Below, piece after piece: positions 1-64,000 of a stretch of 64,000 nucleotides of DNA; within the stretch, counting starts at the first letter, position 1; every line of letters starts with the position of its first letter. A model generated the notes under the pieces. That model was not told the DNA's origin. It did not search any database and saw only the letters and a list, made by a program, of their open reading frames with translations. Location of the stretch: the IMG/VR virus record IMGVR_UViG_3300037067_003476, positions 64,001 to 128,000 of that record; one strand, given 5' to 3'. The DNA is from a virus. Lineage: Duplodnaviria; Caudoviricetes. The position numbers and the translations under genes were made by a program.

Positions 1-2
1 CA

Positions 3-401
3 CGATTCGGGTACGATAGGACAGCGGCCATATGGATGAATGTTATTGATTCCATAGGGGCGTTGGATAGGTCTAAGACATGGGACAGGAAGGAACCTAA
101 TTACCGGATTCCAGACCTAAAAGCACCAAATAGAGTGATGAGCAACACCGAGTTTGTTAGGTGGGCTATTACGAGTATAATGCGTAGACCTGATCTTGCT
201 ACATCGTTCATGGCAAATGAGTGGATCAGATGGTTAAACTGTGGATTTAAGATAGAAGGAAACCAAAGGGTTCCGTGTGATCGAAATACCATAGCGAATA
301 TGGCCATACAGATTGTCAATGAATATAACAGTGCAGAAAAAATGAGGGCAGATAGCTTGGTTGCTCGAAATAATGACGAAATTGGATTTACGGTGTTATA
401 A
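3..401 (+). CDS. C-terminal part of a probable GT-B glycosyltransferase (5'-truncated by the window edge)
   Basis: Frame is open from base 3 (RFGYDRTAAIWMNVIDS..., like the GT4 C-terminal helix); stop overlaps the start of the next glycosyltransferase. Confidence 0.5.
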   Translation, partial: RFGYDRTAAIWMNVIDSIGALDRSKTWDRKEPNYRIPDLKAPNRVMSNTEFVRWAITSIMRRPDLATSFMANEWIRWLNCGFKIEGNQRVPCDRNTIANMAIQIVNEYNSAEKMRADSLVARNNDEIGFTVL

Positions 402-1594
402 TGCGTGTACTGTATATATCTGTCTATAAGGATGGTACCGGTTATAGTCATGCTGCGATAGAAACTATTTTGGCGTGTGAAAAAGCTGGAATTGATATCG
501 TATGCAGACCAATATCTATGTCCCCGATGAACGGTATCGATGATGCCAAACGAATTCAACACCTAGAATGCAAACCGCTAAACAATATAGATGTCGTCAT
601 ACAACATTCGCTGCCGCACACCTTCGAGTATAAAAGCGGCGTTAAAAACATAGGTGTGTTTAGCTGGGAAACAACGCACTTTAGAAATTCAACATGGACA
701 GAGCATTGTAATTTGATGGATGAGATATGGACATCATCTATTGTTGCCAAACAGGCTATTATTAATAGCGGTGTAACAAAGCCTGTGCGAGTTATTCCTA
801 TCCCATGCAATGCTGATAAGTACAGTGGCACAATAAATCCAATAGCACTTCCTGGCAAACCGAATCAAACCGTATTCTATACAATAGGCGAATATACCAG
901 ACGAAAAAACATCGTCGGAATAATCCGATCATACTTTCATGCTTTTACGCCAGACGACAATGTGGTGCTGGTAATAAAAACATCCTTTCCAGGAATGAAG
1001 GATAATGTAGCACAACAGCAGATCTCGCAAATAGTTGACGATATCAAAAGATCAACACATATTTATCAAAACCCAAGGGATTATCCGCCAATCATAGTGA
1101 TTACACGACGAATGTCTGATGAACACATAAGGCAATTGCACAAATCCGGAACATTCTTTGTATCTCCATCCCATGGAGAGACATGGTGCATTCCAGCTAT
1201 GGACGCACTCGGCTATAGTAACCCAGTTATCGCCTCTAATTGGGGTAGTTTTCCAGAATTGCTAATGGACCCTGATCTCGCTAAGCAATTTTTCGATCCA
1301 GGTACTATGTCATTTGCGTATCCTGGAGATGTTTCTGGCGGCTACCTGATCAAAGGGCAACTAGCCCCGTGCTTTGCCCCAGACGGCGGATTTAACGACC
1401 TATACACTGGTAAAGAAGAATGGTTTGAACCAAATCTGTGCCACTTATCTAGTCTTCTTCGTCGTGCATACAATATCCATCAATATCAACCGGATGTATT
1501 TACGAAACAAAGGATCAGTGCATCTATGCGAGCAATGGCATTTAATCACGCTAGTGTTGGCGATAGAATCAAATCGGCACTAACACAGGAGTAG
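401..1594 (+). CDS. Glycosyltransferase, family 4 (GT-B)
   Basis: RKNI...F, VVLVIKT and FVSPSHGETWCIPAMDALGY (variant of the E-x7-E donor motif). Confidence 0.85.
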   Translation: MRVLYISVYKDGTGYSHAAIETILACEKAGIDIVCRPISMSPMNGIDDAKRIQHLECKPLNNIDVVIQHSLPHTFEYKSGVKNIGVFSWETTHFRNSTWTEHCNLMDEIWTSSIVAKQAIINSGVTKPVRVIPIPCNADKYSGTINPIALPGKPNQTVFYTIGEYTRRKNIVGIIRSYFHAFTPDDNVVLVIKTSFPGMKDNVAQQQISQIVDDIKRSTHIYQNPRDYPPIIVITRRMSDEHIRQLHKSGTFFVSPSHGETWCIPAMDALGYSNPVIASNWGSFPELLMDPDLAKQFFDPGTMSFAYPGDVSGGYLIKGQLAPCFAPDGGFNDLYTGKEEWFEPNLCHLSSLLRRAYNIHQYQPDVFTKQRISASMRAMAFNHASVGDRIKSALTQE

Positions 1595-1601
1595 AGCAGA
1601 A

Positions 1602-2573
1602 ATGCCAACGCAGATATCTAGGATACTAAGATGCGTTAATCGGGATCTCGATAGACCTCTTAACATTCTGTGCTCTCCGACTCATGAAGCATATGAAACA
1701 ATGCTATGCAAAACAGGTCACAGATTCTATTCTCTTCAACATCCAAATCTAAAACGATGGAACTGTAGGTCTAGGCCATATCCGATCAATTACCAGCCAA
1801 TAAATCATAATGCCCTACCCAACGATGTTGTTTTCGATATGGTGTTGTCGCAAAGTAAATGGGGGCAGTTTCAGATTCTTGGGCAAATCGCTCACGCACT
1901 TGGGTGTCCGCTTATTCAACTAGAGCATACCATTCCCATACGAGGAGTAAACGAACAACAGATCAAGCAAATGAAGAATATGAATGGCACCGTAAACGTG
2001 TATATATGTAAGTGGTCTGCCGATCAGTGGTGGGATAGTACTGGTGTTGCTATAGAGCATGGAATTGACACAAATATATTTTGCGGATGGAACGGCGCTA
2101 TGGGTGGCGTTTTATCTGTGGTCAATCAGTTTAGAGAACGAGATAGCTTATTGGGATTTTCTCTGTGGAAGAATGTCACGAATGGACTACAGACGAATCT
2201 TGTTGGCGATAATCCTGGTTTGTCTCAGGAGGCAACAAGTACGGATGATTTGGTAAATAGATACAGAGTGGCAGGGGTATTTTTGAATACGTCGTTGCAG
2301 TCAACATATCCGATGGCTATGATCGAGGCCATGGCTGTTGGGTGTCCAGTAGTATCAACACCAACATGCGCTATCCCCACCATTATCCAAGATGGCGTTA
2401 ATGGCATGCTTGGTTATACCCCAGAAGACTTACGATCCAAGCTTGAGTTGTTACTAAGGGATAAAGAGTTAGCTCGAACCATAGGAGAGGCTGGACGACA
2501 AACTGTATTGCATCGTTTCGGCGAATCAAGATTTATCGACGATTGGAACAATCTGTTTCGGGCATTAGCATGA
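1602..2573 (+). CDS. Glycosyltransferase, family 4 (GT-B)
   Basis: FLNTSLQSTYPMAMIEAMAVGCPVVST, IIQDGVNG and GEAGRQTV motifs of Glycos_transf_1. Confidence 0.9.
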   Translation: MPTQISRILRCVNRDLDRPLNILCSPTHEAYETMLCKTGHRFYSLQHPNLKRWNCRSRPYPINYQPINHNALPNDVVFDMVLSQSKWGQFQILGQIAHALGCPLIQLEHTIPIRGVNEQQIKQMKNMNGTVNVYICKWSADQWWDSTGVAIEHGIDTNIFCGWNGAMGGVLSVVNQFRERDSLLGFSLWKNVTNGLQTNLVGDNPGLSQEATSTDDLVNRYRVAGVFLNTSLQSTYPMAMIEAMAVGCPVVSTPTCAIPTIIQDGVNGMLGYTPEDLRSKLELLLRDKELARTIGEAGRQTVLHRFGESRFIDDWNNLFRALA

Positions 2574-3415
2574 AATTCAGTATAGTGATGTCGTATTTTC
2601 GACGACCCCAATTGCTCTGTAGAACACTGGAATCTATTTATAGACAAGCCAATAAACCATGTTACGAAATTATCATCGTTAACGATGATGTTTGTAATAG
2701 TCCAAGAGATGATGAGCTAGAGAGAATATGTCGCCTTTACAAAGAAAAAATGCAATGCGATATAAGGTTATTCATCACAGAGCGCACAACCCCATGTCGT
2801 GGACCTGCATTACCATGGAATATTGGGGCTAAGTTTGCAAGTGGCGATATTCTAGTAATTCAGAATCCAGAATGTATGCACGTAGGATGCGTGCTGGATA
2901 ATCTTAAGGCGATATTCGAATTACGCGCAAACCAGTATGTGTCTGTTAGATGTATATCGCTTAAATCTAATGATGACGTGGTGATAGATGCGTGTAACGC
3001 TGGATTGTTAGACTACAACAAAATACGTGAATTAGACCATCCAGCAAGACAGGAATATATCGGGCCTACGAATCCCCGATTGTTGTATTTCTGCGGAGCG
3101 TTGCCACGACAATTGTTCTATGACGTAGGCGGAATAGAGGAATCATTTGTCAGGCTGGCATACGAAGACGACTTCTTTGTTTACACAGTGCAAAAGAATA
3201 ATATACCAGCAAATATCGTTGGTAATAAAGAGTGGTATGTTATGCACCAATGGCATCCGACCTATTTGACAAGCGAATATTGGTCGGCGTTACATGAAAG
3301 CCAGGGACATTACAATTTGTTGTTGCGACAGATAGACCGGGACCAAAGATCTCCAATCGCAAATCTGGGAAGGCAGTGGGGTGAGTTGGGTTCTGGGCGA
3401 GAAATAGTACTATGA
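2570..3415 (+). CDS. Glycosyltransferase, family 2 (GT-A)
   Basis: KFSIVMSYFRR, EIIIVND, WNIGAKFASGD, GGIEESF..AYEDD; ATG 2570 overlaps the upstream TGA. Confidence 0.85.
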   Translation: MKFSIVMSYFRRPQLLCRTLESIYRQANKPCYEIIIVNDDVCNSPRDDELERICRLYKEKMQCDIRLFITERTTPCRGPALPWNIGAKFASGDILVIQNPECMHVGCVLDNLKAIFELRANQYVSVRCISLKSNDDVVIDACNAGLLDYNKIRELDHPARQEYIGPTNPRLLYFCGALPRQLFYDVGGIEESFVRLAYEDDFFVYTVQKNNIPANIVGNKEWYVMHQWHPTYLTSEYWSALHESQGHYNLLLRQIDRDQRSPIANLGRQWGELGSGREIVL

Positions 3416-4233
3416 TAACAGAAAATGACTTTGACTGGTCTGTTACAGAAAGGGATATTGTCATCGTGCTGCCTAGTGTTGGCAGAAAAGTCCAGCTTAT
3501 TCCTGGGTTAAAGAGATTAATTACAACAACAGCTTTGCCAAAAGAAAACTGGCGTATTGTTGTCATGAACAATTGTTGTCACGAAGACTTGTCAGATCTG
3601 CAATGCCTTAATTGTTCGTATTTTACACTATCAAAATCACTACAAACCAACTATCTGAATGGTGGATACGCACGAAATTATGTCCTCAAGAGGCTGAGAT
3701 CAAAGCGTGTAATATTCCGTGATGCTGAAATTTTTCACGACGGGGACTACCTATCGTATGCTAATCAGTTGCCAGTAGATGCTGTCGGCGAATTATTCGC
3801 AGCCAATCAGGTATACTACAATGGGATAGTTGGTGGTGTATCAGTAACCGCTAGCCCAGAAGTTACAAGGGCAATCATTGATAACCCAATGGTTGATCTG
3901 CGAACGATAGCTAGAATATTCAGAATGAGATCGTACGAGGGAATGAATGGGTATGGTTGGATTGCCCCGACTAAGATGCTACAAGACATGCGCGGATTCG
4001 ACGAGGACTTTGACGAATGGGGTATGGAAGATTCAGACATATTCGACAGAATCAAGGCAAGTGGCAGGCCGGTTATACGAATGCCCCAAGGATATCCTGT
4101 ATATGCAACCCATTTGTTTCATCCACCAGCACCTTTCCCGTCTGGCAAAGCGTGCAGGATATATAAAGAGAAAGATCCGAACCAGTTGATTAGAAACCCT
4201 AATGGATGGGGGGAGTGGAAAACATGCGACTAA
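3412..4233 (+). CDS. Glycosyltransferase GT-A with GT7-C-like motif
   Basis: ARNY, IFRDAE (DxD-like), GFDEDFDEWGMEDSD, HLFHP. Confidence 0.8.
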   Translation: MITENDFDWSVTERDIVIVLPSVGRKVQLIPGLKRLITTTALPKENWRIVVMNNCCHEDLSDLQCLNCSYFTLSKSLQTNYLNGGYARNYVLKRLRSKRVIFRDAEIFHDGDYLSYANQLPVDAVGELFAANQVYYNGIVGGVSVTASPEVTRAIIDNPMVDLRTIARIFRMRSYEGMNGYGWIAPTKMLQDMRGFDEDFDEWGMEDSDIFDRIKASGRPVIRMPQGYPVYATHLFHPPAPFPSGKACRIYKEKDPNQLIRNPNGWGEWKTCD

Positions 4234-4697
4234 ACCTTGGATGTGGAAACGATATTCGTACTGGTTTTGTAAACGTAGACGTGACACAACAACAATTACC
4301 ACCGGATCTCTATCGACAGGGAGATATTTCTAATCTTGATTGGCTGTGTAGTAATAGCTCCGTCGAGGAAATGTTGGCACTAAATGTGCTACAATACATA
4401 CCATATAAGGTCATGGATCAGGTATTATCAAACTGGACAAATAAGCTTTGCAGCAATGGACGCATAAAAATCTTGTCTCCAGATATAAACATACTATGTA
4501 AGCTGTTGTGTAATCGCAACATGGATCTAGTAACGTTTTTGGCCAATGTATTTGGCTCGCAAGATCAGATTGTTAACTTTGGAAAATCAGCAACCGGCAT
4601 GAAAGATATGTGTCGACAACTGGAATCATTAGGGCTAATGGTTGTAGCTGCCAGATATGAGAACACAATGTTTTATGTAGAGGCTATTAAACAATGA
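4224..4697 (+). CDS. Class I SAM-dependent methyltransferase-like protein
   Basis: N-terminal RLNLGCG...GFVNVD motif; lies in the glycosyltransferase cluster. Confidence 0.7.
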   Translation: MRLNLGCGNDIRTGFVNVDVTQQQLPPDLYRQGDISNLDWLCSNSSVEEMLALNVLQYIPYKVMDQVLSNWTNKLCSNGRIKILSPDINILCKLLCNRNMDLVTFLANVFGSQDQIVNFGKSATGMKDMCRQLESLGLMVVAARYENTMFYVEAIKQ

Positions 4698-5437
4698 AGC
4701 TTTGTACACCATGTCAGTCATGTAGCTTTTTATCGAAGGGCGACGGCGCGTGTCTATTGAGTCTATATTGTTGTAAATCGGATGACAATGTAACATACGC
4801 TCCAGGTTGTTGTAGGTTTTTTACGAGAACTAAGTTCCCGGATATAGCTACCGCAGTTCGCCACATGAAACAGGCAATGAGTTTTGACTACTCTTTGGTT
4901 GTATGTTTTGATAGCAATGTGCATTGTCTGAATGACCTGAACAGGGTGTTTCGCAAAAGCGTTAAATACACCAACGTTGTAGTTGTTGATATGTCGGCGA
5001 TGTCCGATCATAAAAAGTTGATAGAATTGTCAAAATATTGTGTTGCTAACTCTTGTAAATACAATGTCGTTATCCCCACAGAACCAGTAGTCGCCGACGA
5101 CCAATTAATTAGACTGGCAATGCCCAGCATAACCCAAAGTTACTTTGTGGTGATAGACGCAAATGAATATATCGACATTGAAACACACAAGAGCGTTGTT
5201 GCAGAAACTAATCAGAACTCAAGATTCGTTCGTTGGGATTTTGGAAAGATACATGGCAATACCCTGATATTTTCACAGACATCGATACGTGGTGTGTACA
5301 TAACTTCGTTTTATAAAGAGATAATGTGTGGAGAGGAAAAATCGTTCAATTCTGTTGTCCGCGAGCTTGAAGCAGATAGTGGTATCAGCTTTATCAGACA
5401 ACTGGTCGGCCCGGTTAACACAGTAGATAGGACATGA
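4694..5437 (+). CDS. Hypothetical protein (Cys-rich N-terminus, possibly degenerate GT-A)
   Basis: Coupled ORF (ATGA overlap); CxxC cluster; YFVVIDAN resembles the DxD strand. Confidence 0.5.
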   Translation: MKLCTPCQSCSFLSKGDGACLLSLYCCKSDDNVTYAPGCCRFFTRTKFPDIATAVRHMKQAMSFDYSLVVCFDSNVHCLNDLNRVFRKSVKYTNVVVVDMSAMSDHKKLIELSKYCVANSCKYNVVIPTEPVVADDQLIRLAMPSITQSYFVVIDANEYIDIETHKSVVAETNQNSRFVRWDFGKIHGNTLIFSQTSIRGVYITSFYKEIMCGEEKSFNSVVRELEADSGISFIRQLVGPVNTVDRT

Positions 5438-5438
5438 T

Positions 5439-6143
5439 ATGCCTAAGATCGGGGCTGTAATCGCAATCACAAAACATAGTCGTCTGTTGCTAGACGGAAT
5501 AATGTCTATTGCGAAACAGGTTGATAGGGTGGCTGTATTATATAGCGGAGGGAACGACTGTGACTGGGATAAAATAGTAGGCACGGTACTGAACAAGCCT
5601 AATTTTGTCGGAGCCATAGTGACCGGAACCATATGCGATAAGCCGTGTATTTGCGTTAAAAGGGATTCGGCTAATAGGTCGTCGTTATTCAATGGTGGGC
5701 TTCAGTTATTTGGAGAAGACTACGACTATATAGTAATTACTGATGGCGGTGTAGTATTTAGGCACGATAAGGTCTCTTTGTCGATAGACGCTCTGAGTAA
5801 ACACGAAATGGCTAGTTGTGTCGTATCTGATTTCTCTGTATTATACGACAACGACGTGTTAATTAGACATTACGAACATCCATTCGATATAATTATGATG
5901 AAAGATGGGGTCCACCCAAACATCAATTGTGTTATTAGGCGGCGATGTATGGTGCCATTCAACGAAGAACTTAGTACGCATGACGACTACGAGTGGATTG
6001 GTAGGGTTGGTATGACAGGACTAGTTTATCATATTCCAGAATCGCTACACACAATAGCGGCTATGGATAGAATTATAGATCAAGTCACTGTTGACAAGAT
6101 AAAGGACATAATATTCTCACAATATGGACTTTCTAATGGGTAA
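5439..6143 (+). CDS. GT2-like glycosyltransferase (divergent)
   Basis: LFNGGL, YIVITDGG, FNEEL..HDDYEWIGR, HIPESL. Confidence 0.6.
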   Translation: MPKIGAVIAITKHSRLLLDGIMSIAKQVDRVAVLYSGGNDCDWDKIVGTVLNKPNFVGAIVTGTICDKPCICVKRDSANRSSLFNGGLQLFGEDYDYIVITDGGVVFRHDKVSLSIDALSKHEMASCVVSDFSVLYDNDVLIRHYEHPFDIIMMKDGVHPNINCVIRRRCMVPFNEELSTHDDYEWIGRVGMTGLVYHIPESLHTIAAMDRIIDQVTVDKIKDIIFSQYGLSNG

Positions 6144-6681
6144 AAAGAAGAATAACAGATCAGGTGCAAAGAGAGAATTACAAGAAGCGATGTTCGAACA
6201 GTTCGCTGTTAATACTGACGATCCACTAAGGTCTATTGGTATAATTGCCGATCATATATCGGTTTCGCAAAACACTGTCCCAATGATTACTAGTATCAAC
6301 AGGGTGTGCCAGGAATCTTTTGGGGTAGACATATCTTTGTTCGTCATGCATTTGTATAAACCGTTTGTTACTCCGTTATGCCCAGTATTTGATGTCCGCA
6401 AGTTGGCTGGATGGGATGGTCCACTAATAACAACCAGCGCACAATCGACACTTGAAGCACTATCAACTAAATCAGATAGGATAATACATTATGTATGGAA
6501 ACCAGATTTCATTAACATTGGAAGAGATATAAGGAAGGCTTTCACAGATCCAAGAATTATAATAGTAACACGACATGACGACTATACAGATTTAATCAAT
6601 ACAGAATTCGGTTTAAGTATAAACAATATTTCGATGCCAGATTTTGATGCTACAAAACTAATAAGGCTTGCACTAACATGA
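6136..6681 (+). CDS. Hypothetical protein
   Basis: ORF coupled to both neighbours; no recognised motif. Confidence 0.55.
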   Translation: MGKKKNNRSGAKRELQEAMFEQFAVNTDDPLRSIGIIADHISVSQNTVPMITSINRVCQESFGVDISLFVMHLYKPFVTPLCPVFDVRKLAGWDGPLITTSAQSTLEALSTKSDRIIHYVWKPDFINIGRDIRKAFTDPRIIIVTRHDDYTDLINTEFGLSINNISMPDFDATKLIRLALT

Positions 6682-7133
6682 TATTTGTTAAAGCCCGTAT
6701 GTGTCCATTGGTAGAACATTCATGGTTGTTATTGATAGACGATTCTTCTCTTGGATATGCAAAAAGAAAGATCGATTCGATAAATAGGGCTGCATGCGAA
6801 TCATTATATTGTCACGGTAGTAATGTTTTTGTTATAGAAAAACGTATACAGGCAACAGAACACCTATTGTCTGTTATAGATTCAAGAATCGGCTGGTTCA
6901 TGAATTCTTTTGGTGGAATGTGTCCGAATATCTATGACGAATTATGCAAGGTAGAGGCAGATGATTTTCCGCTACAGTTTAAACCATCTGATATAAAAAT
7001 AACAAAGTTTGATGATGGAAAACATTGGTATACTATATTTCCTAATGGAGAACGTTTGAAATATAATGGTATGTTTAAATGGTCTACGCCTGAATTAGCG
7101 AGGTCGGCTGTTAAAAGGTTTTGTGGAGAATAA
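6678..7133 (+). CDS. Hypothetical protein
   Basis: ATGA overlap with the upstream gene; 151 aa. Confidence 0.55.
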   Translation: MIFVKARMCPLVEHSWLLLIDDSSLGYAKRKIDSINRAACESLYCHGSNVFVIEKRIQATEHLLSVIDSRIGWFMNSFGGMCPNIYDELCKVEADDFPLQFKPSDIKITKFDDGKHWYTIFPNGERLKYNGMFKWSTPELARSAVKRFCGE

Positions 7134-7134
7134 A

Positions 7135-7977
7135 ATGGGTAAATACATTTCCCAGATGACTGTGGGGGAATTGCGAGAAGAGTTGTCGCAGCACGGATTG
7201 TCGCGAGATGATTTGCGCGGAATACGAAAACCGGATCTAAAATTAATGCTTAAGTCCAGTCGTAAGGGTGAGCCCAACACGAATTGTAAAATTGTCGATG
7301 ATGGAGTTATTGTGTCAAACGAAGACACGAGCAAGAAAGAAGATGTTATCAAAAGCCATCCGGATCAAAACTCTGTTGAGTGGACGCAATATGTTTTGGG
7401 GTTATTTAACAACGACGAATTAGAAAACCAGAATCCAAAAGTTGATGGACTAAGGAGAATTGCGTCTATGTTGATTGGTCCAATTGTCGAAGAAGGGAGC
7501 GAGCTAGTTTCTCCACCATCTTTGGATAATGGACAAAGAGCGTGTGTAAAAGCGTGGGTGATATTTTATCACAAGAAACTGGGTCGTACCATACGATTTG
7601 AGGGATTGGCAGACGTATGCAGCGACAATTGCGACGAAACATTCGCTAGGTTTCCAACAAGCACAGCAGAAACGCGCGCTAGGGGGCGGTGTTTTAGAAT
7701 GGCTTTGCAACTAAGGAAAGTTATAGCTGCCGAAGAGGCCAACTTTGAGTTACCTGAAAATGGCAATGATAAAGATGTGGTGATTCAGGTTGGGCAGATA
7801 TCCGTTATTCAGTTAATGGCAGATAGACTTAATGTAAGTATTCCAAAACTATTAAACCATTTGGATCTAAATAAGTCCGATCTACAATCCCTAACTAAGG
7901 TTGAGGGACTAATAGTTGTTAAGCATCTTAATTCCATACAGCAAACCGGACATATCCCAGAGTCAATCGCAAGATAG
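7135..7977 (+). CDS. Putative Rad52/Sak-like single-strand annealing protein
   Basis: Beta-rich core followed by AETRARGRCFRMALQL, like the Rad52-superfamily A-x-T-x-A-x-x-R-A helix; next to an SSB-like gene. Confidence 0.5.
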   Translation: MGKYISQMTVGELREELSQHGLSRDDLRGIRKPDLKLMLKSSRKGEPNTNCKIVDDGVIVSNEDTSKKEDVIKSHPDQNSVEWTQYVLGLFNNDELENQNPKVDGLRRIASMLIGPIVEEGSELVSPPSLDNGQRACVKAWVIFYHKKLGRTIRFEGLADVCSDNCDETFARFPTSTAETRARGRCFRMALQLRKVIAAEEANFELPENGNDKDVVIQVGQISVIQLMADRLNVSIPKLLNHLDLNKSDLQSLTKVEGLIVVKHLNSIQQTGHIPESIAR

Positions 7978-7991
7978 GAGCAAAGATAGAC

Positions 7992-8495
7992 ATGGCATTT
8001 GTAAGAACAACATACCAATTTAAGTTGTATAAGCCACGAAATGGTGGTGGTGGCTGTGCGTCGTCGTGGGATTTTAGCACAAAGAATCAGTGTGTGTTTG
8101 TGGAAATGGCTAAGCAGAATGTCGCCAATGATGACAATGGAAATACTACATTTGATTGGAAGTCTCCACTGCGCGTTAAACTTGGAGTATCAGATATCGG
8201 AGAAATCATGAGTGTCTTGGAAAAACGCCAAAATGGAGTTGGCGCATTGCCGGATACACACGGCAAACACAAGGGGCTATTCCATCGTAACGACAAAGGA
8301 AATGTAGTGTTGTCATTTGATACTGGGCAAACTACCGGCTTCAGTATAAGAATAAGCTCTAAGAAAAAAAACGACAAAGATCCGGTTGCGCTTTCGCATA
8401 GTATTACGAACGGGGAGGCTTGTGTGCTACTATCGCTTTTAAGAGCGGCAATAGTTAGTATCTATAAATGGAATGCTACGATCCAGGAACAGTAA
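7992..8495 (+). CDS. Whirly-like ssDNA-binding protein
   Basis: Colinear with plant Whirly domain as recalled: FDWKSPLRVKLGVSDIGEIMSV vs YDWSKKQVFSLSVTEIGTLVSL; LFH vs FFH; ITNGEACVL...W vs ITRAEFAVL...W. Confidence 0.65.
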   Translation: MAFVRTTYQFKLYKPRNGGGGCASSWDFSTKNQCVFVEMAKQNVANDDNGNTTFDWKSPLRVKLGVSDIGEIMSVLEKRQNGVGALPDTHGKHKGLFHRNDKGNVVLSFDTGQTTGFSIRISSKKKNDKDPVALSHSITNGEACVLLSLLRAAIVSIYKWNATIQEQ

Positions 8496-8742
8496 TTTTA
8501 TCTAATGTTTTTTCTATGCGTACCAGGATCGCCTTAATAACGGCTATATCCTGAGAAACCACGTTCCATTGATTGCTCATCGAATCCAGTTGTTCATTAT
8601 GGGCAGAGATTGTTTTCTCAACACAATCCATTCTATCCTTAACTTGCTGATAGTTACCAGCAACGCCGTTTATAATACACAGTAGGGATGTAATGGCCAA
8701 TACTATTGCAATTATCGATCCAATCCTTTTGATCCTCGGCAT
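8476..8742 (-). CDS. Small protein with one TM helix and a coiled coil (possible lysis accessory)
   Basis: Hydrophobic residues ~7-27 then heptad pattern; GGGGAG SD; last gene of the late block. Confidence 0.5.
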   Translation of the reverse strand: MPRIKRIGSIIAIVLAITSLLCIINGVAGNYQQVKDRMDCVEKTISAHNEQLDSMSNQWNVVSQDIAVIKAILVRIEKTLDKITVPGS

Positions 8743-8755
8743 TGTTTAACTCCCC

Positions 8756-8799
8756 AAAAAAAGATGGGGCTATGGTGGTCGGTGGCACCAACGCCCCAT
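8756..8799 (-). terminator. Rho-independent terminator
   Basis: ATGGGGC/GCCCCAT stem (8764-8770/8793-8799) with inner TGGTG/CACCA pairing and a T7 tract on the - strand. Confidence 0.7.
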
Positions 8800-8808
8800 T
8801 AGTTTTTG

Positions 8809-9423
8809 TTACAGATACTCTAACTCAACATACAGACCGAATTGAGTCTTAGAACCAATTGAGTTCGGGCTTGCCGATATCGCCACGTACCAGTCATGCT
8901 GCGTAGCCTGTGTATCAGCGCCAGATGGTCTAGCGCCATCAACGCCTGGACTACTTACGAGATCCAGATACGAACCTGATCCATAGGCATTAACCCATGT
9001 CTCGTCTCCAGAACCAGCACAATCCCAGCCTTCCCATGGGTGAATTAGTTCACCAACATAACATGTCACGCCAGATGGATTGTTGTTTTTGCTTACACGA
9101 TCAAACACGCGCAGTTGCGCGTTTTGTGTTTTGACCGGGGTGTCGAATGTAAATCGTACATTCAAGGCACCAGATGCATTCTGTATACTGGTAAGTTCTG
9201 TGTCAAAAGTATCGTTCCATCTAACGCCAGAAGTTGTTGCCAACTTCTTAGTGTTGTTCGCTACTGGACCCTGAACTGAACCATCTGAGCTAGTGATATA
9301 CGTTGAATCTTGATACTGTCCGACCTGTACCGACGTACCAAAACTAGCCCCATAGAATCCCAATCCAGACCCAGCTAGCGACACCGCAGTTTGACCTGCA
9401 AAGAAATTAATCGCTGCTGCCAT
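8809..9423 (-). CDS. Virion structural protein, paralog A
   Basis: AAGGAGGT SD; beta-rich, Ser/Gly-rich; colinear with 9460..10101. Confidence 0.65.
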   Translation of the reverse strand: MAAAINFFAGQTAVSLAGSGLGFYGASFGTSVQVGQYQDSTYITSSDGSVQGPVANNTKKLATTSGVRWNDTFDTELTSIQNASGALNVRFTFDTPVKTQNAQLRVFDRVSKNNNPSGVTCYVGELIHPWEGWDCAGSGDETWVNAYGSGSYLDLVSSPGVDGARPSGADTQATQHDWYVAISASPNSIGSKTQFGLYVELEYL

Positions 9424-9446
9424 ATAAAGTTACCTCCTTTGTCTTT

Positions 9447-9454
9447 TTATACAC
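9447..9454 (-). promoter_or_regulatory. GTGTATAA motif (putative late promoter)
   Basis: One of eight copies upstream of - strand genes. Confidence 0.6.
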
Positions 9455-9459
9455 TAATA

Positions 9460-10101
9460 TCAAATATACTCTACTTCAACTGCTAATCCAAACAACTTAC
9501 TATTTGGTGTGTTTGGAGTACACGATATCGCAACATACCAGTCGTGTCTTGTATCAATAGTTAGGTCGCCGTTAGGGCGCAAACCAGATGTGCCGGGTGT
9601 GTCTATCAAACCAAGCGACTCAGATCCATGAACCCACGACCAAATTTCGTCACCAGTACCCGTATTATCTTGCGACGTAGACGTGTGTATAATCTCGCTA
9701 CAATAACACAGCAATCCAGATGGGTCATGAGACAGTACATTCCCGTCATAAATGTACATCGCCGCATTTTGTGTTCTTACCGCTTCAACATGTTCAAACC
9801 TGATATTGAGTGATGCCATATAATTAGGCAAATTTCTTAATGGAATTCCATCACCCACCTGTCCAAATATAACCCCTGATGTCCCGTTTATTCCGCTAAG
9901 CGAGCCCCCGACACCAATTGTCAACTTATTATTATTGCACTCTATCCCGTTGGTTAAGCCAGACGGATCAGTGATGAATGTTCTGCCCTGGAAAGATCCT
10001 ATGCCTACAGGAGATCCGAATCCAGAATCACCATAAAATCCTATGCCAGAACCAACAGCTAAGCTGGTTTGATTGTTTATCCATATACTTATATCAGCCA
10101 T
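9460..10101 (-). CDS. Virion structural protein, paralog B
   Basis: Shares GSG.GFYG, LN.RF, TQNA, PSG..CY..E.IH, HDWYVAIS and EY ending with 8809..9423. Confidence 0.65.
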   Translation of the reverse strand: MADISIWINNQTSLAVGSGIGFYGDSGFGSPVGIGSFQGRTFITDPSGLTNGIECNNNKLTIGVGGSLSGINGTSGVIFGQVGDGIPLRNLPNYMASLNIRFEHVEAVRTQNAAMYIYDGNVLSHDPSGLLCYCSEIIHTSTSQDNTGTGDEIWSWVHGSESLGLIDTPGTSGLRPNGDLTIDTRHDWYVAISCTPNTPNSKLFGLAVEVEYI

Positions 10102-10116
10102 AATACCCTCTCTTTT

Positions 10117-10124
10117 TTATACAC
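10117..10124 (-). promoter_or_regulatory. GTGTATAA motif (putative late promoter)
   Basis: Upstream of the 10101 start. Confidence 0.6.
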
Positions 10125-11476
10125 TATGGTGCCGGAGGAAGTTTGTTTACACTACTATACGTCAGATTCTCTGGAACACTAACATCAAATGTTTTGTGAT
10201 AAGAGTAAGATTGTGATCCAATTGCGTCAACATTCATATGTATCGTAAACCCACCACCCATTGGTCCACGATTAGCGTAAAACATATCGTATAATTGCAG
10301 TGCGTGTACGTAACTCGTTGTTGTAATTTCTTCTGTCGAGCCATAACTGTGTCCACCCTGGCATGTAATACTAAAGTTAGCTAATGACCATGCCGGTAAT
10401 ATAAGTGGGATATCGACCTGACTACCATACTGCCCATAAATAAAGTAATTTTGGGTTGTATATGATCCATCGACAAGGAAGATTGTAGCGACTATGTGGA
10501 GTGTAACATTGTCTCCAACATTAGAATCTGTCTGTGGGTCTACTGGTTCGGCTATACCATCACCAGCACTATATGAATCAGACCATATATTGAATTTGAT
10601 AGTGTATGTTTCTTGTGATCCAGTTGGGTTACCAACATTAAAACCAAAACTCATAAACCACACATCATTTCTGGAATGCGATATATGTGTCTCAAGATCT
10701 GGAGGAACCCAAAAGTCGATATGTGCGGAAATTGATGAATTCCCGTATGTATATGACGTAAATACCAGTTGATCATGAGAGGTCGATGACTGCCTTGTTC
10801 CGAGTGATTTTGTCGCCTCTAGAATGCCACTCACAGAATAAAACGTATATGACGACGAACCATCGCCATACCATTTTCCACCTGGAATCAACCCTTCCTT
10901 TGATAACAACGACGGGTATTGATACACCCCGTATAGTCTATACGGCCTATAATCAACTTCGTCTGAAATTTCAAAATGACGGTAGCAATACCTGTCCCTT
11001 TGATCAAACTCGCATAAACCATAGTATTCATTATGGAATATATCTGGTGACGGTGGGTATATCTGGATATCCCTCGTGATACCGCCAGAGTTATAGATAT
11101 TCATATGGGTATCATACAGGATATCGAACCATTTCCTACAATTTTGTATTCCTTCGTCGTAAATACCTATTCCGGCGCGACTCCATGCTATTTTTTCGAG
11201 ATCAGTGTTATTTCCATAGGCGTCAAAATCTGATCCATCTATTAGTCTAAGAGATAGTGGTAATAGGCTGACGCTATTGTAATCGACATACCTAATACCA
11301 AGTATATCCTGATAAGTATCGAATGGAACATTGTCATAAAATGCCCGCAACTTATTGTATCTTTGTAACAGCGCCATAAGAAAATATGGATTGCATATTA
11401 TGTTTTGTGTGTTCGAAGCCATTCCACTGTAAAATGTTGTGTAGTCTGGTCCAGTTAATTTCTCTGTCGTAATCAT
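10124..11476 (-). CDS. Putative tail-tip / receptor-binding protein
   Basis: Follows the tail hub genes; beta-rich C-terminal half. Confidence 0.45.
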   Translation of the reverse strand: MITTEKLTGPDYTTFYSGMASNTQNIICNPYFLMALLQRYNKLRAFYDNVPFDTYQDILGIRYVDYNSVSLLPLSLRLIDGSDFDAYGNNTDLEKIAWSRAGIGIYDEGIQNCRKWFDILYDTHMNIYNSGGITRDIQIYPPSPDIFHNEYYGLCEFDQRDRYCYRHFEISDEVDYRPYRLYGVYQYPSLLSKEGLIPGGKWYGDGSSSYTFYSVSGILEATKSLGTRQSSTSHDQLVFTSYTYGNSSISAHIDFWVPPDLETHISHSRNDVWFMSFGFNVGNPTGSQETYTIKFNIWSDSYSAGDGIAEPVDPQTDSNVGDNVTLHIVATIFLVDGSYTTQNYFIYGQYGSQVDIPLILPAWSLANFSITCQGGHSYGSTEEITTTSYVHALQLYDMFYANRGPMGGGFTIHMNVDAIGSQSYSYHKTFDVSVPENLTYSSVNKLPPAP

Positions 11477-14019
11477 GTTGGACTCTCGGTTGGATATACG
11501 AATATGTTCATTGCCTGATCAATATATGGTTTGAATGTATGATCTTCCTGTTCAACCCATTTTACTGAAACTGCTGTGCCAACAGGGATGTATCCAGGAC
11601 CAGAGTACGGTTCGCCAAGGTTTAGAACCGTATCAAGTAGATTCAATTCACTATCAGTAAACATTGACGTGTCACCCTCTATCACTGTCACTTCATAGTT
11701 GGGTGGTCCAGTCTTAGACGATGGTGGGTTTAATGATTTGGCAACAGTACATTTCAGTTCTGATGGTGATGGAATAGCCTCTTCGACAACCCACGCAGTA
11801 ACGGCAACGATATTGTTCGATGTATACCTATCAGGATACAATCCCCATTTAGCTGGTTTTATTCTCAAAAATATTCCAATAGGTAGATGCGCTGGTGCGT
11901 CTGGGTATTCGGATAAGTTAGTAACGGCAACATTGAATATCGCAGCAGGAACAAGCTGGACATACCCATTAACGAGGGTCTGTTTATGGATCTGACACAT
12001 ATACCATGGATGACTATCATCTCTACTAATTATCTTGGCCACAACAGAGCCGTCACCTCCAGCACTACGATTAACTCTATGTTCTGGAGGATCTTTAAAT
12101 ATGTCTTCTGGATACTCTGGATACTGTTGTCTGGCCTGATCTCTCTTTAGCTTATCGATTAATTCCTGATAGTATCTCTGATATCTACCAAGTTCGTTGG
12201 TATAAAGATTGCACTTATAAACAGTGGTTACGCCACGAATATCATACGATACGCTAATATTTGTGATATTGGTACCACGGCCAATCGCCATTCCAAGATT
12301 AACTGTTGGTAATCCAGGAACCTCTAGTTCACCAGTATCAAATTCAGTAATGCGATGTGTGTATGTGCGAATTCTAGCGTAAGCAATTTTATTCATAATG
12401 TCGATGGCGTCATCCATAGACATACCGCGATACGAATATGCCCATGGTGTCAAAGACGAGTCAAAAACGACCCTTGTTTTTCCCGGTAGCCTTAGTTGGG
12501 GTGGAATCAAAGCATCACTTGTCCATGGGCCATATGAATCACGACGGTAGATGATCGGTATATAAACCGAGCCAACCTGTGTCATCCTTGACACCTCGCC
12601 ATTTGTTTCCAGTGCCCCATAGCTTGTTCTGGTTCCAATCAAAACTTCTAGTGGAACCGGAAACGTGATGAGCAAAATGCTGCCACGTTTATTCAGCGGG
12701 GCACCCGGAACTTTGTATAGATCCACACGGTCAACCGATATCTTCATGTAGTATCTATTTTGGCCAGTCCCTAGTAAATCAGACGAATCGACAACTTGGT
12801 CCGCCCATTCACCTCCAACAGTACTTGGATTATTTAGTACAGCAAAAGCAACCCATCTTCCATCACTAACACCGAATTTTAATTGACCGTCTGTTGGTAA
12901 ACCTTCTGGTGAAGTATTGTTCTCCCACCACCCTTCATTAACAGTATCTATCCACGGAACATTGTCGCTATCAATCAATGACGCTGGTATGTCAATGTAG
13001 AAAGTTCTTCCCCAGTGATTTTCAGCATAAGATGTTAACGCCTTCAATTCTTCCTCTGGCAAATTAGTAATTCGACCATTAAGGGCATCCTTCATCTCAT
13101 TGATAGACGTAAACCTTGTTCTAACGATCCCTTCCCTAGACACTATCTTAAATCTAGGAGAAGTCAATACACCCCCCTCGTCGTCAAAGCCCCAAAATGG
13201 TTTGAGTAGACTGCCATTATACTTTGTAAGTGTTTGTTTATTAGCCCCAAGAACTATCGTTCTTGTAACCTCATCCCTATTTTCTACGCCAGTCACCAAT
13301 CGAATAACAGAATTTGGGTATTGACTAGCCAGTCCGTTCATGTCAAGAGAAGCTATTTTTCGCTGTAGTGTACGAACATAGACATCGTAAACAGACCCGT
13401 TTTTTATAGTATCCACATACCATTCGAATCCATGATCGTCTGCTACTTGATTAATAAACTCTATCAACGACATTGCTGAACCGCGAACCCTGTAGGGAAT
13501 ACGCTCGTTCAATCCGGTTGTGCTTTGTATCGTTCGCGATGTCGTTGTAATGTCGCTAAGATTAACGCGAAACGATATCTCTCCATATTTATAAATGACG
13601 CTTTCTATCCTATTTTTGATTGTAGAATATTTAACCCCACCTATCAAATCCTCGTTTGTCTCTGGCTGAACCAATACCACATTTTCCCCAAGACTAACTC
13701 CCGTAGGCGACTGGACAACTACCTGAACACAATCCATTGCAGGTCTCATATCTGTCATGCGAACGGAATACACACCACTTCCAGCCACATTGATGATCTG
13801 ATTGTCCCACATCTGTACCAAGCCGTAAAAATCCAAAGACCCTATCTGTATATGCTCGATATGTCTCATACCCTGTCGTGGCAATCCAGCAAGCGTAAAT
13901 GTATGTGATTCGTCCTCTACGACAGACATGTTGTATGTTGTAGGGTTTTGATTCCAGCCAAACTGGGCACCAAAACTTCTCAGATAACAACCAAATATAA
14001 CTTTCTGTTCAATTTCCAT
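11473..14019 (-). CDS. Putative baseplate hub / Tal-like tail protein
   Basis: Position after tape measure; SLIEFINQVADDHGFEWYV and ITNISVSYDIRGVTT segments resemble hub proteins. Confidence 0.55.
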   Translation of the reverse strand: MEIEQKVIFGCYLRSFGAQFGWNQNPTTYNMSVVEDESHTFTLAGLPRQGMRHIEHIQIGSLDFYGLVQMWDNQIINVAGSGVYSVRMTDMRPAMDCVQVVVQSPTGVSLGENVVLVQPETNEDLIGGVKYSTIKNRIESVIYKYGEISFRVNLSDITTTSRTIQSTTGLNERIPYRVRGSAMSLIEFINQVADDHGFEWYVDTIKNGSVYDVYVRTLQRKIASLDMNGLASQYPNSVIRLVTGVENRDEVTRTIVLGANKQTLTKYNGSLLKPFWGFDDEGGVLTSPRFKIVSREGIVRTRFTSINEMKDALNGRITNLPEEELKALTSYAENHWGRTFYIDIPASLIDSDNVPWIDTVNEGWWENNTSPEGLPTDGQLKFGVSDGRWVAFAVLNNPSTVGGEWADQVVDSSDLLGTGQNRYYMKISVDRVDLYKVPGAPLNKRGSILLITFPVPLEVLIGTRTSYGALETNGEVSRMTQVGSVYIPIIYRRDSYGPWTSDALIPPQLRLPGKTRVVFDSSLTPWAYSYRGMSMDDAIDIMNKIAYARIRTYTHRITEFDTGELEVPGLPTVNLGMAIGRGTNITNISVSYDIRGVTTVYKCNLYTNELGRYQRYYQELIDKLKRDQARQQYPEYPEDIFKDPPEHRVNRSAGGDGSVVAKIISRDDSHPWYMCQIHKQTLVNGYVQLVPAAIFNVAVTNLSEYPDAPAHLPIGIFLRIKPAKWGLYPDRYTSNNIVAVTAWVVEEAIPSPSELKCTVAKSLNPPSSKTGPPNYEVTVIEGDTSMFTDSELNLLDTVLNLGEPYSGPGYIPVGTAVSVKWVEQEDHTFKPYIDQAMNIFVYPTESPT

Positions 14020-15719
14020 TAGTAACCTTCCTTGATAAGGTATCTAATTGTCCTATCATATGTAAATGCAGTTGGGCTCCAATTTTCGCTATCCCCTATC
14101 ATGATGAAACCGCTTGACGGAATATTTAGGTACTCATCACACATTGTTCGCATGGTCGAGCTTGATGGTCTAGATGCATATCCCTTTCCTTTTATAGTAA
14201 CTGTTGTTATTTTTTCATTAACAGTATTCATATCCTGAATCACTGGGCCTAAAAGCCTTCCTGGTATCGGCAGGATAGCTGTTATCTGGGCACGATTTTG
14301 ATCTTGTATGCTTACCTCTAGCTGATTATCTGAAGACGTATCCCACGTCCACGACATCTTAATAGTTCCAGACTTTTCATTTACGGACGATACTTTGGTT
14401 CGTATTGTATTACTTACTACCGATGTGTCTGGTATCAGCGAATCCAATATCTCTATAGCTCTTGTTCTGGCAGCAACATCACTTGGTACAGCATCTCTAG
14501 CATTACTCAGTTTTTCCTCTGATGTATCACCAAGTCCACGGATATCTGCTGATAGAGTAATAACATACTGACTATTTTCTGAGGTATAGTTAACGCTAGC
14601 TTCGTAATAAATCAATACATCGGGATTCTCAGTACTATTCCATTCGTATGAAAACGATGCGGTGCCTTGCGACTGATTAAGACCCACAGACTTCACATAT
14701 GGAGATTCGCCTATCGTTGTTCCACCAAGTAATGTGCCAACAGCAGCAAGGGCCTCTGTTCTTGCGGTGGATTGTGATGGAACATAATCCCTGGCGATAT
14801 CCATAGCGGAGACATCTCCAGCCGCTTTGTTACTAGATACCCCATAAACGATCCCGTCATACCTGACACGATATTCATCGTTTTCCTGTGAATAGTCTAT
14901 ACTGAAGTTCTTCTCTATGTAATGATTACCAGAACCAAGCGTCCACGACTCTTTTGTGGAGTACGTTCCATCAAATGACCCTATACTAGATGTTTTAGTG
15001 TATGCGCCACCCGTCCATGTGTCTACGCCAAGAATACTGGTTAGAACGCCAGACGGAATAGATCCTATTGCTTTTGTGTCACACCACGCTTTTGCATGTT
15101 GCCATGCTTCTTCGCCGTCGTATTTGCTGCCCGTTTCGTCGTATCCTAGTATTCCACGCGCATTGACATCGTGTGTAATTCTAAACATCTGGCCTTCGCG
15201 ACCTTCCATATCCTCGAAAGACCACGCCTCGCCAGCAGATTCTATGAGATCAAAATTGAACGTGTCTTCGTGGCTTAGAGTTCCGTTGATATACATCCAA
15301 TCAGTTTGAAGCCTAATCGTGTAATCACATCTCTGTGTCCATATACCCTCTGTAAAGCTAATATCCAGTACTCGTGGATTGCACTTAACGACAGGCTGAC
15401 CAGATTGTGGCTGCCACTCTAGTGATTGTCCGTCATGAGAAAACAACCATCTGATAGCCTCTTGTTTACGTAGTATTGAATTAAAATCTTCGTTGTTTTC
15501 TGTATATAGTTCGTCGGGTGGATAATTAGACAATTCCCAAAACGCATTAGCTAGGTTTGCGTAATGGCCACTCGGAGACCCCTTGAATGGCAACAATGTC
15601 CCAGTGAGGGTAATGTCGTAATTAGCACCAATCTTACCACCGTCCTCGGTAGTTTGATAGGATTTGGTCATCGCCACCAATGGCGCTGGTATGATTGCCT
15701 TTCCGTTATATCGCAACAT
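14019..15719 (-). CDS. Putative distal tail / tail-tip protein with internal repeats
   Basis: Synteny after tape measure; about three related ~100-aa units. Confidence 0.5.
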   Translation of the reverse strand: MLRYNGKAIIPAPLVAMTKSYQTTEDGGKIGANYDITLTGTLLPFKGSPSGHYANLANAFWELSNYPPDELYTENNEDFNSILRKQEAIRWLFSHDGQSLEWQPQSGQPVVKCNPRVLDISFTEGIWTQRCDYTIRLQTDWMYINGTLSHEDTFNFDLIESAGEAWSFEDMEGREGQMFRITHDVNARGILGYDETGSKYDGEEAWQHAKAWCDTKAIGSIPSGVLTSILGVDTWTGGAYTKTSSIGSFDGTYSTKESWTLGSGNHYIEKNFSIDYSQENDEYRVRYDGIVYGVSSNKAAGDVSAMDIARDYVPSQSTARTEALAAVGTLLGGTTIGESPYVKSVGLNQSQGTASFSYEWNSTENPDVLIYYEASVNYTSENSQYVITLSADIRGLGDTSEEKLSNARDAVPSDVAARTRAIEILDSLIPDTSVVSNTIRTKVSSVNEKSGTIKMSWTWDTSSDNQLEVSIQDQNRAQITAILPIPGRLLGPVIQDMNTVNEKITTVTIKGKGYASRPSSSTMRTMCDEYLNIPSSGFIMIGDSENWSPTAFTYDRTIRYLIKEGY

Positions 15720-15731
15720 AACTATTCTCCG

Positions 15732-18700
15732 TTAGTATCCATGTTCATAGAAAACTATATGTCCAGATGACGGGGTTCCATATACTGTAAAGCCATACAC
15801 AAATAGGTCGATGTCGTTTGCCGATACAGTATCGGTTCCTTTGGTGAATAGATTAATCCTGTTATTCTTAGTTGTGTGCCCGTGAACCACAAAATCTAAG
15901 TTATCATATGATGTGCCAGAAACTCCAAAGACATACAGGTTTGTTATTCCAGAAGGCCATTCAAAGCCAGTTATGTGCATATCGACACACGATATTTCTC
16001 CGGCGTGTACATCAAGATATAGTGGCCAGCAGCCACTAATATCATACGACAATTCACCATCACCTATGGTGTAGAGATCGCACTCACCAGATGAGTTGAC
16101 ATCAGGACCACTAATGGATAAGTCTATACATCCACTTGGCCAAGACAACGTTTGCATAAACAGTGGACACGTCATTCCACCGCTATACGTAATGCTTCCA
16201 GATTCTACATTTAAGAACAGATGCCAGGACTGATCCATCGTGGATGGCGTGGAGTCGTTATATATCGATAGGGACAATGATTTCAGTGTAAACCCAAGCG
16301 TCTGTCCAGACGGAGATCCATATATCATTAGATCTAGCGAAGAGTTTTCGTCGCCATCGTATGTTTTTAGAAATAGTGGCTGGGTATATCCAAATATTCC
16401 GCTGATATATAAGTCAACAGAATCGGTTATTAGCTGAGCCTTTAGGAACAAATCAAAGAAATTTTCTGTTTGTCGCTGACTTATAAACAATGGCATTGAC
16501 CCAGAATAACTATCCGGACCTTTCGCAAACAGGTGTATAGATTCGAAATATGGCAGGTGACCATTTTCGGTTATATCAATATTGCCAGACGATACGTCTG
16601 CCGACAACACAAACAGATCAACGTTGTCGCTTACAGATTCAACTCCGCCAATAACCGCGTCAAGAAGTCCGCTTGATTTTTCATGTCCACCCAAGCATAG
16701 GTCAATCGTGTTGGCTGGATAAAAATCCATCGGAATAAGAGAAAGACCACATTGATATATTTTTTGCAATTCATCATCAGTAAATCTTGGAATATTTTTC
16801 CATAAAACAACTTCGTCTGTTTTATATCCTGGTGAACTAACAAAGTTGGAATATTTGAAAAAGGCATGAGAAGCTATTCCGCTTGGATATCTTGTTTCTG
16901 GCAAAGAACCCATGCTTTGCCATCCACTACCGTTCATGCTAATATCGCCGGATGCAGTTGTTCCATCGAATACTAGACGAGATATAATTAAATGCCATCC
17001 ACCGACAAAATTCGGTGTTAGAAACTCCGGTAATGAATAAGGGTTTGAACCAAGATAATAACTCATTACGACATTGGAGTATACCCATGACGGATAAATA
17101 CCTTCATCAATAACACCGCTATTGCTCCATCCAAATACACAGCCGTTTACTACACCCTGTGTCCAGTACATTGACGTTATCGATATGGTACCAGACGAAG
17201 AGTCATAGAGTGGATTGACTTCGTGATAAAACGATGCGCCAACATCTGGATAGAATCCATCGCCAGTAATTCCGCTTCCTATTAATCCACTGACGTATAT
17301 CGCACCAAGTGTATCCCACTCAACAAGTTTCGTTTGTTCAATATTCCCTGATGTGAACGGATGATAATACACCACGTTGTCTGGATATAGTAAGTGTGGA
17401 CCTATGAATCTAACATCGGGTATGTATCCAGAAATATAAGAGGGTATTGTTCCAGACGATTGCTCCGGAACATCGACAAATAAGTCTATGCTTCCGCTAG
17501 AAGTAAGACATCCTTCTATGTACAAATCCTTTGTATTCGATGGATACTGGTCCATAGAAAATTGCGATAGACCCATTTGGTAAAACGTCTTAAGTTGGTC
17601 TGCCGATAATTTTGGTATGTTGTGCCATAGGATTAATTCGTCGCAGGGGTATTTATCGGTAGTTGTAAAATTATTTGGTTCAAATCGTACATGAGAACTT
17701 ATCCCGGATGGTGTCCTAATTTCGGGCTTTGTTGGAAGAGAGACCCAATTACTACCATTAACGCTAACATCTCCTGACGCGACGACCCCATTGAAATAAA
17801 CTCGTCCTACAATTAAGTTCCATTGAGTTTGACTTACGAAGTCGCCGCTAGGAGTAAATATAATTGAGTTTTTGCCGTCAACCTTATATCCAACCGTACT
17901 CCTATACGATCCCGCATTAACCGCCAAAATAATCGAATTATATGTATCAACTAAAGCATCCCCCCAACCCACATCGTATTGTTTAGCAAAGATATTCGAT
18001 CCACTAGACCATATGGCTGCTGTGTACGAAGTATCTCCATAGCAATCTGGATATAGCGGCCCCCTTTCTCTTACCACATACGGGATCAGCGACGTTGGTT
18101 TAATTCCACTTCCTATGAAACCGTTAGACACCATTTCTACGTTATAACTAGACCACCACACGTTTCTTGTGTATTCTAACGCTCCAGATGTAAACGGATG
18201 ATAGAACACAACATCATCTGGATACAACAAGTGCGATCCCATAAATCCCATGCCGTGTATGAATAAATCACATAACCCACTAGAGCAATCTTTGCCATTC
18301 ACGAATAGTGGAATTTCTTCTGTGTCATACGCTGGTGTTCCACCGATAAAAAGATTTAGTTCGTTTGATGGGTATTGAGATAGTTGTTGTCTGGAACGTC
18401 CTAGTTCGTACAGCGCCGATAGTTGATCATTAGTCAGTTTTGGAATATTTCTCCACAAAGCAACTTCATCTGCCGGATATTGTTGTGTCGAGTATTTGTG
18501 ATAATGGTACATCCTCAAATGCGAGTCTGTCCCAGTAGGATACGTTGTCTCGCTTAGATATCCAACGCTTGTCCACCCGCTTCCATTAATACTTAGGTCG
18601 CCAAAAACATCTGTTCCATCGAAGGATATTCTTCCAATTAGCAAAGTCCAGTCGCTGGTATCCGCATATGGTCCAGAAGTAGTAAAAAGAGTTGGTCCAG

Positions 18701-19892
18701 ATCCGTTAACCCAGTATTGTAATCTAAGATTGTTTGATGCGTCTACATAGCATCTTAATCCGTTGTAGAAGTTGTTGTAGTTACCCCATCCGGCACCATA
18801 TAACGTGTAGTTGTTAAAGCTACCGCTCGTCCAAACCATCATCGTAATAGATGTTGTACCTGATACGCCAGGATACAAAGATCCGCGCTCAAATAATAGT
18901 GTGCCATCGTTCCATAGTGGGGCTGCAACAACTCCGCTCCCAACAAGACCCTCTTCTGTGTATGCTATGCTATCGAGATACCCAGACCACGATACAGACT
19001 TCGCGTATTCAATTCCGCCAGACGTAAATGGATGGTAGAATACCATGTCGTCTGGATAAATTGGATGCGCATTTAGCAATACCGAGCTTTTTACAAATAA
19101 ATCGCAAGACCCAGAAGACACACTTGGTATTGGACCAGAGATGAATAGGTCGAGTGATTCGGACAATGGATATTGTGATTCATAATCGCTCATCGGACTA
19201 TTGTATACGACAGCTAGGTCGTACAAATTCTGTAACTCTTCATTTGTAAACTGTGGTGCATTTTTCCATAGAACAAATTCGTCAATGGGAACCTGCCACA
19301 CACCATTTTTTCTATTATTTTGGTAATATCTAAGATATGTGGTGTTAAGTGTTGGATAATTAGCTTCGCTTATTGTTCCCAGGCTTTGCCATCCGCTACC
19401 ATTGATACTAATATCTCCAGATGCGACAGATCCATCAAATAGGACTCTGGCCACTATCAAGTGCCATGGAGTATTTGTTCCAACCGGCCCAACGATTGAG
19501 AATGAATCTAGAGACGTTGTTTTTGCATAGTATCCCAATTTAATATGAGATGTCGAATCTGTGTATATTTTGAGCCCATCTGTAAGATAACTAGCGACAC
19601 TACCATATCCACCAGCTATATTCGTTTCGGCATTTGCATGGACACCACTGGTCCAAGCTGCTATTGTTAATGATGTTGTGCCACTAGACGTTGGATAGTC
19701 CGATAGCGTTTGCGTTTCTATATAGTTCTCGGAGTATCCCTGTCGTACACAAAATCCGCTACCTATGAGTCCAGATGCTGTGGGATTAGCCCTGCCACTA
19801 ACATCTGTCCATAATTTACCAACCATATACTCATGTAAACCAGACGTAAACGGCAGGTAAAATATTACGTTGTCATCATACAAAAGACCCAT
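15732..19892 (-). CDS. Virion fibre/adhesin with four LamG/concanavalin-like repeats
   Basis: Four units starting (V/I)(F/Y)Y(H/L)PFTSG, each with W.LI..R..F.G, S.NGS.W and DE..LW.N.P; C-terminal DLF linker repeats. Confidence 0.7.
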   Translation of the reverse strand: MGLLYDDNVIFYLPFTSGLHEYMVGKLWTDVSGRANPTASGLIGSGFCVRQGYSENYIETQTLSDYPTSSGTTSLTIAAWTSGVHANAETNIAGGYGSVASYLTDGLKIYTDSTSHIKLGYYAKTTSLDSFSIVGPVGTNTPWHLIVARVLFDGSVASGDISINGSGWQSLGTISEANYPTLNTTYLRYYQNNRKNGVWQVPIDEFVLWKNAPQFTNEELQNLYDLAVVYNSPMSDYESQYPLSESLDLFISGPIPSVSSGSCDLFVKSSVLLNAHPIYPDDMVFYHPFTSGGIEYAKSVSWSGYLDSIAYTEEGLVGSGVVAAPLWNDGTLLFERGSLYPGVSGTTSITMMVWTSGSFNNYTLYGAGWGNYNNFYNGLRCYVDASNNLRLQYWVNGSGPTLFTTSGPYADTSDWTLLIGRISFDGTDVFGDLSINGSGWTSVGYLSETTYPTGTDSHLRMYHYHKYSTQQYPADEVALWRNIPKLTNDQLSALYELGRSRQQLSQYPSNELNLFIGGTPAYDTEEIPLFVNGKDCSSGLCDLFIHGMGFMGSHLLYPDDVVFYHPFTSGALEYTRNVWWSSYNVEMVSNGFIGSGIKPTSLIPYVVRERGPLYPDCYGDTSYTAAIWSSGSNIFAKQYDVGWGDALVDTYNSIILAVNAGSYRSTVGYKVDGKNSIIFTPSGDFVSQTQWNLIVGRVYFNGVVASGDVSVNGSNWVSLPTKPEIRTPSGISSHVRFEPNNFTTTDKYPCDELILWHNIPKLSADQLKTFYQMGLSQFSMDQYPSNTKDLYIEGCLTSSGSIDLFVDVPEQSSGTIPSYISGYIPDVRFIGPHLLYPDNVVYYHPFTSGNIEQTKLVEWDTLGAIYVSGLIGSGITGDGFYPDVGASFYHEVNPLYDSSSGTISITSMYWTQGVVNGCVFGWSNSGVIDEGIYPSWVYSNVVMSYYLGSNPYSLPEFLTPNFVGGWHLIISRLVFDGTTASGDISMNGSGWQSMGSLPETRYPSGIASHAFFKYSNFVSSPGYKTDEVVLWKNIPRFTDDELQKIYQCGLSLIPMDFYPANTIDLCLGGHEKSSGLLDAVIGGVESVSDNVDLFVLSADVSSGNIDITENGHLPYFESIHLFAKGPDSYSGSMPLFISQRQTENFFDLFLKAQLITDSVDLYISGIFGYTQPLFLKTYDGDENSSLDLMIYGSPSGQTLGFTLKSLSLSIYNDSTPSTMDQSWHLFLNVESGSITYSGGMTCPLFMQTLSWPSGCIDLSISGPDVNSSGECDLYTIGDGELSYDISGCWPLYLDVHAGEISCVDMHITGFEWPSGITNLYVFGVSGTSYDNLDFVVHGHTTKNNRINLFTKGTDTVSANDIDLFVYGFTVYGTPSSGHIVFYEHGY

Positions 19893-19904
19893 ATCATCCT
19901 CGTG

Positions 19905-22900
19905 TTACGCAAGTTGTTGCGCCGCTACGCCAAATATACGAGCGCCTTCCATATCAGAGGCGTTGGCCAAATCTCTAAGAGTTCTGTATATGATTTGTTT
20001 TGCCGCATTTTTAGCAGCATCCTCAATAGCTGGCCGTAACTCATTCTGAATAGCCTCTGTCAGACCATTAACATTAACGTTAACCTGCTGTAGTGATTCA
20101 ACCTTCAGTCCGATACCTTCTTGTATCGTCTTTGATGTATCCGCTAGTGTTTCAGTTAGCGCTTGCTGCTGTCCAGATATCTCTTGTAATGTGGCCGTAT
20201 TATCGCGAGACGCAGAAGTGTTATCTCCGATACCAGGAATTTCAATAGCCACCAATTTATCTATCGCCTCTTTGATAATCTGTGCATTTTCAGTATTTGC
20301 GGTCCCGATTGACGCTATCACTGCATCTATTCTAGAAACCAAATCTGATAGCTGACTTACCTGCTGTGTCTGTTGTTGCCCATTTATTTCTGTCCTGCTA
20401 AAACCAGCGGCTGGATCGTTTACCGGAGACAAGTTAAATAGTCCACCAAGACTTTCTTTTAGTCGACTAAACGTATCAGAAATTGTATTTGTGGACTGAA
20501 CAATATTTTGTACGGCTATGTCGCCAGACTCTCCAATTGTTACTGTTCTTCCACCGTATCCAGGGGCTGGCATTATAATACCACCACCAGTTTTTCCCGA
20601 TTGCAACTCTTCAACAAACTTATTTGGATTAAAAAGTTCTTGCGCAACAATTTGTTGTCTAGTTGTATCTATCAGTGCTGTTGGCTTATATGTCGCTGGT
20701 CCGACAGATGGTGCTGTAACAGGAACAAAACCGGTAGATGGCTGTGTTGTCGCAATATCAACTGGTCTGGATGCTGTGGCTAAGTCTGCTATGGCCGTTG
20801 TCGCCATGGTAGCAGAACGACCTAACTCGTTTATTGAATTGGTTGTTTCGGCATTGACTGTTCTTCCCTTTTCGAGAACATCAAATAACTCTGTAACGGC
20901 TGGGGTCACCTGGAATTCGTCTAGCTTCGCACCCTCACCAGCCGCTAGAATTGATAGTATCCTACTCTTGATTTCTTCTTCGGTCCCAGGAGAAATAGCA
21001 GCCCTTTCTTTTGCTAAAACATCTGCAATTGCGGCAATGCCTTCTGTTCGTGTTTTTTGTGATTGTGATTCTCGAATCTCTTGTAGCGTTGATAGATTCT
21101 TCCCAGGACCAGTAATGGCACCGCCGTAATAACCAATTCCATAAACAGCCTTACCTGGTTCTTCAACACGAATCTTTTGTTGGGACAACAACTGGTTTGC
21201 TCTGCTTTCGAGTTCTTGTACAGACAATCCGCCAAACAATGCTCGCTCAAAGCTAGTTAACTGTCCGGGTGTCATTGTTTCAAGATTGGCTTTTGTTCCA
21301 GTAAATAATGGAGTTTGTCCTATCGGGGTCTCTTTGAGACCCATTTGAATAACAGCAGACTCAAATTTGTCAACGGCTTTGCTGAATTTGTTAGCACCAA
21401 ACGGATCGTTCAGACCAGTCTCTTCGGCAATGATCCTTTCTTGTTCTATGCCTATTTGGCCAAGTTGTCTTTCCAGTAATTGGATTTGTTCTTTTGTTAG
21501 CTCTGATCGCTGCTTTGATTCTAGTCTAAAAATCTCGGTAATCGTTTCGTTAAATCCCGTTATAGCACTTTGCATCGATTCGCTAATGCCAGCAAATTGT
21601 GTTTTATCTATGGCAGTTGGTTCAACATTGATTTGTCTCTGATAGATTTCTTGTAATCTTTTTTGTGACTCTATCAGAGAGTCGGTTAATCGGCGAGATG
21701 CTTCCTTATTAACCTCAAGTGGACCGCCAGCTATCTCTTTCGCAATGCTATATGGCTGTTCGATTTGACCACGGGTTTCCCTCATTAGTCGTAGTTGCTC
21801 ATCGAGAACGGCTCTTTCTTCTTGCGTGCCAGCGGCAGATCTCCTGCCGACAAGAACCATTTCGGTCTTGCGCATTCCCTCTATTTGAGCGCCAAGCTTT
21901 GTTTGCAGATTAACCGCCTCTTCCTGCTTCGTAATTCTTTCTTGTTCAAATTGGTCGTATGACGATAACGATCTCTTTAGTGATTCTATAGCCGCCTGTA
22001 ATGCCAGAAAACGGCTTCTCGTATTTTCAAGGTCTTGAACCATTGCGATAAATGACTTTTCCATACCAGTGTCGTCTATCGTTACGCCCGTTTCAGCGGC
22101 CCTATAAATGGCATTTAGCTGACTAGCCATCTCTCTTGTAATATTTGTCATGGCCTCTTGCAACGACGGAACCAGATTGGTTGATCTCAATAGATCTGTC
22201 GGTGTTCCGGTTTCTCTCGCTGGAGTTCTAATACCTGCTCGTCTTAGCATCTCCATTGTAATTTCGAATTGTGTTTCCGGAGTATTGCCAATACCCACTT
22301 CTCGTTGTAGTTGTCGAGCTTCAAATTCCCCTCGTCTTTGCGATACCAATAACCTTGCGTTTAATTCCTGTTGTGTAATATTGACAATATCGTCTTGTGT
22401 TGGCATAATAATGCCGATATGTTTTTTAATCAGTTCGTTCATTTTATCGGTATTGATTCCGGCACCAGACAGTTCAATACCTTCGAGCATAGCAATGCCG
22501 ATATCTCTGAGCAACATACTAACACGACCCTTGAGTTTATCCGGAATCTCTTGTGATTCAATAAACCGCTGGATGGTCTCGTCTATCTGATCTTCTTCCA
22601 GTGGTGGTAAAAATTTTCCTGGCTCTAGTTTTCCAGCGGTTGTCGCCTGGGCCTGTAGGCTGGAAATACTTTCTACGAACTTCTTTGTTATTTCTACGAT
22701 ATCATTGGTTGTTTTAACGTAATTTGCCAAATCTGGCTTTGCTGTTTCTAACCCAGCCAATCTTCCAGCACCAAGCAACTCTATCGTCGCTTGTTTTTCT
22801 AGTTGCTGCGGTAGTTTTGGTGCGCTGATACCCTCTATCGACCCAGTTACAGCATCAAATGCATTGACACTGGCTGTTATGGATTTAGCTACTTCGTCGA

Positions 22901-25796
22901 CAGCCTTTCCAAGAGTAATTAATTGTCCAGGAAGAGTTGGTGGTACCAAGACCATAGATAGATTGCGCGCTGCTGTTCTAGCAGCCTCGTCAAGTCGCGA
23001 TTGACGTATGGCAGCAGCCTGTTTATCAATAGCCTCTTTGATTGCAGACCATCCACCAGCCCTTTGCAAAATCGTGTTGGTAATTTCGGTAGATAAATCC
23101 GCCGAAAATCTCATACCTCGTTGCTGTAGAAATTCTTGTACAGTACTTTGTAGGTTGCCATAGAAATCAGACCCGCTTTTTTGAACGGCAGACTCCATTA
23201 TGGTATGTAGCAAATTAAGATTCTGTCCGAAAATATCAGAAACCATTTTAGAAGCATCAATGCTTACCGCACTCGGATCAAATGCTTCTCCAATTTTTCT
23301 AATGTCAAAAGACAATATACCAGAAACCAGCGTATTTAATCTTCTACCTACTTCGGCAACGCCGCCAGCAAAACCTGAATAATATTCGACTGATTGCTTA
23401 ATGGTATTCAGGGTTGAGTCTACCAATGTTTTAAGTGCGGCATCGGTATCGGCTATGTTAGATGGATCTGGAACCTGAATCGCCTTGATTTTCGCAGCAA
23501 CCTCATCCATCTTTTCTGTTATAGCAGTCTCTACTTGGTTCGCTCTTGTAGTAGCAGCCAGACCAATTAATGCTACCGCAGCACCGGCTGGACCAGCGAA
23601 TCTGCCGATACCAGTCCCTCTCGCGCCAGGCGCAAATCCCCGAAGAGTTTGTCCAACGCTTTGACCACGCAAGATAGATAATAGACCAACAAGCATTGTG
23701 GTTGACTTAATCATTCTTCCTGTGAATTCGGCGGTAGACTTTGCCGCACCATCCAATTGATTTGAATAATTGTCAACCGCATCACCAAGAACAGACACAA
23801 CACCAAGCCCAACCAACTGTGCCGCTGGACTTTGATAAAGTGGTACGGCAGTTGGTAGCTGTCCCTCTGGTAATCCCATGCGCCTACTAGCAGCGGTTAA
23901 TCCTTGTGTTCTGCCAGACGCAAATTGTTGTCCCACTAAACCCAATAGGCCAACGCCCTGGACTCCACTTATCCCGCCAGCAGTACTTACTCGTCCAGCT
24001 AAACTCGCTAGTAGACCAACCCCCTTAACAGCAGCAGTTGCTGCACCAATAGCCAATAGTGTTTTTAGCAACGGGGATAGTACTCCCGTCAACTTAGTTG
24101 CTGCATTACCAGCACTAATCATAAATTGGATAAATGGGGTAAAGATCTCCGGAGCCAATGTTTGAACAAGTTCGTTCATCTTGGCTTTCATAACGTCTAT
24201 CTGCTTAGATAAAGCACTCATCCCCTTGGCAACGTCGTTCTGTACCGATCCAGCAGAAGACAGCGAAACGCCAAGTGCTTCATTAACAAGATTGAAGTTA
24301 TCTAATATGGCTATGACTCTGCCTATTTGTCTCAAGCCGCCGAGACTTTCTGCTATATCTCGTCGTCTCAGTTCATCTGCGCCTGCGAAGACTTTAGATG
24401 TTTGCTCTAATATTCTATACAATGACAGAACCTTACCGCTAGCATCTTCTGTTTGAACCCCAATGCTACGTAGAAATTCTAGCGTAGCTGGACGGGTAAT
24501 TCTTGCAGATATTGTTCTAAGTCCGGTACCAATTGTTTCTGCGCTTTCTTGTGTTGTTTGTTTTGCTGCGGTTATGATAGCCAAGAATTCGTCGATATTA
24601 CCACCAAGAGCAGACCATGCACCTCCACCACGCTTAATAGCCTCTATAAGATCTCCTGACGTTACCGCATATCTTTTAGCTACTTCGTTAACCTTATCGA
24701 ACACTGTTGGTATGTCTTCCGCCTCTAACTTAAACTGACCCATAATGGCGATAAGACCTTCTGTGGCCTGATCGATCCCTTCAAGAGACGGAAGCAATGG
24801 TACTTTGGAAATCATTTCTAGCGCGGCGCGCAATCTATCGCCCTCAAATCCAGCTTGCGCAAGAGTTACAGCAGCCTTGCCTAGCTCATTGGCACTGGTA
24901 CCAGTTGCGACACTTAGATCTAATATCTCGTTTCGAAGACTGACCAATTCCATTCGTGTTGGCTGAAGGGTTTGGTCTAACTTAACCATCGTTAGATCAA
25001 AATCAATTACATTTTTAGTGGCCTCTCGTATTCCGGCCAATGCCACAAATGGTATGGTGGTAGCAGCTAAAAATGCCCCGTATCTTTTTCCGGCTAGAAA
25101 TATAGAATCACCAAAATCCTTAGCAGCCATAGTGGACTTGGCCATATTGCCAGTTACAGCCGTAGCTGTTGTGGAACTAGATGCGCCAATTTTGTCGATT
25201 GTTAGCGCAGCCTGTTCCGTAGCTGCTTTTAGTTTTTCAATATTCGGTATTGTATCTGGCGAAACCACGGATGGTATGTATGGCTTAGTAGTCATGGACG
25301 GTATCTTGGGCATAGTGGTTTGCTGTGCCGCTTGTACTATTAGTGGGCCAGCCTGAGCAATAGCATCCTTTGTTGATTTCGCAGCGCTGGATATTTGTTG
25401 AATTTGGGCATTAATGTTCGCCTGAGTTGCACCAGCACCAACCACTGGAGAGACCACACCCTTGGTTGCTGCTATTGTTGGGGATATGCCTATGCCTTGT
25501 GCCTGTTTTAACTTGCCTATTAGCACATCAACAGAATTCGCAGCCTTTAGTACAGATCCCTCAACCGATACCCCAACCGATTGTGCTGCCGTTGCAAGTC
25601 CTTGCATTTGTTTGATGGCGACAGCTATTCCGGCATTAAACTTAGTGATTGACTGTAGAGCGACGGGGTTTAATCCCTTGAAACCAGACAATTTACCAAG
25701 ATCTACTCCCTTAGTAATACCAGCAAGTTGTTGCTTAATGTCAGCACCAACTATAATTGACGATATTCGTAAGCTGGAATCAAGTACGAATCCCAT
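19905..25796 (-). CDS. Tail tape measure protein
   Basis: 1963 aa, helical and Ala/Gln/Glu-rich; TP901-type core (LAQAGF, DKVNEVAKRYAVTSGDL, ESAETIGTGLRTISARI). Confidence 0.9.
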   Translation of the reverse strand: MGFVLDSSLRISSIIVGADIKQQLAGITKGVDLGKLSGFKGLNPVALQSITKFNAGIAVAIKQMQGLATAAQSVGVSVEGSVLKAANSVDVLIGKLKQAQGIGISPTIAATKGVVSPVVGAGATQANINAQIQQISSAAKSTKDAIAQAGPLIVQAAQQTTMPKIPSMTTKPYIPSVVSPDTIPNIEKLKAATEQAALTIDKIGASSSTTATAVTGNMAKSTMAAKDFGDSIFLAGKRYGAFLAATTIPFVALAGIREATKNVIDFDLTMVKLDQTLQPTRMELVSLRNEILDLSVATGTSANELGKAAVTLAQAGFEGDRLRAALEMISKVPLLPSLEGIDQATEGLIAIMGQFKLEAEDIPTVFDKVNEVAKRYAVTSGDLIEAIKRGGGAWSALGGNIDEFLAIITAAKQTTQESAETIGTGLRTISARITRPATLEFLRSIGVQTEDASGKVLSLYRILEQTSKVFAGADELRRRDIAESLGGLRQIGRVIAILDNFNLVNEALGVSLSSAGSVQNDVAKGMSALSKQIDVMKAKMNELVQTLAPEIFTPFIQFMISAGNAATKLTGVLSPLLKTLLAIGAATAAVKGVGLLASLAGRVSTAGGISGVQGVGLLGLVGQQFASGRTQGLTAASRRMGLPEGQLPTAVPLYQSPAAQLVGLGVVSVLGDAVDNYSNQLDGAAKSTAEFTGRMIKSTTMLVGLLSILRGQSVGQTLRGFAPGARGTGIGRFAGPAGAAVALIGLAATTRANQVETAITEKMDEVAAKIKAIQVPDPSNIADTDAALKTLVDSTLNTIKQSVEYYSGFAGGVAEVGRRLNTLVSGILSFDIRKIGEAFDPSAVSIDASKMVSDIFGQNLNLLHTIMESAVQKSGSDFYGNLQSTVQEFLQQRGMRFSADLSTEITNTILQRAGGWSAIKEAIDKQAAAIRQSRLDEAARTAARNLSMVLVPPTLPGQLITLGKAVDEVAKSITASVNAFDAVTGSIEGISAPKLPQQLEKQATIELLGAGRLAGLETAKPDLANYVKTTNDIVEITKKFVESISSLQAQATTAGKLEPGKFLPPLEEDQIDETIQRFIESQEIPDKLKGRVSMLLRDIGIAMLEGIELSGAGINTDKMNELIKKHIGIIMPTQDDIVNITQQELNARLLVSQRRGEFEARQLQREVGIGNTPETQFEITMEMLRRAGIRTPARETGTPTDLLRSTNLVPSLQEAMTNITREMASQLNAIYRAAETGVTIDDTGMEKSFIAMVQDLENTRSRFLALQAAIESLKRSLSSYDQFEQERITKQEEAVNLQTKLGAQIEGMRKTEMVLVGRRSAAGTQEERAVLDEQLRLMRETRGQIEQPYSIAKEIAGGPLEVNKEASRRLTDSLIESQKRLQEIYQRQINVEPTAIDKTQFAGISESMQSAITGFNETITEIFRLESKQRSELTKEQIQLLERQLGQIGIEQERIIAEETGLNDPFGANKFSKAVDKFESAVIQMGLKETPIGQTPLFTGTKANLETMTPGQLTSFERALFGGLSVQELESRANQLLSQQKIRVEEPGKAVYGIGYYGGAITGPGKNLSTLQEIRESQSQKTRTEGIAAIADVLAKERAAISPGTEEEIKSRILSILAAGEGAKLDEFQVTPAVTELFDVLEKGRTVNAETTNSINELGRSATMATTAIADLATASRPVDIATTQPSTGFVPVTAPSVGPATYKPTALIDTTRQQIVAQELFNPNKFVEELQSGKTGGGIIMPAPGYGGRTVTIGESGDIAVQNIVQSTNTISDTFSRLKESLGGLFNLSPVNDPAAGFSRTEINGQQQTQQVSQLSDLVSRIDAVIASIGTANTENAQIIKEAIDKLVAIEIPGIGDNTSASRDNTATLQEISGQQQALTETLADTSKTIQEGIGLKVESLQQVNVNVNGLTEAIQNELRPAIEDAAKNAAKQIIYRTLRDLANASDMEGARIFGVAAQQLA

Positions 25797-25802
25797 TTGA
25801 TA

Positions 25803-26669
25803 TTACCCCTTATTCCGACCCCTCTTCTTGGGTTTCGTTATGCTATCGCCGATTAGCTCTCCGGTTTCGTCGTCTATAAATGGTTTGACATCAATAACCA
25901 ATTCACCATTTACATCAACCTTGTTACCATCAACATCAACAAAATTGCCATCCTTATCGATATATCTACCATTCTCGTCAACGCGACGACCAGATCGATC
26001 TACAAAACTGCCACTTCTATCCGTTAGTCTTCCGCTTTGATCCATGAATCCATACTTCTTCATCCATTGAATTTCTGGAAGTGTGTCGGCGAACCCGTCA
26101 TCGTATCCATACATAATTTTCGCCAAAGTTGTTGCTACAAGTATAGCAACAGGTTCATCGCTCCTACTCAAATAATCGTCAACATCCATAAAATATGGAT
26201 TACCATTATCTGCCCTAATAGCACATTTGGTAATAAGCCAATTGAATCGATAGTTCTCGGCAACAGATTCCATCGTCGCACTATCAAACTGCGATCTCTT
26301 GGCATGAAGTTGCATCAATTCGTTTCGAAGATCTCCAATATGTAATGCGAAACTGCGAGCCTCTGAAAGTTTAATGCCACCCTGTTTTAACGCACACTCG
26401 CATGCTCGTATCTCGATTTGTAGCTCATTGAATCGAACCGCGTCATCTCTTGTCCACACACCCATGTTTTCAAGATGTTTGTCCAGTTCACTTCTTAACA
26501 GAAGCCTTTCATTTTTGTTTACGCCACTCCTCATAAGCTGGGCCAGTCGAAGACTGTACTGAAGTTGTGCTTCTTGCATCAACTTATGCCCAGGTTTGAC
26601 AACAACCAAGTCAACATCTTTCTCCAAGAGATCCTTGCCTGTAACATCAATTTGCTTATCCATCCTCAT
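25803..26669 (-). CDS. Putative tail assembly chaperone with DxxG heptad repeats
   Basis: Directly upstream of the tape measure gene; GRLTDRSGSFVDRSGRRVDENGRYIDKDGNFVDVDGNKVDVNG. Confidence 0.5.
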   Translation of the reverse strand: MRMDKQIDVTGKDLLEKDVDLVVVKPGHKLMQEAQLQYSLRLAQLMRSGVNKNERLLLRSELDKHLENMGVWTRDDAVRFNELQIEIRACECALKQGGIKLSEARSFALHIGDLRNELMQLHAKRSQFDSATMESVAENYRFNWLITKCAIRADNGNPYFMDVDDYLSRSDEPVAILVATTLAKIMYGYDDGFADTLPEIQWMKKYGFMDQSGRLTDRSGSFVDRSGRRVDENGRYIDKDGNFVDVDGNKVDVNGELVIDVKPFIDDETGELIGDSITKPKKRGRNKG

Positions 26670-26982
26670 TCTCTCCTATTGGTTTCAGTGACATCCTATA
26701 TCCTACGAACTCAACGGTGTGTAGGTCTATTTCCGCATTCAATGCCCTTACCTGTTTATTGCCATTATTCAAAACGCTTAACCGAAGTTGTTCCCATCTT
26801 TCTCTGTTGATTTTCTGTCGTGCTGTAATTTCATCTTCTGGCAAACCCATTCCCCACAATTCCAATCCGAATACCTGTTCAAACTCAGCTATTGGAAAAA
26901 TAAAGCTAGTGGTTATTTTCTTTGACGCTATCTGTTTTAGTCTGCCTCTTGATCGGCTATTGATCTGGTCTTTTCGATTCAT
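26656..26982 (-). CDS. Hypothetical protein (tail assembly region)
   Basis: Coupled ORF between tail tube and tape measure. Confidence 0.6.
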   Translation of the reverse strand: MNRKDQINSRSRGRLKQIASKKITTSFIFPIAEFEQVFGLELWGMGLPEDEITARQKINRERWEQLRLSVLNNGNKQVRALNAEIDLHTVEFVGYRMSLKPIGENEDG

Positions 26983-28055
26983 CTCCGAATCCTTTCTCGG
27001 GACTTCGCCATAGCCAACTCCCTCATTTCTGCCTGACTATTTGGGAGATGCGCGTCGCTAATTTCATGCGACCCACTAATTATTTCCTGGTTTCTCTTAA
27101 TTGTCCTCCTGGCCACAGGAGTATTCATGTCATAAACCCTACTGGCACTATTGCGATCTGTAACCACAAATACTTCCTGTCTCCCACTCTGTGTATTGCT
27201 TATGTTTAATATTCCCTCAGATTCTTTTTGTTTTGTACTGGAATCAGATTTTTCATTTTGTCGAATAATCCACGAGTCTAGCAGGTCGTCGTCGTTGACA
27301 ACCAGACTGCTGGGTCTATCGTATGAATCAAATACCATGTCGTATAGATGAGACCATCGAACCAACTCGGCTTGGTTATAACCCCATTCGATTGGATTGC
27401 CGTTAAAGATACGGCTAACTATTTTACCAGCATTCCACATAAATCTCCATGGATCTGTTCTTGCAATTTCTCTCAACACACGTTCAGAATATCGTGATGT
27501 AAGAAAGAAAATCGTAACAAGTTGCTTGATAATCGCATGTTCATTTGAAGTATCAATATCATCAAAAAACTTACTACCATCAACCATATGGGCTACACAC
27601 CCTATTAGATATCTTTGTTGCGCCATTGCCGAATACGACTCTATTGTGTCGTTAAGCAACGATGACCGTTGTTCGATCTTGTCAACCAACGCCTTTTCTG
27701 CCCGCCTAATTGCGCTCCTGGTTTTTTCAAGACGATCTGTGTTAAACAGGAAGTCTAACAACCCACGCTTCATTGTATAGATGTCTTTTTTCAACCCGGC
27801 TATCTGTGCGTCAAATTCGCTAGACCACGCACCAGTATTTGTATACAATGCCATTGCCTCTTCCTCTGACATAAGACCATTTGTTCGGGCGAATACATAT
27901 GCTTCGTTATATACAATTGTGGCCATAGCCAGATCTTCCGATGTTGCAGGACGCAAAATAATGGTGACGCGCGACCCGTCATTAAGGGTAGAGTTCACAG
28001 ATATTTTGCCCCATGATATCAATGCGATTAATCTTTCCCGCTCTGCGCGATCCAT
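26979..28055 (-). CDS. Putative tail assembly chaperone
   Basis: Directly after the tail tube gene; helical, with a coiled coil. Confidence 0.5.
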   Translation of the reverse strand: MDRAERERLIALISWGKISVNSTLNDGSRVTIILRPATSEDLAMATIVYNEAYVFARTNGLMSEEEAMALYTNTGAWSSEFDAQIAGLKKDIYTMKRGLLDFLFNTDRLEKTRSAIRRAEKALVDKIEQRSSLLNDTIESYSAMAQQRYLIGCVAHMVDGSKFFDDIDTSNEHAIIKQLVTIFFLTSRYSERVLREIARTDPWRFMWNAGKIVSRIFNGNPIEWGYNQAELVRWSHLYDMVFDSYDRPSSLVVNDDDLLDSWIIRQNEKSDSSTKQKESEGILNISNTQSGRQEVFVVTDRNSASRVYDMNTPVARRTIKRNQEIISGSHEISDAHLPNSQAEMRELAMAKSRERIRR

Positions 28056-28113
28056 CGTTCCTATCCCTTAAACCAACTAGACAAGTGCTGTCCAAGGTTA
28101 CTTTCCTAACTAT

Positions 28114-28121
28114 TTATACAC
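28114..28121 (-). promoter_or_regulatory. GTGTATAA motif (putative late promoter)
   Basis: Abuts the terminator U-tract; upstream of 28055. Confidence 0.6.
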
Positions 28122-28122
28122 C

Positions 28123-28154
28123 AAAAAAAGACCGGCCACTCATTGACCGGTCTT
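28123..28154 (-). terminator. Rho-independent terminator after the tail tube gene
   Basis: AAGACCGG/CCGGTCTT inverted repeat (28128-28135/28147-28154) plus T7. Confidence 0.8.
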
Positions 28155-28181
28155 CGTTGGTTCGCTGTCGTTTATTGTATA

Positions 28182-29231
28182 TTATTGATTTGCAGGATCT
28201 TCTGGGTGCGTTACATCTAGTTTGTTGAATGTTGAGAAATTGTATGTAGTAACCACGTTACCACCGCCAGCATCGCCACCGCTATATGTGGTGGACGCAA
28301 GCTTGTTCTTACCACCAAGATCGATAACAGTACCCTCTCTCATACGAACCAAAATGGTCTCGTTAGAAAGATTGGTTCCACCGACTGGATCTGCCAGCGC
28401 ATCTACGTTATCCCCTTCACTAGCGGTTACGTCGATTGCGCATGTCACTTCTACCGGGAATGTTACATATCGGTAGTACGGACCACGCTTTCCAAGCTCG
28501 AACAACTGATCTCTGCCAAGATTCGCGGTGATGGTGACTGTTTGGATATGTGCCGCATACCCGTCGCCAGAAATGGGATTTGTACCAGACGAAGTAATGC
28601 CTGGAATATTTGTTGGCCATATGGATGAATCATCTGCCTCGCCCATCAAAACGTCTTCGCGTCTTTGAACACCACCAGATGATACGATAGAGAATGGCTG
28701 GTCTGTACCGTCGAAATTGGGGTCAAAGGTAATATAACCAGATACGCCCTTCCATACTTTGTCGTTGCCGACAAGAGTAACGTCTTCTGTACAATTACCA
28801 TCGACATTGAGGGTATAGGTTAGCGCGGACAAGTACATCCCAGACATGCCAACCGAATTGATAGGAGTTCCCGATGCATTGTCGTTAGTGTCTGGATAGA
28901 TATTAAGCGCAACGAAGCATCTGTTGTTCGATCTCCCAACCAATGTGGGGGATGTAGCCTGTTGCGTGGCAAGGTGATATAGCAGTGGATACCCGTCAAG
29001 AACCTTTTGCATCGTTACCTGAATATCAGGAATACCCTCGATATTCTCGTAAAGCTCTAGTTGTCCAAGTTCAAAAACCTGTTCCAGGTTGAAAGTTGTG
29101 GTTATGTTGATATTCTGGACACCGTGTGCTGCTATAAAACCGGAAGGTGATCCTGCGTCATCTGGATCTGCAACGCCATGCGGCGCAAACCCTGGTGCAT
29201 GACAGGCGTAAAAGATACGATTATTTGTCAT
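28182..29231 (-). CDS. Major tail tube protein
   Basis: GVQNINITTTFNLEQVFELGQL and duplicated R.QLFELG motif; own promoter motif and terminator; position after neck genes. Confidence 0.7.
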   Translation of the reverse strand: MTNNRIFYACHAPGFAPHGVADPDDAGSPSGFIAAHGVQNINITTTFNLEQVFELGQLELYENIEGIPDIQVTMQKVLDGYPLLYHLATQQATSPTLVGRSNNRCFVALNIYPDTNDNASGTPINSVGMSGMYLSALTYTLNVDGNCTEDVTLVGNDKVWKGVSGYITFDPNFDGTDQPFSIVSSGGVQRREDVLMGEADDSSIWPTNIPGITSSGTNPISGDGYAAHIQTVTITANLGRDQLFELGKRGPYYRYVTFPVEVTCAIDVTASEGDNVDALADPVGGTNLSNETILVRMREGTVIDLGGKNKLASTTYSGGDAGGGNVVTTYNFSTFNKLDVTHPEDPANQ

Positions 29232-29270
29232 TTCTAGTCTCTCCTATATTTGCGTACTATCTCTCTATTT

Positions 29271-29278
29271 TTATACAC
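29271..29278 (-). promoter_or_regulatory. GTGTATAA motif (putative late promoter)
   Basis: Upstream of the tail tube gene. Confidence 0.6.
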
Positions 29279-30202
29279 TTATATACCTGGGCAATCTACT
29301 TCAATTTCCCACGTTACGCGACCACGGAATATATTAGGATTCAGCGAATCAATACGCTGGACCTTTCCGTTCATTATGCGCATCTTTTTCCAGGGCTTGC
29401 TATTCGCCATGTCAACCCAATTTGTGGCCCCAGAAACCGGGCTACCCCACTCGTCTAAGGGGTACGACATTGAGTTTAGATCAGCCATGATAAATGCCGA
29501 TCTGCTTTGGTAATCCAACCAATCCATAAGAAGATTTCTGTCAGCTTTATTATCGGCGAATACTTGTAATACTACAGTTCTACTTTTAATCTGACCACCA
29601 CCAAGAGCCAGTCCTTTTTGTGTGCCCCGGTTAACATCTATAAATATCGCTGGTAACCACACTTGCCTATCCCTATCTGGGATACCAGATGGTTCTATGC
29701 GAGACGCAAAATCAACGACGCTGTTTTGTAATAACTGGCTGTAATCGGGATGATCGGTGGATGACACAAATACCGATCTATGACAATATTCGGCTCGTAT
29801 ATCAGCGTCTGGGTCCATAGGGGTATCAAAGACAATTCTACCATGGCTATAATCTACATGATACGAGTACGGTAATTGTGAATCCGTATCGTAAAAGTTG
29901 TTGTTGATATATATACCAGAAACCCGAAACGGAGAGCCACTAATCGAGACTCCCTCTTCCCATACCCATTCGTTTCCAAATCCATTCCAAACGCGACCTT
30001 CTTCGTATCTTTGATCTAAAACAGGAAGTAGTCGAGATTCTGTGTCATTAAATGTTGAGTAAGAATCGTAGTTAATTTGAGAAAATGCGCCGTGGTGTAG
30101 TAGACCCCAATCTAGCCATAGCTTGATATTTGTGGTTAGTTGATCGGTTAATTCGTATCCCCCGAATCCGCCACTATTGATTCCCTTGAATGTTAGAGAC
30201 AT
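29279..30202 (-). CDS. Putative tail terminator / neck protein
   Basis: LPAIFID, GLALGGG, VFADNKADRN; directly upstream of the tail tube gene. Confidence 0.55.
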   Translation of the reverse strand: MSLTFKGINSGGFGGYELTDQLTTNIKLWLDWGLLHHGAFSQINYDSYSTFNDTESRLLPVLDQRYEEGRVWNGFGNEWVWEEGVSISGSPFRVSGIYINNNFYDTDSQLPYSYHVDYSHGRIVFDTPMDPDADIRAEYCHRSVFVSSTDHPDYSQLLQNSVVDFASRIEPSGIPDRDRQVWLPAIFIDVNRGTQKGLALGGGQIKSRTVVLQVFADNKADRNLLMDWLDYQSRSAFIMADLNSMSYPLDEWGSPVSGATNWVDMANSKPWKKMRIMNGKVQRIDSLNPNIFRGRVTWEIEVDCPGI

Positions 30203-30203
30203 T

Positions 30204-30932
30204 TCACACCGTTCCTATTTGGGCCAACACGATTTTAACAACATCAATTGCCACACTACTCTGGCCGATAGTATATTCAATGAAATTCGCACCAGAAATT
30301 GGTCGAGCTACATCTGGAACAACATAGCCACCTTCTCGGAATGGTGCTCCGGCTACCTGAAGAAATTCTGTACTAGCCATAATCGCTCGTCCGCTGCGAG
30401 ACCAAGACAGTAGGCTATCAAATCCGTGTCCCTTAGTGAATATGTCATATACCAGTGTTCTGCCCATCTCCATGTCATAGGCCACCTGCCCTATATCTAT
30501 ATCCGGATCAATTAGCATCCATCTTAATACGGGTATTATTTGATTCGATGGCTGGGATATATAAGACGCATTTGGTAATCCAAGATAGTCCTCCCAATAG
30601 TTGCTAGTACCATGTATCGATATCACAACATTAGACTTGCCAGGAATAATGGTAACAGATTTTTTTATCATGTCTAGCAAACCACCAACCAGCGTCGATG
30701 CCGCACCATCGCTTAGCCCAAATTCGGCCTGTAGATCAGTAGACCCAATTCCGAGCAATGATTTGATTACATCAGTTTCTCTGAGTATTTTGGATAAATG
30801 ATCACCGATAGCTCGTTGTATTATCGTCTTGCGACCATTGACTTTATTTCGAATTGCGACCATGACATCTGGCATAGCTTTTTCAAGCTGTGTCTTCAGG
30901 GGTGGTTTGATAATCAATTCAATACTAGCCAT
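30204..30932 (-). CDS. Putative neck / tail completion protein
   Basis: Synteny within the head-tail joining genes. Confidence 0.45.
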   Translation of the reverse strand: MASIELIIKPPLKTQLEKAMPDVMVAIRNKVNGRKTIIQRAIGDHLSKILRETDVIKSLLGIGSTDLQAEFGLSDGAASTLVGGLLDMIKKSVTIIPGKSNVVISIHGTSNYWEDYLGLPNASYISQPSNQIIPVLRWMLIDPDIDIGQVAYDMEMGRTLVYDIFTKGHGFDSLLSWSRSGRAIMASTEFLQVAGAPFREGGYVVPDVARPISGANFIEYTIGQSSVAIDVVKIVLAQIGTV

Positions 30933-32184
30933 TATCTACCAACTCCCAGAATGTTATACAATACCTATCTTCTCTTAAACCGACCGGAATTGGCCCTCTC
31001 AACCTCCTAACTCTTAGCGTCAGCATGTCACTAATAGCAACGTTCATAAGCGCTGTTTTTGCCTTAACGATCAGAGGTGCTTCTGTCAAAAAACTTTTTG
31101 TTCTAACTATCGCGGACGGATCGTGTACTGCGACACCATATTTACGATAATCTTTGGGATTCCATTTCACCAGTGCCTTAATACATCTGGTTACGGAATC
31201 TGTAATCAAACCAGCACCTTTACAGTGAGGGCACTTGTGCCCTCTGGCAAATGGCGTTGGTCCGCCAGTCTTGTATATCCCCGTCGATCTATTATTAAGA
31301 GAGTCGTATGTGCAATTTGGACACGCACTCCTTGTTGGCTCAAATTCCAAGTACATGTTTTTGCCAAGTTGATTGATAAGTGCGTCGATTCTTCCCTGAT
31401 ATATAGAGATCAATTCGTCGCTAATTTGAATTGCAGCATATGGATCTAAAATTGGACACTCACTACTTGGTAATTCCTCAAAACCAAATATAACTAGGCC
31501 AATATCACCGGAAACCCCTGCTGATCCAGACAAGTAAAGGTCTATGCCAGACGAACAAGGATCTCCACCGTTCAAATCAAAGTATCCGTATCGCGTTCTT
31601 GACGAAGCAGACAATGAGCCATCACCAGCAACAAATTCGAAGTATAGTAATTCTTCTGGTTTTTCTATTTCGAACTGCCTGAAAAGGATAAATTCCGATC
31701 CGTTGTGTAGGTATGCGTTAATGGTATCGCCGATACGATCAAATTTGACCCTGAATCCATAATTATCACCTGCCTGATTATTTTGCCAGTTGAAAATTTC
31801 GTTTAGATCAAATATATAGTGTGTGTATCCATTGAAATATGAGAACCTTGAAGCAGGAATACCAAGCCATAATTTGTGGCTCTTTCCATATTGACCAGGA
31901 TCGTCAATCCACTGATTAGCAGAACCGGCATGGTAGCATCCAAGCCACGCCCTCGCCAATTCGCCATTATACGTCGACGGAGTATACCACGATCTATCCC
32001 CGGAAACATCAATAGTGAATAAAGACCCAGACAAGGCAAATGTAGATACGTATCTGCCATGAGAATCATTCGGTGGATACACAATAAGTCTACCATCAGA
32101 GTATGTTGGTCCGCTAGGCCAGTCATATCCGTTTTGGTAAGACCATATTCCGCTTGGTGCGTCAAATGGATCAAATAGAACCAT
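30925..32184 (-). CDS. Putative head-closure protein with N-terminal beta-sandwich extension
   Basis: C-terminal half has CPNC...CPHC and a P.GL ending; N-terminal half is aromatic and beta-rich. Confidence 0.5.
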   Translation of the reverse strand: MVLFDPFDAPSGIWSYQNGYDWPSGPTYSDGRLIVYPPNDSHGRYVSTFALSGSLFTIDVSGDRSWYTPSTYNGELARAWLGCYHAGSANQWIDDPGQYGKSHKLWLGIPASRFSYFNGYTHYIFDLNEIFNWQNNQAGDNYGFRVKFDRIGDTINAYLHNGSEFILFRQFEIEKPEELLYFEFVAGDGSLSASSRTRYGYFDLNGGDPCSSGIDLYLSGSAGVSGDIGLVIFGFEELPSSECPILDPYAAIQISDELISIYQGRIDALINQLGKNMYLEFEPTRSACPNCTYDSLNNRSTGIYKTGGPTPFARGHKCPHCKGAGLITDSVTRCIKALVKWNPKDYRKYGVAVHDPSAIVRTKSFLTEAPLIVKAKTALMNVAISDMLTLRVRRLRGPIPVGLREDRYCITFWELVDNG

Positions 32185-32189
32185 TGAAG

Positions 32190-32744
32190 TTACCTCGGAT
32201 AATCAAAAATTCGTGTTCTCGGATTGGCTATCGCAGCAGCGAATCTATCGTAAAAGTAACCGATAGAATATTGTCCGTCCTCACCTGCTGGACGATAAGC
32301 ACCAACAATTACCCCGCCCACCGATGATGCCACATTAGAAACTTGGATTTGCCACTTTAGTTTTTCATACACATTGCATGGACCAAGCTTCAGTATGTCT
32401 CTATAGCCACCAAATCCAACGGACGTATCAATTGAACTATCTCCGTCTCGCACTTTGATGGCTTGTCCTATCGAGCTTTGAAACTGACCAGCATTGATAA
32501 TACACGCAGCTTTTAGCGGCAATAGCGCTTGTGCTATAATGTCACCGGATGTCACTGGATCTGGACTAATGGTTAAATTTGCAATATCAAAAGAATATGT
32601 GTACGACAATTCAACGTCGTTGCTAACAATAATTCCAGCTGTAATCAACACCTGTTGCAAATACGAATCAGCGTGTTTCTGGGGTAACAGCACATCATTG
32701 ATCAACACCCTTGTCATCGTCACTAGATCTGTTGTCCATGCCAT
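32190..32744 (-). CDS. Putative head-tail adaptor
   Basis: RVLIND...DSYL helical start typical of adaptor proteins; position after the head genes. Confidence 0.55.
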   Translation of the reverse strand: MAWTTDLVTMTRVLINDVLLPQKHADSYLQQVLITAGIIVSNDVELSYTYSFDIANLTISPDPVTSGDIIAQALLPLKAACIINAGQFQSSIGQAIKVRDGDSSIDTSVGFGGYRDILKLGPCNVYEKLKWQIQVSNVASSVGGVIVGAYRPAGEDGQYSIGYFYDRFAAAIANPRTRIFDYPR

Positions 32745-32758
32745 CTGCGTACTCCCTT

Positions 32759-33118
32759 TTATGGTCGTGGGTCCATTACATAAGATGAATTGTCTGTTAG
32801 TGATGGCATAACATTTGTTAGCTGCACCACCCTAAGTATGAAGTCGCCTTCGTCCGTATTTGTTCCGCCATCAGACATACGATAATGATATTGCTCCCTT
32901 GTGTGTGTTAATGGAGGAAGATGCGCTGTTGAAAATACGTATTTTCCAGTATTTCCAATTTCTGTACAGCCACTAGCCGCTGCCGTGACAGGAACAACGT
33001 CTCCGTCTCTCCATACTTCTACGACAACATTCAGTCCGCTTGTTAATACCCCTATTAACGATGGAGGGGCACTTGGAAAATAGTCGTACTCTGGAATTGA
33101 TGGTCCAACTACTGACAT
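32759..33118 (-). CDS. Small virion protein paralogous to the C-terminal domain of the 2556-aa protein
   Basis: SGCTEIGNTGKYVFSTAHLP vs SGCYPIGNTGRWGWSTAYLP; QYHYRM vs QYYYRM. Confidence 0.65.
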   Translation of the reverse strand: MSVVGPSIPEYDYFPSAPPSLIGVLTSGLNVVVEVWRDGDVVPVTAAASGCTEIGNTGKYVFSTAHLPPLTHTREQYHYRMSDGGTNTDEGDFILRVVQLTNVMPSLTDNSSYVMDPRP

Positions 33119-33128
33119 TTTAATCTCC

Positions 33129-36100
33129 TTATATGTTCAGTGTATACTCACTTGCGTTTCTTGGCATTCTATTTCTGTTCATATTTGTGTTCATGAAAAA
33201 CTGTCCTTCAAATATATTGCTATTGCTAGCTGTCATTCGATAGTAATACTGTGGCTTCAGTGATGGCCATGGGTCTGGTAAGTATGCGGTAGACCACCCC
33301 CACCTTCCAGTATTACCTATTGGATAACATCCACTATTGGTTATTTCGACAACATCGTTATTGCCATCAGTGCAATACCAAACTTCTATATACACAGATC
33401 CGGATGCTGGACAATCTAATTTCCCAATAATTTGTGGGCTATAATCCATGGTCCTGAATAGGTTCTCGATAGTGAAATCGTAAACGCCAGATGCGCCTGA
33501 TGGGGGTAGAACGTATCCGCTAACAAATAGGTCTACGCTTCCAGAAGAAGACCATGGAACGCCATTCATAAAGAGTGTCATATAATCAAGAGACCCAGAC
33601 GCCCCGTGACAAAATTGTCTTAGGTCGTCGTTTGTAAGATTGGTATTGGTCCACATAATAACGTCGTCTAGCCACGCGCTAGTGTGACTACCAGACACTA
33701 TTACATATGGATCTGTGTCTATGGTTGATAATGGACATGATCCACTATTTTGTAGACCATAATCAACATACGGCCTACCATCTGTGGATATTTTCATCCA
33801 CCAATTACCATCAATAATATGTGTAAATTCGAAAACTATACAATGCGCCTTACTTCCCTCAATTGAATCGAAAAGACTTGTGATATCTGAACTATACCAC
33901 GATGCTATACCAGATTCCGTAGAGTTTGTTAAATAAATGTACGATGGACTACCATACTCTTTGGTGGTTGTTAGCGTATATCCACGACCGGTACTAATAT
34001 ACAATCCGCTATCTAGTGGTCTAAGAGCGGTCATGTGCCATGTCAATGTGCTAGCACCGATTGTACTTGGGTATCCGCTAGCACTACCGATATCGCTACT
34101 TGGTTGTAACCCAGACACAGAGTCGCTTGGTACAAATCCGGCAACAACCCCAGACCAATCGATATCAATAATCTTTTCTCTTAAGTCATCTAATGGATGT
34201 GTGTATATAGCATTTAATGGATACGGTATTCCAGAGTACGATGTAAAAAATGGAATAGATAGATCTAATGATAACGAATATTCTGTGTGTCCATTCACAA
34301 ATCCATCGACACAACCACTAGCGACCTCTGAATGATAAATGTATAGTGGGCACGAAGATTCTACGTGTAAACCAGATCCATCAAACACATCATGAAATTC
34401 ATACAGGGGTTTTCGCAAATGCATCCCAAGATAATATAGCTGCTGAAGCTCATATGGCGTAAATCTATCAATATTACCCCATAAGGCCAACTCGTCAGCG
34501 TTCAATTCTCCGGTTGGGTATGACTGTATTAGTTTTGCCCCAATAATGTTTCCGGAACTATCAAAGGTAGATATCGTAGTTTGTCCCATATCTACCCATG
34601 CATTACCATCTATACTGACTAGAGAAGTCGCTAGCCCACCACTAAACTCAGTCCTTACAATGGCTATGGTTGGATTATATTGTAGAGCGTAATAGGTACC
34701 AGACGACCACGAGACACCACTAGAATTAAGTACAAAACCCACTCCGCTCCCGGTAGTTTGAAACCCTACTGAGTTAACGGGTGTAATGCCACTAAACCAT
34801 CCAAAGTCACAGTAAATTGGGGAATGCTGTACGCCGCTAATCCAGCACAATGCTGTTAGATCATATAGATCTCGTGGATCTTGATAGTCCGTATCAACAT
34901 ATGAGTAGAACCCGGTATCACCACCAGAAACCGACACACCCTCATCAATGAAGTATGGGACGTGAATAGCCCCAGATAATGACCATTCCTTTCCCTTGAC
35001 CCACTCCAAATTATCGCTATTACACTCGTGGTAATATATTAATCCACTAAAACTAATGGGACATTTTGGTCCAGTAATATACAGGGGAATTTCCGAGTTT
35101 TTAGACAGCGATCCGATAAATAATGGAGCCCAATTGCTAACCTCTATTGGATCAAAACCATCAGCGGAATTACACGCTATAGTCAAACCTTGTAGACCAA
35201 GCATATACAGACCATTGAGTTCGTATTGACTAAATCTGTCGATGTCTTTCCACAAGATACTTTCATCAACCATACATGCTCTGTCAACACCAGGAGCAAT
35301 ATATGTGTATACGCCATATCTTGAAGAATTGTTATTTCTAGAACCAGCGTATGGCGTAGACCCAGAATACCACGGAGATCCATTAATCGATAGTAACCCG
35401 ATAATTTCTCCGGTTACAAATTCAATGCGACCGGCCACAAATGCCTTAGACTGATTAATGTCGGTTTGAATACTGTTAACTGGGTATGTTACCCCATTCG
35501 CTACTGCATTTAATATAAATCCGCTCGTCCCAGACGACTGAATTGTTAGACCGTGATAAATAGGAGAACCCTGTCCAAGGCCAACAAAATCGCTTGATAA
35601 TCCACCACCCCTATTGCAGTCCCACCATGTAACCATGGTATAGTTCTGACCATTATAAAGTCTATCTCTGGCTGTCGTTGCGATGGGCTCATACCAGTAC
35701 AAGGTACCATTAGAAGTTTGTAGTCCACCAGAACCGGCTACGCCGGATGTAAAAGCGGCTAAACTTGTGGTAGATGGAATCCATCCCTCTCCCAGTATGT
35801 GTTCATGCGCATTGCCAGAGCTTTGTGAGTCAAAGTATCTTTCATAGGTTTGGTAAAATACTGCGCCAGACGAAGAAATAAATGGGCATGCGCTTTTCAA
35901 AAATAGATCTATTGAGTTTGCGTTTGAAGCAGGGCTTGCACCGTAGTTATCTAATCCTATGTGTTTAATAGCACCAAGACTGTACGCCTTTTCTATTTCG
36001 AACGTATTTAGATCAACGCCCTTTTGGCCAGCGTATAGATATACCTCGTCAAGCCATATCGACGGGGCGTATTCCCTCTCTGGCGACATAAATATTTGTG

Positions 36101-39100
36101 CATTTGAGTTTCCGGATGGAGGTAGTTCTATGCCACTAGTTTGGACACCATGATCGACCCATGTTGTTCCGTCTAGCGAAGTGCGTAATGACCATATGCC
36201 ATCACCGGAATGCTGTATATCTACGATTAGAAAGTGTGGTTGGCCGTTATTTATTGTGGATAGTAGCCCAGATAATTCAGTGGTTTCCCACTCGACCGTA
36301 TTAGTACCAAATCTAACCTTATTATCTAATAACTGTATTTTGACATCTCGTTCAACCCAAAATGTTGATCCACTAATTGATGGATTTTTGCTCCATAGCA
36401 TGAGCATGAACTGTTCTTTGCCAATGGTGCTTTGGTATTGATCGCTATTTGGCGCAACTAGGGCACCGGATAATCCTGCATATATCCAGCCAACATGCAA
36501 TCTATTATTCGGTAAACTAGAAACAACTCCATACGCAGCCCTGTCTTCTCCTACGTTAACTATGTGCGGCCTAGTTGATATTGGCCATGATGTCGGCAAA
36601 TAATCACCTACACTAACCGTTCCACTTACTGGATCAAAGGTAATACATGTCGATTCAAAACCGAGGGCCGTTGACGAGTATCCAGCATATATAGCCCTAT
36701 TATTCGATAACATCGCTAGGTCATTACTGACACCCGGTGCTTGTGTTTCTTGTGTTGGATCTAAAATTGGTGAAATTGTTAACCCTGACGTATCGATCCG
36801 AAGTGGTTGAAACCATACTGGATATGTTTGTGCTATAGTACCCGGTTGACATTGCCCATTAAGAATCGTGTTATCATTGATCTTGCACATACCATAATAT
36901 AATTCAGTATACGCTTCCGTGTCTACCTGTCTACCAAATATGCGATCTCCAGAGACACCGATTACGTCCTCATCTATCGTGCCCAGTTGGGCTATAGCAT
37001 ATCCTTGTGGCTCGGATGACAGTACGGTATTATCGCACCACGAAAAATATAGTTTGTTATTATCGTAGACTGGCGATACTCTCCAGCACGGGGAATATGT
37101 TGACGACGAATATTTGTTATAGGCAAGAATTGTTGTTTGTGTTGGGGAAAATACGATAGTGTCTCCACTGACACTCGCTGTTATTCCAACAAAACCAGAT
37201 CCAGAAACGCTATAATTTTTAGATCCAAAAATAGCTAAACTATTGTTACCCAAGTTTATCGCGTTTAGGTTAACGAGTGAATAACCGGCAGTACTTGTGT
37301 CAAAAACCGTTCCACTACCACACGACAAAGATGTTCCACTGACCGTTAATAGACAATAACTTGCTTGTCCATTTGTATTGTTATAGAACACAGCGAATTT
37401 ATCAGTGTCGATATTGATAATTTTTTGTGTCCAGCTATAATTATCCGAACGACCATTATCGTATACAATCGGAGACGAAAAACTCATGGATAATCCACTA
37501 ACAGAAGCGTATGTTGCCTTTAATGTATTTGCATCTGTCGTATCGTGATAACAAATTATCGCACCAGATGTTCCATGATTTATTGCCGTAATGAATTTTG
37601 GCGCATTAGAGGTAAATACCGATAAATTACCAGAAATAGGCATGGAATCTTGAATCGCAATGAATCGACACACTCCGGTATTGTCGCTCAGTCGCCTCCA
37701 GGCGAACAGCGCACCTCCTGGATTAAAATTAGACACCGTTGGATATCCAGCCCTATCATCAGTTCCCCCAATCGGTTCGGCAGACAACAACCCAGATGTT
37801 ATTACAGAAATACCGCTTTGATTATTTCTAAACCAATACCATTGATGTGACACAAGCGTATTGTTAAATGTTACAAAAGATGTTTCGTCGATTTTACACA
37901 TTAGATTGTCTGGGATTGTGGAGTCATAGCTTGGATGTCCATAAAAGCCATACCCCATATCTAGGTTTGAGTACTGTGTTGATTCTGGCGGGTCGGATAA
38001 TTTAATACCTGTGTCGGTTAACAATACCGGCACATAGGCGTTTTTGTTAACTGTATTAATTTTGTGTGGATATGCCCATATACCACTTCCACCACCAAGA
38101 TTTAATAAGTATGAATAGTGACATGTTATTGGCATGGAATAATCTCTAACATCTCGCCCATACGTTAATGAATTATCGTCGTTTAGGCGAATGACGTTCA
38201 TTCTATTGTGCCTTCCATGACAAAGTATAAAGTGGCTATCATCTATTTTTGTAACAACAGGAAGGGCTCGACCATAATTCCATCCATCATATGTCCCAGA
38301 TTCTCTTCCAGTAACATACATGCCGGATGTAGTATATAGATAGATATTAGTTTGATTTGTTGAATTTAAGAATGAAGCAACGACATTTTGTTCATACCCA
38401 CCAGAAGCCCTTAGACAAATTGTATTAAATGGGTACATTCGTATTGCCCCGAATGTGGTCGGATAAAATCGCGTACCAGATGTAATACTAAGATCTGGAT
38501 TCATTTTAACAACAAACGCATAATTGCCACCACCAAACGATGATAAAGAGAACGCCCTATCATCACCCAACGGAGACAAACTAAAACATGCTGCTGCGGT
38601 TAATCCAGTATTAAGCTCTATCCCGCTAGCAACTATTCCACCAGAAGCAGCGATACCCATCCATCTATGCTGACTTCCTCCGCCTGTTAATGTAATTGCT
38701 CTGTCGTCGTCCATAGGCGCAATACGAATATAGGGAATTGTATAGGCTATTCCCATGCGAATTGCGCCGGATGCTGGTATCGAGAAATTTTGCGACAAGT
38801 CAAAAGACAGTGCTCCGCTTACCTGTCCATCAACAAATGTGCCAGGACCATACCATGTCTGCTTTTTAATCCATTCCTTTCTGTCGTTAAGTGGATGATA
38901 AAAAACAGCGCCACTTATCTCATATGGCAAATCTTCTGCCTTGACCAAACAAGGCATTTCTCCCGTAATTTGAGTAGGTCCGTATAAGGTGAACGGTACT
39001 ATTCCACTATACACAGCCTCTATTTTATCGGTATATGAACTTAGATTAAAACCACTTCCAGTAAGGCCGTACATAGAAGTCGTTTGATAGTCACTAAACC

Positions 39101-40799
39101 TAACTGGTGTAAACCACATTGCATTTTCGTCTACCCAAGTATTCAGGGTAGACAACTGATTTGTATATGCTAACGGAGTGTTCGCTGTTGAAATTGGCAC
39201 ATATCCAGTATCCTGTGTTCCATGTGATACATATCCACTTCCATCTATTGACGTAGTAAAATCCCATATTCCGCCACTAACATTAGAGAAATACATTGAT
39301 AAAAAGTGCTTATCGCCATCATTCAACTGGCCCAATAGATAACTTATCGACGCGTCATCCCAATATGCAACAGATGTTCCAGATCCCAGCGTTATATGAG
39401 TAGGAATAATAGATACTTCATATCCACGACTTATTATAGTTCTTGATGAACCGACAGAAGGATTTTGATACCATCCGACTACCGCAACACCTGTTTGCCC
39501 GACGGAAGATTTGGGTGCGGAATTAGTGGTCATTATCTTTGCTTCGCGCACTATGCTCCCAACACATATTCTTCCGATGTTATTTGAGTCGATACATCCA
39601 ACAACAAATTTATCCCCGTCACATTTTGTTACCAGTAATGTATTACATGCCAGTGGATAGAATGTATCTGGATTAGACCAGTATACAAGATTATCTACAG
39701 AATTTGTTTGTCCTACAGACACAGATCCATATGTTTTTTGAAAGCCAACGACAACAGTATCGTTATCTATCTGGATTATAGATGGTTTGGAAAATAGATT
39801 ATACGAGTATGCGATCTGAGTGTACGAGGTGTCCCATGATAACGACCCACCAGTTAGGACGCCTCTTCGCGATGCTCCATGCGGCCATGTACCAGAAAAC
39901 TGACCACGATACCAGCTAATAACTATCCTGTAATTGCCACCGACGGTTGTTCCGGCGGTTGATATGGCAACATTGGAGACCGGTCCAGAAGAGTCAAAAG
40001 TTGTTGCACTACCCCATGAAATAACGTTACCAGCTATTGTTCCTACTTTGGCCTTACCGTTATTGCCTGAATTTCCATCTGTATATGCAACTATAACCTG
40101 TGCGGATGTTGTTGATGTAATCGCTATGTTAGTTGCAATGCCCGTAGAAAAAAAGTCTGTAACAGATCCAAAAGAAATATTGGTTCCATCAAAAATACCA
40201 ACTCTTGACTTACCATGTTCTGAATCGACATTATCTTTGTATACCACAACGAAACCACTTGTATGAATTCTGGTAGCATCTAGTGCTGCAAAGTTACCAA
40301 ACGACGAATAGAATTCTGCTGTGTTTCCCCACGTAATGTCTGTTCCGGAGATAGAACATACTCTGACTAGGCCATGTTCGCTAGCAGATCCGTCTTGATA
40401 ACAGACAATTGCATTGGTGGGTGATAGAGCAATTACTTTTATTTGAGAAGCCGCCCCTCCACTCAGGAAAGTTGTTACTGCTCCAAACGAAATTGTGTCT
40501 CCAGATACAGACCCAATCACGGCCTTGCCGTAATTTCCGTCGTTACTATCAGCGTAGCAAATCAGTACCCGTGTAGCATCTATGTTACACATTGACGCAG
40601 ATGATGTGGTTCCTGAGCAAAACACAGCCTGGGGACCAAAGATATTTCTAGCACCGATGCCAAGAAACGACTGTCCCAAAATACCAGATCCGAACGTGAT
40701 AGCTCCGCTTAATGCAATGTTGTTTTTGTGGTCATATGGACCCAAAGCCCCATCGAATCGTGCGTATGATACACATTCATCTGATCTAAGTAATGCCAT
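33129..40799 (-). CDS. Giant virion fibre/adhesin (LamG-like domains plus beta-propeller repeats)
   Basis: 2556 aa; ~50-aa blade repeats (ICY.D...G...IG.VSG.TI.(F/W)G), several D(E/D)..LW LamG endings; sits between capsid and adaptor genes. Confidence 0.7.
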   Translation of the reverse strand: MALLRSDECVSYARFDGALGPYDHKNNIALSGAITFGSGILGQSFLGIGARNIFGPQAVFCSGTTSSASMCNIDATRVLICYADSNDGNYGKAVIGSVSGDTISFGAVTTFLSGGAASQIKVIALSPTNAIVCYQDGSASEHGLVRVCSISGTDITWGNTAEFYSSFGNFAALDATRIHTSGFVVVYKDNVDSEHGKSRVGIFDGTNISFGSVTDFFSTGIATNIAITSTTSAQVIVAYTDGNSGNNGKAKVGTIAGNVISWGSATTFDSSGPVSNVAISTAGTTVGGNYRIVISWYRGQFSGTWPHGASRRGVLTGGSLSWDTSYTQIAYSYNLFSKPSIIQIDNDTVVVGFQKTYGSVSVGQTNSVDNLVYWSNPDTFYPLACNTLLVTKCDGDKFVVGCIDSNNIGRICVGSIVREAKIMTTNSAPKSSVGQTGVAVVGWYQNPSVGSSRTIISRGYEVSIIPTHITLGSGTSVAYWDDASISYLLGQLNDGDKHFLSMYFSNVSGGIWDFTTSIDGSGYVSHGTQDTGYVPISTANTPLAYTNQLSTLNTWVDENAMWFTPVRFSDYQTTSMYGLTGSGFNLSSYTDKIEAVYSGIVPFTLYGPTQITGEMPCLVKAEDLPYEISGAVFYHPLNDRKEWIKKQTWYGPGTFVDGQVSGALSFDLSQNFSIPASGAIRMGIAYTIPYIRIAPMDDDRAITLTGGGSQHRWMGIAASGGIVASGIELNTGLTAAACFSLSPLGDDRAFSLSSFGGGNYAFVVKMNPDLSITSGTRFYPTTFGAIRMYPFNTICLRASGGYEQNVVASFLNSTNQTNIYLYTTSGMYVTGRESGTYDGWNYGRALPVVTKIDDSHFILCHGRHNRMNVIRLNDDNSLTYGRDVRDYSMPITCHYSYLLNLGGGSGIWAYPHKINTVNKNAYVPVLLTDTGIKLSDPPESTQYSNLDMGYGFYGHPSYDSTIPDNLMCKIDETSFVTFNNTLVSHQWYWFRNNQSGISVITSGLLSAEPIGGTDDRAGYPTVSNFNPGGALFAWRRLSDNTGVCRFIAIQDSMPISGNLSVFTSNAPKFITAINHGTSGAIICYHDTTDANTLKATYASVSGLSMSFSSPIVYDNGRSDNYSWTQKIINIDTDKFAVFYNNTNGQASYCLLTVSGTSLSCGSGTVFDTSTAGYSLVNLNAINLGNNSLAIFGSKNYSVSGSGFVGITASVSGDTIVFSPTQTTILAYNKYSSSTYSPCWRVSPVYDNNKLYFSWCDNTVLSSEPQGYAIAQLGTIDEDVIGVSGDRIFGRQVDTEAYTELYYGMCKINDNTILNGQCQPGTIAQTYPVWFQPLRIDTSGLTISPILDPTQETQAPGVSNDLAMLSNNRAIYAGYSSTALGFESTCITFDPVSGTVSVGDYLPTSWPISTRPHIVNVGEDRAAYGVVSSLPNNRLHVGWIYAGLSGALVAPNSDQYQSTIGKEQFMLMLWSKNPSISGSTFWVERDVKIQLLDNKVRFGTNTVEWETTELSGLLSTINNGQPHFLIVDIQHSGDGIWSLRTSLDGTTWVDHGVQTSGIELPPSGNSNAQIFMSPEREYAPSIWLDEVYLYAGQKGVDLNTFEIEKAYSLGAIKHIGLDNYGASPASNANSIDLFLKSACPFISSSGAVFYQTYERYFDSQSSGNAHEHILGEGWIPSTTSLAAFTSGVAGSGGLQTSNGTLYWYEPIATTARDRLYNGQNYTMVTWWDCNRGGGLSSDFVGLGQGSPIYHGLTIQSSGTSGFILNAVANGVTYPVNSIQTDINQSKAFVAGRIEFVTGEIIGLLSINGSPWYSGSTPYAGSRNNNSSRYGVYTYIAPGVDRACMVDESILWKDIDRFSQYELNGLYMLGLQGLTIACNSADGFDPIEVSNWAPLFIGSLSKNSEIPLYITGPKCPISFSGLIYYHECNSDNLEWVKGKEWSLSGAIHVPYFIDEGVSVSGGDTGFYSYVDTDYQDPRDLYDLTALCWISGVQHSPIYCDFGWFSGITPVNSVGFQTTGSGVGFVLNSSGVSWSSGTYYALQYNPTIAIVRTEFSGGLATSLVSIDGNAWVDMGQTTISTFDSSGNIIGAKLIQSYPTGELNADELALWGNIDRFTPYELQQLYYLGMHLRKPLYEFHDVFDGSGLHVESSCPLYIYHSEVASGCVDGFVNGHTEYSLSLDLSIPFFTSYSGIPYPLNAIYTHPLDDLREKIIDIDWSGVVAGFVPSDSVSGLQPSSDIGSASGYPSTIGASTLTWHMTALRPLDSGLYISTGRGYTLTTTKEYGSPSYIYLTNSTESGIASWYSSDITSLFDSIEGSKAHCIVFEFTHIIDGNWWMKISTDGRPYVDYGLQNSGSCPLSTIDTDPYVIVSGSHTSAWLDDVIMWTNTNLTNDDLRQFCHGASGSLDYMTLFMNGVPWSSSGSVDLFVSGYVLPPSGASGVYDFTIENLFRTMDYSPQIIGKLDCPASGSVYIEVWYCTDGNNDVVEITNSGCYPIGNTGRWGWSTAYLPDPWPSLKPQYYYRMTASNSNIFEGQFFMNTNMNRNRMPRNASEYTLNI

Positions 40800-40814
40800 T
40801 TTGTGGCTCTCCGG

Positions 40815-41195
40815 TTATTGGATGATCATTTCTGTGAAATTGTGATTACAAAAGAATTCGTTAAACTCTCTTTCCGAATACGATACTGCCATCGCTGTTC
40901 TATTGGATCTCATTGGGAAACCTATATTTTTGAATCGCTTAATTATCGTTGTTGGATGTATGCCAAGCAACGTACCTATCTGAGAACATGATAAGCCAAG
41001 ATTGTAAAGGGTAATAAGTGTGTTATCTGCTATTTTTTTGTTAGCCTCAGATCTGGATCTAAGTTTAATGCCGCTACTTTGTAGTATCAACCTAATAGTA
41101 CTCTCGCTTCTTCCGTCTATTTCTGCTATATCAGCGCAGCTTAGTCCGGTATTGTATAATCCGACAATCGTGTTATTCAAAAAAGGACTATTCAT
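40815..41195 (-). CDS. Tandem helix-turn-helix protein
   Basis: Two repeats LY..GLSC..I.......TI......G...RS; AAGGTG SD before ATG 41195. Confidence 0.7.
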   Translation of the reverse strand: MNSPFLNNTIVGLYNTGLSCADIAEIDGRSESTIRLILQSSGIKLRSRSEANKKIADNTLITLYNLGLSCSQIGTLLGIHPTTIIKRFKNIGFPMRSNRTAMAVSYSEREFNEFFCNHNFTEMIIQ

Positions 41196-41202
41196 CACCT
41201 TA

Positions 41203-41210
41203 TTATACAC
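41203..41210 (-). promoter_or_regulatory. GTGTATAA motif (putative late promoter)
   Basis: Abuts the U-tract of the capsid gene terminator. Confidence 0.6.
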
Positions 41211-41242
41211 AAAAAAAGACCCACCATAATTGATGGGTCTTT
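41211..41242 (-). terminator. Rho-independent terminator after the major capsid gene
   Basis: AAAGACCCA/TGGGTCTTT inverted repeat (41215-41223/41234-41242) plus T7. Confidence 0.8.
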
Positions 41243-41271
41243 CTTAACTACTTGGTTAGTTGATGATTAGA

Positions 41272-42279
41272 TTAGAAGCTACCCAGCAGTACGCGCCGCT
41301 CATCCAGGCACGCGAAACCGGCTTCCATCCAACCATAGAGACCAGCCCTACGTCGACGATGCAGTGCGGGATCTTCAAACACCGATAGTGGCTCTTTAAC
41401 TGGCATAACGAACGAATCGTTCTTGCTCAGGTCTAGGCCAACCACGATCTCGGTATCTGATGTTCCCATAGAACCACTTAGTACATCATCAAAGTAATTC
41501 TGAAACTCTTGATCCTCGCCCAATTCGTCGATATCGTGAAGATTGACGCCGTAGATCTGGCTAAGCATACCATCTCGTGCGGTGAAAATCTCTCTACGAG
41601 TCACGTCGTCAACATCGTCTTCGTCCCAGTCACGAATGTCTTCGAGCGCTTCTGGCGAAATGTAGAGGTCAGTCAAACGACCACGATTTTCTGACGCGGA
41701 GTTGCCTCCGGCAGTACGCCGCATACTGGTCTTCATAAGACTGACCAGTCGCTTGGTAAATTGACCCGCAGCAGCAGCGTTATCATAAATCAAGATCCCA
41801 CGACCAACACCAGCAGCCAGCAAAACTCTCCAGCCATCAGTATTGAGTTTCTTGATGAAACCGGCTTCGAGAACCTCCACGGCGCGAGCCACGATATTCC
41901 AACGAGCCTGACGACTGTATTTCAGTAGCCAGTCAATCGAATTGCCGATATCGTAGGTCTGTACGGTCACTAGATCGCCACCAATGTGTCGCTGTGGAAC
42001 AGCGCCTTCTTGGGGTAGCGAATAAGCAACATAGTCATTTTCCATTCCTGGTTGATAGAAATCTAGCGGATATTCTGCGGTAGCACTTGGATCAAGATTC
42101 TCTACCGTAAATATATCGCCAAAAATATCGCCAGGAAGGATACCCTGACGCAATGGTTCCTCCAACGCCTGGGCCAAAGCCCGCATGGCATTGACAGCCT
42201 CAGCCTGATCTTGTGAGCCAGTGGCTTTCAGGAGGGCGGTCATCTTTTCGTCTGGCTTAATAATTTTGTTGTCTTTCAT
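41272..42279 (-). CDS. Major capsid protein (HK97 fold)
   Basis: 335 aa after protease and decoration genes; EG.VP E-loop, LYISPE, G.YGW.E.GF ending; strong SD and terminator. Confidence 0.85.
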   Translation of the reverse strand: MKDNKIIKPDEKMTALLKATGSQDQAEAVNAMRALAQALEEPLRQGILPGDIFGDIFTVENLDPSATAEYPLDFYQPGMENDYVAYSLPQEGAVPQRHIGGDLVTVQTYDIGNSIDWLLKYSRQARWNIVARAVEVLEAGFIKKLNTDGWRVLLAAGVGRGILIYDNAAAAGQFTKRLVSLMKTSMRRTAGGNSASENRGRLTDLYISPEALEDIRDWDEDDVDDVTRREIFTARDGMLSQIYGVNLHDIDELGEDQEFQNYFDDVLSGSMGTSDTEIVVGLDLSKNDSFVMPVKEPLSVFEDPALHRRRRAGLYGWMEAGFACLDERRVLLGSF

Positions 42280-42294
42280 TGGTTTTCCCTCCTA

Positions 42295-42765
42295 TTACAG
42301 ATCAACAAAGACCTTAACGAAACCATCTGGATCTGCGGTCGTTTCGAATTTGCCAACGACAACTGAATAGCTACCGGAGGGCATCTCAGTGGCAAAATAC
42401 CCACTGACACCCAGATATGCATCGCCGCCCGCCGTTGGTGTGCCGGTGATCATATCGGTAACAACCCAGCCCTTCCTAATCAGGCAGACCTTTTCGCCTG
42501 GAAGAACTTCGCCATTATCAAAGTTCCGGTGGAACCTTGTGGTTGGTGTGTACACAGCAACATCTGCTAGCATCACACCCTTGGGGACAGCACCCGACGG
42601 ATCAGCAGCGTATTCTACTACGTTGTTGGTGTCATCAAGCGATACACCTGATCCGGCTGTAACCAGACTTGCACAGCCGCCCTTTTCTACTGTTGCGGCG
42701 GTATCAGTCCAGAAATAGCTGATGTCATCCATCGCATTGTAGTCGCGATCTGGTTTTAGAGCCAT
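42295..42765 (-). CDS. Capsid decoration / cement protein
   Basis: KGWVVTDMITGTPTAG..AYL..SG and DGFVKV beta-tulip-like pattern; between scaffold and capsid genes. Confidence 0.7.
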   Translation of the reverse strand: MALKPDRDYNAMDDISYFWTDTAATVEKGGCASLVTAGSGVSLDDTNNVVEYAADPSGAVPKGVMLADVAVYTPTTRFHRNFDNGEVLPGEKVCLIRKGWVVTDMITGTPTAGGDAYLGVSGYFATEMPSGSYSVVVGKFETTADPDGFVKVFVDL

Positions 42766-42779
42766 TTCTATTACCTCCC

Positions 42780-44153
42780 TTACTCAATTACACTATTACG
42801 TTTTAACAAACATTCAGCGGTTGCCTTGGCAGCTTTGATAACAGATACAGTCTCTGTCTCACCATTGCCACCTTGCAAGTCCGGTGTTTCCTCTGTCTTG
42901 ACATCATCAAGAACTTCGGCACTGGTAGAATCATCTGTCTTTTCGGTTTCCGCCTCTGTTCCTGCATTTGTCTTGGTTTCGCCAGCGTACTTCAGAATCA
43001 AAGCAAATGTTTCTTCGCTCATTTCTCGAAGTTCGGCCAATGTTTCAGCCTCATCAGAAATGCTTTTGACCTTGGCCAGTTCTGCCAGTCTTTGACGCGC
43101 TAGTTCATTCTTGCGAATACCAACTAGTTCAGCCTCTGCTGTTTCGGCGCGACCGGTCACTTCCGCGAGTTGCTTGTCAGACTCTAGAAGCTTAGCACTT
43201 ACTTCGTCTAGCTTCGTTTGAACATCAACCAATTTGGCCTCAGACTCAGAAACCTTTTGTGTTAATTCGGCAATCTCAGCATCTTTGGTTTCTAGTGTCT
43301 TAGTCACCTCGTCGATTTTGTCCTGAAGAGCCTGCATATCAACGTTCTCTTCAGCCATAGTTTCCATACCTCCTACTTGTTCGTTTGCGGCAACCTTAGC
43401 GGCTACTTCCTTAATAACCGAATCTGGATTGGCAGGGTTACTGACAATACCCTTACCAGCAAAAACGATATTCTTCAACACTCTTCCGATACGGATATTC
43501 TCGTACAAACCATTGCCACCATAAGCTCTCAAATACTTAGTCAAAAATGAGGTCTGTTCATTTCTCTCTATAACCTTGCTCTCACCGGTTGTGGGATTAA
43601 TCATGGCGTATGCGAAATCATCAAACCAAGCCTCCATCGAAACAAAAATCTTGCCATTTCTTGCCGCTTCTAAAATAGCCTCAATCTTTTCTCTATACGA
43701 TGAAAGGTCTTTATATAGAACACCAACGACTTCAAGGTCATATGTCTCTGGTGTGTTGTCTTCTACTATGTCCGAGCCATCCTTGTTTACTGCCCTGCTG
43801 CTTATCATGTGACCAATGATTTCGGCATCCTTGTGTCCAATATTGATAGGCTTATGTACTGGACTTTGGCGTGCAGACCAAACTTCTTCTGGCAAAAACA
43901 CGTCATCGTTTTTGTTCCAGCCGGTGCTAACAAGGATCGATGTTATGTATGCCAAATCGGGCTGGTTTATGTCATTCATAACTTCCTGTAAGTCTGCACT
44001 TGATAGAAGTTTTCTTATTGTCGTATCAAAATCGCTAGACTCACATTTGTAATCTGATACACAAACCAATCCATCAACAGAAGCAATGGATTTTTCAATA
44101 GAACCACCGATTCCAGCGTCTATCTCTGATTGGTAAACTGGTATTGTGCCCAT
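42780..44153 (-). CDS. Prohead protease fused to a scaffolding domain
   Basis: N.NDD.F, KPINIGH, VSME and F.G.GIV.NPA protease motifs; acidic coiled-coil C-terminus. Confidence 0.8.
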   Translation of the reverse strand: MGTIPVYQSEIDAGIGGSIEKSIASVDGLVCVSDYKCESSDFDTTIRKLLSSADLQEVMNDINQPDLAYITSILVSTGWNKNDDVFLPEEVWSARQSPVHKPINIGHKDAEIIGHMISSRAVNKDGSDIVEDNTPETYDLEVVGVLYKDLSSYREKIEAILEAARNGKIFVSMEAWFDDFAYAMINPTTGESKVIERNEQTSFLTKYLRAYGGNGLYENIRIGRVLKNIVFAGKGIVSNPANPDSVIKEVAAKVAANEQVGGMETMAEENVDMQALQDKIDEVTKTLETKDAEIAELTQKVSESEAKLVDVQTKLDEVSAKLLESDKQLAEVTGRAETAEAELVGIRKNELARQRLAELAKVKSISDEAETLAELREMSEETFALILKYAGETKTNAGTEAETEKTDDSTSAEVLDDVKTEETPDLQGGNGETETVSVIKAAKATAECLLKRNSVIE

Positions 44154-44168
44154 AGTTTCCTCATAGTT

Positions 44169-44176
44169 TTATACAC
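44169..44176 (-). promoter_or_regulatory. GTGTATAA motif (putative late promoter)
   Basis: Upstream of the protease-decoration-capsid genes. Confidence 0.6.
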
Positions 44177-44209
44177 ACAACAAGTGCCAATATATTTGAT
44201 TGTAAGGAT

Positions 44210-44521
44210 TTAACGAGGATTCATGACAAAAGACGCTACGTTGCCAGCTACCTCTGATGGCGTTTGATCTTTGCGCTGAGCTAGTCCGTGCTCGTTAAGA
44301 GATGCATTTGTCTCTTCTGGTTGTGGCAAATACCAGTATGTTACGCGATCAAGACCGCTTTCATCTTTATCGTCCTTGCAATATGAAAGACTTAGCCTCG
44401 ATACACCATCTGCGTCAACATACTTTTCGACCATAAAGCATTTGGCCGCAACAATTTGGCCATCAACCGTGATAACACTTTCTCTGCTACTCGTATCAAC
44501 TGCGATACTAATAATTGCCAT
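44210..44521 (-). CDS. Hypothetical head-region protein
   Basis: GGGAGG SD; between portal and protease. Confidence 0.6.
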   Translation of the reverse strand: MAIISIAVDTSSRESVITVDGQIVAAKCFMVEKYVDADGVSRLSLSYCKDDKDESGLDRVTYWYLPQPEETNASLNEHGLAQRKDQTPSEVAGNVASFVMNPR

Positions 44522-44522
44522 T

Positions 44523-44906
44523 TTAACCTCCCCATTCTTCGGTGTTTAGATCAAATTCCCTAATCAATTCTTCCGCCTCTTCCTTATGTGTCTTAAGTAG
44601 TGCTTTTGCATGACGAGCAAGGTGTGATTGTGCTCGCTTACGAAACTTAACCGCACTTTCTTTAACTGGTTCAACCTGATTCACGCGGGCCAGTGCATTG
44701 CGCAGGTGCGGTAGGTCTACCGTGCCGTTATCGTTCGGATCTGTTACTGTCTTTGAGTGATGTGGTAGGTGACGGCATTTTTGCAGAGTCTTACCATCCT
44801 CGTCCTTCTCTGCGCCAGCCTCTACCACAAATGCTTCGTCTGGCCACGATTTATCGCCAAATAACGCAACTGCCCTATCGAACACCTCAATTATATTCAT
44901 CGCCAT
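44523..44906 (-). CDS. Hypothetical head-region protein
   Basis: PDEAF...RHLPHH...DLPHLRNALAR motif recalled from phage head morphogenesis regions. Confidence 0.6.
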   Translation of the reverse strand: MAMNIIEVFDRAVALFGDKSWPDEAFVVEAGAEKDEDGKTLQKCRHLPHHSKTVTDPNDNGTVDLPHLRNALARVNQVEPVKESAVKFRKRAQSHLARHAKALLKTHKEEAEELIREFDLNTEEWGG

Positions 44907-46986
44907 CTCTCTTTATCGCATGTATAGCCCATGCAGTGGACATAAGTCGCCTTCGCTCTGGTAGTGTTGGTTGCTTGGAAACAATAGACATAAACTCGCT
45001 ATATAGTTGTCTATATGTTTTATCGATCAACACCACTGTATCATCAGATGTTTTTGCCAGCGCAGCACTTATTGTTTCGTCTGTAACCCTATCGGTCAGT
45101 GATAAACAGCACAATATAGACCATTTAATATTTTCAAGTTCTGTCCGCTGTGCCGCAGAAGCCTTTCTGATATTACCGATTCCCTTTGACGATAAAAACA
45201 TAGGGTCTACGCATTTATCGATCTCATCCAAGAAAGTTTCTGCTATATTCTCATACACATAACTCAATGTCTTTGGGGTTCTGGTGTCTCTTGGCTTAGT
45301 GCTTGGTTGATTAGATGGCCTACCATTTTTCGGCGAAATAGAATCATCTTTAGGCTGGTCGCCGAATGGATTGTCCCCTCCGCCAGTACCGCCAGATTTG
45401 CTTTCTTCTAGCCTAATGGCGTTATCTGTCTGGCGGTCCATAACGCTGAACGGTCTGTTGTATGGCCCAGCCTTCTCAAGAACCGGCTTCGCCGCATCGC
45501 GTAAATCCTGTTCTTCTTTCAATCTCTCTAACTCAATCACAAAGTCGTGACCAAATACTTTCAATACAGTTTCTATTGATATAATCCCGCGATCAAGCAA
45601 CTGTATCACTAGGGCTTTTTCAGCGGCCTCGTCTCGTAAAGACATGGTGCCAAAACGAATAGTCGGCATGCGCTTGAATCCCATTGCCTTGGTTACTAGA
45701 GTAAGCTCTGTCTCTAGCCATTCCAATGCCTTTGATCGAACGTACTCTAATCTTTCAACAAGGGTCTTCAGTTGAACAAACGCAGTTTGCCCATTCCTCG
45801 TTGCCATATCGGTGCCGCCCAAAAGTGCGTCTGGTACACCGAGCCCCCTAACAATATCCGTATTTACTGACTTATATTTACTGTCTCCAAGAATCTTATC
45901 TGTCGGTGGATACTCGACTTGTAAGTCAATCATATCATCCCAAACAATATCCATTGCACCGCCACCACAATTATTTTGTAGTATACCTATCAACTTAGAA
46001 ACCGCAGCTTTGGTGGGTAATATCTGCTTATCGGATTTTCCAAGTTTCCAGACACGTATGACGTTAATAATTCCATCTAACGCGGCTATGTCGGCTAGCC
46101 GCATTTTATCCTTAAGCATGATGTCTTCGAGCACAGAATACAAAAATGGCGTACCCCAATCATCCCAGTCATCCTTTTTGTAGTACGATACGTATGTTCT
46201 TGCGGGATCTAGAACAACTTCGCCCTTCTTGTTTTTAGCCGCTTTGATAATATCTGACGGTAACTTGTTAGCCAACTCTTTGTCGGCCGCACTTTTCGGA
46301 TCTGAGATAGCACGACGAAGATCTGGTGATATTGTCATTACAATTGTGTCGTCTCCATAAAAACGAGCGAGAGTACCACCACCCTTCTTGCAAATAGCCG
46401 GAGATATGAATACGTATTTCCATGGAATAATCCACTTATTTAATGCTTTTTTGTCTTTGGTAACTCTTTCTGGTTTATCAATCTCAATATCATCCTCGGC
46501 CCTAACGAACTGCTTACGCGCCGGTTTGGATAAAAACCCAAACTTTCTATGAATAATCACATTCCCGTCTCGTAGCATATTCTTCATAAAATCGTGAACG
46601 CGATCTTGTAATTTAACGCGTTTCGCCCACTCCTGGAAAAAATGCTGTTGAGCACGAACCGGGTGGACTAACTCTATTCCCTCTGAAGCAAAATCGGCCA
46701 TAAGATCGACGATGTTTCTAACCATACCATTTCGTCTATAAATAGATTGACAACCTAGAATTATATCCCCGTGCTCTGTCGGAATCCTATCTTCCAAGCG
46801 CGAGTTGTCTTTGTCATATCTATTGTACCCAGACCTTTGATGAACACTACTCGATGACCCAACGGCTCGTACAATAAACGGATCATCTATGCTACCGGCC
46901 TTATTGAAGTCTTTTGTGTACAACCGATTATCCTTAGTTGGTTTAACAACTGGAATAGATTTTGTGTCGATCTTTTTCTTGGACAT
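44887..46986 (-). CDS. Portal protein
   Basis: Directly after TerL; VRNIVDLMADF, DGNV, W..WGTPF, GLGVP..LLGG, GIIS.ET. Confidence 0.85.
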   Translation of the reverse strand: MSKKKIDTKSIPVVKPTKDNRLYTKDFNKAGSIDDPFIVRAVGSSSSVHQRSGYNRYDKDNSRLEDRIPTEHGDIILGCQSIYRRNGMVRNIVDLMADFASEGIELVHPVRAQQHFFQEWAKRVKLQDRVHDFMKNMLRDGNVIIHRKFGFLSKPARKQFVRAEDDIEIDKPERVTKDKKALNKWIIPWKYVFISPAICKKGGGTLARFYGDDTIVMTISPDLRRAISDPKSAADKELANKLPSDIIKAAKNKKGEVVLDPARTYVSYYKKDDWDDWGTPFLYSVLEDIMLKDKMRLADIAALDGIINVIRVWKLGKSDKQILPTKAAVSKLIGILQNNCGGGAMDIVWDDMIDLQVEYPPTDKILGDSKYKSVNTDIVRGLGVPDALLGGTDMATRNGQTAFVQLKTLVERLEYVRSKALEWLETELTLVTKAMGFKRMPTIRFGTMSLRDEAAEKALVIQLLDRGIISIETVLKVFGHDFVIELERLKEEQDLRDAAKPVLEKAGPYNRPFSVMDRQTDNAIRLEESKSGGTGGGDNPFGDQPKDDSISPKNGRPSNQPSTKPRDTRTPKTLSYVYENIAETFLDEIDKCVDPMFLSSKGIGNIRKASAAQRTELENIKWSILCCLSLTDRVTDETISAALAKTSDDTVVLIDKTYRQLYSEFMSIVSKQPTLPERRRLMSTAWAIHAIKRDGDEYN

Positions 46987-47023
46987 TGATATCTCCTAGT
47001 GTAATTATAGTCCGACTACGGTT

Positions 47024-49549
47024 CTATTGATTATACACCTCTCCGCGTTTTACGGCAGCGACATTATTGCTTCTGGCCCACTCTGCATTTCTGAATCCTG
47101 CAATTCCTGGTCCGCGATACATACCCTCTGACGGGTCCACGTTAACAGCCCTGATGTTACCTGGGACATCATCATAATCTATTATTGGAGGAGGAGTTAT
47201 ATCGTTGTCGTAGACATATCTGTGAGCAATCAACAAACTGGTATACCTATCCTTTCGCATCTTATGGGTTTTTTTCTTACCCTCAGATATGCTCATTTCT
47301 GTAACAGAAGGTGCTTCGAATTTTTCCTTTCCAGTCGGAGTCGATGTCATTTTGATGGCACATAATTCGTTTTTAAGTTCTTCGATATTATGAACGATGT
47401 CTTCGTAAGTATCGGTTGTTATTCCGGCAAGATTTTCAACAGCCATTGCCGCCTGCATTTTAACGGTATTTATTCCTGGGAACAATAGTTTTCTGGTTTC
47501 AAAGCTCTTGTGCATAAACAAATTAGACTGACTATTCCATTCGGTCGATTGCGCGATAAGATGTAATATATGTGGCCCATCCCTCTCTTCGTCCATTGCC
47601 TTTGGTGCATCAAAATCAATTACCTCATAAATTGGCATATCCCCTTTAGATGGATCTAATAGCTTTTTATTCCTTAGCATCTCGGCTATAGCATATCCAC
47701 CACCCTGACTATCCATCTCTATGCGAATAGGCGAAAACGCCTTAACGACATCTCGTATACGAGAGCAACAGTAATCGTAATAGTCTTTGTTTGTAACCAA
47801 CCCTCGCTTCTTACGTTTCTCAAACTCTGGTTTGTTAACTGCCCAGCAATATACTATTCTCCAGTGATTAGGCCAAACCTCTATTATGGTTATTGCCAAA
47901 TTATCCCGTTCTGCTGCTGGGTCAATTCCGATCACGTACTTGACACCCTTCTGTGCTCGGGTTATTGGCGTAAACACAATATCTCCGTCTGGCGTCGTGA
48001 TGGGTTTGCCTGGATATGTTGTACACGCCTCGATCAAACTTCTTTTATATATACCATCCGAGTCTGCAACAAAGCAATTGTGATGAACAATGCCCTGGGC
48101 TAGATACGAATGGTCTTCTTCTACCTCTAAATTATAGACCCAGCCAGAATAATCGTATACCTCTATTTTGATTACATAAACAATATTTTGAACTGGTGAT
48201 GAATCACCATCGTTACATACGAAAGACGATAGCTTATCACCAACCATCAAATGTTTCGCCGAAACAAATTTGCGACCATTCCATATCGGATGATAGGCTG
48301 TGACCTCGATAGGATTGTCAACATCAGTACTGATTTTGTATATAGACCCAGTGTAATATCTATACTTTCTTCTAATTACCTTTCGTTGTAGTCCTGTGTG
48401 AGATATTACTAAATCGCCACAATTAACATCAACTATCCTCTTCGTTCCATTACTAGTGTAGACTTGTGTATTTTCGACTGCGCATGCACCGTATTCCATT
48501 AGATATATATTGGTGGGTAACGTTGCTTTGGCGTGTGCTAATTGTCTTTGATCAAGCAATCCCTCTTGGACACAATTGTGGGGAAGACGAATAACAGCAT
48601 AGTCCTTCCAGTTAAAGTGCTCTGGTATGTTATCTTCGCCGCCAAAAATGTCGGCGATAATGTCTCTGTTACCACCACTTTGTATGATACTTTTCCACAT
48701 CTCATATCGCTTGGCGAAATGATTGAACGCATAGTACGCCGTACCACTATATATAATTTGGTTGGTACCTCGCGTGTCGCCAACAAGCCTATCTCGAACA
48801 TGCTTGGGAACACCAGCCTTTGCTAGCTTTTTATCAAGAGCTATCTTCTGTGCTTCTTCTACTGGACTTTTTGATGTTGCGGCGAATCCGCGAACTACGA
48901 TATCAAATACATCTGCTGGTATCGAAGCAAACTCGTCCGCTATAATACAATGGGCTCGAAGACCACGAATCTTTGTTCCGTCTCCCATCGGTGCAGCAAT
49001 AATAACGGACTCACCGATCCTAAAGTAACAAAGATCTACACTCTGTTTTGGTCCAGCTTTACGGCCACCACCAACAATACTGCGTAATACTGGAGCAGAA
49101 CTCCAGATATCTTCTATGTACTGAAAAACCAACTTTGCCTGTCTTAGCCCAGCACCAACTATTACTATTTTTGATCCTGGCTCAAGTATCGCCTTTAATA
49201 TTGCATAGACGGCCAATATGAAAGACTTTCCGGAACCACGAGATGCAATGAGCATTGGAAACGAATGGTCCCACAATGTTTTTAGAATAGCAAGCTGCAT
49301 AGGAAACAACGATGTGTTCAGAATAGACTTAACTGTCCATCCGATATATTCTGGATCAAGTATCGCACGAATAACAAACTCGTCTGCCTTTTGCTTATCA
49401 TGAACAATATCTTGAAATGGATGGTTGGTAATAACAGGAACATCGTCTCTGTTTGGGAATAAATATGCGTACCGGCCTTCGTCACCGTAGAGCAGCGCAT
49501 TTATTCTATCTATTTGTTTTTTATTCTTTACTTTTGCTGAGGAACCCAT
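47024..49549 (-). CDS. terL: Terminase large subunit (intein-containing)
   Basis: Walker A ASRGSGKS, RGLRA..IIADEF Walker B, RNase H-like IGIDPA nuclease. Confidence 0.92.
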   Translation of the reverse strand: MGSSAKVKNKKQIDRINALLYGDEGRYAYLFPNRDDVPVITNHPFQDIVHDKQKADEFVIRAILDPEYIGWTVKSILNTSLFPMQLAILKTLWDHSFPMLIASRGSGKSFILAVYAILKAILEPGSKIVIVGAGLRQAKLVFQYIEDIWSSAPVLRSIVGGGRKAGPKQSVDLCYFRIGESVIIAAPMGDGTKIRGLRAHCIIADEFASIPADVFDIVVRGFAATSKSPVEEAQKIALDKKLAKAGVPKHVRDRLVGDTRGTNQIIYSGTAYYAFNHFAKRYEMWKSIIQSGGNRDIIADIFGGEDNIPEHFNWKDYAVIRLPHNCVQEGLLDQRQLAHAKATLPTNIYLMEYGACAVENTQVYTSNGTKRIVDVNCGDLVISHTGLQRKVIRRKYRYYTGSIYKISTDVDNPIEVTAYHPIWNGRKFVSAKHLMVGDKLSSFVCNDGDSSPVQNIVYVIKIEVYDYSGWVYNLEVEEDHSYLAQGIVHHNCFVADSDGIYKRSLIEACTTYPGKPITTPDGDIVFTPITRAQKGVKYVIGIDPAAERDNLAITIIEVWPNHWRIVYCWAVNKPEFEKRKKRGLVTNKDYYDYCCSRIRDVVKAFSPIRIEMDSQGGGYAIAEMLRNKKLLDPSKGDMPIYEVIDFDAPKAMDEERDGPHILHLIAQSTEWNSQSNLFMHKSFETRKLLFPGINTVKMQAAMAVENLAGITTDTYEDIVHNIEELKNELCAIKMTSTPTGKEKFEAPSVTEMSISEGKKKTHKMRKDRYTSLLIAHRYVYDNDITPPPIIDYDDVPGNIRAVNVDPSEGMYRGPGIAGFRNAEWARSNNVAAVKRGEVYNQ
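47031..47038 (-). promoter_or_regulatory. GTGTATAA motif (putative late promoter)
   Basis: In the last codons of terL, upstream of the portal gene. Confidence 0.55.
48077..48484 (-). mobile_element. Mini-intein (136 aa, no endonuclease) in TerL
   Basis: EYGA|CAVENTQV (block A), VTAYHP (block B TxxH), VYNLEVEEDHSY (block F), IVHHN|C (block G, +1 Cys). Confidence 0.92.
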
Positions 49550-50040
49550 AATGATCTTTCTTGTTTTACAACCATATCAAAAATAATTTTTGAGACCTGC
49601 CTACCGCACTGTCCAACAAACATAATCGGAACAGAATACTCTGAACCAAGTTTCATTAACCAACCGATAACCGCCTTACCTGGAACATGCGTTTTAATTT
49701 GTGATGGCGATAATTCAAAAGCCTCTCGGGTTAAATCGGTTTCTATTAAAACATAACGATACTTAATTTCCGCCATCCTAATAAATTCATTCAATATTCT
49801 ATCTTGATCATTCAGGTAATTATTCCATAACTCTGAAAAACCTGCTTTCCGCTCGATACATAGTAAGTGTTCATAATTTTGAATAGAGTAGTCACCCGTT
49901 TTCAGGGTGTCTGTGGTCGTTCCCAGACATAACGGCGGGCGTTTCGTTGGGTGACTGCGCGAAAATTCCCAATAACTTCCACACTCTTTCTCTCGTGTAT
50001 CGCGAATCACAGTATATGATGGCATTATTAGTCTTGGCAT
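49528..50040 (-). CDS. ERCC4/XPF-family nuclease
   Basis: IRDTRE, LKTGDYSI, IERK motifs. Confidence 0.85.
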   Translation of the reverse strand: MPRLIMPSYTVIRDTREKECGSYWEFSRSHPTKRPPLCLGTTTDTLKTGDYSIQNYEHLLCIERKAGFSELWNNYLNDQDRILNEFIRMAEIKYRYVLIETDLTREAFELSPSQIKTHVPGKAVIGWLMKLGSEYSVPIMFVGQCGRQVSKIIFDMVVKQERSLWVPQQK

Positions 50041-50046
50041 GACTTG

Positions 50047-51053
50047 TTACCCATTAATTTCTATTCCAACTTGACGACAATCATGTATCACCATTTCTCG
50101 TATCAATTCGTGAAACGTAGTCTTTGGTTCCCACCCAATGATTCTCTTGGCTTTAGAAGCGTCTCCACATAATAGTTCTACATCTGCGGGACGAGAACAT
50201 ACTGCGTCATACCCGACATGATCTTCCCAGTTTAGGCCAACTACCCCAAATGCTTCTTCGAGCAATTGTTTAATAGACCATGTTTTCCCTGAAGCTATTA
50301 CAAAGTCGTCTGGCTTTTCTTGTTGAAGGATAAGCCACATTGCTTCTACATAATCACGAGCATGGCCCCAGTCTCTGCGCGCTGTTAGACTCCCTAGTTT
50401 AAGTTTGTCTATTTGTTTATTATGCTGTCTAGCTTGAAGCAGTCTAGCAATATACATAGTAATTTTGCGGGTAACAAAATCTTCGCCACGCCTAGGACTA
50501 GAATGATTAAAAAGGATGCCTGTGCAACCAAAGACCCCATATGCTTCTCTATATAATCTACAGGAGTAATATCCTGCCGCCTTAGCTACTGCGTAAGGCG
50601 ACCTTGGACGAATTTCGGTTCCTTCATTTTGTGGGGATTCTCGTACATCTCCGAAAAGTTCCGATGTTCCAGCGAAATACATCTTGGTAGTATTACTAGT
50701 TTGTCTAATAGCTTCAAGAATATTTAGAGTTCCCATAGCATCGGTTTGAAATGTAGCGTATGGCTCAACAAACGATACACCAACATTGCTTTGTGCCGCT
50801 AGGTGATATATCTCATCCGGCTTTATTCCAGATATTATTCTAAACATACATGACGCATCGGTTATATCCCCCTCAACTAAATGCAGTTTGGGATTAGCTA
50901 ATAAATGGTTTATTCTTTCTTTTGTATTTGTAGACGATCTTCGTATTAAACCATAAACATTGTATCCCTTTTCTAATAGTAGCTCAGACAAAAACGATCC
51001 GTCCTGACCCGTAACTAAACGCCCGTGATTAGGGCTGTTTTAGTCCTGTTCAC
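50047..51053 (-). CDS. gmd: GDP-mannose 4,6-dehydratase, interrupted by a 5-nt insertion at codon 12 (candidate ribosomal bypass, or pseudogene/assembly error)
   Basis: AAGGAGG SD, then GTG 51053: MNRTKTALITGV-stop; the other frame continues VTGQDGSFLSELLLEKGY; downstream motifs TSELFG, YAVAK, FVTRKI, RDWGHA are intact. Confidence 0.85.
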
Positions 51054-51930
51054 GGGCATCCTCCTTTCGACACTGATTCCACTTGTATTCATATTGTTCT
51101 CCTATTGAAACACTTTGCCTAATCCACATAAGAAACGCCTTAGCAGACTTACTACGAAGTCTTATCCTATGTGTATTTTCGCTATATATACAAGAAAATC
51201 CAAAACTCTCTAATTTAGAAATTAAGAACTCACAATCTTTTTTAGAAAAACGTTCCGTACATAATATTAAACCATATTTTAATGGCTTCCCATCCCCTAT
51301 CGCCCACCAATAATATGATAATGGCGTCAATCTAATATCATATGGTATACACCTAGTTTTATCTTTATTATACCATCTAGTATGATGATCTCTAAAAAAT
51401 TTATATGAATGAGATTTAATAAAATATTCACTATTACCACTATGCTTATCTACTCCTGTCCAAATTGGAGAAAAGTCAATCTTACTTAATGCTTTTTGTA
51501 CTTGAAGAATTGTCTCTTTAAAACATGATCCATAGCAAAATCTACCGGATAAAGACGACTGAGAAATATCTATGTGACCATCACCAAGCATCATTCCGTC
51601 AAGAATCTCTAAATCAGTATCGGATAGCTGAACATCTTTTAATCTATCAATATGGTGTTGCGAATTCCCGTCTATTATCATGTGTTTACTATGTTCTGTG
51701 TGTGTTCGTCCATAAAATGGATTATTTACACCAGAATTTGCAAAAGACATTTTTTGTTTCCACTCGTCGGTATGTTTTCTTCCTTTATTGCGCTTACCAA
51801 TATTTCGCTTGGCACAAGTTCCAGAACAAAATTTACGCAGTCGATCTCTTTTGTTGTTGGGATTTACAGAAAATACACGATTGCATTCTTGACAAATCCT
51901 TTCTTCTAATATAGAACAATTATTTATCAT
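51040..51930 (-). mobile_element. Free-standing LAGLIDADG homing endonuclease with Zn-finger and NUMOD3 motifs
   Basis: CQEC...FCSGTC, KGRKHTDEWKQKMS, NPFYGRTHT, ILDGMMLGDG and WWAIGDG; visibly more AT-rich than its flanks. Confidence 0.85.
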
Positions 51931-52985
51931 TCCTTTCTCTCCAATAACGATTCCACTTTCCATAAATGTTTGGTCGCAGCTTGTAATCCAATCCTGTTAA
52001 TCTCGTCTACTATACTTTTCTGACCCAGCACGTTAAAGATATCTACCAATCTATTAAAGTAACTATGCTGCGTAGCTGTGTGTGTAACAAGAGACTTGAT
52101 TATCCCCAATCGAACCTCTGGTCTAGAACCAATGGCCTCAACAAACTGAATAAAAGCTGTCACGTCGCTGACTACCGGTATCATATTTCCAAAATACTTG
52201 GCACCCAACGATGTATTGATAATCGGTAGTCCGCCACATATAGCCGATGCGAAAGTCCGCCCATTTAACACCGCACCCTCTTTTGCCTGATCGGTTGTGT
52301 GTAGGTTTACACAAACATTGGATCGACTATAAATGTTAGCTGGATTACCAGTAAATGGCACTACGCCATTTATGCCTATTGTATTCCATGTATTATCACC
52401 ATGGATGACAGTATTCAATCTTCCACTAATCCTCATCAACAACGGAAGAATCCACTCTCTTAGTATATCCATGCGATGAGACATGTTGGCGATTATAGAC
52501 ACCCCGTGCGTTGGAGATAAGTCTTGTGGGGTCGATATCAATGAATCTCCGGCCATTGGTAATTGCATCAGTGGAATATCCTGGTCAAACCATCTATGAA
52601 AATATTTTCCCCATACATGTGGTTCCGCAGACGTATGCACAATCTTGCGATTGATCATGCCAGCTACAGAAACGTCGTCGTATGTCGCGCATCCAAACCT
52701 GTTGTCAAGACAAAATCCGTCGTTATTAAATGGAAGCGCCTCAATAATGACGCATATGCTACGCTTATTGATTAGATCTATTGGTAGATTTCGCAAACCA
52801 CATACACATGACACAAAAATAATCGACACATCTAGTTGTTCAATAATACTAACTATATCAGCCTTGCAAACTGGTTGATATGCAAAAACTTTCCACCCAA
52901 CAGCACGAAGGGCATTGGCGTATCCACGACTAGCAACATTAGTTGTGACGTTATCGTTTAGTATGAATAGTGCAGAGTTATTCAT
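51927..52985 (-). CDS. CgeB / Glyco_trans_1_2-type glycosyltransferase
   Basis: IYSRSNVCVNLH, LNGRTF...CGG, HSYFNRL. Confidence 0.7.
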   Translation of the reverse strand: MNNSALFILNDNVTTNVASRGYANALRAVGWKVFAYQPVCKADIVSIIEQLDVSIIFVSCVCGLRNLPIDLINKRSICVIIEALPFNNDGFCLDNRFGCATYDDVSVAGMINRKIVHTSAEPHVWGKYFHRWFDQDIPLMQLPMAGDSLISTPQDLSPTHGVSIIANMSHRMDILREWILPLLMRISGRLNTVIHGDNTWNTIGINGVVPFTGNPANIYSRSNVCVNLHTTDQAKEGAVLNGRTFASAICGGLPIINTSLGAKYFGNMIPVVSDVTAFIQFVEAIGSRPEVRLGIIKSLVTHTATQHSYFNRLVDIFNVLGQKSIVDEINRIGLQAATKHLWKVESLLERKE

Positions 52986-53895
52986 CGTCCCGCCCTTCGA
53001 CATCTGTCGTAATCACGTCTTCGTCGGCATCAACGGTTTCGCTATCGAGAATGACACAATCATTTTGTCCATCTGGAAACTCGACTGTCGTTCTGAACTG
53101 TTGCAACATATCGTCAGTAGCCAATCTCGTTAGTTCGGCATATTTGCCATGTTGTTCGCGACTCTTATCATTGGTTCGAATATCGGCAACTAAATCGAAA
53201 AATGTTTTGTTCCCAGTCTTTAGTTCATCAACCCTGTCCCTTCTTGTTGCCGCAAGATTCTGGTATATCTTTTGTCTTTCTGCAACCAGCTTATCATATC
53301 GTGTATTGGCTTCGTCCAGTGCTCGATTATGGTCTCCAAGCAACTTATACTTCTCCATTCGAATGGCCTTATCTTCTTTGCTATCGCTTTCTTTTGGAGA
53401 ACTTAATTCTAGGAAACCCTTTATTTCGGAGATTGCAGTCTGTAACGCTTTCATTTTTTCAAGTTGTCGATTAATCAAAAGCCTGTGTTTCAAAAAGTCG
53501 TCAATCTGAAAATACTCACTAACAACTATATCTTCAAACTGGGTACAGATCTGTCCGTACTCCTCCATATAAGCACGTACTTCGTCTGTGTTAAACTGCT
53601 TAATTAGTGCGACATAAAGATGGCTCTTGCGAAATTGTTCTCTAAACCAATCGGCCTTATCATTATATGGTAAATTGGCAGGTGGCGTAGAAAATATGTG
53701 TCCACTAGCACTATCACAAACAGGTGCCATCCTGTTGCCAGTTTTCAGTTTTTGGCGCAATCGCCCTATGGTTACATGATGGAACTTATGGCCGATGACA
53801 GCTTCGATACGCTTGGCTATTTCAACATTGGTTATATTATTTGAGATTCCATCAAGAAAAATTTCCTTGGCCTTTGGGTTATCTAGCAATTTCAT
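52978..53895 (-). CDS. HTH plus coiled-coil protein (possible terminase small subunit)
   Basis: N-terminal HTH-like segment, long coiled coils; same operon as terL, upstream of it. Confidence 0.4.
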   Translation of the reverse strand: MKLLDNPKAKEIFLDGISNNITNVEIAKRIEAVIGHKFHHVTIGRLRQKLKTGNRMAPVCDSASGHIFSTPPANLPYNDKADWFREQFRKSHLYVALIKQFNTDEVRAYMEEYGQICTQFEDIVVSEYFQIDDFLKHRLLINRQLEKMKALQTAISEIKGFLELSSPKESDSKEDKAIRMEKYKLLGDHNRALDEANTRYDKLVAERQKIYQNLAATRRDRVDELKTGNKTFFDLVADIRTNDKSREQHGKYAELTRLATDDMLQQFRTTVEFPDGQNDCVILDSETVDADEDVITTDVEGRDDE

Positions 53896-54434
53896 TGTTG
53901 ATCCCTTTTTAACAAAATAGTGGCAATCCTTCTAATCTCTATCAAGTGATTCTTTGGAATCTGATAACCGTCAAGTAATTTGTGAAACGAATCAACCGTG
54001 TCTTCTGGTAATAATTTCTCGATTCGCTGCTTAAAGTCGTTACACTCTATCGTAGCCAATGGCTCACACCAACTTGGTGCGCAAATAAACTTAACCATTT
54101 TTGAAAGCGGTCCATCTCCCATTGGCAAAGCGTTCACTATATTGATTCTGTCTTTGATGTGCTTGTCATCGGGAAGGAATGGACTAAAGTACCTATCTCG
54201 TTTTAGATTTCTTAGTCTATTAGCGACACATCGTCGCAGAAAATGTTCTATAGATCCCTTGGATGGTTTGTAGTTCTCAAGCGCCTGTATACAAATTACC
54301 CAAACCTCTTGGGCAATATCGTCCCATTCAAAATAAGCGAACGATCCGTTCAAAGAGTTTCCATGTGCTATGTCATTTATTATCGGTGTCGCTTTTTTCA
54401 ATAGTTTTTTGCTGATCACTGGAACCATCCCCAC
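53892..54434 (-). CDS. Sigma-70 family (ECF-like) sigma factor
   Basis: DDIAQEVWVICIQALENYKPSKGSIEHFLRRCVANRLRNLKR matches sigma region 2. Confidence 0.75.
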   Translation of the reverse strand: MGMVPVISKKLLKKATPIINDIAHGNSLNGSFAYFEWDDIAQEVWVICIQALENYKPSKGSIEHFLRRCVANRLRNLKRDRYFSPFLPDDKHIKDRINIVNALPMGDGPLSKMVKFICAPSWCEPLATIECNDFKQRIEKLLPEDTVDSFHKLLDGYQIPKNHLIEIRRIATILLKRDQQ

Positions 54435-54567
54435 TAATAATGGCTAGAACCAATTTCTTCTGTTCTTTTGATGGAGGGGGTTGTACCAAATCAGATATGG
54501 CATCCGAGTTTACCTTATCAGACCCTATAACCGCTAGGCGACAATCTATTCTGATGTGCTCATTCAT
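54373..54567 (-). CDS. Small hypothetical protein
   Basis: AGGTG SD and GTGTATAA motif upstream; overlaps the sigma gene start. Confidence 0.45.
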   Translation of the reverse strand: MNEHIRIDCRLAVIGSDKVNSDAISDLVQPPPSKEQKKLVLAIISGDGSSDQQKTIEKSDTDNK

Positions 54568-54582
54568 TTTACACCTACTGAT

Positions 54583-54590
54583 TTATACAC
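54583..54590 (-). promoter_or_regulatory. GTGTATAA motif at the head of the late block
   Basis: In the divergent intergenic region. Confidence 0.55.
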
Positions 54591-54673
54591 AGTCCCATAA
54601 CCTCCACTAATATATACGCCTCAATCACTTATGTTTATCGCAAAAAACGTGTTGCCCAACGGTAAATATTAAT

Positions 54674-54964
54674 ATGCGACAAGGACTTGAAATCAGAAAA
54701 GCCTCGCTCCCATATTACAAACCATATATAATTATTGATACATCAAATAATACAATTATAGGACACTACGACACATACGATCAGGCAAAGCGTGACTTGA
54801 ATATGTTCGCTAATAACATGAAGATACCACATGAAAGCAATATAAAGAACAAGTCTAGTCCGCTTTCATCATATAAACAAAGACTAGATCTGCCCATTGG
54901 AGATAAACCTAATCCGGTGATAATTAAACCCGGCGATATAGGTAGGAGAAAAATTCAGCTATGA
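54674..54964 (+). CDS. Hypothetical protein
   Basis: First gene of the + strand block; coupled to the methylase. Confidence 0.55.
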   Translation: MRQGLEIRKASLPYYKPYIIIDTSNNTIIGHYDTYDQAKRDLNMFANNMKIPHESNIKNKSSPLSSYKQRLDLPIGDKPNPVIIKPGDIGRRKIQL

Positions 54965-55662
54965 TAGAATTAATTCGTGGGCAATTTGAAAATATAGATA
55001 TACCACGACATATAGACATGATTTTAATGGACCCACCAGATAATGTGGGTCTAGAATATGATTCATATGACGATAATTTGCCAGACGGTGAATACCAGTA
55101 CCTACTAGAGAGATGGTTGCGCAAAGCCGTGTCGCTGACGAGTGGTCCGGTGTGGATTACGTTCAATGAAAAATGGATCGGCACAATTGAGAATATTTTG
55201 TCGTCATGCAATATCAGGTTGATTCAGAGATGTTGGTGGCATTGGACATTTGGACAGGCGTGCAAAACAAGGTATACGCCATCTATCCGACCGATCTACT
55301 GGTTAAACAACAACACTATATTTTCCAGTCAGATAAGAATACCATCCGCTAGGCAGACCAAGTATAACGATAAAAGAGCAAAGTCTGGTGGTAAGCTACC
55401 AGATAATGTCTGGGAATTTTCTCGTGTATGTGGCACATTCAATGAAAGGCGCAGATGGCATGTTTGTCAGATACCAGAAGGGCTAATGGAACGAGTTATT
55501 CTGGGACATACATTGCCTGGAGCAACTATATTGGACCCGTTTATTGGATCTGGCACTACTGCTATTGTGGCCAATCGACTAGCGAGAAATTGCATTGGAA
55601 TTGATCAGTCACAAGTATATCTAGATAAGATAAGAACAGAGATAGACAAAAATGGACGATAG
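54961..55662 (+). CDS. N4/N6 DNA methyltransferase (beta class) with DPPD motif
   Basis: MDPPDN (motif IV variant), DNVWEF, ILDPFIGSGTT (motif I). Confidence 0.85.
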   Translation: MIELIRGQFENIDIPRHIDMILMDPPDNVGLEYDSYDDNLPDGEYQYLLERWLRKAVSLTSGPVWITFNEKWIGTIENILSSCNIRLIQRCWWHWTFGQACKTRYTPSIRPIYWLNNNTIFSSQIRIPSARQTKYNDKRAKSGGKLPDNVWEFSRVCGTFNERRRWHVCQIPEGLMERVILGHTLPGATILDPFIGSGTTAIVANRLARNCIGIDQSQVYLDKIRTEIDKNGR

Positions 55663-55918
55663 AACAAAAGACCTGTTGAGACGACTAGACACTCAGCAAT
55701 TAGGTGAACTGCTAGACGAAATAGCTAAGGTGGCTGTCGAAGAAACCTGCTTGGTTGATAAAGGGGATAACGTTTGTAGTGTTGGATCAAAGCTTGCAAA
55801 ACTAGGCATTAACCTTCTTGAGATAGTGGGTTGTTGTTGTAGTCTATCTGTAGTTCACCCGGAATGGAACCAACCAGTGATCTATGTAACCCCGGAGGGC
55901 ATCAATGAGTTCGAGTGA
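55652..55918 (+). CDS. Hypothetical protein
   Basis: Overlapping ORF in the operon. Confidence 0.5.
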   Translation: MDDRTKDLLRRLDTQQLGELLDEIAKVAVEETCLVDKGDNVCSVGSKLAKLGINLLEIVGCCCSLSVVHPEWNQPVIYVTPEGINEFE

Positions 55919-56087
55919 TATTAATCAAGATAGGCATCCAAATTTCCGTGACAAGAGCGGCAAGCTGTTTCTCGTCAGGTGTTTCGCGTGTGACCCCAAA
56001 AATGGTAGGGAGAATTATTGTATGGCCGTAGCCGCTGGAACATGCTCATGGTGCGGCTGGAAAGAGGAAAAGACCAATGACGATTGA
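55905..56087 (+). CDS. Small Zn-ribbon protein
   Basis: CFAC...CSWC; GGAGGG SD. Confidence 0.55.
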   Translation: MSSSDINQDRHPNFRDKSGKLFLVRCFACDPKNGRENYCMAVAAGTCSWCGWKEEKTNDD

Positions 56088-56301
56088 AATCAACCTAATG
56101 TACGTGTTGTTCTACCTATTGTTTGGTATATGTTACAATTTTATCGAGCAACAGAAATCTTTGGAAGCGATGTTCGCAACTCCATTCTGTCGCCTTGTCG
56201 TTACTCTGATCATTATTGTTGCGTGGCCAATACATGCATTGTTGTGGCTTGAGTACTGGTACTGGAAAATTTATTGGAAGAACCATGACATCCCAAAATG
56301 A
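56077..56301 (+). CDS. Small membrane protein
   Basis: Two hydrophobic segments. Confidence 0.5.
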   Translation: MTIEINLMYVLFYLLFGICYNFIEQQKSLEAMFATPFCRLVVTLIIIVAWPIHALLWLEYWYWKIYWKNHDIPK

Positions 56302-56635
56302 TGTCAAACAACGCATAGGTATGTTACTGGATATGTGGGAACGAAGTATCCAGAGCAGCAGAAGTGTGTCCATACGTAACGCAAAGCGTATTTACGGTAG
56401 TACCGACACATATGTGCAAGATAAGGGAACCATTGTAACTAATCTAGAATACGCCAAAATAATCGATACGATTAGACAACAGATACGCTGCCTAATACCG
56501 GATCATCCTATAATGAACGACATAATGAAAGACCCTGTTTTTGTTGAAAAATGGAAAATAATCGACTACATAGATTTGTACTATGACTACTACGAGACAT
56601 TAATAGTAAAGATCAGGAGATTTTGCTGTGAGTAA
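56285..56635 (+). CDS. Hypothetical protein
   Basis: ATG 56285; coupled to the RNA ligase gene. Confidence 0.5.
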   Translation: MTSQNDVKQRIGMLLDMWERSIQSSRSVSIRNAKRIYGSTDTYVQDKGTIVTNLEYAKIIDTIRQQIRCLIPDHPIMNDIMKDPVFVEKWKIIDYIDLYYDYYETLIVKIRRFCCE

Positions 56636-57638
56636 TCACTGTGTAAGCATCGTCGAGATAGATAAAATAGAACCACACCCCAATGCTGATGCGCTTGAAA
56701 TTGTAAGAATAAAGGGGTGGCAAACCTGTGTCAGGTTGGGTGATTTTAGCGTTGGCGACAAGGCAATCTGGATAGAGCCGGATTACAACGTACCGTTGAG
56801 CAATCCCTTATTCTCGTTCCTAAAAAATAAGGACAATGAAGGTAGGACATTTGAGCGGATACGTGTCCGCAAACTGCGAAAAGTCATTAGCCAGGGGCTT
56901 CTGATTAAAGTTCCAGATGAATTAAGTCGTTTTCCTGTCGGGTCGAATGTTGTAGACCTATTGGGGATAGAACGATACGAACCACCAATGCCAACATCTA
57001 GCTATGCCTCATTTGATAGCTGCCCATCAGATCTTTATGTACCAGTGTTTGATGTCGAGAACTGGCAAAACTATCCAGATGTTTTTACCAACAAAGAACC
57101 AGTAATTATTGGCGAAAAGCTACACGGATCTAGTTCTAGATACGTTTGGTCAACAGACAAAAACGGTGTCGCACGATTCTTTATGGGCAGCAGAAAGAAC
57201 TGGGTAAAAGACGATAACAAAAACTGGTGGTGCGTAACGGCAAAACAACATCCGGAAATTGAGCAATGGTGTCGACTGCATCCGGATACAATCCTGTATG
57301 GAGAAATATACGGACCAACACAGTATCTTAAATATGGAACAAAACCCGGTGAGTTCAAATTTGCTTGCTTTGCAATGCTTAATGATGGTGCATGGATAGA
57401 CTACGATGAATGTGTTAGGCTACTGATAAACAGTGGAATCGATATGGTCCCACTCATTTATAGGGGTGAGTTGAATATCGGCGATCTTGAGTCACTGTCA
57501 GAGGGAAATTCAACTCTTGCTCCTCATATACGAGAGGGTATAGTCATTATTCCAGAACACGAAAGACAGTGCGATCAGTTGCCAAATAATAGAGTGTGTT
57601 TGAAAGTCGTCTCGTCTCAATATCTGGCGAAGTCATGA
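56628..57638 (+). CDS. RNA ligase, DRB0094/Rnl2-type
   Basis: N-terminal HPNADALE domain; EKLHG (motif I), LYGEIYG, REGIVI, LKVVS. Confidence 0.9.
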   Translation: MSNHCVSIVEIDKIEPHPNADALEIVRIKGWQTCVRLGDFSVGDKAIWIEPDYNVPLSNPLFSFLKNKDNEGRTFERIRVRKLRKVISQGLLIKVPDELSRFPVGSNVVDLLGIERYEPPMPTSSYASFDSCPSDLYVPVFDVENWQNYPDVFTNKEPVIIGEKLHGSSSRYVWSTDKNGVARFFMGSRKNWVKDDNKNWWCVTAKQHPEIEQWCRLHPDTILYGEIYGPTQYLKYGTKPGEFKFACFAMLNDGAWIDYDECVRLLINSGIDMVPLIYRGELNIGDLESLSEGNSTLAPHIREGIVIIPEHERQCDQLPNNRVCLKVVSSQYLAKS

Positions 57639-58225
57639 GCATACACAGGATCAAAGTAAAAAAGGTGATCAGGAAAAAGCCGATTGCCAAACCCAATGTA
57701 AGGCGTATTAGTAACCTAGACATAATTCCTATTATCAAGTCCGCAATAAGAAATGATATATCAACAATTCTCGATATTGGTTGCGGTATGCTGTATCCGC
57801 CTTTCGATGCGCCTGGGCACGACATATTGGGGTCGTGTTTCGCACAATACCAAATAACAGGGATAGATGCCTGCCAAACCTGTATTGATTGGCGATTAAA
57901 AAACGGCCCACCAGGAAACTATTATTTGCAGGACGCAAAATGTCTGGGTTCTGATCAATGTTTTGATTTAGTCGTAGCCCATCATGTGATTGAGCATATG
58001 ACCAAAGAGGATGGGCAACAACTAATTAACAAGATAGAACAGATAGCCACCAAACAGATAATCATTGGCGCTCCGATTGGATTTTCAGACAATAGTGGTA
58101 TGGAGAAGAAAAGACAAAATCCATACGAAAAACATTTGTGTGGATGGGAACCCGAGGAATTTGATAAACTAGGATATAAGGTAACTCGAATATATAATGT
58201 GTTTTTAGCAACAAAGGATAAATGA
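57635..58225 (+). CDS. Class I SAM-dependent methyltransferase
   Basis: ILDIGCG, GIDA, FDLVVAHHVIEH, NPYEKH..GW. Confidence 0.8.
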   Translation: MSIHRIKVKKVIRKKPIAKPNVRRISNLDIIPIIKSAIRNDISTILDIGCGMLYPPFDAPGHDILGSCFAQYQITGIDACQTCIDWRLKNGPPGNYYLQDAKCLGSDQCFDLVVAHHVIEHMTKEDGQQLINKIEQIATKQIIIGAPIGFSDNSGMEKKRQNPYEKHLCGWEPEEFDKLGYKVTRIYNVFLATKDK

Positions 58226-58342
58226 TGGCGGTCCACAAAATGAGTAACGATAAGAAGCCCCACATAATTATCTGTCTAGCAAACGCGGATACATATTAAA
58301 TGAATTTATCGATAAGATAGCTAAAACATTTGGTGGATCACA

Positions 58343-58426
58343 ATGAAAATATCGTATATATCAAAGAAGTTTAATAAGAGCAGTCTTTCTGTTATAGAAC
58401 AAACCAATAGTATTGTCGAGGGATAA
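58343..58426 (+). pseudogene. 27-codon remnant resembling the N-terminus of phage TopoVI-A/Toprim-like proteins
   Basis: MKISYISKKFNKSSLSVIEQTNSIVEG-stop; resemblance is from memory only. Confidence 0.3.
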
Positions 58427-58427
58427 A

Positions 58428-58943
58428 ATGACTAGTGGACAAGAATTGTCAAATAAGATTATCGAAGTAGTCTGCGTACCAGCGGAAAATAGTGGTACTG
58501 AATGGTGGATAGGACTAAATACGCATAACGGATTCTGGGATACAAGTTGTGGATCACAAAAAATCGCAGAAACATGCGCGAACAGGGCTCGTGACGAACT
58601 AGCAACAATCATCGATAAACTTTTACCAATGAATACGTATCAGGATTTGGCCAAACAAACCGCTGTTTATCCGGACATAGGCCGCAATTTGATATACACG
58701 ATTCTGGGGCTCGTAGGAGAAAGTGGCGAACTTGCAGAAAAAATGAAAAAAGCCATTCGTGACAACGGGGGTAATGTAGACACAGAAACAATGGTTAAAG
58801 AGTTGGGGGATGTTCTATGGTACGTGGCCATGATTGCAAGCGAACTCGGACTAACCCTACAGGAAGTTGCACAAAAGAATGTCGACAAGTTACGGGACCG
58901 TCGAAAAAGAAATGTATTGCACGGATCTGGGGATAATCGTTAA
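58428..58943 (+). CDS. MazG-like NTP pyrophosphohydrolase with N-terminal extension
   Basis: LGLVGESGE, KELGDVLWY, N..KL..R, GSGDNR ending. Confidence 0.88.
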   Translation: MTSGQELSNKIIEVVCVPAENSGTEWWIGLNTHNGFWDTSCGSQKIAETCANRARDELATIIDKLLPMNTYQDLAKQTAVYPDIGRNLIYTILGLVGESGELAEKMKKAIRDNGGNVDTETMVKELGDVLWYVAMIASELGLTLQEVAQKNVDKLRDRRKRNVLHGSGDNR

Positions 58944-58973
58944 ACTGAATAATCAGTCGCGTATACTACTATT

Positions 58974-59354
58974 GTGATGTGTCCAGTCAGTGTGATGATA
59001 AGGTGTGTCTGCGTCGGGAAAAAAGCCGCCTCTTATGCCAATGTGAGGCGAGCCAAATTATGCGCCATAGCCGTTACCCTTAGCGGTAGGGTAGTGGCTG
59101 TGGCCCATAACCGCAGAACTGACGGGGACAAAAATCGTTGGACAGAACACGCAGAAGAATGCTTGATTAGAAAGATCAAAAGAACTAAAGCTATTGAGCG
59201 TTTTGGTAAACTCATTTTGTTAGTGATGAGAATCAATACTCGTGGACTAGTCATGGCCAAACCATGTGCAAGATGTCAGTCCATGATTGCTAAACTCGGC
59301 AACAATATTACTGTCTACTATACAGATAATGAAGGGAAAATAACTAGGCTATGA
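58974..59354 (+). CDS. Cytidine/deoxycytidylate deaminase-fold protein
   Basis: HAE and PCxxC zinc motifs; true start may be downstream. Confidence 0.8.
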   Translation: MMCPVSVMIRCVCVGKKAASYANVRRAKLCAIAVTLSGRVVAVAHNRRTDGDKNRWTEHAEECLIRKIKRTKAIERFGKLILLVMRINTRGLVMAKPCARCQSMIAKLGNNITVYYTDNEGKITRL

Positions 59355-60418
59355 TACGAGCGATAGACACTAATACTCATTTGACTTTCAATGATGTTCT
59401 GCTTGAACCATATGATTTAGATATATGCGCTATTCCGTCTCGCAGTGCTCCTGATATATCAACTAAGATAAGTTCAAACCTGTTTCTAGATGTACCTATC
59501 GTGTCATCACCCATGGATAGTATAACCGGCGTAGATATGGCCATAGCAATGTCTAATGCTGGTGGCATGGGAATATATACCAGACACATTAATGATGAAT
59601 ACGAAGAACAAAAACAGTGTATTGCAGTACAAAGAATACGCGAATCAGTTGGTGTGGATGGTGTTGTCGCATGCGCTATTGGCGTAAAATGTGATATTGT
59701 TAAAAGAACAGAATTACTGCATAAGCACGGATCAATTAATGCCATATGTTTAGACATAGCTAATGGTAATCATATCTTTATGATAAATGCAATTAGGAGT
59801 CTTTTGCCACTTAAGGACAAGTATGGCATTACAATTATTGCTGGTAATGTTGCAACACCAATGGCTGCGATAAGATTGGCCAATGCCGGTGCCGACTCAA
59901 TTCGCGTAGGAATCGGGCCTGGCGCAGCGTGTACTACGCGACGAATAACTGGATTTGGCGTTCCTCAATTTTCTGCTATATTAGATTGTGCAAATGCACT
60001 AGAAAATAAAAATGTAACAATCATAGCAGATGGCGGAATCCGTTTTCCCGGAGACGCTATTAAGGGTTTATGGGCTGGTGCCAGTGCCATAATGATGGGA
60101 TATGTTTTAGCAGGACATCGAGAATGTCCAAAAATTAGCGATGTTCCATGGAAAGCTGTTGATATCCCAAGACGAATATATAGGGGAATGTCAAGTAGGA
60201 ATGTAAGTAGAAGATTTGACGTAACGGCGGAAGGAGTAAGTTTCGATATTCCAGAGAAAGGGAAGGTTGGAGATACAATTCTTGAGTACGAAGGCTCGAT
60301 AAAATCTGCGTGTACATATGCTAATGCCATGGATCTAAATGGACTACGCAATAACGTTCGCGCCATCAGGGTGTCAACAATGAGCCAACAAGAATCAGAT
60401 CCTATTAGAGGAGAATGA
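59351..60418 (+). CDS. IMP dehydrogenase / GMP reductase family (no CBS domain)
   Basis: LTFNDVLL, SSPMDS, AGNVAT, GIGPGAACTTR, IIADGGI, YRGMSS. Confidence 0.88.
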   Translation: MIRAIDTNTHLTFNDVLLEPYDLDICAIPSRSAPDISTKISSNLFLDVPIVSSPMDSITGVDMAIAMSNAGGMGIYTRHINDEYEEQKQCIAVQRIRESVGVDGVVACAIGVKCDIVKRTELLHKHGSINAICLDIANGNHIFMINAIRSLLPLKDKYGITIIAGNVATPMAAIRLANAGADSIRVGIGPGAACTTRRITGFGVPQFSAILDCANALENKNVTIIADGGIRFPGDAIKGLWAGASAIMMGYVLAGHRECPKISDVPWKAVDIPRRIYRGMSSRNVSRRFDVTAEGVSFDIPEKGKVGDTILEYEGSIKSACTYANAMDLNGLRNNVRAIRVSTMSQQESDPIRGE

Positions 60419-60419
60419 A

Positions 60420-60575
60420 ATGAGACAATTAATTATGGATTGGACCTATTACTACCCGCTTATCATAACACGAGATTTTGTCGGATTGACAGGTCTCGCA
60501 TTGGCACATGTCTTTTGTGTGTTAGACGATAAGGCCGAGCGATACGAAAGGGAAAGTTTTTGGGGGCGCAAATGA
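60420..60575 (+). CDS. Small hypothetical protein (51 aa)
   Basis: GAGGAG SD; fills the gap between operon genes. Confidence 0.4.
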   Translation: MRQLIMDWTYYYPLIITRDFVGLTGLALAHVFCVLDDKAERYERESFWGRK

Positions 60576-60664
60576 TAATAGCATATGTATTGTCTATATA
60601 TTACGCGTTGTTGTGGCTAATATTCCTTGGTGGAGACGGCCCATGGTCTCCCAATTTCTTTTGA
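60572..60664 (+). CDS. Small hydrophobic peptide (30 aa)
   Basis: ATGA overlap; MIIAYVLSIYYALLWLIFLGGDGPWSPNFF. Confidence 0.35.
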   Translation: MIIAYVLSIYYALLWLIFLGGDGPWSPNFF

Positions 60665-60674
60665 AGGTATCGTC

Positions 60675-61331
60675 ATGAAGATAGTAAAACCTAGTGTGGA
60701 ATTGATATCTATCACTCCTGATGCTGAAAAACTAATCGAACGCGCAGGACGAACATGTTATAAAAGCGAAGACAAAATAATCGGCGGATCTGCCGCTAAG
60801 TTTATCAAAATGATTCTTGAGAGAGGGCATGAGTCGGTAATTGAACATGCATCGGCGTCGTTCAAAATAGTTTCAGATCGCGGCGTACTAAATGAGGTAG
60901 TCAGACATAGAATTGCAAGCTATAGTCAAACCAGCACTAGATATGTTAATTACTCCAATGGTAAATTTAATAAAGAAATTTCTGTGATCGAACCGCCAGG
61001 ATTATCACAATGTTACGATCCAAGATTTCATGGTTGTATTAGAACAGACCTGTCATGTTGTCCATGGCACTCGTGGTCAGCATCTGTTCAAAGAGCCGAG
61101 GATTCGTATATGCAAATGATAGATCAAGGAATGTCTCCACAAATAGCCCGTTCTGTTTTACCATTATGTCTAGCAAGCGAACTGATTATGACCGCTAATA
61201 TGAGGGAATGGCGTCACTTCATTAAACTGCGAACATCTAAGGCTGCACATCCACAAATGATAGAGATTGCAACAATGATTCGAGATAAGCTTATTGAAGT
61301 TGCCCCGAGCGTGTTTGGAGATCTAGCATGA
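60675..61331 (+). CDS. thyX: FAD-dependent thymidylate synthase
   Basis: GHESVIEH, RHRIASYSQTSTRY (RHRx7S), ARSVLP, NMREWRHFIKLR. Confidence 0.95.
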   Translation: MKIVKPSVELISITPDAEKLIERAGRTCYKSEDKIIGGSAAKFIKMILERGHESVIEHASASFKIVSDRGVLNEVVRHRIASYSQTSTRYVNYSNGKFNKEISVIEPPGLSQCYDPRFHGCIRTDLSCCPWHSWSASVQRAEDSYMQMIDQGMSPQIARSVLPLCLASELIMTANMREWRHFIKLRTSKAAHPQMIEIATMIRDKLIEVAPSVFGDLA

Positions 61332-61801
61332 TAGAAATCCTCGTTGGTGTTCCAGGGTGTGGAAAAAGCACATATGCAAAATCCAAAGCTAGGATTGGAT
61401 GGATAGTTGTGGATTTAGACGCCATAGTAACTATGTTGCATGGTGGTGATTACACGCAATACGACGAAAATCTTAATGGACTATATAAAGCGATACAGAA
61501 CAATATTATCCAATCGGCATTGCTAGCTCATTTAGATATAGTTGTGGATAGGTGTAACAATCTTTCAAGCACTAGAAGGCAAATCATCGATCTGGCAAAA
61601 CAGTTCAATGTCCCAGTCAACATTATTTATTGGCCATATTGCGACGAAAATTTTGACTTACTTCTATCAAGGCGTATGAAAAATAGCCGTGGGTACGACA
61701 AACGAAGGTGGTCGGAAGTCATTCTTAGAATTGGTAATGCCATGGAACCGCCGACAGATCAAGAGGTAGAAAGTGTGTGTGGACATGTATATATCGCATA
61801 A
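61328..61801 (+). CDS. P-loop kinase (AAA_33 / polynucleotide kinase-like)
   Basis: GVPGCGKST, D.D.I, VVDRCN....R. Confidence 0.8.
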   Translation: MIEILVGVPGCGKSTYAKSKARIGWIVVDLDAIVTMLHGGDYTQYDENLNGLYKAIQNNIIQSALLAHLDIVVDRCNNLSSTRRQIIDLAKQFNVPVNIIYWPYCDENFDLLLSRRMKNSRGYDKRRWSEVILRIGNAMEPPTDQEVESVCGHVYIA

Positions 61802-61877
61802 TCGCGAAATTCAAACTGCGTAAGCGAGTATACATTGATGTGTCTGTGTAGTAGTCAAAACAAAGAGGAGTCCTGTA

Positions 61878-62813
61878 GTGTTGAAAAATCTTGTGTCAAA
61901 ACTAGCCTTCGGTTTTCTTTTTATCCTGGTCGTAATTGGCGCGTCACCTTTTCTCGGACTAGCGATCCTAGAATTCGCGAATAATCTTGAGTCATCACAA
62001 CCACTATCAAAGGTATCTACCGATATAGTCAATGATATCGCCGAATTATCGGTAACAATAGATACTGGTTCGGCACAGGGTTCGGGGGTTATTATTAATC
62101 GTGGTAAGTATAGTTTTGTCTTGACGGCAGGACATGTGATTAGCGATTCTAAGACAATTAGGAGAACAATCAACGACTGTGATGTGATTGAATTCGACGA
62201 CGTTAACGTGTTACGAGACATATCGTCATATGGTCGAAAGGTAGGTCAAACATCAGTCGCCGCCAAGGTTGTATGCTATTCGGACCCAACATATGGCGAA
62301 GACTTAGCAATATTGCTCGTTCGACAAGAAGGTTTCTCGTATAAGGCAATTGAGTTTTGCGATACAGATAGCGTACCACAATACGGAGCTAAACTATATC
62401 ACGTTGGTTCGTTTAAGGGGAAAAGCGGGTCTAATAGTTTGTCTGACGGCCTCATTAGTTACATAGGGAGGGTCTATAACGGCAGTGTTTACGACCAAAC
62501 TTCGTGTACCGCATTTCCAGGTTCTAGCGGTGGCGGCATGTTCATACGAGATACCGGGAAGTATGTTGGCATGATCGTGCTTGGTAGTGGGGAAACCTAC
62601 AACCTTATTGTTCCGGTTCGCCGAATTAAGAAGTGGGTAGACAATATTGGTATGAGTTTTCTGTTAGACCCAACACTACCGGTCCCAAACGAGGACGCAT
62701 TGTCTCTGGTTCCAATTGAGTATCCGACAAGCGAGAACAAAGTGGATTCCGAGATAGATGTATTTGATACAAGCGAAAACGAAGGCTTTAAGAGGCTACC
62801 ATATATCGAGTGA
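61878..62813 (+). CDS. Trypsin-like serine protease with N-terminal membrane anchor
   Basis: GSGV, LTAGHV, DLAIL, PGSSGGG catalytic triad motifs. Confidence 0.88.
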   Translation: MLKNLVSKLAFGFLFILVVIGASPFLGLAILEFANNLESSQPLSKVSTDIVNDIAELSVTIDTGSAQGSGVIINRGKYSFVLTAGHVISDSKTIRRTINDCDVIEFDDVNVLRDISSYGRKVGQTSVAAKVVCYSDPTYGEDLAILLVRQEGFSYKAIEFCDTDSVPQYGAKLYHVGSFKGKSGSNSLSDGLISYIGRVYNGSVYDQTSCTAFPGSSGGGMFIRDTGKYVGMIVLGSGETYNLIVPVRRIKKWVDNIGMSFLLDPTLPVPNEDALSLVPIEYPTSENKVDSEIDVFDTSENEGFKRLPYIE

Positions 62814-62816
62814 ACG

Positions 62817-62990
62817 ATGAGATACGAAATAGACAAAAGTAATCACAAAGAATACACAAAGTGCAGTATTTGTGGTAGGCAAATAAAGCCGTGGGAAATC
62901 ACTAGGGTGGATGGTAGACCAGTGTGTAGAAAGTGTTTCGAGGAAAATAACGAAGAGGACGACGGATATGAACAAGGCCGATTTCGTTAA
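62817..62990 (+). CDS. Small zinc-finger protein (57 aa)
   Basis: CSICG...VCRKCF; below the ORF-track size cut-off. Confidence 0.6.
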   Translation: MRYEIDKSNHKEYTKCSICGRQIKPWEITRVDGRPVCRKCFEENNEEDDGYEQGRFR

Positions 62991-63648
62991 GATAACAGAC
63001 TATACGCTACTATCGCCAGCAGCAACGTATCATGAGATTCGTCAATTATGTGACGAAGCAAGTAGGATAGGTTTCGGGGCAATATGTGTGCATCCGACAC
63101 ACGTATTGAAATGCAGTGGTTTTCTTGCAAAATCGCCGGTGCGCATCTGCTGTGTCGTTGGTTTTCCAATGGGTGCAAATCATCAGTCTACCAAGATTCG
63201 AGAAGCTGTACGGGCAATTAATGACGGTGCAACAGAAATCGATATGGTCATTAATCTCGGCAAGTTGGTTAGTGGGGATACATTATCGGTAGCAAAAGAA
63301 ATAGAACTTATATCGAATGAAGTACATAGCGCCGCCAAAACCAACGTACTTAAGGTAATCATAGAATCAGCCGCCCTCACAAGGAATCAAGTTATCGACG
63401 CGTGCCAATGTGCGGTTTATGGTGTCGCAGATTTTGTGAAGACATCGACTGGGTTTCACCCCGCTGGCGGTGCATCAGCAAATGATGTGTTACTAATTAA
63501 ATCCCATTGCGAAAATCTTGGTGTCAAGGCGTCTGGCGGAATAAAAACATTGGTAGATGTAAGGGTCATGATAGCGGCTGGTGCGTCTAGGCTCGGTATC
63601 GGCCGTAATAGTAGTTTGGCAATACTAAAGGAATTTGAGCAGCAATGA
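62968..63648 (+). CDS. deoC: Deoxyribose-phosphate aldolase
   Basis: VVGFPMG, GATEIDMVIN, LKVIIE, FVKTSTG (Schiff-base Lys), GVKASGGI. Confidence 0.93.
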   Translation: MNKADFVKITDYTLLSPAATYHEIRQLCDEASRIGFGAICVHPTHVLKCSGFLAKSPVRICCVVGFPMGANHQSTKIREAVRAINDGATEIDMVINLGKLVSGDTLSVAKEIELISNEVHSAAKTNVLKVIIESAALTRNQVIDACQCAVYGVADFVKTSTGFHPAGGASANDVLLIKSHCENLGVKASGGIKTLVDVRVMIAAGASRLGIGRNSSLAILKEFEQQ

Positions 63649-63860
63649 CATATCCGACAATAGACGAGGTTTACGCCGCTGATCAACGAAAACTTGGTAT
63701 CTGGTATAGATTTCTTCCATCTCCTGGACAATCTGCCGTTGGAACTAAAAACTTCGGAAACCAACTACGGTCAGAGGGACATATTATGGATGTTATATGT
63801 TATAGATTTAGAGCGATGGGTGGTATGACTCCAGCATTGAGCAAGGAAATCGGATGGTAA
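63645..63860 (+). CDS. Hypothetical phage protein
   Basis: WYRFLPSPG...GGMTPALSKEIGW; coupled ORF. Confidence 0.6.
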   Translation: MTYPTIDEVYAADQRKLGIWYRFLPSPGQSAVGTKNFGNQLRSEGHIMDVICYRFRAMGGMTPALSKEIGW

Positions 63861-64000
63861 CAAAAAGGGCATTTGTCGCATGCACCAACCCGTTAACCGG
63901 GCAGTGGCTCCCTATAGGTATCTTGTCGCACGACGGAAAAGTATTTAGTTTTTGTTACACCAATGGGATAAAGTTCTGCGATGGTTTTTACCTACCAGGA
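63854..64000 (+). CDS. Partial ORF resembling the N-terminus of HIRAN/HipA-coupled proteins
   Basis: AFVACTNPLTGQWLPIGILSHDGKVFSFCYTNG; truncated by the window end. Confidence 0.45.
   Translation, partial: MVTKRAFVACTNPLTGQWLPIGILSHDGKVFSFCYTNGIKFCDGFYLPG

Follow-up and report, generated by a model that had tools for sequence, protein, structure and literature searches.

Utilised translational bypassing is represented by very few systems, and gene 60 of phage T4 is its one well-studied phage case. The T4 mobA/gene 60 pair combines an HNH endonuclease with a 50-nt translational bypass (bioRxiv 10.1101/2022.08.31.505936; Atkins et al. 2016, PMC5009743). This bypass is thought to exist because the insert shields the gene from the neighbouring homing endonuclease. 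MobA nicking is blocked by the insert and not by nearby polymorphisms, and the gap of one gene-60 clade measures only 20 nt (bioRxiv 10.1101/2022.08.31.505936). In gene 60, the nascent peptide exerts its signal at a distance of 25-30 residues from the P site (Atkins et al. 2016, PMC5009743).

Much shorter hops are described in Escherichia coli. Weiss et al. (1987) name +5 and +6 tRNA hopping, and O'Connor et al. (1989) studied hopping by a tRNA whose anticodon is expanded. According to a 2016 review, no in-frame stop-hop was known from nature, nor had the natural use of a hop this short been established (PMC5009743). Furthermore, T4-like phages harbor free-standing homing endonucleases of the seg and mob types and display intronless homing (PMC2988022).

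Here, we analyse a phage locus in which the logic of T4 gene 60 may recur with another nuclease family, another gene and a gap of 5 nt. The window, that is the whole stretch of 64,000 nucleotides under analysis, covers positions 64001-128000 of a 143,155-bp IMG/VR virus record.

The interrupted gmd gene and its neighbourhood

On the minus strand, a gene for a 305-aa protein is followed by a glycosyltransferase-like gene (53003-51927), an endonuclease gene (51930-51040), gmd, an ERCC4-like gene and the large terminase gene. The features of the window that concern us are:

51927-51930, minus strand: ATGA shared by the stop of the glycosyltransferase-like gene and the start of the endonuclease gene; it is the gmd start in the endonuclease-free relative
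51040-51930, minus strand: free-standing homing endonuclease gene, 296 aa, with NUMOD3 and double-motif LAGLIDADG_2 (Pfam)
51060-51066, minus strand: Shine-Dalgarno sequence AAGGAGG, then a 6-nt spacer and GTG 51053-51051
51017-51061, minus strand: predicted 12-bp hairpin in which the end of the Shine-Dalgarno sequence and the GTG (51061-51050) pair with the last ORF1 codons (51028-51017)
51015-51053, minus strand: gmd ORF1, GTG and 11 sense codons (MNRTKTALITGV), then TAG 51017-51015
51018-51020, minus strand: candidate take-off codon GTT (Val), read from the sequence
51013-51017, minus strand: five extra bases TAGTT, equivalently GTTTA at 51016-51020, present in independent contigs
50047-51015, minus strand: gmd ORF2, open for 322 codons between the second GTT and the stop at 50047; apart from the interruption, an intact GDP-mannose 4,6-dehydratase
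50470-51053, minus strand: gmd stretch divergent from the endonuclease-free relative (0.52-0.76 nucleotide identity), a possible co-conversion tract

The gmd start described in the original prediction, a GTG at 51053 with AAGGAGG at 6 nt and a TAG shortly downstream, is present in all its elements on the minus strand. The five extra bases contain both this stop and the candidate landing codon GTT 51015-51013. As claimed, this second GTT lies 5 nt after the first and opens the gmd frame; removal of the 5 nt gives ITGVTGQDGS with no residue change, which is the canonical Rossmann loop and its commonest form among 120 homologues. The remaining gmd motifs had been described as intact, and this holds: ORF2 scores 392 bits against Pfam GDP_Man_Dehyd and departs from 4 of 90 highly conserved columns, as much as 11 of the 120 homologues do. 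Against TIGR01472, ORF2 alone reaches 385 bits and stays under the cut-off of 415, the full loop being formed only if the 5 nt are skipped. As to the features of a decayed pseudogene, ORF2 carries no second lesion across its 322 codons and has lost few conserved residues. Such a clean frame is also compatible with a very recent inactivation of gmd.

The LAGLIDADG gene said to overlap the gmd start is likewise found. Its ORF runs from ATG 51930 to the stop 51042-51040 and overlaps the gmd GTG by 14 nt. It is intact, and both of its Pfam domains exceed their cut-offs, with 64 bits for LAGLIDADG_2 (cut-off 25) and 47 bits for NUMOD3. Residues D117 and D213, one in each LAGLIDADG motif, are invariant in 16 homologues. 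Because these aspartates are kept in both motifs, the enzyme is probably active.

The source of this allele is a single metagenome-assembled record. The Logan assembly, produced by another assembler, contains a 118-kb contig with the same 296-aa and 314-aa genes at the same 48-nt spacing; the truncated 314-aa gmd product and the 296-aa endonuclease each have a second entry in the protein database from this contig. A run index places the stretch in a groundwater run, possibly the source, and in landfill runs from other studies, with no RNA run among those listed. An 820-bp contig from one landfill study (50461-51280) and a 168-bp contig from another (50928-51095) both match the window across the site without a mismatch or a gap. 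The inserted allele is therefore common to the source and two other studies between 2018 and 2022, and its lineage has lasted at least four years at several sites. The matching independent contigs and the second assembler exclude an assembly artefact, so that the predicted interruption passes this check; we regard an assembly or sequencing artefact of any kind as scarcely credible. Contig variants that lack the 5 nt were not encountered in four runs at 80% likeness, a search limited by the loss of rare variants from contigs. All known inserted copies are identical and thus uninformative on selection. Diverged relatives carrying the 5-nt insertion were not found. Megablast and blastn searches against GenBank phages gave no close relative, a degenerate pattern of the inserted site had no match in viral contigs, and the truncated protein (P0001) was likewise without an exact match on record.

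The nearest gmd protein (P0002; 75% identity, 334 aa) is intact. Its gene is located on a syntenic contig of 143,428 bp (L037) and on three shorter contigs. In L037, the glycosyltransferase-like gene joins gmd through an ATGA overlap, with no endonuclease and no extra 5 nt, in support of the original interpretation. Up to the endonuclease junction, nucleotide identity to L037 is 0.83-0.90; within gmd, the first 540 nt reach only 0.52-0.76, and values of 0.78-0.86 return near the gmd end, the recovery being located about 600 nt into the gene. On sequence grounds, this asymmetric divergence is possibly the outcome of homing, as expected from co-conversion with a divergent donor; locally faster evolution of the gmd 5′ region would be the alternative. 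No frame breaks were detected in other genes syntenic with L037.

Two neighbouring genes deserve mention. Between gmd and terL, an ERCC4-domain nuclease gene (49528-50040, minus strand) is conserved in L037. The terL gene itself (47024-49549, minus strand) contains a 136-residue mini-intein (48077-48484, residues 356-491; Pfam PT-HINT and Intein_splicing), and L037 terL has a larger intein with LAGLIDADG_3 at an apparently corresponding place (1102 aa vs 841 aa).

The endonuclease family and the Rossmann-loop motif

A full HMMER scan returned, at E < 1e-30, 20 cluster representatives that share the domain architecture of the window endonuclease, and gene contexts were drawn from the encoding contigs, viral contigs and metagenome contigs. 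Close homologues (at least ~30% identity) are essentially all encoded directly 5′ of gmd, in ~47 distinct alleles, and the 3′ end of the endonuclease gene mostly overlaps the gmd start. More distant LAGLIDADG matches are not adjacent to gmd. The family (loci L041-L138) comprises free-standing LAGLIDADG_2 proteins with or without NUMOD3, in phages (contigs of 100-400 kb included) and in archaea. Judged by these contexts, it is a gmd-specific family. No paper on LAGLIDADG_2/NUMOD3 genes upstream of gmd was found in the literature searched.

The original prediction treated endonuclease and insertion as one cassette, and this part is not supported. Besides the window, about 46 distinct endonuclease-bearing loci have an intact gmd start, and in all but two loci of the family both this start and the Rossmann loop are uninterrupted; the insertion is thus not part of the cassette. 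The alignment of gmd 5′ ends that had been proposed to look for co-occurrence shows an insertion specific to one lineage, next to endonuclease-bearing relatives with an intact gmd, an outcome that the original prediction itself named as refuting. One further allele beside an endonuclease homologue (L110:1326-1588) is interrupted by an in-frame stop (..HGMI*RTS..); its contig is short and of low coverage, and the stop may represent an error or a damaged allele.

Within the TGQDGS motif, the alleles next to the endonuclease show an enrichment that is limited to changes of the Q and D codons. The counts, taken without phylogenetic correction for the Fisher tests, are:

gmd alleles with the endonuclease: Q/D codons changed in 16 of 47
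viral gmd alleles without the endonuclease: Q/D codons changed in 1 of 30 (Fisher p 0.0015 vs alleles with the endonuclease)
general gmd homologues: Q/D codons changed in 2 of 117 (Fisher p 2e-8 vs alleles with the endonuclease)

To state that all endonuclease alleles have an altered TGQDGS would be too strong, since alleles lacking the endonuclease can also have N or S at the first position. The adjacency to gmd, the enrichment of Q/D changes and a second, independent insert 10 nt away make the DNA encoding the Rossmann loop the probable recognition site of the endonuclease, or a stretch overlapping it. The claim that the 5-nt insertion lies in the target DNA is therefore probable. From these codon changes, we infer that alleles beside the endonuclease may escape through substitution of the Q or D codon.

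The second insert is archaeal. At locus L045, an endonuclease homologue (P0143) runs in frame into the gmd N-terminus and then meets a stop; the remainder of gmd follows in the +2 frame. At this locus, the D codon of TGQDGS is split by 17 extra nucleotides, at a distance of 10 nt from the insertion site of the window. Six archaeal gmd alleles (L045, L142, L143, L144, L148, L165) carry such an insert of 16, 17 or 18 nt between CAAG and ACGG, each with an in-frame stop. Its positions in four of them are:

L045, 1803-1819
L142, 903-919
L143, about 2461-2477
L144, about 1854-1869

L148 is a Nanoarchaeia MAG, and close relatives are named as DPANN-type archaea. The insert-bearing genes are 65-95% identical, and the endonuclease lies upstream in two of the six loci only (L045 and L143). 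Between L045 and L142, whose inserts are identical at 11 of 17 positions, the dN/dS ratio of gmd is 0.049 at a dS of 0.57, so that the gene has been under strong purifying selection while interrupted. An exact pattern of the L045 insert had no match in viral contigs. Among 24 genome matches to the intron pattern, most are chance occurrences in bacteria and three are located in archaeal gmd, one of them on the contig of L143. On this same contig, a second gmd-like fragment (L143:5801-5926) is located ~2.4 kb downstream of the interrupted gmd.

All six archaeal inserts are predicted to adopt the same fold: a 10-bp outer helix, a 3-bp helix, two 3-nt bulges conserved as AAG and AUA on opposite strands, and a small variable hairpin. 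Paired cells make up 94.8% of this fold, and compensatory double changes are seen at four pairs; its covariation score was reached by 0 of 500 shuffles, and slid controls pair at 32% or less. Between the bulges, three standard pairs and one mostly non-standard pair are found, where the bulge-helix-bulge criterion is 4 bp. With the mostly non-standard pair taken as number four, cleavage behind the second nucleotide of both bulges would take out precisely the insert and give back CAA-GAC-GGT. A simple ribosomal hop over the 17-nt insert was rejected because no pair of take-off and landing codons restores the frame consistently (L045, L142), and the varying insert length (16, 17 and 18 nt) disfavours any ribosomal mechanism. 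LAGLIDADG-bearing introns occur in archaeal rRNA. In mRNA, bulge-helix-bulge introns are described in cbf5 of Crenarchaeota (PMC2738675). We thus consider the archaeal insert as a candidate bulge-helix-bulge mini-intron in a protein-coding gene, on the strength of the modelled fold. More generally, the archaeal alleles suggest that corrected inserts at the TGQDGS motif do evolve around this endonuclease family.

Routes to an active enzyme and readings of the phage allele

How could an active enzyme arise from the interrupted phage gene? Between the preceding TAA and the Rossmann loop, the downstream frame offers neither ATG, GTG or TTG nor a near-cognate start, the first start being TTG 50991, past the loop; an internal or non-canonical start is thereby rejected. 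An alternative genetic code fails since TAG read as sense leaves the frame unrestored. A slippery heptamer for -1 or +2 frameshifting is missing, and the +5 GTT is the sole codon that allows re-pairing. Help by a phage tRNA was rejected because the genome encodes only Lys, two Met, Leu-UAA and Glu tRNAs; no tRNA-Val, expanded-anticodon or suppressor tRNA was found in it. A bulge-helix-bulge intron is not an option as 5 nt are too short, and the phage looks bacterial, with a sigma-70-like gene and the use of Shine-Dalgarno sequences. The geometry of a short stop-hop is present: a GTT in the P site, then the stop TAG, and a cognate GTT within a few nucleotides. Because no start, slippery heptamer, suppressor tRNA, sense-TAG rescue or intron is possible, a +5 hop from GUU to GUU with UAG in the A site is the only route found by which the enzyme could be made.

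The predicted RNA structure adds another element. The 12-bp hairpin (z -3.1 and -2.6) includes the take-off GTT and buries the GTG against the ITGV codons; it is absent from 14 other loci. It may make gmd initiation depend on ribosomes that complete the endonuclease ORF, and from the model it is hard to see how it could promote a hop of 5 nt. A stem-loop of the take-off codon with 3′ sequence was not found in the predicted folds. At the TAG, the nascent chain comprises 12 residues. Outside the window, at ~35,980-37,730 of contig G000:C1 (locus L140:1474-3224), two adjacent SDR-type genes encode a generic epimerase/reductase (324 aa) and an RmlD-like reductase (259 aa), which could act after Gmd.

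We consider that the allele is most likely a recent leaky hypomorph or a young pseudogene, and not a dedicated high-efficiency bypass. A gmd-specific LAGLIDADG endonuclease would have arrived by homing where the glycosyltransferase-like gene meets gmd, and would have taken the position of the old gmd ATG; its probable recognition site would be the DNA for the Rossmann loop ITGxTGQDGS. In this lineage, the 5-nt insertion would split the recognition site and break the gmd frame. It would represent a target-site lesion or an immunity allele rather than an integral component of the mobile cassette, and would have arisen when a break was repaired or as a by-product of the junction. The only path to the enzyme would be a hop of peptidyl-tRNA-Val by +5, from GUU over UAG to the next GUU, with ...ALITGVTGQDGSF... 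as junction peptide. Judging from synthetic E. coli constructs, this hop is expected only at a low, unprogrammed level. Three elements of this scheme are inferred: where the endonuclease recognises its target, how the lesion arose, and how often ribosomes hop.

We thus prefer to read the allele as a lesion of the endonuclease site in which hopping is basal at best, and we give this reading slightly less than an even chance. It agrees with the many endonuclease alleles, about 46, that do without the insertion, with the failure to find a diverged relative that shares it, and with the accessory nature of gmd. A 12-residue nascent chain stands against the 25-30 residues at which the gene 60 signal acts; the phage provides no tRNA-Val or suppressor tRNA, and the downstream frame has no in-frame start before the Rossmann loop. 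The endonuclease-linked Q/D changes, the archaeal insert 10 nt away and the drop of identity to L037 all fit events at a target site, and the duplicated GTT may stem from break repair or from the cassette junction. In the latter case, the TAG would be created by about 1/16 of two-base fillers. What this reading explains less well is that the insert is exactly compatible with a hop that restores the wild-type protein, while a random 5-mer would supply a matched codon and a stop in 1/1024 cases (4/1024 with wobble). In addition, ORF1 retains a strong Shine-Dalgarno sequence and a clean start, the 322 downstream codons carry no further lesion with few conserved residues lost, and the lineage persisted for four years or more at several sites. 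The two other sugar-nucleotide SDR genes are intact and could use the gmd product. Lastly, the analogous archaeal insert is clearly compatible with function, which suggests that corrected target-site inserts do evolve around the endonuclease family.

These same points lend themselves to a reading by selection, in which the 5 nt are kept as protection from the endonuclease and the +5 hop (GUU-UAG-UU to GUU) supplies GDP-mannose dehydratase. The insert would then be a selected immunity device read by a natural stop-hop, and one of three solutions at the gmd motif, next to the Q/D-codon substitutions and the archaeal 16-18-nt candidate mini-intron. We hold this joint claim to be rather doubtful, yet still a serious candidate. 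Synthetic E. coli stop-hops with matched codons are documented, hops of +5 and +6 being named in Weiss et al. (1987). The T4 precedent also favours it: there, the insert rather than nearby polymorphisms blocks MobA nicking, and a gap can be as short as the 20 nt of one gene-60 clade. Moreover, an in-frame indel would wreck the GxxGxxG spacing, so that a hop-compatible insert would be the least damaging escape. The downstream ORF is intact, the same allele occurs in three studies, and archaea have a probably corrected insert, compatible with function, at the same motif. However, 46 other endonuclease loci manage without any insertion, and identity among all known copies yields no conservation signal. 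A signal of the gene-60 type is impossible with a 12-residue nascent chain and a take-off stem-loop was not found; the sole strong hairpin buries the start codon and would have its 3′ arm inside the ribosome at take-off. Here too, the duplicated GTT may be a junction by-product. If the reading were true, no shorter utilised translational bypass would be known, and this would be the first one with a LAGLIDADG enzyme as partner.

Correction might also take place elsewhere, through rare reversion of the DNA by slippage between the GTT repeats, hidden uninserted genomes or removal at the RNA level. The short direct repeat GTT(T)A/GTTA makes a precise loss of 5 nt mechanistically possible. We nevertheless find such correction improbable: no uninserted contig variant appeared in the four runs at 80% likeness, contigs being prone to drop rare variants, and 5 nt are too short for a bulge-helix-bulge intron in a phage that looks bacterial. 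Already scarcely credible, an artefact could appeal to the single metagenome-assembled source, against which stand the identical gene calls of another assembler and the gap-free contigs across the site from two other studies. What remains of our expectation is assigned to some explanation that we have not thought of.

Comparison with known systems

Regardless of any hop, the analysis reveals a large gmd-specific family of free-standing LAGLIDADG endonucleases in phages and small archaea, with the Rossmann-loop DNA as likely target. The archaeal alleles add a candidate mini-intron of the tRNA type within a protein-coding gene, of which very few are known. This candidate resembles archaeal bulge-helix-bulge introns in that it is short, has two 3-nt bulges in the modelled fold and would restore the frame by canonical excision; the likeness does not apply to the 5-nt phage insert. 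In contrast to the LAGLIDADG-bearing introns of archaeal rRNA, the endonuclease gene of archaeal gmd loci is located outside the mini-intron.

As in the seg and mob systems of T4-like phages, the endonuclease gene of the window lies between genes and its probable target is in the neighbouring conserved gene; co-converted flanks and immunity through target-site differences would be further common traits. Unlike those systems, the enzyme belongs to the LAGLIDADG_2/NUMOD3 type and the host gene is gmd. The stop-hops of E. coli are engineered, low-efficiency events, which sets them apart from a natural phage allele.

A further counterpart is T4 mobA/gene 60. In both cases, a free-standing endonuclease gene adjoins a conserved, interrupted target gene, and the insert, at or near the target site (a probable one in the window), is absent in endonuclease-free relatives. 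Take-off and landing codons are matched with a UAG after take-off, and the flanking sequence is divergent, as in the 'homR' region of T4. However, the window enzyme is a LAGLIDADG protein and that of T4 an HNH protein, and the gap spans 5 nt compared with 50 (or 20) nt, with both bypass and protection putative in the window. The window insert, missing from 46 endonuclease loci, is not co-inherited with the endonuclease. Its nascent chain has only 12 residues, and a take-off stem-loop was not found among the predicted folds.
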